Assembly: GCA_951406725.2 (NCBI GenBank)
Contig: OX597831.1
Coordinates: 29,822,001-29,886,000, forward strand
Direction of reading: 5' to 3'
Origin: Octopus vulgaris
Taxonomy: Eukaryota
DNA: 64,000 nt
Part shown: positions 1-64,000 of the stretch, one piece after another
Layout of the letters: every line of letters begins with the position of its first letter
How positions within the stretch are numbered: position 1 is the first letter of the stretch
Translations under genes and position numbers: made by a program
The notes under the pieces: generated by a model
What the model was told of the DNA's origin: nothing
Seen by the model: the letters and a program-made list of their open reading frames with translations, nothing else
Database searches by the model: none

Positions 1-807
1 ACATGTAGTGCATATGAGGCTATCCACCGTACACACACACAGACACGTGTGTATGTGTATGAATATGTGTATGAATGTGCGCGTATGTGCGTGTGTACGT
101 GACTCTTTTATGTGTGTGTGTTTCTGTGTGTGTGTGTATGAGTGCGCGCAGTTGTGTGACCGAGCTATTTTTAGACCAGTTGAACGTACAGCATGTCCTG
201 AAACAGTTACAGGAGCCAGGAGGACACCATTATTAGCAGAGAAGATTTCTGGTCTCTTCCTGACTTCACAAGGAACAAACCATTGCACTCATCTCCCTCT
301 CTTCCTTATTCCTTCCCCCTCCATCATCCCCCCACTCTCTTTCTCTCTCTCCCTCTACACTATATAACCCCCCTCTCTTTCTCTTGCTCTCTCTTTTGAT
401 TCTCGTCGACATTCCCTTATCCGTCTCTGCTATTTTCTCTCTCACTCGTTCACCTCCTCCCACCTTATATCACCATCCTTCTCTCTTTCTCAGTCTTTCT
501 TTCTCTCTCTCACACGCGCGCGCGCACACACTCACACGCGCGCGCGCACACACTCACACATATACATACACACCCATTTACAAATGTTGTATACGCATTT
601 AAACACAACCTCCCGCTAACAAAGACAACATAACGAATGTTGTTCTTGTGGCGATTGTGATGTTTGTGTTGGATGTTGTAGTCGCAGTAGTAGCGGTGAT
701 GGTGATGGTGGTACTGGTGGTGGTGGTGATAGTGGTGATGGATTTGTTGGTGGTAGTGGTGCTCGTCGCCATCGTTGCGTTGGTCTCCTTGTATTTATAA
801 GTTTTCT

Positions 808-1515
808 TAAGGCAGCGACCTGACGGAACCTTTAGCACCCCGGGCAAAATGCGTTGCGCCATTTCGTCAGTCCGTCTTTACGTTCCGAGTTCAAATTCCG
901 CTGAGGTCGATCGATTTTGCTTTTCATACTTTCGGAATTGATAAAAAGAATACTACCAGTCGGACATTGGGGTCGATGTAATTGACTAGCTCTCACCCCC
1001 GGTATTGCTGGCCTTGTGCCAGACTTTGAAGCCTATGTCTTATTAAGGCGGCGAGCTGGCAGAAACGTTAGCGCGCCGGGCGAAATGCGTAGCCGTATTT
1101 CGTCTGCCGTTACGTTCTGAGTTCAAATTCCGCCGAGGTCGACTTTGACTTTCATCCTTTCGGGGTCGATTAAATAAGTACCAGTTACGCACTGGGGTCG
1201 ATGTAATCGACTTAATCTGTTTGTCTGTCCTTGTTTGTCCCCTCTGTGTTTAGCCCCTTGTGGGTAGTAAAGAGATGAAAATCGTTAGCACAGCAACATT
1301 TCTTGCAGATCTTCACGTTCTGAGTTCAAATTCCGCCGAGGTTGATCGACTTCGCCTTTCATACTTTCGGAGTTGATAAAAAAATTTTTTTTAAGTACCA
1401 GTCGGAGTTCGGGGCCGATAAAATAAGAAGAAGTTGAGTAATGAGGTCCGATGTAAATCAACTTCGCCCCCTCTATCAAAATTTCACACCTCGTGCCTAG
1501 ACGAGAAAGAATTAG
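808..1515 (+). mobile_element. Cluster of three tRNA-derived SINE family A copies (about 808-1035, 1045-1277, 1281-1515)
   Basis: Head GGCGGCGAGCTGGCAGAAACGTTAG (A-box-like), B-box GAGTTCAAATTCC and core like CTTTCATCCTTTCGGGGTCGAT..AAGTACCAG. The same sequence recurs many times in the window. Confidence 0.85.
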
Positions 1516-1882
1516 TCATTTGACTGGCGCCATGCTGGAGCAGCCGCGTTAAAGAGTTTTAGTCGAAGAAATCGACTCTTTGTAAGCCTAGTACTTATTT
1601 TATCGATGTCTTTTGCAGAACTGCTAGCTTACGGAGACGTAAACACACCAACATCGGTTGTCAAGCGATGGTGGGGGGACAAACACTGACACAAAGACAC
1701 ATATGTAAATATATATTCATATATATATACAACGGACTTCTTTCAGTTTCCGTCTACCAAATCCACTTACAATGCTTTAGACGGCCCGAGGCAATGGTAG
1801 AACACACTTACCCAAGGTGCCACGCAGTGGCCTTGAACTCGGAACCATGTGGTTGGGAAGCAAGCTTCTTAACCACACAGTC
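1515..1882 (-). mobile_element. SINE family B (tRNA head, CORE-like GCACCTTGGGCAAGT segment, internal microsatellite, LINE-like tail)
   Basis: Reverse complement matches the family B copies at 3732, 11947, 29584, 37046 and 37975. Confidence 0.85.
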
Positions 1883-2039
1883 ACAATTATTACATTCATC
1901 AAGAATATAACATAGGCGTCACGAAAATAATATAATTTAATTATCGAGATCGTTTTAATTGAATACCCCCACTCCATATTATGCCTAAGTCAAAAAGTGT
2001 TATAGTTTATGAAAGTGTTATAGTTTCAATTAATGTTGG

Positions 2040-2582
2040 AACTAGGCCACGCACCTTCACTAAAGAGCCGGAGCAAATATATCACCATGATTGAACCTTT
2101 GGGATCACTGAACCCCACTGAACGAGACACCAGCCCATCGCAGGGTTACTAGTTAAAAGCTGAGAGGACTGCAGAAATGTGAAATGAAGTGTCTTGCTCA
2201 AGAACATAACACATCGCCTGGTCTGCGAATCGAAACGACGGTCTTGCGATCGTGAGCGCAGTGCCCTAACCTCCAGGTCAAACGCCTTCACTAAAGAGCC
2301 GAAACAAGTACCTCATCATCATCATGATGGTACCTTGGACATTACTGTCTCGAGTGTTAGAACTCTTAGAGCCAGTTACTCGATTTCCAAGACGTTTAAA
2401 ATGAGTGGAATAATTTCCTCCCTGAACGAGATACCAGACCATTGCAGGGTTTACTAGTTTAACACTAAGCGGACCGTAGAAATGTGAAATGAAGAACACA
2501 ACACATCGCCCGGTCTGCGAATCGAAACAACAACTTTGCGATCGTGTGTGCAACACGCTAACCTTTTGGCCACGTGCCTTTG
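2040..2582 (-). mobile_element. Tandem SINE family D copies with duplicated flank
   Basis: On the minus strand, two tRNA-like heads with B-box-like GTTTCGATTC; the first is followed by TGTTCTTGAGCAAGACACTT. CCTTCACTAAAGAGCCG occurs at about 2054 and 2285. Confidence 0.7.
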
Positions 2583-3399
2583 CCCAAAATGTTGAACCAC
2601 ACAAAATTGGTGTGCCTCAGTTTTTATACTGTTTCTTTGCTTGATTATTTATTTACTAATTTATCATCATATACAGGGTTCGATCCGACAGAAAGGTAGC
2701 TTGTGTGAATCTCGTGTCGGTCCGAGCTTTGTGAGTGAAATTGGGTAAACGGAAACGACGAAAAAGCCCGCTGGGTGGATTGTAACTGTAATTGTAACTG
2801 CCTTGTCAGGAATACTCAGATATTTGTTCGATGATCCAATGAGCAGAGTGTACCGTGGATAGAAAAGATAAGTACTCATCTTCGAGTACGACGGAGGATC
2901 TGTCATTTCTGCGCGCGCACGCGCGTGTGTGTATGTATACTCGTATGTATGTTTGTGTGTGTGTACATATATGTACATGCATATGCATGTAAGTATCTAT
3001 CTATGTATGCGTGCGTCTGTCCGCCTGTATTATGTACATATGTATATGGGTGTATACATACATAAATGTATATACATATATATAAATATATATATTAAAT
3101 GTGTGTGGATGGGTACATATATAGCTTGTATATGTATAAAGTTGCTTATATAATAAAAGAATGTATACGTACATATATTTATGTATGCGCATGTGCGTGT
3201 GTCTGTGATATTTATATTTATACACACACACATACACACACACATATATATATATACGCTTATATACAGCGACACATGAATAAGATATACATGCGTGTAT
3301 GTGGATGGGTGTGTATGGGTGTTTGTGAATGCATGTAGAAAACTTAAGGGGGTTAAATATCAGCCGTATCATTATCATCATCATTATTATTATTATTAT

Positions 3400-3446
<47 letters not shown>

Positions 3447-3731
3447 TTTTATTCTACACGTCATTACAGTCCCTTGTCTCGTATTTAACATTTCAACTGA
3501 TGAGTTAGAATCTAACCTCCTGCATACCTGAATATTGACCTAGTGGCCCCTTTTTATAACCTCTTTCTGGGGAATACTGCATATCTGTATTCCCACACAA
3601 AACGCTGAGTGCGTTGCGCATGCGCGTGATGCGTGTGTTGTTGTGCGCATGTATTGGCATACATATATACATACATACATACATCATAATACATATATAT
3701 ATATACACATATACATACTTATATATATATA

Positions 3732-4075
3732 AGCGCAGGAGTGGGTGTGTGGTATGTAACTTGCTTACCAACCTCATGGTTCCGGGTTCATTCCCACTGT
3801 GTGGCACCTTGGGCAAGTATCTTCTAGTATAGTCTCGGGCCGACCAAAGCCTTGTGAGTCGATTTGGAAGACGGGAACTGAAAGCCCGCCGTATATATGT
3901 ATATATATATGTATGTGTGTGTATATGTTTGTGTGGCGTGTTTACGTCCCCGTAACATTTGCGGTTCGGCAAAAGAGACCGATAGAATAAGTATTAGGCT
4001 TCCAAAGAATAGGTCCTGGGGTTTATTTGCTCGACTAAAGGTGGAGCTACAGCAAGTAAAAGAGAAAAGAGAGAG

Positions 4076-4078
<3 letters not shown>
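3732..4078 (+). mobile_element. SINE family B
   Basis: GCGCAGGAGTGG..GTGTGG head, GGTTCCGGGTTCA, GGCACCTTGGGCAAGT, internal (TA/TG)n, 3' end AAGTAAAAGAG. Confidence 0.85.
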
Positions 4079-4128
<50 letters not shown>

Positions 4129-4199
4129 AACAGGCGTGGCTATGTGGTAATATAAATATATATATATATACATTTTTCAAAATGTAACCACATGTGAAT

Positions 4200-4395
4200 C
4201 GTTGGCGATTTTTTTCCTCCGTTTTCCTTTTCTCTTGGACTTTCCTCTGTCTCCTGTTCTTGATGAAGAGCTTTGCTCGAAACGTAAAACCACCTTTCTT
4301 TCTTACCCTGAGCGTCTGCTAATACTTTACATGTACCACATCCTCGTGTTGTTTTTTTGTGTTTGTTCTTTTGGGTGGGGGCGGATTTAATACAT
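4200..4395 (+). mobile_element. Penelope-like element terminus with degenerate minimal hammerhead (4256-4290)
   Basis: GTTC-TTGATGA-A-GAGC ttt GCTC-GAAAC-GTA-AAAC, then CCTGAGCGTC..TAATAC and a T-rich stretch ending in (TA)n. Paralogous to 10540-10757 and 21900-22115. Confidence 0.6.
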
Positions 4396-4412
4396 ATATA
4401 TATGTGGGGGCG

Positions 4413-4443
<31 letters not shown>

Positions 4444-4727
4444 GCATACATATATAGCTGTGTCTTTATGTCTACTTCTAGATGTAGTTGCCTGTATTAC
4501 ATACGTATGTCTTTACGTATCAAGGCATATTTCATCACATGAGTGCGGTTAAGATTTCCTTTACGGCGGACTTCTGAATGATTAGACAATCGCGTTTAAC
4601 TTCAAAAACTCCGAGTAATGACCGCGTTAGTCACAAATTGACCACATTCGCACCAATAAATTCTACATATTATATTTGGGTGTATATTTTCTTCGTTTAT
4701 AGACGCACATACACACATACGTACACA

Positions 4728-4801
<74 letters not shown>

Positions 4802-4926
4802 CATACATATATATGTGTGTGTATATACATGTATATATATATATATACACATACATATATATACTTTTTAAAGGTACATTAATATATTTAGATTTATATA
4901 TATAAATATATATACATAAATGTATG

Positions 4927-4984
<58 letters not shown>

Positions 4985-5027
4985 GGGAGAGAGACAGACA
5001 GATAGACATACATACAGATAGATAGAC

Positions 5028-5100
<73 letters not shown>

Positions 5101-5186
5101 TACATATACTGCGCAATCTTGCACATTTTTGTATGTGTATGATATATTTTGTACGTATGGTGTGTGTATGCGTACAGTGAATAGTT

Positions 5187-5230
<44 letters not shown>

Positions 5231-6311
5231 TGAGTGAGTGAGTGAGTGAGAGAGAAGGAGAGGGAGTTACGTGTGACCAAAATGTTAACCTTCAACTGGA
5301 GTATGGTTTTAGTGATGTGAAATGGGGTGGGGGATGTAATTAAAGGCCCCCAGGGTCAATTGTGTAACATTATTAACGTGTGCATGTTATGGGCTGGATG
5401 ACGTTAGTGGCTGGCGGTAAAGGTGGTGGTGGAGAGGGTAGACTGTTGGTGACTGGGAGGGGTGGTTGGCGGTGGTGGCTCGGTGGTTTATGGTGGTGTG
5501 GGTGGTGACGACGAGACGGGGACAGTTGGGTGGTAGATGGGTCGCAGATTGTGGTGTATAGTCATGGGAGCTGGGTAGTGGTAGTTATCATGATGTTTGT
5601 TGTTGTTGTTGTTGTTGTTGTTGGTAGTGGTGGTGATGGTGGTGGTGTTGGTGGTGGTGGTGATTGCAAGGGGTGGTTAGTTTTTAGATGGGTTGTGGAT
5701 GGCGGTGGTTGGTGGTGGTAACTGCTATATGGTAGCTGGGTGGTAAGCTATATGAGATCGAGTGGTGGCTGTTTTAGAAGGGTAGGCGTTGCCGGTCAAT
5801 AAATTATGAGTAGTAGGGACCTTAATTAAATAACACCAATACAAACATATCTGAAACCTTATTTCTCTATTCTCCTCCCTTCCAGCCTCTCTTTTCATCC
5901 CTCTTTTTTTTCAAGCCCATTGTTTTATTAAACCCATGTGTTATAAATAAGTGATGTCCGTTATCTCATACTCAGTGTAAAATGTGGATAGACTGGAGAA
6001 GGGGTGCACATTTATCTATTTGTTTACTTCAGTATCTTAATTTGATGTAGGATGGGGAATTGGTAGGACCAGTAGAATCGTTAGCGATATTTAGTTGCGT
6101 TCAAATGCTGCTAAGACCGATAAAATAAAGTATCAAGCAAGTTCTGGGGGTCGATATAAGGACTAACCCGTCCCCAGAATAATTGCACTTTTGCCTTGCC
6201 TTTCATCCTTTCGGTGATCGATGAAATAAGTACTTGTTTAACACTGGAGTCAATGAAATCGACTAGTTCCCTACACACGAAATTTTAGGCCTCGTGCCTT
6301 TAGTATAAAGG

Positions 6312-6377
<66 letters not shown>

Positions 6378-6932
6378 GAGTGAGAGAGCAGTTCATGCCA
6401 TCAAAGTGACACTGGGATAAAATATAAGAAGCCCAGTATACCCATCATGACTACCCGTCTGATAAGGGTACACTAGGCACATGCATCACAACCATATGTG
6501 CGCGACATGGTGATCTCATATCAAAATAAACAGCACATGACCTTGCAGGTGGGGCCCAGTTAGAATTTTCTTCAGGTCGAGTAACCCATCCCACTCGAAA
6601 GGTCCCTGAATAAGGGTTGTTTAAGGATGTTGAACGAAACACCCATGTTTCCAGAGGTGAATTATTCAAACCCCAAAGAATCCCTCTCAACACATGGCTA
6701 TGATGCTCCCCCACTACTTCTGCTCGTGATCAGAGATGCACATATCGTCAGCCACTAAGGGACATGCTCAACTGGTTAAGGTCAAACAACTGACAAGCAA
6801 ATCTGTGGTATTGAGCAGAATATTTGCTGTAGCCCATCTTTTATACCAAGACAAAACTATGTACATGATAACACTTCCAATCAGTTAAGATCAGAAGCCA
6901 TGACAGGAAATGTTAGGTATTGCATCAGGGCC
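6378..6932 (-). mobile_element. Family C ~550-bp non-coding interspersed repeat abutting (ATT)n
   Basis: Colinear with 13748-14191 and 44700-45238, bounded by TGAGTGAGAGAGCAG... and ...GCATCAGGGC. Strand inferred from the (AAT)n tail. Confidence 0.8.
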
Positions 6933-7050
6933 TTGATATTATTTTGACAAGGGCTTTATGTTCTGAATTCAAATTCCACCATAAGGATAAAGAGCGAAGT
7001 CGACTTCGGTGGCATTAGAATCCCCCTTTCATATGATGATGATGATGATG

Positions 7051-7119
<69 letters not shown>

Positions 7120-7885
7120 CTTTCAAGGGCCACGAGGGACATTTAATGATGATAATAAACATATTTAAAATGTAAGTAAAATAGTTTATCACAGCAAAAA
7201 TGAAAAGTGATGAGGTTTTTTTTAAAGAAAAATTTGTTGCTTTTGCATAAAAAAAAAGCAACAGCTTAGAAAAGAAAAAAATGGATAGGAATTAAAAGAG
7301 GAAAAAATTATGTCTAACCAATTTATTCTTTGTTGCTTTGGGAGGGTCTTTTCATAAGCCTACATAATAATTCTTCCTTCCCTCACCGAACATACGAAAT
7401 TAATAAGTAAACAGAAGGTCTTAAGAACAACCTTGAAGACATCAAAAAACAACAACAACAACAACGATAACAATAATAGTAATAGTAATAATAATAAATA
7501 ACATTGTACATTGTTATTAGAGTTCTAAGATGGAACACTTATTTTGACGACTGTTTACGCTATTAAGAGAAATTATTTGTTCAACGGATATGCTTGTGTT
7601 TATATTTAAAGCGAATAGAATTGTTCAGCTTGTTCCCAGCGAACAATTAACGGTGGTGGGCGAAGAAGGAATCTCCTAGTAGCATAACATTGTGATGTCA
7701 TTACAATTACCATTGTTTTCAAATTCTTCCTTCTTTTTCTTTTTGGTTAATATTTGTTTGTTATTATATGTTTCAAGTTAAGTCTGAGGAAGTAGAGCCG
7801 CTTCCATGAATACATAAGTCTATTTAAAGGCCTTCCCCATGTTGCCTGCACTCATTGGGAAGTGAAGCTAAGCATGGTGTAAAGT

Positions 7886-8043
7886 AAGCATGGGTAACGT
7901 TTTTCGACATGTGGGCCGCATGAGACATGAATCATCATCATCATCACCATCATCTTCATCATCAGGCGGGACGCACTACTAAAAATAGTCAAGGTAATTT
8001 TTCATTCGGGGGTGCTTGCGGGACACAGTTTGCCCGTGGCTGG
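7886..8043. mobile_element. Degraded hAT-like MITE
   Basis: Imperfect inverted ends GCATGGGTAAC ... TTTGCCCGTGGCTG with internal GGGCCGCA, resembling Charlie-type non-autonomous elements. Confidence 0.4.
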
Positions 8044-8925
8044 TCTAAAGGTGTTATGGGAGAATCCTGTACAGCCACCACGTGACTGAAAGTGGACTAA
8101 CGGATTTCAGTAGATAAAGAACCGTGTGAACTTTGAACTTTCAGGGGCGGTTAACTGTGTTGGTCGAGCGTATTGGTTACTGTGCTAGTACGACGTGTGT
8201 TCGCTTAATATAGTACCTACGTTCGAGAAGTACGAAACGCGTTCTGTGTGACCATGATAATTCTACGATAGGTTATTTTAGATAACCACATTCTAAATTT
8301 TTATTTGGGTAATACTATTTTACACCCGACGTGTACACGCACGTCATAACAAAAGGAAACATAAAAACACCAATCAATGGTGATCCCCCAATCCAAGACA
8401 TTCACTCGCAGATCAAGCCCCGTGTTCTATTAAGCTGAAAATCTCTATGAAATCTTTCCCACTTGTACATGGATTTTGACCAGAATTGATCAACATCCGT
8501 TAATGATATATCGCCTGAAAGAAATGAATGCTTGAACATAACCTACTCGGCGTCCATGGATACTACGGACTGCATTGTGATCATCCCAGGAATGCGCACA
8601 CTGATCTTAAGAAACACGGAATTTGTAGAAACGCGCGTAGCGATGCATTATAATATTTATAAATTCTTCTTCTTCTTCTTCTTCTTCTTCTTCTTCTGAT
8701 TATTATTATTATAATTATTATTACTACTACTGCTGCTGCTGCTGCTGCTACTACTACTACTACTATATGTGTGTGTGTATTACGTATTACGCAGATCTGA
8801 AACGTACGCATTAAATGCTTTCAAAATAACCATTATTTGGTTTGACTTCATTGTTACATTTAACACACACACACACACACACACATGCATATATAAATAC
8901 ATAAATGCATGCATACATACATACA

Positions 8926-8956
<31 letters not shown>

Positions 8957-9099
8957 CCTCCTACTAACGTGGAATGTAAGCCTCTTACGATTGCATGACT
9001 TTGTAACATAATCACTAACTTCCTAGTCATGATTAGCAGAAGCGAAACCGGTCAACTATGTAAATCTTACAAGTAGCTCAGTTTCTTCCTGGCTCATAT

Positions 9100-9515
9100 G
9101 ACTTCAGATGGCTGACAAACTCAGCACTTGAAAAAAGAAATCGTGCATTCATATTGCATTCATTTCCTGTTGGGTTTCTGCTGTCCCTACATGTGGATCT
9201 CGCTTACGAAGAGAACACTCAAAAGCAGTATGTTCCATTGGCTTGTGTTCAAAGACACCACATCTGTACCTGGTAGTGTCTTTCAACGATGTACAACTTC
9301 CAGCCAATGTCTCCCAGAGTCCCATATCGATCTCCAGAACTTTAAGGTTGCCTTTTTTAACATCTTTAAAGCTCTTCCTGGGTTTGTACTGAGGCCTCTC
9401 TCCTTTAGTGAAACCTCCATAAAATATACACTTGGGCAGCCCGCAATTTTCAATCCTGGCGACATGACCAGCCGGCTCGAAGAATTTCACGTTTTCCCGC
9501 TTTATTTGTAGCCCC
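9100..9515 (-). pseudogene. RTE-clade LINE ORF C-terminal fragment
   Basis: [57 protein letters not shown] fits the RTE/BovB post-RT motif (WAGHV.RM...LPK..FYG.L..G.R....P.K..KD..K..LK...ID...WE.LA). Confidence 0.85.
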
Positions 9516-9544
9516 AAATGGCTTATTTTTTTATATCTAGCACT

Positions 9545-9963
<419 letters not shown>

Positions 9964-10097
9964 TTAAAACGAACATCTGTGTCGTGGCATTTTGGTTTCA
10001 GAAATATGTTTTTCCGATCTATTTCACATTTGGTTCAATCAGAAATATTTTTTAATATAGATGAAACAACAAACAGAAAAGAGAGAGAGAGAGGGGA

Positions 10098-10145
<48 letters not shown>

Positions 10146-10539
10146 AGGGCTAAAAGCAAAGAGACAAAACAAAACAGACAGAAAAATCAGTGAATATAAA
10201 TAATATAATGCATTGATTCTGTTTGCCGTTGTTCACGGTTGTTAGCCATAGCTGAGTCAACAAACATTCTAATTCAATGAGTTGCAAAAAAAAAAAAAAC
10301 AATATGTCTACCCTCTGATCAGCAGCCACACCTGTAACATTATTTTGTATGTGGTTATCACGGTACGCTAACTAACAGCCCTTTTGTTTTCATTTCCGAT
10401 CTGATTCCTATCGATAAACACCTAATATTGATCCCCCACCGCCCATCGTTTAGAATCCCAAATTAGATTATAGATATTTTAATAAATCCTCTTCACGCTC
10501 TCTCTCTCTCTTTCTCTCTGTCTCTCTCCCTCTCTCTCA

Positions 10540-10757
10540 CTATCGCCATGATAGATCGGTAGCCACTACATACATTTTTTTCTCTCCTTTTTTTCTCTCC
10601 TTGTTTCTCTCCTTGTTTTTTTCTGTGTCCCTTTCTGTAGAAGAGCGTAGGCTCGAAACGTAAAAGCCTTTTTCAATTCCTGGGCGTTATACTAATACAC
10701 CTGTTTGTTTTGTACACCACCTGTCTTCGTCTTTTGTTTTTTTTCGTGAACTCTCCC
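10540..10757 (+). mobile_element. Penelope-like element terminus with degenerate hammerhead (10631-10666)
   Basis: CTTT-CTGTAGA-A-GAGC gtag GCTC-GAAAC-GTA-AAAG, then CCTGGGCGT..CTAATAC and a T-rich tail ending in (TA)n. Confidence 0.6.
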
Positions 10758-10802
10758 TATATATATATATATATATATATAGGGCTTGGTATCCGGCTCT
10801 CG

Positions 10803-11440
10803 ACAGGGTGCGACGGGTATTTGAGAACACTTCATTATCCGTACGTAACTCTCTTCAAACTAATTAAAAGGCTTTTAATTCTTTCAAATCCTGCATGGCA
10901 AAAGCTTGCAGTCATTGTTGCCACATGTGCAGAACGTGGCGATTTAAAAATCGTCAGCTTTCTAAATGTTGCAAGATCTTTTGTACACAATGTTCGGATA
11001 GAATTGGAAGCGTTTGGCGCGAATGTTTTGAGTTTATCAACGAGAGAAAAGAAAATTCTAAACATTCGGACCCTGCAATTTATCCAACGGCGTCAAAACA
11101 TTATTGATTATAATGAATACCCTGGAAAATCAAAGGTCCATTGCCCAAGAAATCCAAGTGTCCGAGTGGACTATCAGAACTAGTGCTCGAAAATGTTCCA
11201 AGTCGTATGTACTGAAGAGGGACCCTAGCCATGTCTACTAAGACAAAGGAAAACCGTTTAGTACGTGCCAAGCAGTTGCTTAAAAATTATATGAAAAACT
11301 CTCACGAACCTTACATGCTTTGATTTTCCTCTGATGTAGAAAACGTTGACCAAGACTAGAAGTAAAACGGGAGAAATGATAGATGGCTATGTGCAGGTCT
11401 TTATAATGTCCCCAGAGAGACGCACAAGTTTCTAGCATCA
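10803..11440 (+). pseudogene. Decayed Tc1/mariner-superfamily transposase, DD37D/maT-like, N-terminal half
   Basis: CAGGGTG TIR-like start; HTH-like IVSFLNVARSFVHNVRIEL; RLVRAKQLLK; ML*FSSDVENVDQD*K*NGRNDRWLC resembles the first-Asp motif WFxSDEKxF...NxxNDRW. Contains stops and frameshifts. Confidence 0.7.
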
Positions 11441-11481
11441 ACTCACCTCGCGTCTTTCGACTGATCTTAGGATTAATGATA

Positions 11482-11627
11482 CGTAGCTGTGTGGTAAGAA
11501 GCCTGCTTCACAGCTACATGGTTCCAGGTGCAGTCCCACAGCGTGGTACCTACGGCAAGTATCTTCCACCATAGCCTCAAGCTAACCAAAGCCTTGTGAA
11601 TGGATTTGGTAGACGGAAACTGAAAGA
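11482..11627 (+). mobile_element. SINE family B, 5' half
   Basis: GCTGTGTGGTAAGAAG...CCAAAGCCTTGTGAATGGATTTGGTAGACGGAAACTGAAAGAA. Confidence 0.75.
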
Positions 11628-11946
11628 ACCGGTTTCTAACTTAGATTCAAGGCTCCTTCGTTGGAATTTCAACATCAACAACAGAGTATGTATGTATGTA
11701 TGTATGTATGTATGTATGTATGTATGTATGTATGTATGTATGTATGTATGTATGTATGTATGTGCAGATTTGTATATTTTATGTATGTATTCTCATGCAT
11801 ATAGTTGCATATCTAGACATGCTTGTATATATTTACATGATAAACTTCTGAAAAGTTTTACAGACTTTTACAGTTCCAGTGATGAATTGGATCTGTAGTC
11901 TTCCAATCAGCTTTCTCCTTTCTGGTTTTGAGAAGCCTAATTTCCC

Positions 11947-12095
11947 AAGTAGCTTGCTTACGAACAACATGGTTCCGGTTTCAGTCCCACTTCATGGCAC
12001 CTTGGACAAGTGTTTTCTACTATAGCCTCGGGCCGACCAAAGCCTTGTGAGTGGATTTAGTAGACGGAAACTGAAAGAATCCCGTCGTATATATG

Positions 12096-12154
<59 letters not shown>

Positions 12155-12362
12155 TTGTGTGTCTGTGTTTGTCCCCCCATCGCTTGACAACCGATGCTGG
12201 TGTGTTTACGTCCCCGTAACTTAGCGGTTCGGCAAAAGTAACCGATAGAATAAGTACTAGGCTTAGAAAGAATATGTCCTGGGGGGTCGATGTGCTCGAC
12301 TAAAGGCGGTGCTCCAGCATGGCCACAGTCAAATGACTGAAACAAGTAAAAGAGTAAAAGAG
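11947..12362 (+). mobile_element. SINE family B, near full length
   Basis: Family B body, internal (GT)n, tail AAGGCGGTGCTCCAGCATGGCCACAGTCAAATGACTGAAACAAGTAAAAGAG. Confidence 0.88.
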
Positions 12363-12413
12363 TATAGAGAGAAATGTATACCAGCCTACTCATACACACA
12401 AACACACACACAT

Positions 12414-12451
<38 letters not shown>

Positions 12452-12668
12452 GCAAACACACACGCACACACACACACACACAAATACGTGGCCCATATCT
12501 TGAATCACCAGGTTGCAGTATTTCTGTTCTTCCTCGTATATTCTACAATATGTAAGGCACATGCCATTCCTTCCCCCACCCCCCACTCTCCCACCACCTG
12601 CAACTTAATCCTCACCCACCCTGTCCCTCCACATCTCAACCACACCGTCCTGTCTCTCCCCACTCTCC

Positions 12669-12728
<60 letters not shown>

Positions 12729-12966
12729 CAGGCACAAACGTACACACACAGACACGCGCGCACGCTCATCCTAGTTTTGCTTTCTAAACCTGGGTTTTGT
12801 TAAAAACAAATAAACAAACAAACAAACAGACAGAAGACAAATGAAATTTTGCTGCTATTTCGACAAAGTCGGTTTTGTCCCCAGACACAAAAAAAAAACC
12901 CACCAACATTCACAAACAGCCTCTCGATATGTGTGTGTGTGTGTGTGTATGTGTATCATAGCCAGG

Positions 12967-12998
<32 letters not shown>

Positions 12999-13231
12999 TA
13001 CAAACACATTTATATATACATACACATATATATATACATATATATATACATATATATATATATACATATATATATGTATATATATATATACATATATATA
13101 TACATATGTATATACATATATATATATATACATATATATACATACATATATATATATACATATATATATATAGGCACATATATATATGCACATATTACGT
13201 ATGTGGGTGTTTTATAGCCCAGGTATATGTG

Positions 13232-13275
<44 letters not shown>

Positions 13276-13747
13276 AAATATAAAAATATATACATACATA
13301 TATACATATATATACGTATATACATATATACACACATACACACACACCCACACACCAATTGCTTCTATTCTTGCTACGCCCCATTAAACACACGTCTTCG
13401 TATTCTACCCTTGTGTGCCATTACAAAAGACTTTTTGCCTCCAATTCAATTGTTTTCCAAAATTTAATCTGTTGTTTATTTTCTCTACCTCCACCTCTCT
13501 TTCCCTCTCTTTAAGTGCTCATAAAAAAAAACTTATTATTACCAAACCATAAGGGCCGTGGTTTGGGTAGACACGTTACATCCCGTGTTCAAATCGTAAC
13601 AAGGTCAACTTTGGTTTTTATCTCTCCGTTATCCATAAAAATATGATACCAGTTATATACGTAGGTCAATATCTATGTGTATGTATCTGTGATACATTTG
13701 TATAGTTCTATGTATACACATACATGCATACACACACACATTTTTTA

Positions 13748-14191
13748 CTGAGTGAGAGTGATAAGGCTACACCAGGTATATGGGCGGTGACCTTGGATTA
13801 AGATAAACAGCGCAAGGCCTTGCAGGTGGGGCCCAGTTAGAATTTTCTTCAGGTCGAGTAGTCCATCCCGCTCAAAAGGTCGCTGAATAAGGGTTGTTTA
13901 AGAACGTTGAACGAAACACCAATGTTTCCAGAGGTGAATTATTCAAGCCCGCAAAAATTTTCTCTATTTCTGCTTCTGATCACAGATGCATATATCGTCG
14001 GCCACTAAGGGACATGCGCAACTAGTTAAGATGAAACAACTGACAGGCAAATCTGAGACATTTAGCAGAATATTTGCTGTAGCCCATCTTTTATACTAAG
14101 AAAAAACGATGTACATGATAACACTTCCAGTCATGATAACACTTCCAAGATCAGAAGCCATAGGAGCCAGTGCTTGGTGCTGCATCAGGCA
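13748..14191 (-). mobile_element. Family C repeat, internally deleted copy, followed by long (ATT)n
   Basis: Shares CCTTGCAGGTGGGGCCCAGTTAGAATTTTCTTCAGGTCGAGTA and GCATCAGG with the 6378 copy; near-identical in the 44700 copy. Confidence 0.8.
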
Positions 14192-14195
14192 TTAC

Positions 14196-14261
<66 letters not shown>

Positions 14262-14302
14262 TATTATCATTATTATTATTATTACTATTATTTTTATTTT
14301 TA

Positions 14303-14378
<76 letters not shown>

Positions 14379-14489
14379 CATCATTATCATTATCATTATT
14401 ATCATTGGAAAGGGAAAGCACGCCGGACAAAATGGTTAGACGTATTTAGTCCGCCGAGGTTAATTTTGTCTTTCATCCTTTCAGGGTCG

Positions 14490-14550
<61 letters not shown>

Positions 14551-14596
14551 AATATATATATATATATGTATGTATATCTGTATATATATATATATG

Positions 14597-14670
<74 letters not shown>

Positions 14671-15269
14671 TGTGTGCCTGTGAGTGTTCGAGCGTATACA
14701 TAACTACGCATATACATATAAGTGCTCTCACATTCATACTGAATGAGCTCACCTTTAACAAAAGCCAGTCTATCTGAATGTCTGTCTTCTCTCCACACAA
14801 ACATACATGTCACGTTATTTTTTCAATTTGAAATTACTTCCACATTTGTAAAACATGTAACAGAAAAACAGCAAGAAAAAAAAAACAAAAAAAAACCAGG
14901 AGCTGCACACCCACGTTTCCCCCTATATATACGTACCCTACCCCTACCTTGAAAAACTCCTTTCCTAAATATCAGTAATTGTCCCAGTTTTATATACACA
15001 AAGCTACCCTACCACCTTCTCATCTTACAGCTGGAATATTAATGACACTCTTGTGACTTACTGTTGTCTTTGGGGTTTTATTTATTCTGGGGTCTCCATA
15101 GCAATGAGAAAAAGGTGACGTGTGTATGATTCTGTGTATATACTTCTGCATGTGCGCGTATATGTATACGCGTGTGTATGTATATGTAAACGATGTTTGT
15201 ATACATACATATATATATACGTGTATATATATATATATACGTGTATATATATATATATGTATATACGTG

Positions 15270-15303
<34 letters not shown>

Positions 15304-15448
15304 TATATACATATATATACATTTATATATATATACATATATACATATACATATGTATATATACATTTATATATATTATTGAAAAGCAGCAGAAATATCG
15401 AAAAACTGTTACTCAGAGCTTCACATTCCCTTTCGTTGGACAGTTTTG

Positions 15449-15548
<100 letters not shown>

Positions 15549-15676
15549 ACATATATATATATATATGTATGTATACATATATACATATATATATATACAT
15601 ACACACACACATATATATATATGTACATATACGCATGTATATGCATATATATATATGTGTATATATATGTATATAC

Positions 15677-15748
<72 letters not shown>

Positions 15749-15988
15749 GCATACATACATATGTGTGTGTGTGTGTGTATGCTTAATGTTTTTAAAGTTT
15801 TAACCATGCAAGTTACAAGAAGTCGGTGGTTTGTACTTTTACTTTGAATTACAAAATTTCGAGGTTAAGATCCCTCCAGGAAATCTTTTGGGGAATGGTG
15901 TTGTGAGCTGACGCCCCTGTTCTGCAGTGTGTGTGTGTATATTGGAAGAGTTGCATCATGCAGACTCTACTATTCGTATATATACATA

Positions 15989-16317
15989 TTGAGGGAACTT
16001 GGCTACGAAGTTCTTCCCCACCCAGCTTATTTCCCCGACCTTTCTCTTACCGACTACCATTTTTCCAAGCACCTTGATGGTATCCTGCGAGAGAAGGAGT
16101 TCCAAAATCAAACTGATGCTGAAAATGCGTTGTAAGAGTTCATCAGCTCCAGAACTCAACTCCAGACTTTTATGTTACCGGAATAAGCAACGTTGTAACT
16201 CATTGACAAAAATGTGTTGATTGTAATGGTACTTACAATAAAATTTCCGCATTGTTGAAATATATTGTGACGAATTTCATGTTTCAAAACGTTGCTTACT
16301 TTTTACTCAGCCTAATG
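15989..16317 (+). pseudogene. Mariner transposase C-terminal fragment with 3' TIR
   Basis: LRELGYEVLPHPAYFPDLSLTDYHFSKHLD matches the mariner HPPYSPDLAPxDY motif. TTACTTTTTACTCAGCCTAAT (about 16296-16316) resembles a mariner right TIR. Confidence 0.88.
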
Positions 16318-16325
16318 TATATGCG

Positions 16326-16438
<113 letters not shown>

Positions 16439-16718
16439 ATGTATACTGTTTTATTGAAGTGGAAAAAAATTAGCAATCTCTTACTGAGGTTTCATGTAAC
16501 CGTTCTTCAGATAAATGTCTGATGAACGGTTAACTGTAAATCCGAGTAAAAGTTTGTGAAGTGGTTTTTTTGCTCTGCATCCGGTATTCGAGTACTTTCA
16601 CCTATCTATGTATATACATATATATATGTATATATATATATATATATATCTATATTTATATATATATATATATATATACATACACACACACACATATATA
16701 TATATATACACGCATATA

Positions 16719-16765
<47 letters not shown>

Positions 16766-16994
16766 CATGCATACATATATACATACATACACGTATTTAC
16801 GTACATGCGTATACCGTGGTTGTTCGTTACAAAAAACCTTCCACACACTGAATAAAATACTCAATACCGAATTATGTAGACTATTTAAACTATTTCCTAT
16901 AATCTTTTTAATATTGTATTATTTAATCTTACATTATTCTTATATCATATTATCGTATATTATTTTATATCATTATATATTATTTCGTATTAAC

Positions 16995-17210
16995 GCGGCG
17001 AGCTCGCAGAAACGTTAGCACACCGGGCGAAATCCTTGGCGGTATTTCGTCTGTCTTTTACGTTCTGAGTTCAAATTGCACCGAGGTCGACTTTACCTTT
17101 TATCCTTTCGAGGTCGATAAATTAAATATCAGTTGGATACTGGAGTCGATCTAATCGACTGACCCTCTCCCCACAAAATTTCGGGCCTTGTACCTAGATT
17201 AGAAAAGTAT
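16995..17210 (+). mobile_element. SINE family A, short-tail variant
   Basis: CGCGGCGAGCTCGCAGAAACGTTAG head, B-box, core, and GGCCTTGT tail. Confidence 0.85.
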
Positions 17211-17280
17211 GCTATTTCGTGTTTATTGGTGACTTTTTTTGAGATTCAATCTAGTTTCTATCTTTGTGGTTCAATGTGAA

Positions 17281-17391
17281 TTATTTTTTTTTTTTTTTTT
17301 TCTAGGTAAGTTTCCTGTTCATATTTCCATTAATTCTATCGCAATTTGCTCGGAATTACTTTCCATTCCTCGCAGACACTGGCAGGTAAGT
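17281..17391 (+). other. Candidate recursive splice site (TAG|GTAAGT at 17305/17306) with 80-nt RS-exon, or 10-nt microexon 17376-17385
   Basis: Long poly-T then CTAG|GTAAGT. Downstream: CTTTCCATTCCTCGCAG acactggcag|GTAAGT. Motif evidence only. Confidence 0.45.
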
Positions 17392-17505
17392 TTGGAAACG
17401 TTCATCTTCTCTCTCTCCCCCTCTCTCTCTCTCTCTCTGTCTATCTCTTTTCTCTCTCTTTCTCTCTCTTTTTCTGTCCCTCGGTCTATCTCTTTTCTCT
17501 CTCTT

Positions 17506-17537
<32 letters not shown>

Positions 17538-17585
17538 TCTTTCTGTCCCTCGGTCTATCTCTTTTCACTCTCTGTCTCTATAAGA

Positions 17586-17623
<38 letters not shown>

Positions 17624-17950
17624 AATGGATAGAAAGAACTAGACAAAGAGGGAATGTGTCCGCACTCTTCCTCTCCTGGAGAAGACGAAAGAGAGAGCAA
17701 GAGATAGAGAGTCAGAGGGAGAAAGTGATAAAGATGAGAGGTGTGGCAGAGTGGGGGGAGAGGGAGGATGAAGATGAGTGCGACAGAGGTGGAGATCAAG
17801 AAGGAAAGAGAGCAAGAGAAAGAGGGAGAGTAAAGTAGAAGCGGAGAGAGAGAGAAAGAGCAAGAGGGAGACGAAAGAGGGAAAGAGCGAAGAAGAGCGT
17901 GAAAGAGAAAAAGAGCGAGAAGAGAGAGATAGGGAGGAGAGAACGAAGGA

Positions 17951-18014
<64 letters not shown>

Positions 18015-18377
18015 TTAAGTGTTATGGTGTTTAGCGTATTCTCCCAGACAGCTGAAATTGTTTTCACCACTCACTGGGATTTGCTGCCTTTTTATGATAT
18101 AACGTCTATCAAAACTAAACACTAGAGTTTAATCCATCATTCCATCGCTAAGAAAAAGCCAACAATGTAAAAGACAACGACCAGGCCACAATCGTCTGGG
18201 ATATGCCGGTTCAAACTGACAAAGAAATAAAAGCTAATCGCCCAGACATAATAATCAAGGATTGGGGACAAAAACCAAAAACACTTGTTTACCGATAGAC
18301 ATTGCAGTCCCTTCTGATCAAAAAACTGTCTAAAAAGAAGTGGAGAAATTGACAAAACACAAAGATCTCGAACGATC

Positions 18378-18530
18378 TACGTTCTGAGTTCAAATTCCAC
18401 CGGGGTCGACTTTACCTTTCAGCCTTTCGGGATTGATGAAATAAGTACCAGTGAAACACTGGGGTCGATGTCATCGGCTTGTCCTCTCCTCCAAATTTCA
18501 GGCCTTGTGCTTATTGTAGAAAAGGTTATT
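18378..18530 (+). mobile_element. SINE family A, 5'-truncated
   Basis: TACGTTCTGAGTTCAAATTCC...AAATAAGTACCAG...GGCCTTGTG. Confidence 0.75.
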
Positions 18531-19046
18531 ATACCATTAGTCTAAATACGGATAAACCATTGGTCTAAAACTACCATACCACTGGTCTATAATTATTATA
18601 CCAGTCTAAACACAGGCATATCATTGGTCGAAACACTTCCATAGCATTGGTCTAAACTTCGCATACCATTAGTCTAAACAAGGGTATACCATTGGTCTAT
18701 ACCTTACCATAAGTCTAAATACAGACATACCATTACTCTAAACATGGGCATACCATTTGTCAAAACTTTGTCGTAGCATTGGCCTAAACCTACCATACCA
18801 TTAGTCTGAACATACCATTGGTCTAAACTTCGCATATTATCAGTCTAAGCAAGGCTATACCATTTGTCTAAATCTACTATACCATAAGTCTAGATACAGT
18901 CATACCACTACACTAAACGCGAGCATACCATTAGTCTAAACACTTCCATAGCAGTGGTCCGAATTTCCCATACCATAAGTCTAAAAATTGTCATACCATT
19001 AGCCTAAGCACGGGCATACCATAGGTCTAAACTCTGTCATGCCATT
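18530..19046. repeat. Degenerate minisatellite, ~21-23-bp unit (CATACCATTRGTCTAAAC core)
   Basis: ATACCATT.GTCTAAA recurs more than 20 times in tandem. Confidence 0.9.
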
Positions 19047-19723
19047 TCTTATTTCTTTACTGCCCACAAGGGGCTACACACAGAGAGGACAAACAAGGAC
19101 AGACAAACGGATTAAGTCGATTATATCGACCCTACTGCATAACTGGTACTTAATTTATCGACCCCGAAAGGATGAAAGGCAAAGTCGACCTCGGCGGAAT
19201 TTGAACTCAGAACGTAATGGCAGACGAAATACCTATTTCTTTACTACCCACAAGGGGCTAAACACAGAGAGGGGACAAACAAGGACAGACAAACGGATTA
19301 AGTCGATTGCATGGACCCCAGTGCGTAACTGGTACTTAATTTAATCGACCCCGAAAGGATGAAAGGCAAAGTCGACCTCGGCGGAATTTGAACTCAGAAC
19401 GTAGCGGCAGACGAAATCCCTATTTCTTTACTACCCACAAGGGGCTAAACACAGAGAGGGGACAAACAAGGACAGACAAACGGATTAAGTCGATTATATC
19501 GACCCCAGTGCGTAACTGGTAGTTAATTTATCGACCTCGAAAGGATGAAAGGCAAAGTCGATTATATCGACCCCAGTGCGTAACTGGTAGTTAATTTATC
19601 GACCTCGAAAGGATGAAAGGCAAAGTCGACCTCGGCATGATTTGAACTCAGGACGTAACGGCAGACGAAATACGGCTACGCATTTCGCCCGGCGCGCTAA
19701 CGTTTCTGCTAGCTCGCCGCCTT
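19047..19723 (-). mobile_element. SINE family A multimer: one head plus three ~187-bp bodies, with a ~68-bp internal duplication
   Basis: Junctions GACGAAAT(A/C)CC|TATTTCTTTACTACCCAC at about 19233 and 19420. Head AAGGCGGCGAGCTAGCAGAAACG starts at 19723. Confidence 0.9.
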
Positions 19724-19726
19724 TTG

Positions 19727-19832
19727 AAATATGGAACACTTCACGAATTTTCGTGTCGTCCTTGCGCAGGGGCCATGCTTAATCTTCTCTGTATCGTTCC
19801 AATTTTAGAATATGTACCGCCGTAGCTAGTAC
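19727..19832 (-). pseudogene. U6: Full-length U6 snRNA retrocopy
   Basis: Minus strand reads GTACTAGCTACGGCGGTACATATTCTAAAATTGGAACGATACAGAGAAGATTAAGCATGGCCCCTGCGCAAGGACGACACGAAAATTCGTGAAGTGTTCCATATTT. ACAGAGA box, AGC triad and ISL are recognisable. It has several substitutions, a 1-nt insertion, only T3 at the end and no upstream TATA. Confidence 0.95.
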
Positions 19833-20141
19833 ATGCCATTCCTGATGACGTCCTTCTTATTCTGTCTTTGTGTTGAATGTAAAATTTTTATTTCTAACAA
19901 TTACTGGCGACTTCAGTGGAAATATTATACAGCAGCAGCAGCAATAACAACATCAGCTGCCACAGTAACAACAGCAACAGCAACAACGAAGGTCACAGTA
20001 ACAGTAGAAGCTACAACAACAACGATAACAACAAGGTTATTAAATAGAATATCAGTCCGACAAAATATTTTTTGTAAAGCTTCCTTGACAACTTTGGTAG
20101 ACAGATGCAGTAAGGTCGGTGTGTGCTGTGTGCTGTGTGCT

Positions 20142-20183
<42 letters not shown>

Positions 20184-20871
20184 CATTTGGCGACATGCAA
20201 CAAGGTACGTGGTTGAGGGGAGGGGGTGTCCACTTATTTATAAAAATGACCTTAATATTTTTATAATTGCCTGTTATTGCTGTCATCGCAACCGTCATCG
20301 TTATAATTATCCACCGTCACCACCACCACCACCACCACCACCACCATCACCATCATCATCATTATCATCATCATCATCACCAAGATTAACACTACAACTA
20401 CCCCCAGACGCGCCACCCGCGTGACCGCCGCAGCCGCCATTATCGTCGTCACCATCATTATTCTCAACTTGACCGACGTCTAACACAAGCTGTCACCATC
20501 CTTCTCCTTGTCCTCCTCCTCCTCCTTCTTCTCTCTCCTCTTCCCTTTCTCATCATCATCATCATCATCAGCATCCCCAATGTCACCGTTGTCAATGCCC
20601 TAATCAACACAGTACCAGCATCAGCAGCCGTTCAAGAATTTGGACCTGGAGATCTCCATTTCCAGCGACTTCGCGGGCCTCCACCCCCCAGTGGTGTCGG
20701 GCGTCAACGAAGAGCCCTCGGCTACAACAAGACGACCAAAGTTTTTTTTTTCCAAGATCTGGGGTCTCCCGCTCCTAAGCCCTAGACCATCACCTAATCA
20801 CCCTTACCCGTCTTGTTGCTTAACAACAACAACAAAAACAACCAGTATCAGCAGCACCACCAACAACAATA

Positions 20872-21100
20872 CCCATTTCTTTACTACCCACATGGGGCTA
20901 AATACAGAGAGGACAAACAAGGATAGACAAACAGATTAAGTCGATTACATCGACCTCAGTGAGTAACTGGTACTTAATTTATCGACCCCGAAAGGATGAA
21001 AGGCAAAGTCGGCCTCGGCGGAATTTGAACTCAGAACGTAACGCAGACGAAATACGGCTACGCATTTCGCCCGGCGTGCTAACGTTTCTGCCAGCTCCAC
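20872..21100 (-). mobile_element. SINE family A, long-tail variant
   Basis: Matches the unit at 19047-19723. Confidence 0.88.
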
Positions 21101-21529
21101 CACCACTACAACCACAATCCCCATCAACATCATCATCATCACCACGACCACCATTGACACCTTCACCGACTCCGCCAACACCGGCATGGACCTCATCACC
21201 CTTCCAGCATTCCAGAAAACCACTAAGTGGGGGTAACATCATACACACCCTCAACCTACCGCACACGTCCTCAAATATTCTAAGAAAGCTAATCTGTGGA
21301 ATCACTAATCCGTACATTTGCATCTCTAAATCTCAACAGATTCAAACCACCATATCCCACAACCACTACGCTTCCCTCAACGACAACACTACTTCCAACC
21401 CACCAGATTTCCCACAACTTTTACACTTCCCACCGGTCACTACACGTCCTGCAACCCCCAAACTTCCCACAATTACCACACTATCCTACAACCGCCACAC
21501 TTCCCACCACCACTGGTTGGCACTTCGTC

Positions 21530-21660
21530 GGTTACGACGACGTGTGTTCCAGTTTATCCGATCAACGGAACAGCCCCTGCTCGTGAAATTAACGCGCAAG
21601 TGTACCCACAGACACGTGTACCCTTAACGTAGTTCTCGTGACACAGATTGTGACAAGGCT
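21530..21660 (-). mobile_element. 3' fragment of SINE family D tail variant
   Basis: GATCAACGGAACAGC..GCTCGTGAAATTAACG..ACAGACACGTGTACCCTTAACGTAGTTCTC is the near reverse complement of 62400-62520. Confidence 0.7.
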
Positions 21661-21820
21661 GTGAAGTGGTGGTGGGGACAGACACAAAGACACAAACACA
21701 CACCGTGACTAAGAGTTATTTTGACTCATTTCTAGCAATGCTGGTGCTAACTAACACCCTTAGTCATCTTAGTAAAGTCTATACTTGTGCCTTTTAGTTG
21801 TAAATTGCGAATAAGCCACC

Positions 21821-21880
<60 letters not shown>

Positions 21881-21899
21881 TATATGTATATATATATAT

Positions 21900-22115
21900 A
21901 GTTAATCCAAACAAGAAAACAAAAAAACAAAAAAAACACAACAACGCAAGGACGTGGAACAAATAAAGTATTATTGGACGCTCAGGAAAGAAGGGAAGAA
22001 GGAGGGTTTAACGTTTTGAGCGGAGCTCTTCGTCGGAAACATAGGAGAAGGAAAGATCCCGAGAAGGGAAGACAGAGGAAAAAAAAATCGCCGGTGGTAA
22101 TCTCGAGGTCACATA
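21900..22115 (-). mobile_element. Penelope-like element terminus with degenerate hammerhead (22006-22040)
   Basis: Minus strand: GTTT-CCGACGA-A-GAGC tcc GCTC-AAAAC-GTT-AAAC, then CCTGAGCGTCCAATAATAC, T-rich tail and (TA)n. Confidence 0.6.
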
Positions 22116-22444
22116 CTGAAAGACGGAAGTAGTAAGGTAGAAGAATAATAATGTTTTTTAAAGACAGGAGAGTTTATCAAAGACAGTATGGTAAAGAAAG
22201 TGAGAGGGGGAATGTGCGTGGGTGTGTGCGTGCGGAGAGGTCGGCGTGTGCGCGCGTGTGTGTATGTGTGTGTTTGTGTGTGTATGCGTAGAGTTTGGGT
22301 GTGTGGCGAGTAACTGTGCTTAACTTAGTGTATGTGTGCGTGTGTGTGTATATATATGTATGTATAATTGTGTGCGTGTATGTATGTGTGTGCGTGTATG
22401 TATGGTTGTGTGCCGTGTGTATGGGATGTATGTGTGGGTTCATT

Positions 22445-22481
<37 letters not shown>

Positions 22482-22483
<2 letters not shown>

Positions 22484-22630
22484 GACGGGCTTCTTTTTCA
22501 GTTTCCGTCTACCAAATCCATTCACAAGGCTTAGTCGGCCCGAAGCTATAGTAGAAGACACTTGCCCAAGGTAGAACTGGGCCGAGAACCATGTGGTTGG
22601 TAAGCAAGCTTCCCACCACACAGCCACGCC
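22482..22630 (-). mobile_element. SINE family B, 5' half
   Basis: Reverse complement of the family B head, ending at the internal (TA)n. Confidence 0.8.
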
Positions 22631-23337
22631 AATCTCTATAAGACTTCGAAGTTCTTTCGTGAACTTATACCTTGAAGCGACCTTCCACTGTTTCTCCTAT
22701 ATTGGGTTTGTGACACTGTCGCGCTCCTAAATTCATTTCCTTTTTGGAGGGGTTTCATTATCAGAAATATTACTGTCGATTTTAATGACACGTATTTCGT
22801 TCTTTAAACTACTTTTAAACAATCTTTATTTTTTATTTATTTACAATATTACTGCTGAATTTAATGACTCGTGTGAAAGACGTTGAATCATCGCATGACC
22901 TTTTAAAATTAAAGTTAATTTATGAACTGGAATTCCTACATGTCATATGCATCTTCCTCAAATTTCATTGGTCAAACGACATTTTTCTAAGATATATAGA
23001 TGTCGCTCCTCTCGAAAGATTACTAAAAAAAAGTCGGTTCTTGTTCTCAAGCAATTTAGATAAATTTTATGCATCGAGAGTTATTTATGAAAACAGATCT
23101 GATGTATTTGACAACATTTTACACCATATTAGTTTGTGGTGTTTCGTTTAATTTTATAGCTATTTTTTTGTCATAAAATCGTTTGAAATTGTCAGTAAAT
23201 AACAAAACAATAACTTTTAAGTTTCCTTTAATGAAACACAAAAAGAAGATAACTGGGACAACGGAAAGTCGGTAGCTCAAATGATAGACTTACACATATA
23301 CACACATAGACACACATGCTCAACATACATACATACA

Positions 23338-23390
<53 letters not shown>

Positions 23391-23575
23391 GCAGACACAT
23401 ACATACATACATACATACATACATACATACATACATACATACATACATACATACATACATACGTACATAAATTCATATACATATGTATATGTAGAGAGAT
23501 AGAGGAGCGGGAGAGAGAAAGATAGATGGAAAGACAGACAGATGAGCAAAGAAAAGCAATGCGCATTCATTAAGG

Positions 23576-23647
23576 AAATTAGTTGTATAATGGTAAGTAT
23601 ATCTGCCTGTCAAGCAGGAGACCGGGGTTCGATTCCCGCCGGTATAG
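23576..23647 (+). pseudogene. tRNA-Asp(GTC) pseudogene
   Basis: GTATAATGGTAAGTAT..TCTGC CT GTC AA GCAGG AGAC CGGGGTTCGATTCCCG follows the eukaryotic tRNA-Asp consensus, with the anticodon at 23609-23611. The acceptor stem does not pair. Confidence 0.85.
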
Positions 23648-23662
23648 GGTGACGGTCACAAT

Positions 23663-23724
23663 CAAGGCGGTACCCCAACATAACCGCATTCCAATGACTG
23701 AAACAAGTATAAAAGATAAAAGAG
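23663..23724 (+). mobile_element. Isolated SINE-B/LINE-type 3' tail
   Basis: AAGGCGGTACCCCAACATAACCGCATTCCAATGACTGAAACAAGTATAAAAGA versus the family B tail AAGGCGGTGCTCCAGCATGGCCGCAGTCAAATGACTGAAACAAGTAAAAGA. Confidence 0.75.
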
Positions 23725-24185
23725 AGTCTTGTTTCACTTTTTGAAAATGTGAAACGCAGTTTTGTTTAATGTTTTTTTTCTTTCTCAAGATGAGACTGTA
23801 ATTACACATCCATTCAAAATATATTTAAGCGCTCATATTATGTAAATGGTCATGTAAGAATGCGAAAGAATGCCGCACACATATTTCGCCGTGCTGTTAA
23901 CAGTTTCACATTTCTTTATTCTCATGTCCTGTCTTTTTCTCTAAAAGGATCGCACTCTGTCATTAAGTATTTTTATCATCTTCAAAAATATACCCCTTCC
24001 GAATTCGCGATACATACACCATCTCTTTCTGTGTCACTTGGCTTTCCTCACCACTTCTACCTTCTTTTCTTTAGTTTGTTGTTTTCTTTTTTCTACACCT
24101 CGGAGACAGCAGATTATGGCCATTTTTTTATTCGTGTTCTAAGACACACTTAGATTTATAGGTTTATTATAGATTTGAATGTGTG

Positions 24186-24216
<31 letters not shown>

Positions 24217-24612
24217 AGGATTAGCCGATTATATAATGCCAGTATTTGCTTGACGCATGGGGGGATGGAGGAGGGGGATAAAAAGGCAAATATTGACGAC
24301 AATACAATTTGGATTCAGAACGTAAAACAAAAGGAATACCACATGTATTTCTCATTGGCCTAACGGTTCCATCCAACTACACCGCCTTTTGTTCCTTATA
24401 TAAACATGTATACAAATACACACACACACAGATATATATATATATATATGTATGCATGTATGTATATATGTATGCATGTATGTATATATATACACACACA
24501 TATGTATATACATATATGTATACACACATATATATATATATACACATACGCAAGTTTATATGTATATATATATATACACAGAATAATATTGACAGTGATT
24601 TCGAAGTTTCGG

Positions 24613-24677
<65 letters not shown>

Positions 24678-24775
24678 CATATATATATCATATACATACA
24701 TACACATATTATATATATACAATATATATATATATATATATGTGTGTGTGTATACATATATGTATATATTATATA

Positions 24776-24873
<98 letters not shown>

Positions 24874-25457
24874 TATGCATATATATATATACTAGCTCGT
24901 ATCTCCATTAAAATATGCGTGATATGATCAACGATTTCACCTTTGTTTTGTTTTTTTGCACGGTCGGTTCCTATTCTCGAACTTCCAATTTAACGTTTTA
25001 TCTAAACCCTTCCATCCATCCATGACATAGACTCCCGAGCGGTCGCATCCCTCAATATACGGAACCTACTATATATCATATTCCTGCGTATTGTTTGTCA
25101 GTGCAGATTTTGGATAAATCATTTATGATATATGCAAGGAAGGCTCGAACCAGCAGCACATCGATTCAACATTTTAGGAATGACATAACAACCCAAATAC
25201 CCCATTCGTCATGCAGATCTTAAAAAAAAAATGGAATTCATCTCCATTCATCGTCATCATCATCATCATCATTGACGTGGTCATCGTCATCATCATCAAC
25301 ACTACTAACACCGCCACTAAAACCACCAAAACCACCACCACCATTCCACCACTCATCCCATCACCACCATCCTCGATCGTCGTCGTCACAATCATCATTA
25401 CCATCATTATTATTACTATTATCAGCATCACCGTCATTATCATCATCATCGTCATCG

Positions 25458-25497
<40 letters not shown>

Positions 25498-25498
25498 T

Positions 25499-25540
<42 letters not shown>

Positions 25541-26896
25541 GTCATCATCATCATCATCACTATCATCATCACCTCAACCCCATCATCATCACAATCATCA
25601 TCACCTCACCCCATCATCATCATCACCTCATCCCTATCATCATCACCTCACCCCCATCATCATCATCTTTTTCACCCCCCCCCCCATCATCATCATCATC
25701 ATCACCACCACCACCTGTGTTATCAAAACCTTTAATAAGCGCACACCCCCACCACCGTTGTGTATATTCTAACCTTCCTTAGATTCAGGGTTCTTTTCAC
25801 CCCCACCAACGTCAGCTGACCCCTAACAATTGTTCACATAGATATGTTACCTCATTGTGTTTCCCAGGCATTACCGCAATACCTAGTTCCCTTAAGCAGA
25901 CCCCCATTTTTGAGAGGGGGGGCTGTTAGCCTTTTTTGGTTTATATTGTTCTATGTTATTTTTCTTTTTGTTTGTTGTGATTCTCTTCCATATAAAAATG
26001 TGTGTATGTGTGTGTGAGTGTGCGTGTGCGTATGTGTGTGTAGATGTGTGTGTTTATGTGTGTGTAGATGTGTGTGTGTGTGGATGGGATATAAGCTTGG
26101 TATGAGTGTGTATATATGAGGATGTGTATATATGTGTGTGAATGCGTGTGTGTATGTAGATGTGTGTGTGTATATATATATGTGTATGTGTATGTATATG
26201 TGTGCATATTGATGTGCGAGTTGTGTGTGTGTATATATATGTGGATGTGTGTGTGTGTACGTGTGTGTGAGTGTGTGTGTATGTGTGTGTAGATGTGTGT
26301 ATGGATGGGGTGTAAGCTTTGGCATGAATGTGTATGTATGAGGATGTGTATGTGTGTGTGAGTGCGAGCTGTGTGTATATATAGTGTGAGCTGTGTGTAT
26401 ATATATATATGTGTATGTGTGTGGGTGTGTGTGTGTGTGTATGCAGATGTGTGTGCGAGTGTGAGCTGTGTGTGTATATATATGTGTATGTGTGTGGGTA
26501 GTTGTGTCACTGTGCGTAAGTATGTGTATGTGTGTGTGGGTGGAGAGCTGCACGTTGGTATGAGTGCGTATATGTGCGTATGGATACGTGTGTGAATGAA
26601 TGAATGTGTGTGTGTGTGTGTATGTATTTCTGTCTTGTATGTGAATGTATATGAATGTATGTGTGTATACTTCGTTCTGGGTTTATGTTAGTGTGTGCGT
26701 GTGTGTGAGCATGTGTGTATATGTATGTGTATGTGTGTGTGCGTGTATAGCTATGTCACTGTGCGTAAGTATATGTGTGTGAGTATGTGTGTATATGTAT
26801 GTGTGTGAGTATGTGTGTATATGTATGTGTATGTGTATGTGTGCGTGTATGTGTATGTATACATTTATGTATATATCTGCATGCTTATGTGATTGT

Positions 26897-26939
<43 letters not shown>

Positions 26940-27108
26940 TACGGGGTCAGTAGGACATCTGCAGGGAGGCTGCGGGTGGAAGATGTCAATTACGCAGTTT
27001 AACTTGGAATCTGCAGAAATGTTGACGGATGTGGCTTCTATGTAAGAAAGGGTTCCTTCGTAATAATAATTACCAATAACAACAACAACAATAATAATAA
27101 TAACAACG

Positions 27109-27153
<45 letters not shown>

Positions 27154-27246
27154 TTAATAATAACAATAAGAATGCTAATAGTCGTAAAAATAGGGCCAAC
27201 AATAAGAATAACAACAATAGTAACAATTATAACAGCAGCAGCAGTG

Positions 27247-27309
<63 letters not shown>

Positions 27310-27310
27310 A

Positions 27311-27403
<93 letters not shown>

Positions 27404-27467
27404 CAGCAGTAGTAGCAGCAGCAGCGGCAGCATTAGCAGTAGTAGTAGTAGAAGCAGCAGCAGCATC

Positions 27468-27510
<43 letters not shown>

Positions 27511-28639
27511 CGTGATAGTATTGTGGTGATGGTGGTGGCGGTGGTGGTGGTGGTGGTGATGGTGGTGGTGGTGGTGGTGCCGGTGATAGAGAAGAAGATG
27601 ATGATGACGATAAGGTAGAGGTGGAAGAGGAGGACGTCGACGACGAAGATGATGATGACGGTGACCTCGATGGTGTCGATGGCGGTGGGGTCACTAATAT
27701 ATTTAGGAAGTTGATTACAGCAAACAAAGGCCGTCTATTTTTTTTCTCGGGGGTCGGAAACGAAAGGTGGAGACGAACCCGCGACCTTGATGTGTTAATT
27801 GGGCGTTAAACTGGAAAATTGTATCACCCAATTACACTTTGACATTTTCACGTGTGTGTGTGTGTAAGATCTATTTATGTGTGTTTGTGTGTCTGTGTAT
27901 GTATGCATGTGTGTTTGACAAGGTCTGTGTGTATGCGCGTATATTAGATTCGTATGAATATGTATATGTGTGTGCATATGTAGAAGCGTGTGTACGTTTT
28001 CTGGGTCTATGCATATGAATGTATGTGTGTGTGTATATGTGTGTGTCTGTGCGTGACAATGTGTCGATCTGTGTATATGTCTGTCTATGTGTCTGTTTGT
28101 AGTTGAATTCTCCCTGTGGTATAGTTCATAACTCTGTGACTGAGAAAATGACGTGACGGTCATACTTGGAACGTCGTTAGTTATACGTTCGGTGCTTCAC
28201 GATAAATCTGGGGTTAACAACCATGTGTACAGTCGTTACACCGATGTATGTAGCCAGCTTCATTTCAAGATTTCTTGCCAATAGAGAAAGAACCGGTTTC
28301 TAATAGAGAAAGAACCGGTTTCTAACCTAGATCCAAGCCCCCTTCAATCGAGGCAGACTTAGGACAAAGTGGCGTGCACGCTAAAGAGGATAGCAAAATT
28401 CAGATGATCCAGTTTGACTTAGGGTTAAACATCAAAAAACAACAACAAAAACAGCAATAATCAAATCGTCCTGGATTCATTAAATGTATTAAGGTTAATT
28501 AGATATAATGATTCAGTAATTAGTATTTAAATTTCTAGCTTTTGCTTATTTTGTTTCCCTGCTTTCAGCTCATTAAAAACTGCATCCATATATTTTCTTC
28601 AATGAATTTCCTAAAACTACGAACACATGTGAATCAGTG

Positions 28640-29748
28640 ATGGCTATAAATATGTTAACCCTGAAAAATATGCTAACCCACTAAATATGTTAACCAGATA
28701 AACATATTAGCCCTGTAAATATCTCCAGCCTCTGCATATGTTCATCAAGTAGATATATCCCCCCAGAAAATATGTGTACTCGGTAAAAATTGTTTGCCCA
28801 CTGAATATGTTCACCTGCTAAGTATGTTCACCCAGATAATTTGTTAGCCCAGTAAATCGGTTCACCTAATAAATTTAATAACCACCGATGAATCTACATT
28901 CACATATGCACGCACACTTAAATATAAACTCATACACACGCATGTACACAAACACACACACACATACGTATGATGAATCCCGTAAACATGTTCACCTAGT
29001 AAATAAGTTCACCCAGAAAATTCTTTAGCCCTCTAGATCTGCTTTCCTGGTGAATATGTTTGCGCAGTAAATGCATTCACCTTCTAAATACGTTACCAAA
29101 TGTATATGCCTAGTAAATAACGTCGTTCAATAAAGATGTTCACCCAGTAAATCCGTTAACCCTGTAAATACGTTCGCCTAGTAAATCTCATGTTTACCAA
29201 GTAAATATATTCACTGTGTTCACCCAATAATTTGTTAGCCCGGTGAATATGTTCATGTAAAAAATATGTTCACCCAGAAAATTTGTTAGCTCTCTAAATC
29301 TGTTAATCCGGTAAATATGTTAGCCTAATAAATATGTTCGCTCAAAACATATGTTAGCCTAGTATCTTCACCCAGAAAAAACTGTCTGTAGTCTAAACCT
29401 GTTAAACAACAATTTGTTATTTCCCTAAATATGTTAACCCAGTAAATAAGTTAGCCCAGCGAATATCTTCACTCAGTAAACCTGTTAGCCCTCTTAATCT
29501 ATTATCCCAGTAAATATGTTCACCAAGAAAATTTCTCAGCCCTCTAAACCTGTTCCCGCAGAAAATCTTTTAGACTAGTAAATAGGCGTAGGAGTGGCTG
29601 TGTGGTAAGTAGCTTCCTGACTAACCACATGGTTCCGGGTTCAGTCCCATTGTGTGGCACCTTGGGCAAGTGTCTTCTACTATAGCCTCGGGCCGACCAA
29701 AGCCTTGTGAGTGGATTTGGTAGACGGAAACTGAAAGAAGCCCGTCGC

Positions 29749-29807
<59 letters not shown>

Positions 29808-30210
29808 AGTGTGTGTGTGTGTGTATGTGTGTGTGTGTGTGAGTATGTGTGTGTCTGTGTTTGTCCCCCCAACATCGCTTGACAACCGATACCGGTGTGT
29901 TTCCGTCCCCGTAACTTAGCAGTTCGGCATTGAGCGACTAATAGAACAAGTACTAGGCTTACAAAGAATAAGTCCATGGAGTCGATTTGCTCGACTAAAA
30001 GGTGGTGCTCCAGCATGGCCGCAGTCAAATAACTGAAACAAGTAAAAGAAAAGAATGTCAAACAAGGAAATCTCTTAGCCCTCTAAACCTGTTAGCGCTG
30101 TAATTATGTTTTGCCCCTGCATACCTGTTAGCCCTCTAATTCTGTTCACCCACTAAAATATATTTGGCAAATATGTGTGTTTATCCGGTAAATGGTAGCC
30201 CTGTAAATGT
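28640..30210. repeat. Degenerate ~20-bp minisatellite (AGTAAATATGTT(C/A)(A/G)CCC) interrupted by a SINE-B
   Basis: TAAATATGTT..CCCAG variants recur dozens of times on both sides of 29584-30053. Confidence 0.85.
29584..30053 (+). mobile_element. SINE family B, full length
   Basis: Runs from the head AGGCGTAGGAGTGGCTGTGTGG to the tail AACTGAAACAAGTAAAAGAAAAGA. Confidence 0.9.
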
Positions 30211-30561
30211 ATTCGTCTAGTGAACGTCTGTGCGTGCGTGCGTATATATGTGCGTATATATGTGTGTGTATCTGTGTGTGTGTATATATGTGCGTATATA
30301 TGTGTGTGCATCTGTGTGTGTGTGTGTGTTTATGTCTGTGTGTCTTGACTTTTGTGCAATGTATGGTGTGGGTCTTGATTTTTCTTTTAAGTTGCTAAAT
30401 GTTTTTTATTTGAGCGAGAATAGCTTCAACAAGAAATAAAAAATGCAGAACCGTACATGTGTATGCGTGTACGTATATATATATATATATATATATATAG
30501 ATACATATATATATACACAGACACACACACACACACATATATATATACATACATACAATTA

Positions 30562-30615
<54 letters not shown>

Positions 30616-30675
30616 CATATATGGGTTTGTGTGTGTGTATGTGCATATATATATAGATATGTGTGTATATGTATT

Positions 30676-30708
<33 letters not shown>

Positions 30709-30825
30709 GTGTGTGTGTATATATATATGTGTGTGTGTATGTATATATGTATGTAGATGTATATATATGTATATATATGTAGATGTATATATATATGTAT
30801 GTACATATGTATATGCATGTATATG

Positions 30826-30882
<57 letters not shown>

Positions 30883-31049
30883 CTGCATTTATATGTGTAT
30901 ATATGTATGTATATATATATATATGCGTATGTATATGTGTTTGTGTGCGCCCGTGTAAAAAAAAGAACGTAGAAACAGATATGTTTGCATTTAAGATTAC
31001 TGATATACACATACGCACACGCCTACACACACACACACACATATGAATG

Positions 31050-31138
<89 letters not shown>

Positions 31139-31487
31139 GTTTCATTGTTTAGATGCAAAGGCTGTGAACAAAAGCCTGATAAAAGGTAAATTCCCCCCAG
31201 AGTAGATGTTTGCGAAAGTCTGTGTGTGTACCGCTCTCTTTCTCTCTCTCTCTCTCTCTCTCTAAATATGTTTGCTAATATGTCTGCAGTGATACAAATG
31301 CTCCATTTGGGACTCTTCTCACCGCCAACATCTATATTATACCAAGATGCGTCGACAACAGACATTGGTGAAAGGTTCTACATACACGTATACATGTATG
31401 TGTGTCTGTGTGTGTTTGAGTGGGTGTTCATATATACATATATATATATATATATACTTATATTTATACATATACATACATGTATGT

Positions 31488-31552
<65 letters not shown>

Positions 31553-31669
31553 TATATATGTACAGATATGTTCAGACTTCACAAATGTCTACATATATGT
31601 ACACAAATATACACACATATATATGTGCGTGTATATATATATACACACACACACATATGTATGTATATA

Positions 31670-31705
<36 letters not shown>

Positions 31706-33003
31706 CGTATATATATATATATAATACACACCCACGCACACCACACACACACACATATATATATATATACATATATACACATACATATTGCATAGATACG
31801 ATTACTGTTATATTTACAGTGCTGTACTTATCCAAGTGGGACATTTGTTGTTATTTAACCCCAAGTCAGCTCCTATCCACCACAGCCGTCGTGGTGCCGA
31901 TTTAGGGTCATGATCAGAGACATTCCACTGCTACACCTTACACCTTACCAGACATAATGAAATAGGGTCTTTTCATTGTTTTTCAAGATGGTGATTTAGC
32001 TTCTATTTCTAGTAGTTATAACAAACTACGTATAAAAACCTCCCTTATTGTTTCGTCATCGTTGTTGGTTGTTGGTTGTTGTTGTTGTTGTTGTTGTTGT
32101 TGTTATGGTTGTTGTGGTTGTTGATGTTACTATTGCGAAAGCTGTCGTTGTCGCTGGTGTTGTTATTGCTTTTGTTGTTGCTGCTGCTACTGTTGTTGTT
32201 GTTGTTGTTCTTCTTCTTCTTCTTCTTCTTCTTCTTCTTCTTCTTCTTCTTCTTCTTCTTCTTCTTCCTCTTCTACTACTACAACTACTACTACTACAAC
32301 TACTACTACTACTACAACTACTACTACTACTACAACTACTACTACTACTACAACTAATACTACAACTACAACTACTACTACAACTAATACTACAACTACA
32401 ACTACTACTACTACTACTACTTATACTACTACTACTACTACTAGAACTACTACTACTACTATTACTCCTCCTCCTCCTCCTACTACTACTATTACTCCTC
32501 CTCCTCCTCCTACTACTACTACTACTACTCCTACTACTACTACCACTACTATTACTCCTCCTCCTCCTCCTACTACTACTACTACTACTACTTTTTCTTC
32601 GTTTTCTTCTTTTTCTTCTTCTTCTTGTCGTTGTTTTTGCTGATACCTTCGAATCAGTACCGATTCGACAGATCAAATTTCAAAGGCGTTCCATTCACGA
32701 CTGTCCAGTCTACTAAGAAGTACACTGTGTGCTACGCATATTAAAAAACCGTAGCGCTGTAATCTGATGTAAATGTCAGCACTATTTCTTGCAGCATACA
32801 TATCCACATAGAGGCTCCCTTGTTGTTACTGGGATTGCTCCTACCTTATCGTGGGTTGGGCGGGGTGGGGTGCCAGGGATTTCGAGAACAAACAATTCCA
32901 AGCCTTCAATTTTCTTACTTCTTAATTTTAGACATTTCTTTGTTCACTTCATCACCCATTCACTACATTCCTAAAGCATAATACATACATACATACATAC
33001 ACA

Positions 33004-33070
<67 letters not shown>

Positions 33071-33384
33071 TATATGTATGGTCCATTATGTATATATTTA
33101 CATATATACACACATGCATCTATATATTATATATAATATTATGTGTATACATACATATAATATATATATAAGTATATATATGTGTGTGTGTGTGTGTCGA
33201 GAGAGAGAGAGAGCGGGAGGGGAAGGGAGAGACAGGCAGGGAGTGTAGTTTGTTACAACACCTCTAAACTTTGTAAGCATAACAAATTCATTAACTAGTG
33301 CCTGTAATTACCCTAAACTCAACAATTGCCTTCTAGATTTTAACTGCAAATGTAAAGATTTTGTGTATCAATATTTTATCTTAC

Positions 33385-33980
33385 TAATGACAACTCAAAA
33401 TCCGTATGACCACAAGCCAATTTAAATCAGGGTATGAATCACACACGCATTCCTTTTAGAACAAAATTTTTCGGTTTCAAAGACTTGGTCATTAGAAGAT
33501 AATTCCACACAAAGTCATCTTAAATGGAGGAAAAACGGAGTTAAAGCACAACCTTATTATTCTACTACCATTCAGTAAAGATACCGACATGCATTCACAG
33601 AAAATTTAAGTCATACAGAATTTTGAAACTGATCGTCTTCCGCATCGCTTGCAATATCTTATACATCAGTCTTGTGTGCATATGTCAGCTGGTATGATTA
33701 CACATCATTCTTTCTGTTACTTCATTCATAATATATTTTACTTTCATACTTCTTGTCTTTGAGTTTTACATCTTCACCACGACTAACAGCTGCTTATGTT
33801 ATTTCTGTTCCATTTTAACCGACTTCATTTTCATCTGATACTCTGATGAGTATTTATGAAACAACACGACCATTCTATAAATAACAGTTGTGTAAGTTAA
33901 AAAAAAAGAAACCTTGACACTGCATTGGTTGCGTATTGAGTACTTTCTACTGCTATTATCAACAACAGATTTACATCATT
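33385..33980 (+). pseudogene. Decayed Penelope-like element: GIY-YIG endonuclease C-terminal region and 3' non-coding end with hammerhead core (33843-33862)
   Basis: Piecewise translation MTTSQFKSGYESHTHSF / WSLEDNSTQSHLKW / KAQPYY fits the PLE pattern T...FK.RY..H..SF...W.L.......KW....A.PY. CTGATGA-GTATTTAT-GAAAC lies downstream. Confidence 0.6.
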
Positions 33981-34082
33981 ACACGCACAATGTGTGTGTG
34001 TGTGTACATATATATTTATATATATATACAATATATATATATATATATATACAATATATAGATATATATATACATATACATC

Positions 34083-34113
<31 letters not shown>

Positions 34114-34147
34114 ATATATATATATACCTATATATTTATATATGTAC

Positions 34148-34205
<58 letters not shown>

Positions 34206-34505
34206 TATACATATATATATATATATATATAGTTTGATTTGGTTCTGTGCTACTTCAAATTCGGCAGGCCCGTAACGAGAGCCCGAAACGAGAGCCTGTT
34301 TCCTTCAGGCGGCTTCTGGAATACTGAATGGAGGGATCTAGGAAGTACAAGATGAATACCAGAAGATAGGCTGCTATTGGTCAAGGAGGGTCTCATGGTA
34401 TTGTAGTGAATAATATCAATTCGTTAGCGACACCAATTCCATGTAATTCCTACTAAATGCGTTGAGTGGGCCTTTCCTTTTGTTTGTCCACTCATACATA
34501 CATAC

Positions 34506-34536
<31 letters not shown>

Positions 34537-34550
34537 CATACATACATACA

Positions 34551-34585
<35 letters not shown>

Positions 34586-34594
34586 TACTTGTTT

Positions 34595-35170
34595 ACATCA
34601 TTGGGCTGTAGCCATAAGGGGCACCCCCTTGAACAGTTTAGTCGAACAGATCGCCTCCAGTACTACTTCTAAGTCTAGTACTTATCCCATCTGCCTTTTT
34701 GCCGAACCGCTACACTACGTGTACGAAAACAAACCAGCACCGGCTATCAAGCGTTGGGAGAGACACGCGCAAACACAAACACACACTCACACAACGCGCG
34801 TGCACACACACACATACATACTTACACACACATAAACGACGGGCTTCTTTCAGTTTCTGGCTACCAAATTCACACAAAGTATTATTCGACCCGAGCTCTA
34901 GCGTAGTAGCGGGTGGGGCAGCATGGATGGTCCGCCCCGAACGGCACCTTTAAAGGGTCGGTACTTTTGTATCTGCTGTAGACAATATGTGTTTTGGGTG
35001 GGGTCCGGGGGCAGCAAACGAAAGGGCCCCCCCACCCACATCGGGCGGCACACACTCTGGCTACGCTAGTGGACCCAAGGCCCTAGTTAAAGACATTTGT
35101 TCAAAGTACATCACAGTGGAACTGAACCTAAAACCTCGTGGTTGCAAAACAAGCTTCTTAACCACCCAAC
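34595..35170 (-). mobile_element. Diverged SINE family B interrupted by a MITE
   Basis: Family B motifs continue on both sides of 34896-35071. Confidence 0.75.
34896..35071. mobile_element. 176-bp MITE with 8-bp TSD (hAT-type)
   Basis: TIRs CTCTAGCGTAG / CTACGCTAGTG. Flanks GACCCGAG (34888-34895) and GACCCAAG (35072-35079). Confidence 0.8.
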
Positions 35171-36345
35171 AACGATGAATATCATATTCTATGTTGTCAA
35201 TTTTTCTAACCTAGCAAAACCTTTATCGATGGTGGTACTCCATAATTTAGTGGTACTTTGTACATTTAGGCGTGTAGAATCCATTAATACTTTTGAGTTG
35301 GCCGCAGTTTCGAGTATCGCCTTGCTGTTTTGTTCAGCCAGTCAACGTCCTGATAAGGCGAAACTTGAAGTCCTTCTTAAATATTTTCAAAGTCTCCTTG
35401 GGATATTGTGTCGAATTACAAATGAGTTGTAACATACTGAAACAATCATAATGCTACTTCTGCTGCTGCTGATGATGATGATGATGAGGAGGAGGAGGAT
35501 GGTGTTGTTGTTTTTGCCACGACTGCAACTGCCACTATGGCCGCTGATTCTTTTATGAATATTACTAACAATAATAAGTGATAAGAAGGAAAAAGAGAAA
35601 GAGGAAAGAGGAGGAGGAGGGAGAGGAGGGGAAGAAGAAGATGATGATGATGATGATGATGAAGAAGAAGAAGAAGAAGAAGAAGAAGAAGAACAACAAC
35701 AACAACAACAACAACAAGTTGAAGTAGAAGAAGTAGAAGTAGAAGAAATAGTAGAAGAAGAAGAAGAAGAAGAAGAAGAAGAATGAAGAGGAGGAGGAGG
35801 AGGCGATGATGAGGATGAAGCAAGAGGAGGTGGAGAAAGAAAGAAAGAAAAAAACAAAAACTGAAAGAAGGAAGAGGAGAAGACAGAAGAAAATCAGAGA
35901 AAGAGAAAAAGAAAGAAAGAAAAAGATGGAATAAGAAGAATAGAGAGAGAGTTTTTCCATGCGAGCTCAATACATTTGAGAACAGTATTAAGAAGAACTC
36001 CATAGGAAAACAACAAACATGGAACCAACCTTGGAATTATATTTCAAACAAACGGCAGCCCTAAATAAACAGAGAAAAATATATAAATAGAACTAGCTAT
36101 AGGAAACAAACAATACAAACAAGAACTTAGAAACGAAACCCATATGAGGGTATTCAGGGTGCCCTAAACACAACCTTCGATTACACAAATACACCAAATC
36201 AATAGACTTCTTCCAGTTCTTGTCACCACCCTATAGTCCTGCTCTCTGTATAACCCAATTTAGTCAAACCGTTTTCTCTTATTTCCGTCATATTTTGAGC
36301 TTTCTGGAAGGAAGTACATCCCTCTCTAATTTTGCTTTCCTCTTC

Positions 36346-36558
36346 AAGTGGAATTTATAGTAACGACGGAACCGTCGCATTTCTTCAACAACGAAACGCG
36401 ATAGATCTCCTCTGCAGTTGAATGTTTTGAGGGCATCAATATCTTAACGTACCACATGAAGATATTGATGCCCTCAAAATATTCAACTGCAGAGGAGATC
36501 TATCGCTTTTCGTTGTTGAAGAAATGCGATGGTTCCGTCGTCGCTATAAATTCCGCTT
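36346..36558. repeat. Near-perfect inverted repeat with ~105-bp arms and a 3-nt loop
   Basis: AAGTGGAATTTATAG...GGGCATCAATATCTTAACGT acc ACATGAAGATATTGATGCCC...CTATAAATTCCGCTT, with about 8 differences counted by eye. Confidence 0.95.
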
Positions 36559-36759
36559 TTAAGTGGAGCCGTCGCGCGCATAAAAACAGTTGTTCGGTAT
36601 ATACATGTAAAATTAATGTGTGTGTGTGTAAGTACGCAAAAGCGTGTGCATTTGTACCTCAGTATATGCGTGTGAGTGGGTATGAATATATAACTATGTA
36701 CAATTGAATAAACACTCTGCTCACATGCGCAGGTGTACACACAAACATACGCACGCACA

Positions 36760-36798
<39 letters not shown>

Positions 36799-36799
36799 T

Positions 36800-36975
36800 C
36801 TTCTACTCTTACTGCAGCCATGTTGGAACACCGATTTAATGAGTTTTATCGACCGTTGGCTTAGTACTTTCTCTGTCGGTCTCTTTTGCCGAACCGCTGA
36901 GTTACGGAGACAACGTAAACACACCACCACCGGTTGTCAAGCGGGAATGGGGCCCCAAATACCGACAGAAAGACA

Positions 36976-37047
<72 letters not shown>

Positions 37048-37410
37048 CGCAGGAGTGGCTGTGTGGTAAGTAGCTTGCTCACCAACCACATGGTTCAGGG
37101 TTCAGTCCCACTACGTGACACCTTGGGAGAGTGTCTTCTACTATAGCCTCGGCTTTGTGAGTGGATTTGATAGACGGAAACTGGAAGAAGCCCGTCGCAT
37201 ATGTATATATATGTATGTGTGTATATGTTTATGTGTCTTTGTCCTCCCAACATCGCGTGACAACCGATGCTGTTGTGTTTACGTTCCCGTAACTTAGCGG
37301 TTCGGTAAAAAGAGACTGATAGAATAAGTACTAAAGAATAAGCTCTAAAGGAGGTGCTCCAGCATGGCCGGAGTCAAATGACTGAAACAAGTAGAAGAGA
37401 AAAGAGAGAG
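36800..37410. mobile_element. Two opposed SINE-B copies (3' half on minus, 36800-36978; near full on plus, 37046-37410) separated by (TA)n
   Basis: Family B motifs present in opposite orientations. Confidence 0.8.
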
Positions 37411-37933
37411 AGATATGGCGTGAAACCTCATCGCGAAATTGTCATCATCATCATCATTACAAATTTTGACCTACAAGTCACCACCACCACCACTACCAGC
37501 CTAGACCTGAACGATATGACAAGATTGATGATATATCTAATTAAGACTAATTAACAGTAATGATAAAACTATGCAATAAAGAAATGGCCAAAGCGATAAA
37601 ACGAGCAAGCGAATGGCTGTTTTTTAGGGCAGTGAAACCACCCCCTCCTACCGCTACCACAACTTTCTCTTCCTCCTCCGCTTCCGATTTCTCTTGTATC
37701 TGATAAAAGGAACAAGAGAAAAAGGAACAGAAGCATGCGTGTGTACGTGTGTGTGTGTGTTTGTGTAAGTGTACGTGTGTGCGCGCAAGTTGTGTGTCTA
37801 CGTGAGTGCGTGGGTTTATGTGTATGCGTATACGTGAATGCATGTATAAATGTATATATGTATATATATATATGTGTATACACACACACACGTACATACG
37901 AGCATATATAAGTAATACATGTGTGTGTCTAGA

Positions 37934-37974
<41 letters not shown>

Positions 37975-37977
<3 letters not shown>

Positions 37978-38380
37978 TGCAGGAGTAGGCTGTGTGGTAA
38001 GTGTAGTTTGCTAACCAACCACATGGTTCCGCCGGTTCAGTCCCACTGCGTGGCACCTTGGGTAAGTGTCTTCTACTATAGCCACGAGTCGACCAAAGCC
38101 TTGTGAGTGGATTTGGGTGACGGAAACTGAAGGAAGTCCGGCGCATGTGTGTGTGTGTATGTGTGTGTGTGTATGTTTGTGTGTGTTTGTGTGTGTTTGT
38201 GTTCCAACATCGCTTGGCATCGATGCTGGTGTGTTTACGTCCCCGTAACTGAGCGGTTCGAAATAAGAGACCGATAGAATAAGTGCTAGGCTTACAAAGA
38301 ATAAGTCGATTTGCTCGACTAAGGGCGGTGCTCCAGCATAGCCGCAATCAAAATGACTGTAACGAATAAATGAATAAAAG

Positions 38381-38382
<2 letters not shown>
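37975..38382 (+). mobile_element. SINE family B, full length
   Basis: Head, CORE-like segment, (GT)n and tail all present; flanked by (TA)n on both sides. Confidence 0.88.
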
Positions 38383-38427
<45 letters not shown>

Positions 38428-38502
38428 TGTGTATTCATATATGTGCATATATATGTTGATGTGTGTATGTATATGCATTATATATATGTGTGTGTGTGTA
38501 GA

Positions 38503-38592
<90 letters not shown>

Positions 38593-39162
38593 TTTGTATA
38601 TATATTTGCATATATATATATTGATGTGTGTATGTATATGTATTATTTGTATTATATATGTGTGAGTGTGTGTGAACAAATACCCACGCATACGTATATA
38701 CAAGATTGCTTTACGTTGACAAACTGTAATTGTTATTTGTCCACAGAGACATTGTCAAGACGTCTGCTTTTGTCTTCTCTGCGTTTCGTCACACATCGCA
38801 GTGAATGCCGAAGCTGATATTTCTCATTACACACACACACACACGCACACATATAATATGTGTGCGTGTGCGCGCGTGTACGTATAATTATATATTAGTG
38901 CGTGTGTGTGTGTGTGTGTGTGTGTTCTCGCCCACGCGTTTCTCTGTGTGTGTGTGTATAAGTGTGTGTGGGTGTGTATGCGTGTGTGTGTTTCTATGTG
39001 TATAAATACGTGTGTGTACGTTCGTGTGTATACATGAGTGTGGGCATGTGTGTACGTGCGTTTGAGTGCGTTTGTGTGTGTGTATAAACCCTATTGTACA
39101 TTTACTTTAACGAATCATGCTCCTGTTTTTATGAGATAATGAGACTTGTGATTGTATTGATA

Positions 39163-39229
<67 letters not shown>

Positions 39230-39574
39230 AAGATTAGGTAGGAGCGGTAAGACCGAGTGGAGGGCTTTTGAGATTTTCAGGTTGCTAAGATCGTAACTGT
39301 GTCACTGACCCGTGCAATAAAGTAGGATTGGTTTCTTATATTTTCTCCCCATTTGTAATCATTTTAAGCGGGAAAAACACTTGGTGAGAACAAATCCTTC
39401 AGTCCCAAATGCATACTTTATGTTATCCCCACACTGAAAAAATTGGGAAGGCAAAACTGCTTTCAGTGGGATTAGAAGTCCATTTGAGCTTAAAACTCCA
39501 TTTGATCCAAGGTCCTACTGATTCTAGCAGTCGTAGCTAAAGCCTCCATTTCATCCAGAGTTCTATTGTATCTT

Positions 39575-39980
39575 ATTTCTTTATTGCCCAGAAGAGGCTA
39601 AACACAGAGAGGGAACAAACAAGGACAGACAAAGGGATTAAGTCGATTACATCGATCGCAGTGCGTAACTGGTACTTAATTTATGGACCCCGAAAGGATG
39701 AAAGCAAAGTCGACCGGCGGAATTTGAGCTGAGAATGTAACGGTAGACGAAATACCTATTTCCTTACTACCCACAAGGGGCTAAACACAGAGAGGGGACA
39801 AACAAGGACAGACAAACAGATTAAGTCGATTATATCGACCCAAGTGCGTAACTGGTAATCGACCCCGAAAGGATGAAAGGCAAAGTCGACCTCGACGGAA
39901 TTTGAACTCAGAACGTAACGGCAAACGAAATACCGCTAAGCATTTCACCCGGCGTGCTAACGTTTCTGCCAATTCGCCAC
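39575..39980 (-). mobile_element. SINE family A dimer (one head plus two bodies)
   Basis: Junction GACGAAATACC|TATTTCC at about 39756. Confidence 0.88.
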
Positions 39981-40249
39981 ATTTCTGCTGTTCTGCTGTT
40001 TCTAGCAATCCACCCGCTTCGTTATCTTGGTTTATTATAAGAGCGATGGATGGCAGATCCGGTGCGCGTCGAACAAAATGGCTGTTAGTAATGAGATTCA
40101 TTGATTCGCAATTGTGATTTCAGTCATGGGCGGGGTCGACTTTACTGCTTTATGCGGTCGTGGGTCGATAAAACATGTTTCCAGTCAAACTATATGTAGA
40201 TCGATTAAATCAACATCTTAAGTCGTGATATGATACCAATGTTTTCCAA

Positions 40250-40628
40250 TGCCGCCGAGGACAACTTTGCTCTCTATCCTTTCGGGATCGATAAAGTACA
40301 TGTCAGCTGAGCACTGGGGTCGATGCAATTGGCTTACCCATTCCCCACAAAATTGCTGGCCTTGGGCAAAAATTTGAAGCCATTATTAAAAATCATTATG
40401 AATCGCTACTATAAGGTGGTGTGCTGGCCGAATCGTTAGCACACCGGGCAAAATGCTTAGCGGCGTTTCGTTCGTCTTTACATTCTGAGTTCAAATTCCG
40501 CCGAGGTTGACTTTGCCTTTCATCCTTTCGGGGTCGATAAAATAAGTACCAGTTGTTTAGTAGGGTCGATGTAATCGACTATACGCTTCCACAAAATTTT
40601 AGGCTTTGTGTCCTTAGTAGAAGGGTTG

Positions 40629-40675
<47 letters not shown>

Positions 40676-40990
40676 GGCGGCGGCGGCGGCGAACTGGCAG
40701 AATCGTTAGCGCGCTGGACGAAATGCTTAGTGGTCTTTCGTCCGTCTTCACATTCTGAGTTCAGATTCCGCCGAGGTTGACTTTGCCTTTCATTCTTTCG
40801 GGGTCGATAAATTAAGTACCAGTTAGGTACTGTTGTCGATGTAATAGACCCTCCCACACTACATTTCGGCCCTTGTGCCTTCAGTAGAAATGATTAATTG
40901 ATTGCTGCTATAAGGCGACGTGCTTGCAGAATCGTTACAGCGCCGAACAAAACGTTCCGTTGCATTTCGTCCGTCTTTACGTTTTGAGCA
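40250..40990 (+). mobile_element. Cluster of four SINE-A short-tail copies or fragments
   Basis: Heads at about 40413, 40684 and 40912, with cores and (ATT)n tails. Confidence 0.8.
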
Positions 40991-41300
40991 TCAGTTGACC
41001 ACTTGTCCAGAACTTACTGACCTTGTCTCTCAAAAATTGAAACGAATATAACAGGAGGTAAAATGGACAGAAGCTTGAATAATGATAAAACAAATTCCTC
41101 AAATATTTAGGACAAACACTTAAGCTTTCTTAATCTTTCTGAAGAAGAAAAATTTGGTTGGGAAGCGAGCGTTAGATAGACTCCCCTATTGTATCACTGG
41201 TACTTCGTTTTATTGGTTCTAGAATAACAAGAGGTAAAATCGATTACAGTGGGTTTTTAACAGTGAAAAAAGTGTGATGAGAACAGCAGCAGCAGCAACA

Positions 41301-41373
<73 letters not shown>

Positions 41374-41383
41374 CAGCAGCAGC

Positions 41384-41504
<121 letters not shown>

Positions 41505-42427
41505 GTGGTACCTGCAGCAACAGCAGCAGCAGCAGTAGTGGTTGTGGCACAATCGCTTATTGCTATCTCTCTCTCCTACGACATTAATCACGTGATGAGG
41601 TCAGCTGAGTTAATTGGTCAATATATTATAGAACGACCCTGAAATAGTGGTATGGTGGTGGTGGTGTGGCGGTGGTGGTGGTGGTGATGGTGGTGGTTGG
41701 AGTGGTGGTGGTGGTGGTGGTGGTTGGGGTGGTGGTGGTGGTTGCGGTGGTGGTTGTGGTGGTGGTGGTTGCGGTGATGGTGGTGGTGGTGGTGGTGGTG
41801 GTAGTGATGGCAGCATGGTAGCGGTGGTTGTAGAGTTGGTGTTTCTAGCTGTGATGACGATCACTTAGGTGACGGTGATGACAGTGGAGGTGATAATGAT
41901 GACAATGATGGTGGTAGTGGTGGTGGTGGTGGTGGTGATACTGATACTGGTACTGGTGGTGCTATTAGCGGTAGTGATGGTGGTATTGGTGATGGGGGAG
42001 GGTTATGGTAGTGATGGTGATGGTGATGGTGATGGTGGTATGCGTGATGCTATTGTGTAATATATATTTGTTTATTTAGCTAAGAGGACATTGACAAGGG
42101 CGTCCAGATGACATAATAACTGTGCGTATGTACGTGTATATATATCTATATATATATATATATATATATATACTTATATATATATATACTTATATGTATA
42201 CGTATATATTTTTATATATATATATACTTAGATGTATACGTATATACTTATATATATATATACTTATATGTATACGTATATATTTTTATATATATATATA
42301 CTTAGATGTATACGTATATACTTATATATATATATACTTAGATGTATACGTATATACTTATATATATTTATGTTTATATATGTATACTTATATATATAAA
42401 TAAATATATATATGCGCATATTGTATG

Positions 42428-42475
<48 letters not shown>

Positions 42476-42493
42476 CTTATATGTATACGTATA

Positions 42494-42556
<63 letters not shown>

Positions 42557-42573
42557 CATATATTATCGCTTAC

Positions 42574-42790
42574 TCTCTTTTACTTGTTTCAGTCATTTGA
42601 CTATGGCCATGCTGAAGCACCGCCTTTAGTCGAGCAAATCGACCCCAGGACTTATTCTTTGTAAGCCTAGTACTTATTCTATCGAACCCGTTTGCCAAAC
42701 TGCTAATTTACGTGGGGCGTAAACACACCAGCATCTGTTGTCAATGATGTTGGGGGGGGACAAACACAGACACACAAACAAATACACACA
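42574..42790 (-). mobile_element. SINE family B, 3' half
   Basis: CTCTTTTACTTGTTTCAGTCATTTGAC...GGACAAACACAGACAC. Confidence 0.8.
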
Positions 42791-43726
42791 CATACATATA
42801 TATACATACACACATACATATATATACATATGTAGATATGTGTGTGTATGTATAGATATGTATGTGTATGTATAGATATGCATGTGTATGCGTATATAGA
42901 TATGTTTGTGTGTATGTATAGATATATGTGTGTGTGAATGTATAGATATGTGTGTGTGCGTGTGTATGTATAGATATATGTGCGTGTGTGAATGTATAGA
43001 TATTTGTGTGTTTGTATGTATAAAAATGTATGTTTGTATGCATAGATATGTGTGTGTGCGTGCATTGATCTTATGTGAAGCTTAAGTTATAAAAGCATTA
43101 AATTAAAGGAGCACTCAATATTTTTTTAGTAGAATAAAATCTTACTAATTTTTATAAGAAAAATGTTTGGACATTGACTTCGACGTTTCGGATTACTAGC
43201 AGTCATCAGACACATGACTACGGCTACAAAGTCTAAAGTTCGAAATCACTGTCAAAGTTTTCCTTGTGCAAAATTGTGTGTGTGTGTGTATGTGTGTGTA
43301 CATATGCATACACATACCTATATATATATACATATATATACATGTGCATATATATGTTTACATCCATACATACACGCGCGCGCAACATCACCAAACACTG
43401 ACAAAGGATGAAAAAATTTACAAATTTGTATATTTAAAGCAAAAATAAATACTGTACGCGTTTTTTTGTGTGCAATCAAGGAATATGCAGCTTGTAAACA
43501 TATGCAGTGTATATTTATGTGTATATATATGCACGTGTGTGTGTATGTATGTGTTTGTTTTTGCTGCACTTGGTAGTCCTGCAGTGACTTAAGAAACATT
43601 TGCAGTGATCCACCACCACCATCACCCACTTTCATATCTGTCATAGTTTTAAATCTAGTTGGCAAACATCTATCATATATATGTTAACACGTTCACCTAT
43701 TGCTCATCGCTTCCCCCACTTTTGCC

Positions 43727-43778
<52 letters not shown>

Positions 43779-44115
43779 CATTCTATTCAGCTCTCTATCT
43801 GTCCTCAGTTTCATCAGCTTTTTTAATCTCGCTGTTACTCTCTTTCTTTCCCTCCACTCTCTACCGAACCATGTCTCCTCGCTCATCACTCTTAATTGCA
43901 GCGAGATAAACTCACTCTGGTGCAGCTAAAAACCTTTGTTTGTGCTATATTTTACAGAAAAAACTCGCATGTCAAGTCAGTTTTTTTTTTTTACAAACGT
44001 GGGTGTATTGGCTTAGAAAAGAGTTGTTATTCTTATTTTGACATATTTATTTATATTCCTCAACGCTGGTTTCTGCTACACGCACAAGCATATATTTATG
44101 GGTATCCATGTGTGT

Positions 44116-44186
<71 letters not shown>

Positions 44187-44357
44187 TGTGTTTGTGTGTG
44201 AAATTGAGAGGAAATATGGGAACGATTAAGGGAAAACGACAAAGGACAAATAAATTGAGAACTCCTCTCATCAGCCATGAAAACCGGAGTCAGCGTAGTT
44301 TCGGTGCGTTTAAATTCGGGGGAATTTAAATATCTTCATGTAATACAACACAGACAT

Positions 44358-44676
44358 TTAAATAGACAGGGTTTTTCTAAGGATGTGGACAGTACTTCTC
44401 AGTACAATCTTTTGTATTTCTCTGTGACATAGTTCTCTTGGGATATTGTCAAGATGTTTCTGACATCTCTTTTTTTTTATCATACCTGTGGCACCTACTA
44501 TAACAGGAACAGTTCTTGCTTTAAGATGCCACATATTTTGTATTTCAATTTCTAGGTCCTCATATTTACTTAATTTGTCAAATTTATCTACAGATATATT
44601 TTTATCAGTGGGAACACTTACATCTATTAGTCTCCAAGTATTTTCTCCCCTGTCTTTAATAATTATGTCTGGTCGA
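44358..44676 (-). pseudogene. R4/Dong-type non-LTR retrotransposon, restriction-like endonuclease C-terminus
   Basis: RPDIIIKDR..LIDVSVP.D......KLSKYEDL..EI..MW.....VPVIVGATG...QKIVL..TVHILRKTL is the PD..D..K RLE domain. The frame is open to the stop codon. Confidence 0.88.
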
Positions 44677-44699
44677 TTATTATTATTATTATTATTATT

Positions 44700-45237
44700 G
44701 AGTGAGAGAGCAGTGCATGCCATCAAAGTGACACTGGGGTAAAATATACGAAGCCCAGTATACCCATCATGACTATCCGTCTGATAAGGGTTCACCAGGC
44801 ACATGCATCACAACCAAATATGGTGATCTCATATCAAGATAAACAGCACATGATCTTGCAGGTGGGGCCCAGTTAGAATTTTCTTCTGGTCGAGTAACCC
44901 ATCCCGTTCAAAAGATCCTTGAATAAGGATTGTTTAAGAATGTTGAATGAACCACCCATGTTTCCAAAGGGGAATTATCCAAACCTCCAAGAATTCCTTT
45001 CAACACATGGCTATGATGCTCCCCCACTACTTCTGCTCGTGACCAGAGATGCACATATCGTCAGCCACTAAGGGACATGCTCAACTGGTTAATGTCAAAC
45101 AACTGACAAGCAAATCTGTGAGCAGAATATTTGATGTAGCCCATATTTTATACCAAGACAAAACATGTACATGATAACACTTCCAATCAGTTAAGATCAG
45201 AAGCCATGAGAGCCACTGCCTTGTACTGCATCAGGGC

Positions 45238-45238
<1 letters not shown>
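44700..45238 (-). mobile_element. Family C repeat with (ATT)n on both sides
   Basis: Colinear with 6378-6932. Confidence 0.85.
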
Positions 45239-45312
<74 letters not shown>

Positions 45313-45323
45313 CATTATTGCCT

Positions 45324-45538
45324 AGGTGGCGAGCTGGCAGAATCGTTAGCACGCCAGACAAAATGCTTTCGCCCGTCTTTACGTTCTGAGTTCAAATTCC
45401 GTCGAGGTCGACTTTGCCTTTCATCCTTTTCGGGGTCGATAAAATAAGTACCAGTTGAGCACTGGGAGCGATATAATCGACTTTCCCTCACCCTCAAAAT
45501 TGCTGGCCTTGTGCTAAAATTTTAAGACCATTATTATT
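45324..45538 (+). mobile_element. SINE family A, short-tail variant
   Basis: Head, B-box, core, GGCCTTGTG..ACCATTATTATT. Confidence 0.85.
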
Positions 45539-45740
45539 TGATGAAAGCGCTCAGCTTATTCTGCTGGGTATTATGTAAAGTGTCAGCCGTCCACAGCCAG
45601 CAGACTAAGGTGATACTTGTTTCCTGATCGTGCTTCAAGAACCCGACGAAGAATTCTTGCAGTTCCAAGCAATGATGATTTTTATAGGTGTTCTATCTTT
45701 ACATTTGTACCAATCTTTTTGAGCCATGTTGGTAGTTGAG
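45530..45740 (-). pseudogene. Second R4/Dong-type 3' end with 3' UTR and (AAT) tail
   Basis: Minus strand: LPTWLKKIGTNVKIEHL*KSSLLGTARILRRVL (LQK..LLGTARILRxVL motif). The UTR ends CATCAAATAATAAT. Confidence 0.75.
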
Positions 45741-45853
45741 GTCAAGGACCTCTAACGGCAAATATACGATCGTGTATTTAGAACGAACTTATTTCTTTTT
45801 AATAGTAATAATAATGGGAAAAAAAGATTTTAAACATCATCATTATTTTTATG

Positions 45854-45888
<35 letters not shown>

Positions 45889-45921
45889 TACTACTACTAC
45901 TACTACTACTACTATTACTAT

Positions 45922-45956
<35 letters not shown>

Positions 45957-46156
45957 TTATTATTATTATTAACAGAACATTAGTTCGCTCCTACTGTGTA
46001 GTAAACCTGGTGGACATGTTAATATGGAGTATTTATACAAGTGAATACGCTTTAGTGACACCAATTCCTGCTATTAGGAATAAATGGATTGAAGGAGAGA
46101 AGGAGCTACACGTCACTACGAACCACCTTTTTAACATCCTTTATGTGCACACACAA

Positions 46157-46205
<49 letters not shown>

Positions 46206-46310
46206 ACATACACCACTTTACTTCTAAACACTCAAAAACGTGTAAAACAGCATGTGAAGGTAACACATGTTGTCAAATATTATTTAACATAGAAAGAATC
46301 TCATAACTTT

Positions 46311-46355
<45 letters not shown>

Positions 46356-46527
46356 TGCTGCTGCTGCTGCTGCTGCTAATACTACTATCACACAGCGAGG
46401 GACTCGGTCGCCATCGGCTTTTAAGTTCAAATCTCTCTGGAATGTGATACATGAGCCAGGCTTCTGTGTATGTTCACAGCTGAATAACAGATAGCAACAT
46501 AGTACATAACCACGGCCAACGCAACAC

Positions 46528-46579
<52 letters not shown>

Positions 46580-46899
46580 TTTGTGGTGGGGGGTAGTGGT
46601 GGTGGTGGTACTGCTGCTGGTGCTGGTGGAGATAGTGGTGGAAGTGATGGCGGTTATAGTAGTAGTAGTAGCTGTTGTTCTAGTAGTGGTGGTAATGGTG
46701 ATGATAGTAGTTGTAGTAGTAGTTATAGTCTGTAAAAGTCTGGACCTTATACTCCGCCACCACCCCTCATCATCCCCTCCAAATCCAAAGACCAGTTAAA
46801 TCAAGGACCCTCATCCACTGCCGATTTCTGGGGTGGTAGGATGTTTTTCAATAAGCACAAACGTTCAGCGACCCTTAGACCGTCAGCAGTGTCACACTC

Positions 46900-47400
46900 G
46901 CCCAAAAGAAGCTCAGTCCACTTAGCTGTATATAGGTACCAATGTAGTCCATGTTGCTCAGTGCTGCTAGTAGTAAGAGATAAAAATATAACAATATAGA
47001 ATATAATGTACGTGACGTGCCCTGATGAGAGGTGTCAGCTATCGAAGGGAAGACAATCCTTTCTACATCAATTTTAGGTGGAATTGGAAGTTTGAAATGT
47101 AAATCAAAAGAGTAAAGGAGGAGGTGTACAGTATATACACAACTAAATTTTTTCTTTTCCCTACACTTTATTAAGATTTGGTAACTTCTAGTCATTGGTA
47201 ACCATGTAGAGCACTATTTCATCCTTTTTTGAAATCGTCTGCATAACATAACTTAAGGCAAATATATTATGCTGAATAAAGCATTTTACGAAGTCTATCT
47301 TATAGAGAGAAAATAGTTTACAGTGTAAAAGGCATTCACGGGATTTTTCTTTCATTCTTTTTTTTCCTGTCACATCATAGATCAGTAATAGTTCTGTAAT
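46900..47400 (-). pseudogene. Highly degraded LINE reverse transcriptase fragment
   Basis: Minus strand: RECLLHCKLFSLY (QGC.LSP.LF-like), then after a frameshift KLCYADDFK (YADD motif). Confidence 0.6.
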
Positions 47401-47437
47401 AGAGTGAGAAGAGAAAATAATTTCTTACAGACATTAA

Positions 47438-48020
47438 TTGGCAGAATCGTTAGTACGCCAGGCGAAAAGCTTAGCGGTATTTCGTCAGTCGCTACGTTCT
47501 GAGTTCAAATTCCGCCGAGGTCGACTTTGCCTTTCATCCTTTCGGGGTCGATTAATTAAGTACCAGTTGCGCACTGGGGTCGATGTAATCGACTTAATAC
47601 CTATGTCTGTCCTTGTTTGTCCCATCTGTGTTTAGCCCCTTGTGGGCAGTAAAGAAATAGGTATTTCGTCTGCCGCTACGTTCTGAGTTCAAATTCCGCC
47701 GAGGTCCGACTTTGCCTTTCATCCTTTCGGGGTCGATTAAATAAGTACCAGTTACGCACTGGAGTCGATGTAATCGACTTAATCCCTTTGTCTGTCCTTG
47801 TTTTGTCCCCTCTGTGTTTAGCCCCTTGTGGGCAGTAAAGAAATAGGTATTTTGTCTGCTGCTACGTTCTGAGTTCAAATTCCGCCGAGGTCCGACTTTG
47901 CCTTTCATCCTTTCGGGGTCGATTAAATAAGTACCAGTTACGCACTGGGGTCGATGTAATCGACTTTAGTCCCTTTGTCTGTCCCGTCTATGTTTAACCC
48001 CTTGTGGGCAATAAAGATAT
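47438..48020 (+). mobile_element. SINE family A trimer (one head plus three bodies)
   Basis: Junctions GTAAAGAAATAG|GTATTT(C/T)GTCTG at about 47661 and 47846. Confidence 0.9.
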
Positions 48021-49231
48021 AAATATTTCTAGGAAATAATCTGCCTTGCAAAAGAGTTCTTAATGTAATTATAATTATAGCCATAACTACAAACGAATAT
48101 CACAGGCCGTTTTTGATATTTCCAGAGTATGCAGATAAAGGCTTCGGGCGGATATTCCACATTATTCTAGTCTTCGAGATAAGATAGAAGAGATTTTATT
48201 CGTGTTTATATCGCCGCCACTAGAAAGAAACACTAAATCAAAATTTCTGTATAGGTTTAATGTACGATATTGTTGTTGTTGTTGCTGTTGATGATGATGA
48301 TGATGATAATGATGATGGTAGTGGTGGTGGTGGTGGTGGTGGTGGTGGTGGTGGTGGGCGATGATGGTGTTTGCAATAATATTGTCAGAGATGCTGTTGC
48401 AGTTCTTGTTATAGTGATTTTCTAGTTTAATTCAGCTTAATATATTATGACAATGGTGTTGATGGTGGTGGTGGCGGTGGTGCTGGTGCTGGTGCTGGTG
48501 CTGGTTGTAATGATGATGATGGTGGTGGTGGTGGTGGTGATATAATGATGGTGGTGGTGGTGATGGTGGTGGTGGTGGTAATAGTGGTGATGGTAATGAT
48601 AACGACGATGAAGATGATGATGGTGATGATGATGATGATGATGATGACAACGACGATGAAGATGAAGATGACGATGATAATGGTGGTGGTGGTGGTGGTA
48701 GTGGTGGTGGTGGTGGTGGCGGCGGCGACTGTAGTGTTAATGGTCGTGTTGTTATTGCGGTCGCTTCTGCTGCTGCTGCTGCTGCTGTTCTTGTTCTTGT
48801 TGTTATTGTTGTTCTCGCTGCTGTTATTATTGTTCTTATTGTTGTTGCTGTTGATATTGTTGCTGCTGTTTAGTACTGTTGCTGTTTTTATTGCTGTTGT
48901 TGTTACTGTTGCTGCGGTTATTATTATTGCTGCCGTCGTCGTTGTCGTCGTCATGATGTTGCTGTTGTCGCTATGGCGGCTGCTGTTGTTCCTTACTCTA
49001 ATTTCAGCAGGCTCTTGCTCGAAGCTGCCCCATCTTCTACACAGCCATATTAAGGGCTACATTATCTAATGTCTCCCGCATAATCAAGATGACAGGGTGT
49101 CATTTTAAGGAAATATCACTGCTATATCTCGCAGATGAAGAGATAACAAAGAGCGAAAAGAGCGTGTTTGTAATATATGAGGAGGAGCGGTTTTTTATTA
49201 CACAACAGCGCTACACACACGTGTGTATGTA

Positions 49232-49285
<54 letters not shown>

Positions 49286-49287
49286 TG

Positions 49288-49333
<46 letters not shown>

Positions 49334-49338
49334 CATAC

Positions 49339-49371
<33 letters not shown>

Positions 49372-49642
49372 TGTATGTATGTATGTATGTATGTATGTAT
49401 GTATGTATATATGTATGCATGTATATATAATGATAAGAAAGGGTTGAAATGTGTTATTTTTAAACATTGGCGGTAAATAGTTTTTTTGGGGGGGGGGGCT
49501 GGGAGTGGAAGGGAATTCCGTGTATTATCATATAAGAAAGAAAAAAAAATAGAAATATAAATATGTTTTGCACAGAACAAATGCCTTCGTATTAAAGTTT
49601 TACCGAAAATATATTAGTGGAATAAACAAATAAACAAATACC

Positions 49643-49693
<51 letters not shown>

Positions 49694-50461
49694 ACATATA
49701 TATAGATATATACATACAGATTTATATAAGCTTACATGTATATAAACATATATATATATATGTATGTATATATATATGTATATATATGTATGCATGTATA
49801 TCTGTACATACATACATACATTAATATATTAATATATACACATTAATATCTACACATATTCATACATGCATATATATATATACACACACATATGTATGTA
49901 TATGTATATATTTATCTATATCTATACGTTCGTATGTATATATATGCATATATATATATGTATCTATGTATATACATACATATATATATATACGTATATA
50001 CATGTTTATGTTTGTATTATATGCATGTATACATACGTTGTTTGTGTATATACAGCTCGTGAATGTAAACATGTAAACACCCCAATAAACTGTCTCCCCC
50101 CATCCCTCTTATTAATGCTTTTCTGTTGTATTCCACAAATTTTCATTTACTACTCAAAACACGAAACAAACTCAAACACAAAATTTGATATGTGTGTATG
50201 TGTACCCGTGCGTATTTTTGCATGTGTGTAAGTCAAAGTATTCAAAGAAGCAACAAGCCATTTGCTGGTGATGGTCTTTATGCATTATTTATTAGATTAG
50301 AATTTGTTGTTAAGGATAAATTGACAGTGACTTCAGGTTTCGTCTTTGACTTCTTATGCAACCAGACTGCTTGACTAAGCTGTTAAAAGCGCGAAAATTG
50401 AAGTCACCGTCTAATATTACCGACAAAGTTGTGTGAGTGTGTGCACGCGCATGTGTGTGTT

Positions 50462-50661
50462 GTGGAGGAGCATGGCCTATTGGTTAGAGGGCCTCACTTA
50501 CAATCACGAGATCGTAGTTTCAATTCCAGGAATGAATGAGTGACGCGTTACGCGACGCTGTGTTCTTGAGCAAAAAAAAAACTACCTCTCACGTTAGTCT
50601 GCGATCGTTTCAACACCTGACTAACATGTGACTCACAGTGCATATGTTCAGGCAATGTGTG

Positions 50662-50712
<51 letters not shown>

Positions 50713-50935
50713 GTAGAGGCGCATGGCCTAGTGGTTAGGATGTTCCACTGACGATAGAGAGCTCGTGGTTTCAGTTCCATGAACGGGTGGTCCATTACGC
50801 TACGCCGTGTTCTTGAGCAAAACACTCAATCCCACGTTGCTCTGCAATCATTTCGACGCCTGTCGTGTGATAATACCCGTTCACCTGTTCAGGAAACATC
50901 AATTTCGTGAAGGTGGGTGAGATGATGTACTGCAC
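50462..50935 (+). mobile_element. Two tandem SINE family D copies, each preceded by (GT)n
   Basis: GAGG.GCATGGCCTA.TGGTTAG heads at about 50465 and 50716, each followed by GTGTTCTTGAGCAA. Confidence 0.75.
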
Positions 50936-51053
50936 ATACATTTGATAAACGAATCGCTGGTGCACCTTATTCAGCAACAAATTACAGAACCGTCTTTCCC
51001 GGACTACGAGAGACTGCCGTGTATGTATCAATACATGCATATGTATATATATG

Positions 51054-51135
<82 letters not shown>

Positions 51136-51258
51136 GAAGTGAATCTAATGGTTTTTGTGTGTTTTTTAAATGGCTTATAAACACCTTCCACGCTGCAATT
51201 GTTTTCGTCCCAGCACACGATCTCAGATCAGGTCACTTGCTATGCAAGTACATATCCG

Positions 51259-51308
<50 letters not shown>

Positions 51309-51400
51309 TTGTATATATATATACTTGTATATATATATACATGTATGGGTGAGTGTACATACACAAACAGTGTATATATGTATGTGCATGCATATGTATA

Positions 51401-51432
<32 letters not shown>

Positions 51433-51439
51433 CATATAC

Positions 51440-51481
<42 letters not shown>

Positions 51482-51641
51482 ATGTATGTATGTATGTATA
51501 TGTATATTAGTCGAAGTGTACAATATTATAAATCCATTACGGCTGATCTTCCCAACCGGTTATGCATTAGGAATTCAGCGAAGTGTTAGACAACAGCCTG
51601 TGCGTGTGTGTGTAGATAGACAGACAGACAGACAGATAGAC

Positions 51642-51782
<141 letters not shown>

Positions 51783-52316
51783 CATAGATAGATACATAGA
51801 TAGATATGGTAGATAGATAAGAGTTATAGATAGAGATACATAATTATGTCTACGTATGTATGCCAATTTCGAACTCTGTCGGCCCGGTGGAAGAGTAGTT
51901 AAAGTAGAGAAACCCGCTGTTACCCACTGACACAAAACCCTGCCATCAGCGAGAAATTACGTACTCGTTAAATACTCTTTCATACTCGCTAACCATTCCA
52001 TAACGTCTATATTGAATAAATAATGTGTTTGGAAGGAGGAGTAACGTCAGATGTCTTATATAAACATGGCTGACTTACTAATTAATGAACTCACTAATTA
52101 ATTCTCGTTTAGACTTAGAATGTCTGGCTACTGTATTTTTAACGATGGTGGTGGGTCTGGTGGTGGGTCTGGTGGCGGGTTAGTGGCGAAGTGGTGCTGG
52201 TTGTGGTGTTGGTGGAGGTGGCGATAATAATCTAAAATTCTGCCGGGGTCGGTATATATATATATACATATGTATGTATGAGTATATATGTGTGTATATG
52301 TGTGTGTATGTGTGTG

Positions 52317-52374
<58 letters not shown>

Positions 52375-52570
52375 CATACACACACACACATATATATATA
52401 CAGTTATATGTATATATACAGTTATAGGATATAGATATATATAACATAGAAATGTTTATACGCGCATATATATATATATATATGTATGTACGTGTGTGTA
52501 TATTTAGTATATTTATTAATCTTTTTGTATTTCTGCTCATTAGTTTCTAAAATGTGTATGTATATGTGCA

Positions 52571-52608
<38 letters not shown>

Positions 52609-52641
52609 TATGCATATGTATACATATATATGCATATGTAT

Positions 52642-52674
<33 letters not shown>

Positions 52675-52981
52675 CATGTATATACATATGTACATATATA
52701 TATATATATAATACCTATATGTATATTATATATATCATATATATACATGTATATATACACATACACACACATAAATATATACATGTTTGTGTGTATGTGT
52801 GCACCATATGCTTATTTATGCACCGATGTCAGTTTGGCATCTCATTATGCACAGGATCCTGTGCGGACGAGATGTAGCCTACCAACACCCCCACCCATCA
52901 GAAGTGTTGGTCATGTGCTTATGTTTCTTAGCTTTATTAATATTATTATTGTTAGTGTCATTTCCTATTATTATTGTCGTG

Positions 52982-53160
52982 AAGGCTATAAGCTGGCAGA
53001 ATCGTTAGCACGCCAGACAAAATGTTTAGCGCCATTTCGTCCGTCCTTAGGCTCTGAGTTCAAATTCCGCCGAGGTCGACTTTCCCTTTCATCCTTCCAG
53101 GTTCGATAAAATAAGAACTAGTTAAACACTGGGGTCGATGTAATCGACTTACCCCTTCCC
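52982..53160 (+). mobile_element. SINE family A
   Basis: AGCTGGCAGAATCGTTAG head, B-box and core. Confidence 0.82.
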
Positions 53161-54419
53161 CGATGTTGTTGTTATTGTCGTTATTTATGATGTCCCCGTC
53201 GTTGTTTTTTGTTGTTAATAGTAACAGCAGCAATAATAATAGTTACTGAATTCTCTAGAATCACGTAACCGATTATTAAAACGACTGAAGTAGGGAAAAG
53301 GCGTGGACAATGTATATGCGTAAAATATCCACAATCGCTTCGAAATGCAATTTATTATAAAAGACATTCGATTAGATGTATAAGAATATCGTTGATTTGA
53401 TTAGAAATTAAACCCGGAACCATGTGGTTGGGAAGCAAGCTTCTTACCACACAGCTACGTCTATAACGATAAAGAGCGAAAAGGGAAAACAGTTAAGAGC
53501 GGGTAGAGAGGACGTAAGGGAGATGAAGAAAGGATGAAAGAAGGGGTATTAAAAGATGAGCTGTTCATTGAAACACGAATGGGTACAATTAGCCACGATG
53601 GCGCTATAGAGAAAGAAAGTGTTTATTAGAAAGGAGAGTGAAAGCCGTTAAGAACGAGTGAGATTTGCGATTATGTAACTGGGTGAATGAGAAAAGAAAA
53701 AACGCAAGGAAAGAAAACGATAAATTCAAGCAAAATGAGGGGGAAATTCAGGCAAAATGAGGGGAAAAGTCACAATAATACAAAGATAGAAAATGGATAA
53801 AAAAGAAGTATTGACACATACACATATGTATGCATGTATGTATATGTGTGTGTAAGTGTGTATGTAAATATGTATGTATATATGTTTTTATAAATAAGGA
53901 AAATATCGTTATTTAAAATACCGATCATATCAAGTGGCCAGCAAGGGAATAAAAACCTTATAGGTATTAACTATTGTTAAAATTATAATTAAGGGTAGCT
54001 AAAAGATACCGCCATGCTAGAGATAGCAGTCAAAACTTGACTCTAAAACCACATCATGTATTCATGCAGCACCAGGACAAAAGACAAATAGACAAATAAG
54101 CTATCAAAAAATTATTGGATAATCCTATTGGATAATGTATATATGTATATATGTATGTGCGCGCGCGTGTATGTGTGTATGATGTAATAAACATGAGTTA
54201 AGTGTAAGCTACTGTAAATTTTATGCTCGGTTGGTATAACAATCGGATAAGCTTTCGAGGTCGATAAATTAAGTACCAGTTGCGTACTGGGGACGATATA
54301 ATCAACACATCCCCTCCCCTAAAATGGCTGCCCTTGTGGCAAATTTGAAACCATTATTATTATTGTTGTTGCCAGTATTTAATTTTTTAGTCCTTTTTCT
54401 TGTTTGCATTTTACATAAG

Positions 54420-54455
<36 letters not shown>

Positions 54456-55256
54456 ACACGTACACATACACACACACACACGTACACATAGAGAGAAACA
54501 GATAAACAGACAGACAGTAATAGGGAAATAACTTAAGAAACCCTATTCAGGAGCGGGTGGGTCTTAAATATTTAATAATCAAGAAGGAGTTGGAATGCTT
54601 ACAACACCCTGCTATCCACCCCAAAATCCACCCCTGTTTCCATGGCTACCAGAATGTCTTTACAATTTTTATTTAATCGCTTACATATTTTTGTTGCTAA
54701 ATCACAACTCCAGGCCTTTTACTACAGCATGGTGGTGGTGGTGGCGATGGTGGTGATGGTGGTGGCATGACAATGATGGTGATGATGATGATGATGATGA
54801 TGACTAAAGTCGATACAACGGCAGGAATGGTAGAAAACCAGTTTTTAATTAGAACAAATCATTTAGTGAAATTGCACCCCACCCTTACACCGCCCCACCC
54901 CGAACCCTACTGTTGAGTGAAATTCCCTTTAGGGGTCAATAGAGCATGTAAGGATCAACAGACCAACAGACTTGTACTGGAACCCTTATATTCGCATCAT
55001 TCCCTACAAATATCTCTAGGTTTTGCTAATATGGGAAATGCAAAATCTCTCCGACTCCTTTACGTTCTGGGTTCAAATCTTGCCGGGATCCTTCTTTTCA
55101 TTTTCTTTTTTTTTTTTTTTTTCATCGTTTACATTTTCATCGGCGGAGGGTCCCGGTAAAAAAAAAAAAAAGGTGAGAAATATTGGGATTTGTATAATTG
55201 ACTAACCCTTCCCTTAAAACGTGTAACCGTTTGTTTTTTCTAATAAATTATTATTA

Positions 55257-55375
55257 ACTAGCTGGTCCCGTGCCGTCAAAAATGACGGCTAATAGTAGTA
55301 TTCTATACATAAATATGGATGGCAAATCAAATTAATAGACTTGTCAATGTTCACATACATTCACATACTTCCCTT

Positions 55376-55412
<37 letters not shown>

Positions 55413-55608
55413 AACACACACGCTCACACACACTCACACAGAGATGAAACGCTGTTCGATTTTTCTTTTCCGAGTTCAATGTTCACCATCCCACTACCAA
55501 GTTTGCCATCACCCCTTCCTTCCTTCCTTATTCATCTATTACCCTTTCCTTTCTCATTCATATGTTGTGACGGAGAAAAACACAAGAGTATTATTATAGT
55601 AGATTATA
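55257..55608 (+). mobile_element. Helentron/DINE-like non-autonomous element (tentative)
   Basis: Starts ACTAGC with a 5' hairpin GCCGTCA-AAAA-TGACGGC, contains internal (CA)n, ends TATTATTATAGTAGAT. Confidence 0.45.
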
Positions 55609-55897
55609 GTCACGAGGGCGCTAGGATAGAACGTTGGAAGAAAATACTTCGTAGGGATAAATCGCAAACCTTCTCATTCTCAGATCAAATTCCATCGCAG
55701 TTGGCTCTGTTCTTCAACCTCCCAGAATCGATAAAGCACCAAAGAAGTATCACGATAATAATAATAACCGTATATGCTCGAGTAATAGTCGACCCCCTAT
55801 TTTTAGCCAAAAAATAGGACATTTTCCATAGACCCTGTATAATAGTCGACCCTAATATTTCACGAACAACAGGACAGCATTTGTGGGTCAAGATACC

Positions 55898-56128
55898 TAT
55901 TTCTTTATTACCCACAAGGGGCTAAACATAGAGGGGACAAACAAGGACAGACATAGGTATTATGTCGATTACATCGATCCCAGTGCGTAACTGGTACTTA
56001 ATTTATCGACCCCGAAAGGATGAAAGGCAAAGTCGACCTCGGCGGAATTTGAACTCACAACGTAACGGCAGACGAAGTACCGCAAAGCATTTCGCCCGGT
56101 GTGCTAACGCTTCTGCTAGCTCGCCGCC
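55898..56128 (-). mobile_element. SINE family A with 18-bp target-site duplication
   Basis: TTTGTGGGTCAAGATACC at 55880-55897 and 56129-56146. Confidence 0.92.
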
Positions 56129-56553
56129 TTTGTGGGTCAAGATACCGTATTATCCTGTACGTAGGAATAACACTGTTACAAAATTATGCGGTTACCTTAC
56201 TTGTAGCCTACTCTATAGGTGGAATGTTTGGTGCTTATAATGAAATGCTCGGTGCTTATAGTAAAACACCATTTAATAGCAAGCACTACACATCTGTTGA
56301 TGGGTGTTACATCACCATTACTAAAATGTATGCACAGGATATGCTGCAAGCCTGCATACACCTTCAAGCAAAATAAACAAATGCGTCATACACTCGTTGT
56401 TTACATGGCGGGAAATGTGCTTCACAGACAACACTAATGGCGAACACTGGAAAACGCCACTGTCTGAATTCGTTCAAAGGCATGACTTCGGTAAGCCTAA
56501 AAAAACATTCAATTAATCGCTAAATCAGCGGCTCCCGTGCGACTTTTATATTT

Positions 56554-57062
56554 TACTAGCAGTATCGCCCGGCGTTGCTCGGGTTTGTAAGGGAAATAAC
56601 TATATAAGCATTTTTAGAGAGTTACTTCCCTTATAGATGCCAATTCGGGCTTTCTTAGCCATTTCTGTTTTGGTGTCTTCAAGCCATGAAGTCGTTGTTC
56701 TAAAAGAACGCTGGTCTCCTTGACAACGCATTACGACGTTGATTTCTTTACACTCCCTTCCCCACAGCTTCACGAGGGAGGGAAGGGGGAGAAGCAAACA
56801 GGTGCAGGTGTGACCATGGACGCCAACTCCGCCGCCATCGACACACGAAAAATTATGCATAAAAATGGAATAAAAAATTATGTTAAATTATTTTTAAAAT
56901 CGTAGACTCATCGTAGACGCGCGCTAATACTCAGACGGGCTCGATATGAATCACGACTATAAGATACCCGAATTTGGTTAAACTGCACCTCAAAATGTGG
57001 GAGTAGTTAGGAATCTAAATCGAAGGGGACAGACACTCACACAACTACAGTTTTATATATAT
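56554..57062 (+). mobile_element. Helentron/DINE-1-like non-autonomous element
   Basis: Starts TACTAGC..CCCGGCGTTGCTCGGG (5' hairpin) and ends AATTTGGTTAAA...GGACAGACAC...TTTTATATAT. Confidence 0.6.
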
Positions 57063-57343
57063 ATTTTATATGTGTTTTGATGCATGGAATTGGTAACTTT
57101 ACTGCAGTTCATTGTGTTTTTGCTTATTATTCGCTTACGAATCAGCTGGGCTTCTTCTGTTGATACGGTACTTCGGGTTCTAGCTTCAATTTCAGCCCCT
57201 CAACAGTAGTATCCGTGTAACAGTCGGCCCCATAAGTTTGACATTAAAAAATGCTCCAAAAAATTCGACTTTCACACGAGTATATACAGCATTATTATTA
57301 TCATAATTATTATTATTATCATAATTATTATTATTATTATTAT

Positions 57344-57379
<36 letters not shown>

Positions 57380-57461
57380 CAGCAGCAGCAGCAGAAGCAG
57401 CAGCAGCAACAGTAGTAGTAGTAGTAGTAGTAGTAGCAGTAGTAGTAGCAGTAGTAGTAGC

Positions 57462-57507
<46 letters not shown>

Positions 57508-57513
57508 ATAACT

Positions 57514-57821
57514 GAGACCCCCTTCGGTCATGAATGACCATTGGATTGCACCTAGAGAGTTCCCCTCCCGGGGGCAAGGTTGTTTATGGAAAACCAGCAG
57601 TCGCCCATGCATACCAGCCTCCCCTCTCCATGCCACCGATGTTATCCAAGGGAAAGGCAAAGGGGCCGATACAGCTTGGCACCTGTGACGTCGCAACTCA
57701 TTTCTACAGCTGAGTGAACTGGAGGAATGTGAAATAAAGTGTCTTGCCCGGTCCGGGATTTGAACTCACAACCTCACGATCGTAAGCTGGACGCTCTAAA
57801 TACTGAGCCATGCGCCTTCAC
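57514..57821 (-). mobile_element. SINE family D, full length, with 13-bp TSD
   Basis: Head GAAGGCGCATGGCTCAG..GAGTTCAAATCCC. AGTAGTGATAACT at 57501-57513 and 57822-57834. Confidence 0.88.
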
Positions 57822-58359
57822 AGTAGTGATAACTAATAATAATAATAATAATAATAATAATATTTTCTACAAGGCCTGAAATTTGTGAGGAGAGGCTAGC
57901 CGATTACATTGACCGCACTGCTTAATGTCAGTCATTTCATCGACCCCTGAAAAGATGAAAGGCGAAGCTGACCACAGCAGAATTTGAACCCAGAGCATAA
58001 AGGCAGACGAAATGATAATAGTAATAATAATAATGGTTTCAGCAGAATTATGTCAGTCCCACCTTCAACTCCAGATAACCCCATCGCATTTCAGAAGTGT
58101 ATATACCTTTGGGAATGTAGAGTTGGGTTTTTATCCGTTTTGTTTCGCTGTTTTCAGTGTTATTTTAATGTGCCTGGCGTCTGCGTGTGTACATACATAC
58201 ATACATACATACATACATGTATGTATGTATATGTATTGTAGTAAGAACGTGAAACCAGTGTTGTGAGTAGACAAAAATTTGATCAATTCAAATATGTTTG
58301 GAACGTATTGGTGTTTATTGCTTGTATATAAATCTGCGTATTTACAAATGTATATATAT

Positions 58360-58413
<54 letters not shown>

Positions 58414-58572
58414 TAGATGCGTGGTGTTCAGTCATATAATAATACAAATAATATATATATATATATATATTATTTATGTATATGCATGTATACATACATA
58501 TATGTAGATATATATGTATGTATGCATATATGTATATAGATATGTATGTATGCATATATGTATATATATATG

Positions 58573-58612
<40 letters not shown>

Positions 58613-58700
58613 TATATTATTTATGTATATGCATGTATACATACATATATGTAGATATATATGTATGTATGCATATGTGTATATATATGTGTGTATATAT

Positions 58701-58749
<49 letters not shown>

Positions 58750-58751
<2 letters not shown>

Positions 58752-59365
58752 CAACAATTGAGGGTAAAATTAATTAATTATTAATCAATTTCACCAAGTG
58801 TTCAGTATGCAAAGGGACCATTTAAGGCGAATTCAAATTATTACATTATATAAAAGGGCTTAGTAAAATAAATTACTTTGCCGCATACTGAACTCATTAG
58901 AAATAGCAGCTAAAAAACTTTTTTAAAGCTATTTCTAATACTTAAAGAAAATCTCTCTCATATATGGTGTTTGCTTAATTCAACTCACAAAAGTTTGGGG
59001 GTAAGGACATCAAAAAATCAAATGCTAAGGTTATTTGAGAACGTACGTTTCAAGATTAGTCAAAACAACACTTCTATCATCAGCTCAGAAACTCCTTGGT
59101 TTGGATTTGGAAACACTGAAAGTAAGAACATACCCTTTCGAAGATCCGCTCGTAACTAACAGTGCCAACAAACCCAAATATATATATATATATATATGCA
59201 TATACGGATACAGGACGTCACAAAACGGAAACAACATGAAATACAAAATACGAAAACATGAAATACGAAGACAAACTTGGGTATGCGAACAACGAAAGAA
59301 ACAAATGGGAAACAAGACAAGTAACATAAAGAACGACCCTTCATCAGTTGTCGGCTATATATATT
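58750..59365 (-). mobile_element. Two Penelope-like terminal remnants embedded in (TA)n
   Basis: Hammerhead motif at 59036-59087. A second segment (59196-59365) has CTGATGAAGGG followed by a T-rich tail. Confidence 0.5.
59036..59087 (-). ncRNA. Type I hammerhead ribozyme motif with complete core
   Basis: TGAG-CTGATGA-[TAGAAGT..ACTAATCTT]-GAAAC-GTAC-GTT-CTCA: stem I TGAG/CTCA, palindromic stem III AACGTACGTT, GUU cleavage triplet. Stem II is imperfect. Confidence 0.6.
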
Positions 59366-59405
<40 letters not shown>

Positions 59406-59652
59406 CAGACAGACAAAGAGACAGAGACAGACAGAAAGACAGAGTGAGAGAGAGAGAGAGAGAGAGAAAGAGAGGCTTATATATAGATAGAAAGGTACAT
59501 ATATACACGCATACATACATACATACATACAAACGTACGTACTTACAAACACATAAACACACACATTCGTACACTCGCGCGCACACACGTGTCTGTGAAG
59601 GTATGTGTGTGTGCTTAGATATGACAATGATAGTTCAGTTGCTGCTTCTACT

Positions 59653-59683
<31 letters not shown>

Positions 59684-60557
59684 ATGGTGATGGTGATGGT
59701 GGTGGTGGTGGTGGGCGGGTGATGATGATGATGATGATGATGACGACGACGACGAGTATGTTTATGATGGAGGAAGCGACGGCAGCAGTGACGATGGTGG
59801 TGGCGATGGTGATGGTGATGATGGGAGTGATAGTGACGTTGTGGCTTAAGTCTGACAGACCCCTAATTCCCACATCACCAACGCAACACCAGCCCCGACA
59901 ACACTCCCATCTTGACCACAGACAAATCTGAATTTAAAATGAAAAAAATAATTAAATAAACAAAGGACTGAAAAAAACAATAAAAACAATAAATGTTTGA
60001 AACCCCCTTTCCGACCCCCAACGTGAAGAACGACCAAATCTGGTTTTAATTCTTTATTTAGAATTCATAAAATTGATAAAATCGAAGAGGTTAGAGTTGG
60101 TATTGAACTCCGTTCTTTCTCGATTTTTCCCCCGAGAATGTCCGTTTTTGTGGATTAAAGGTCAACGCTTGCTTATTTTTAGAAGCCAAAACAGAATTTT
60201 GTGAAAAATTGTGAGAAAAATAATTTTGGTTTCAAATTTTGGTGCAAGTCCATGATTTTCGTGGGAAGGGTAAGTCGATTATATCGACCCCAGTACTCAA
60301 CTAGTACTTACGTTGTGTGTGGACTCGGAAAGGATGAAACTGTCGTGACTTCAATACCTTGCGATGCGTTGTGGTCCTTGAGCAAGGCACTTATTTCACA
60401 TTGCTCCAGTCCACTCAGCAGGCAAAAATGAGATGTACATGTATTTGATTAATGGACCTCGGAGGATATCAAAGTAAGGCTAACCCAGTCGAGATTTGAA
60501 ACCAGAACGTAAAAATAACGTAATTTATTAAATAATAATTCTTTACAGTAAAACATT

Positions 60558-60685
60558 TGATTAACTGTTTTCGTTTTCTTTTCATTGTAGGTAAGTACCT
60601 CTTTTGAATAGCCGATACTCTGAAGTACATGATATATATATATATATATTCCACGTCTTGAAAGATTGGACATTTTCAGGTAAAA
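60558..60685 (+). other. Candidate recursive splice site (TAG|GTAAGT at 60590/60591) with 89-nt RS-exon
   Basis: Branch-point-like TTAAC at 60561, tract TGTTTTCGTTTTCTTTTCATTG, then TAG|GTAAGT. Downstream CAG|GTAAAA at 60679/60680. Confidence 0.5.
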
Positions 60686-61404
60686 AGAAATTATAATTTA
60701 TTTTATACACACTCTACACAATTTGTGGATTAAAGTTCAATAACGGTACAAACCTGATGATGTTATAAACATGCACGTCCGTAAATTTTCCAGTCCCAAA
60801 CAACGTCAATAAATCTTGAAAGCTTTAATTTTCACCCAAACCCTTCAGTGTAAAAGTGAAATCAAGTTAATTCAGCAACTAGTTTCCATATCACTGCTAA
60901 CTCGATGTTGAAGTATCTCAAAAGCTACAAATGCAGTCCTTATTGAAAAGACAATGAAGCGTTTGATTGAAGAGGTGAGATTTGGCCCATTACGTTAAGG
61001 CCAAGTGCAGGACCGGCAACAGGATTTCAACATACTAGGCTAATCCAAAACAATGTGGCCCCACTCCTCCATCCTTACTCCAATTTCTTATACAACCAAC
61101 CCCATTTCTACACCAGCAGGAAAGTAAACCACAAAATGATAATGATCCGTTTCATCACTGATTAAGGTGGCGAACTAGTAGAACCGTTAGCGACATCGTT
61201 TCTGACTCTTTATGTTCTGAGTTCAAACTACACTGGGGACAACTTTGGCTTTCATCCATTCGGGGGGTCGATAGAATAACCGATTTGTCCTTTACCCCTT
61301 AAAATTGTTGACTTTTGACCTGATAACGGACCGGCGCCCCATTCAGAGAGGACTGTTGTTATCTCGCTCATTTGTACACCATGGCAACCAGGTAATCGGC
61401 CTTA

Positions 61405-61613
61405 TGAGTGAAAAGAATATAAGTGCACCGCAACTCGTATTCCGCGGCACACTTGTGCACCACGAGACGATGCTAGGTGTACCGTAGTGTAACCTGAATA
61501 TAATTTTTTCCCCTATACTTTTAATTATATTTTTAGTTCAGATGTGCCGCCGAATTTCGAAAAAAATATATATAAGTGTGCCGCAAGTGAAAAAAAGGTA
61601 GCAGAGCAAACTG
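61405..61613. mobile_element. hAT (Charlie-like) MITE remnant
   Basis: CCGCGGCACAC ... GTGTGCCGC..AAAAAAGGT..ACTG subterminal motifs. Confidence 0.45.
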
Positions 61614-61769
61614 GTCTTGAGCATAGCACCGATTCTACTTAAATGACTTCACAGAAACTCCTTTACTGGTTTACAGGGCACTAAGTTTAAAAAACTAATC
61701 AGTGCTTATTGAAGGAACATGGTCATTATTTGTGGGGCAGGTGAAGTAAATATAAAGTAAATATAAAGT

Positions 61770-62165
61770 TTCACAAGGCCGGTAATTTTGAGAGGAAGGA
61801 GAAGTCTATTACATCCTCTTAACGAGTACTCATTTTATCGCTCCTAAAAGGATGGAAGGTAAAGTCCACCTCAGCGGAATTTGAACTCAGAACGTAAAGA
61901 GCCGAAAGCAATGCTGCTAAGCATCGTGACCAACTCGCTAACGATTCTTTTCTACTCTAGGCACAAAGCCAAAAATTTTGGGGGAGGGGGCCAGTCGATT
62001 AGATTGACCATAGTACGCAACTGCTACTTATTTTATCGACTCCGAAAGGATGAAAGGCAAAGTCGACCTCGGCGGAATTTGAACTCAGAACGTAAAAAAC
62101 AGGAAGAAATACCGCTAAGCATTGTGTCCGACTCGCTATACTCTCGACTAGTTCACCGCCTTAGG
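61770..62165 (-). mobile_element. Two tandem SINE-A short-tail copies
   Basis: GGATG(G/A)AAGG..AAAGTC..CCTC.GCGGAATTTGAACTCAGAACGTA occurs twice. Confidence 0.8.
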
Positions 62166-62240
62166 TTAAGTATACTATATAGAAGCTCCTTCACTAACTC
62201 ATGTGGTCTCTACTTTCAAGCCAGTATAGAGTTCTTTTTG

Positions 62241-62540
62241 TGAAGATACGTGGCTTCGTAGTTAGAGCATTCGACTCTTGAGTTAAATTCCCGGCGACGC
62301 GTTGTGTCCTTGAGCAAGACACTTTATTTCACGTTGCTCCAGTCCACTCAGCTGGCAAAAATTAGTTGTACCTGTATTTCAAAGGGCCAGCCTTGTGACA
62401 CTCTTACTGAGAACTACGTTAGGGGTACACGTGTGTCTGTGGATTTCTCAGTCTCATATACGTTAATTTCACGAGCAAGCTGTTCCGTTGATCGTATCAG
62501 CTGGGACCCTCGTCGTCGTAACCGACAGAGTGCTCCTTTT
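62241..62540 (+). mobile_element. SINE family D with alternative tail
   Basis: TGAAGATACGTGGC..GTTAGAGC head, GTCCTTGAGCAAGACACTTTATTTCAC, tail shared with 21530-21660. Confidence 0.8.
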
Positions 62541-63273
62541 TAAAGAGTTCTTTTTAGGGACGAACTATTTGCAAATATTTATTGGGTCCAAATGACAACA
62601 TTTATGATTCATGTGAACCCTATTTCTTTATAGACGGTAACAAGTTTGCTGAGGGCAAATATTTGGCTGTTTGTTTCTTTTTTTTATATTTAACTCGGTT
62701 AAGTGACGAAGGATATTAGATTGCTGTCAAGTTTGATTATTTATTGATAAATTCACTTCGGTCTGTTGATGGCACCGCAATAAATAAATAAATAAAACAA
62801 TGATTTAGGGGTGTGTTGGACTGGTGTTGTATGAAAGACAACACGTGTGTGTGTGTGTTTGTGTGTGTGCGCACGCATGTGATGCGGGGGGGGGGGGGTC
62901 GATTACAAGACACTTATCAGTGTAAATAGAGCTGGGGTCCCCCACCACGTAAGGGTACAGTGAAACAACGAGGTGGGGAGGGTGGGATTGATTGATATAT
63001 TTGAAACGTGACATGTGTTGAACCGCGTTCTCATCCGTATGTGTGGTGTATACATGTATATATATGTGTGTGTGTGTGTGTGTGTATATATGTATATATA
63101 TTTATATATGTATACATATTTATATATATGTATATATATTTATATATATGTATATATATTTATATATATGTATATATATTTATATATATGTATATATATT
63201 TATATATATGTATATATATTTATATATGTATATATATTTATATATGTATATATATTTATATATGTATATATAT

Positions 63274-64000
63274 GAGCTGGACGAAATATACGAGTGGGCT
63301 GAAAAGAATAGCATGCAGTTCAATGCTGAAAAGTTTCAAGCTTTATACTATCAGCATGCAAAACTGAATGCAATACCCAAGGAATACACTGGACCCGGAG
63401 GGATTGCAATCCCAGAGGCACAATCAGTGCGTGACCTGGGTATTCACATGAGTGATGACGCGACCTTTCATGTACATGTTGCTAAACTGACAATGAAATG
63501 CAGACGGCTGGCTGGATGGATTCTTAGAACCTTTAGAACAAGAGAACAAGAAACCATGATGGTCCTCTGGAAGACACTTGTCCTAAGCCACTTTGACTAT
63601 TGCTCTCAGCTATGGTCACCATCCAGTGTCAAGTTGATCACAGAACTTGAGGCGATCCAACGAAGCTACACGAAGAAGATAGCCTCTATGCAGAATGTAA
63701 GCTACTGGGAAAGACTCAAGAGATTAAAATTATATTCCCTGGAGCGTAGGCGGGAAAGATATGCCATAATATACATCTGGAAGATCCTGGAGGGAAGTGT
63801 CCTGAACTTTGGCATCGAGAGTTACGCAAATGCCAGAACTGGGCGCCACTGCGTGGTGCCTAGGACTCCAAACTTGCCATCAAGATGTAGGACAAGATTC
63901 TGTGATAGCCTGGGCTTCCGAGGCCCACAGCTCTTCAATATCCTCCCGAAGAACCTGAGAGACCTGCATGGGGTGGATACAGATGTCTTTAAAATGGAGC
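63274..64000 (+). mobile_element. CR1/L2-group LINE ORF2 3' portion (RT thumb and C-terminal domain), 5'-truncated, open to the window edge
   Basis: Stop-free frame [22 protein letters not shown]...VRDLGI...GWILRTF...DYCSQLWSP...[12 protein letters not shown]...[20 protein letters not shown]...FNILP. Missing from the ORF track because it has no stop inside the window. Confidence 0.92.

Follow-up and report, generated by a model that had tools for sequence, protein, structure and literature searches.

A U6 snRNA-SINE chimera inside one target-site duplication in Octopus vulgaris, and the recurrence of its layout across the genome

A fused U6-SINE copy lies on the minus strand (19038-19840) of a 64,000-nucleotide stretch of Octopus vulgaris DNA (GCA_951406725.2, contig OX597831.1, positions 29,822,001 to 29,886,000), which is referred to here as the window and supplies the coordinates used below. 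The features of the copy and of the adjoining repeat, in the 5' to 3' direction of the fused copy, are the following:

19832..19840, minus strand: 5' copy of the target-site duplication, whose last base is U6 +1 (1-nt microhomology) and which carries a private minisatellite variant
19727..19832, minus strand: full-length U6 retrocopy of gene type 1, with no upstream TATA and three terminal T's (Rfam and alignment with an array gene)
19722..19726, minus strand: junction, three bases from neither partner and then the two-A SINE leader (comparison with plain copies)
19674..19721, minus strand: SINE-A head (alignment)
19420..19673, minus strand: SINE-A body unit 1, with a 68-bp internal tandem duplication
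19233..19419, minus strand: SINE-A body unit 2
19047..19232, minus strand: SINE-A body unit 3, the final ~50 nt of which match an L1/Tx1-like LINE 3' terminus
19038..19046, minus strand: 3' copy of the target-site duplication, equal to the first minisatellite unit
18531..19046, no strand assigned: minisatellite with a 23-bp period, its edge being the putative insertion target

The U6 part was identified with Rfam (RF00026, 19832-19725, minus strand, 97.5 bits, E 5e-24, model positions 1-105) and aligns to a gene of the tandem U6 array with 102 matches, three substitutions and one gap (an insertion). The tandem genes carry a TATA-like element near -30 that is missing upstream of the copy, which has the form of a chimera without external promoter and with a 3' T-run; this run comprises three T's, shorter than the five to six that are commonest among junctions. 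SINE-A follows directly 3' of U6, in sense and with its own 3' end present: after the three T's come five bases (C and four A's) and then the head of the SINE at 19721. The last two A's of this linker correspond to the usual SINE leader, A being found at -2 in 34/40 and at -1 in 28/40 plain SINE-A copies, and the remaining three bases fit neither partner. The Rfam hit and the alignment of both parts bear out the initial annotation in describing a full-length U6 joined to the exact 5' start of a SINE; its "trimeric SINE-A" holds for the body units, three of which stand in tandem, but not for the element as a whole, since there is a single 48-nt head and not three entire SINEs. The head carries what we take to be a Pol III A-box-like motif and had no match in Rfam. 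Divergence from the references is 2.9% for U6 and 3.1% (17/552) for the SINE parts. SINE-A multimers, at 19047-19721 and at many other loci, restart at either of two internal head positions, and the bases at these positions are the last bases of the element, as if the reverse transcriptase (RT) re-primed by short homology. A tRNA-Asp-like copy elsewhere in the window (23576-23646, 35.4 bits, weak acceptor stem) is probably a pseudogene.

The 9-bp string CATGCCATT at 19038-19046 and 19832-19840 brackets U6 and SINE together, the right copy overlapping U6 +1, so the flanking repeat reported by the initial annotation is where it was said to be; a third copy in the window, at 12560, is unrelated. 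The left 9-mer overlaps A's normally borne by the SINE end and is an in-register unit of the 23-bp minisatellite, the first of the array. Its C variant is found in 0/22 other listed units and is common to the right copy, which indicates that the match is a duplication of the array edge and not a chance resemblance; the objection that the left 9-mer is merely a minisatellite variant matching by chance is therefore correct as to the unit and incorrect as to chance. A single 9-bp duplication with a private variant thus surrounds both parts. Comparable duplications were sought around 22 U6-SINE-A chimeras, many of them supplied by the junction pattern, and at least 9 bp were duplicated in seven of the 17 with a locatable 3' end (the window copy is one of the seven), as against 0.25 on average and at most 2 over 1000 shuffled pairings. 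Nine of the 17 showed no duplication of at least 7 bp. Plain SINE-A copies have 9-25-bp duplications in 14/30 cases, and duplications are mostly missing in chimeras with the CR1-type 3' module described below. Carriage of U6 and SINE in one retrotransposition event, as first proposed for this copy, is supported by the duplication with its private variant, the similar divergence of the two parts (~3% each) and the same layout at many loci.

Over its final ~50 nt, SINE-A agrees with the exact 3' terminus of a young LINE at 39/47 aligned bases, with a score of 45 as compared with a mean of 16 and a maximum of 29 in 500 shuffles; R4/Dong, RTE and CR1 were rejected as partners of SINE-A, the remaining LINE ends scoring at the shuffle level (13-16). 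Such a 3' tail shared with a LINE terminus is that of a LINE-mobilised SINE. The motif ends 29/30 copies of the LINE, mostly before TATC-type repeats, and its intact ORF2 of 1152 aa contains endonuclease, RT and zf-RVT domains and is closer to human L1 ORF2p (E 3e-57) than to R2 (1e-21) in the PDB, where few LINE clades are represented. Many open 1152-aa ORF2 frames of this L1/Tx1-like family were observed in TATC-type microsatellites (L366-L395, L417). The Tx1 label rests on this microsatellite targeting, which is known for Tx1 families according to the accessible part of PMC4494074. The "non-L1 machinery" first invoked is therefore not supported for this copy, its SINE tail matching a LINE whose ORF2 is nearest to human L1 ORF2p. 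Because only 39 of the 47 tail bases match, the true partner of SINE-A is probably a sister family of this LINE, one that our search did not find: looking for a LINE closer to the tail gave 21 matches, the matched strings of which look like truncated SINEs.

The searched genome is a 2.8-Gb assembly in about 30 large contigs. The genome-wide count of the U6/SINE junction that the initial annotation proposed gave 15 places where an exact U6 end is followed by the SINE-A head (control 0), so the copy is not the one-off that was then considered. Exact U6 3' ends number 259 by pattern, and in 134 of these pattern matches a shared head tetramer lies no more than 14 nt past the end, where ~4 (1.6%) are expected; the 134 include six double counts among the 100 rows listed. 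A junction sample was formed from the first 100 listed of the 259 ends (C1-C7). By script, 75 of these matched a reference sequence, from a retroelement or an RNA, at the junction, nine were TATA-flagged (eight genes and one false flag), seven are palindromic and nine were unmatched, seven of the latter being given a partner by eye. Altogether 82/100 sampled ends are fused to a SINE, a LINE or another small RNA, six of the 82 representing one event in a segmental duplication, and three are without an assigned partner. U6 with a plain poly(A) tail was found at 0/100 sampled ends and at none by genome-wide pattern.

Partners of U6 include the heads of SINE-A, SINE-C and SINE-D/E, a short 3' module found at the end of CR1-like LINEs and of SINE-C/D, and RTE-like and CR1-like fragments, with R4/Dong-like and Penelope-like fragments at further loci; chimeras with partners of these four LINE types thus occur elsewhere in the genome. 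These four labels are provisional and based on motifs, and one CR1-like frame that was checked has an RT domain with weak likeness to L1. All partners scored as heads are in sense. The last partner at L203 was rejected as RTE and is CR1-like instead. Eight sites (including L222, L223, L230, L236, L254 and L255) were rejected as U6 genes, the upstream layout of the gene being missing and seven of them being palindromic. Head-to-head palindromes of U6 copies that include the 3' flank (L222, L223, L230, L236, L255) were observed, suggesting fold-back copying, and L222, L223 and L254 have one downstream repeat in common. The genome contains two U6 gene types with different 5' stems, one forming a seven-copy tandem array (C1:139.42 Mb) and the other a single gene on C2 (L208), and both have given rise to chimeras. 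One U6 chimera has been multiplied six times in a ~20-kb tandem segmental duplication (L056-L061, C1:132.4-132.5 Mb). Longer chains were also seen: at L285 (C24:14.70 Mb) U6 is followed by the SINE-A head alone and then by an R4/Dong-like LINE fragment that terminates with a TAA repeat, and at L196 a tRNA-like copy with a terminal CCA, judged Lys-like by eye, is joined to a 5'-truncated U6 and then to the 5' part of a second U6.

The survey of small RNAs covered U6, U6atac, 5S, 7SL, U1 and U2. U6atac gave 43 matches, and inspection of the top 20 by eye found 17 chimeric, one gene-like and two without an assigned partner. There are 142 exact 5S ends, 98 of the 100 listed sitting in one array; 11 ends are followed by the head tetramer (by pattern), and 9/9 dispersed 5S copies that were fetched are fused, several with the 3' trailer of the gene, which points to the ends of precursors. 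For 7SL, 10/11 dispersed copies are fused. U1 and U2 were assessed by pattern counts, as family searches returned mostly genes: the only match among 45 U1 ends is a gene flank, with no U1 fusion found, and U2 is fused at three loci representing two events (a pattern count that has no denominator). Non-gene U6 ends (~250, extrapolated from the eight genes in 100) together with U6atac far outnumber fusions of 5S and 7SL, 5S being a more abundant RNA than U6 or U6atac. At L286 (C25:5.35 Mb) two 5S precursors stand in tandem before a Penelope-like RT/endonuclease fragment.

U6-SINE chimeras are already known in platypus and anole, so the novelty of the present copy is below what the initial annotation implied. 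In the available sections of PMC4476161, U6 chimeras with L2, RTE and SINE partners are reported (platypus partners Mon-1 and L2; anole partners AnolisSINE2, L1, L2 and RTEX), the U6-SINE chimeras being made by non-L1 LINEs, and U6-poly(A) copies are said to be lacking where stringent LINEs act. The octopus resembles both animals, as far as they are described there, in having U6 in sense upstream of a stringent LINE or SINE, several LINE clades per genome, no U6-poly(A), a preference for U6 and U6atac, and short or absent duplications for L2/CR1-type partners. It differs in being an invertebrate, in having hundreds of copies in place of tens, and in the additional fusion of 5S precursors and 7SL. 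Octopus joins fall at intact SINE starts and at one fixed 3'-module point, while the completeness of vertebrate SINE parts is unstated in those sections. The human U6/L1 chimeras (PMC6789731, in part) likewise comprise a full-length U6, a short T-run, a 3' retroelement and one duplication, but there the L1 must offer a 5'-OH and is 5'-truncated to varying extents without a favoured position, whereas most octopus SINE partners begin at the 5' end and extra bases are common. Crocodilian SINEU, as covered by the accessible portion of PMC4494074, similarly has an snRNA-derived 5' part and inferred mobilisation by a Tx1-clade LINE; it forms amplified families with U1/U2 heads and a shared structure, whereas the octopus copies look independent and carry U6. 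Tripartite Magnaporthe chimeras (PMC2104539, from the text available) likewise consist of several RNAs in an end-to-end chain made by a non-LTR RT; the organisms, RNAs and LINE clades differ. Human L1 chimeras with 7SL, 5S and tRNA are listed in the consulted part of PMC11838501, and what was available of PMC7245038 and PMC4824008 has no bearing on the junction. A literature search that lay outside most subscription papers and Repbase found no cephalopod or mollusc report of U6-SINE chimeras, and in the main text of the O. vulgaris repeat paper (PMC13282606), to the extent available, there are no hits for "snRNA" or "chimer".

The reading we favour, with moderate confidence, is that the copy arose in one target-primed reverse transcription, during which an L1/Tx1-type enzyme copied the SINE RNA through to the 5' end and then, probably by a jump, took up U6 from its oligo(U) 3' end. 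From what was directly observed (the anatomy, the duplication, the genome-wide recurrence of the layout and the match between SINE tail and LINE) we infer the following course. A nick at the minisatellite edge would have permitted priming on the SINE 3' end via a short A microhomology; the enzyme would then have run off at the SINE transcription start, added a few non-templated bases to the cDNA and jumped end-to-end onto U6, and the second strand would have been primed via the shared G. Bibillo and Eickbush reportedly described such end-to-end template jumping for R2 in 2004, with a different organism, RNAs and LINE clade. Jumping is favoured by joins at intact SINE starts, by U6-U6 and 5S-5S chains and by extra junction bases. 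U6 joins fall at SINE starts at 37/100 sampled ends (34 placed by script, three by eye) and inside SINE bodies, away from the fixed 3'-module point, at 4/100. Joins at that module point, where plain copies of the module are truncated as well, also favour jumping, as do the 5S copies that keep the trailer of the gene. Joins onto +1 ends comprise U6-U6 (L196, L203), U6-5S (L233) and 5S-5S (L113/114). The +1 ends of U6 and 5S are capped or triphosphorylated. RtcB requires a 5'-OH, and gave 0/26 full-length products with a 5'-triphosphate partner in the accessible part of PMC6789731. SINE-A pieces also occur upstream of U6 or 5S with microhomology (L019, L034, L221, L260), at L019 and L034 within one duplication together with the U6 or 5S. 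Extra bases were present in 59/80 junctions (five duplicated loci dropped) and in 17/22 junctions for which the native upstream sequence of the partner is known; bases beyond the leader also occur in 7/14 plain SINE-A copies with a duplication, so that extra junction bases are not diagnostic. The frequent first C of the linker may, judging from its sequence, have been copied from the gene's own trailer.

A tentative alternative, which we consider possible and yet rather unlikely, is that RtcB ligated the 2',3'-cyclic phosphate of U6 to a SINE RNA that trimming within the leader had left with a 5'-OH, and that the fusion RNA was then retrotransposed whole. Ligation has been demonstrated biochemically for human U6/L1 (PMC6789731, available part); U6 and U6atac dominate over 5S, the bias that cyclic-phosphate ligation predicts, while U1 is absent and U2 rare; T-runs of 3-7 are found in 74/80 junctions; and promiscuous joining to five retroelement partner types is simply explained by an RT-independent step, which counts against jumping. 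The fixed breakpoint of the short 3' module, used at 30 sites (25 events), could likewise be an RNA cleavage site. Plain copies of the module are truncated at this same point in 18/60 cases by eye, the cut falling within a few bases of one position whatever lies upstream in the parent; this point may mark where the RT stops or where the RNA is cleaved. The module was rejected as the stop-codon boundary of a LINE, the stop lying ~20 nt upstream, and no hammerhead or HDV ribozyme core motif was seen in the module by eye. This ~50-nt module of CR1-like LINEs has two variants, with 1123 and 1003 exact copies (L166-L195, L136-L165), and often stands alone. Against ligation, SINEs are joined mostly at the 5' start of plain copies, whereas the breaks in human U6/L1 are internal and scattered, and joins to U6 +1 or 5S +1, SINE pieces 5' of U6 and chimeras of 5S precursors and 7SL are all unexpected. 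A partner 5'-truncated at scattered sites and set directly on the T-run would point to RtcB, but the partner in the window starts at its own 5' end behind three extra bases. The junction data lean against a fusion RNA preceding reverse transcription, and jumping and ligation may both operate.

Insertion in two steps, with a U6 retrocopy first and a SINE later entering its T-rich 3' end, appears improbable: the nine of 17 SINE-A chimeras lacking a unit-wide duplication of at least 7 bp would suit it, as would L009, where a long TAT repeat lies between U6 and the SINE behind it, but the linker is not duplicated at the SINE 3' end, unit-wide duplications are far above chance, the expected U6-poly(A) precursors are missing from both the sample and the genome-wide pattern, and the partners listed as heads are all in sense. 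Membership of an amplified U6-headed SINE family, also raised initially, is more doubtful still. The 15 exact U6/SINE-A junctions speak for it, as do small, undescribed "U" and "U-L1" SINE classes in the automated O. vulgaris annotation (PMC13282606, Table 1, in the part available), which are unexplained there; against it stand differing linkers, the use of two U6 gene types, SINE-A parts with 0-4 complete body units, and the lack of any sister copy nearer than the U6 genes (96%) in the best 41 of 656 candidates. A SINEU-like set of numerous copies that all share a junction and a structure was not found. The chimeras look like independent one-time products with no sign of a U6-headed family. 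Lacking both a U6 promoter and any observed sister copy, the window copy was likely dead on arrival, and its locus is probably an inert pseudogene. Least credible of all, to the point of being nearly negligible, is a chance minisatellite match or an assembly artefact at the junction, for which the in-register left 9-mer could be cited; the variant private to the two copies (0/22 other units) and the same layout on many contigs speak against it.

The debate over whether U6 chimeras come from template switching by RT or from an earlier ligation of RNAs has so far drawn on few vertebrate genomes. The octopus extends the phenomenon to an invertebrate. Its junctions are independent, number in the hundreds and have known partners, several of them lying at ends that RtcB should refuse, so that jumping and ligation become testable by census together with RNA-end chemistry; the genome is valuable as a large-scale natural comparison of the two. 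It also presents candidate proto-SINEs, in which 5S or 7SL heads are set on LINE tails. More broadly, and with about an even prospect of proving right, RTs from as many as five non-LTR lineages would here, as a matter of routine, reach the end of one template and jump from there to the end of a Pol III RNA with an oligo(U) terminus (U6, U6atac, pre-5S, 7SL), this being nearly the sole retroposition route for these RNAs; the hundreds of fossils would then indicate that U6 chimeras need no RtcB ligation, and that fusions of an RNA head with a LINE tail keep arising as a source of new SINE families.
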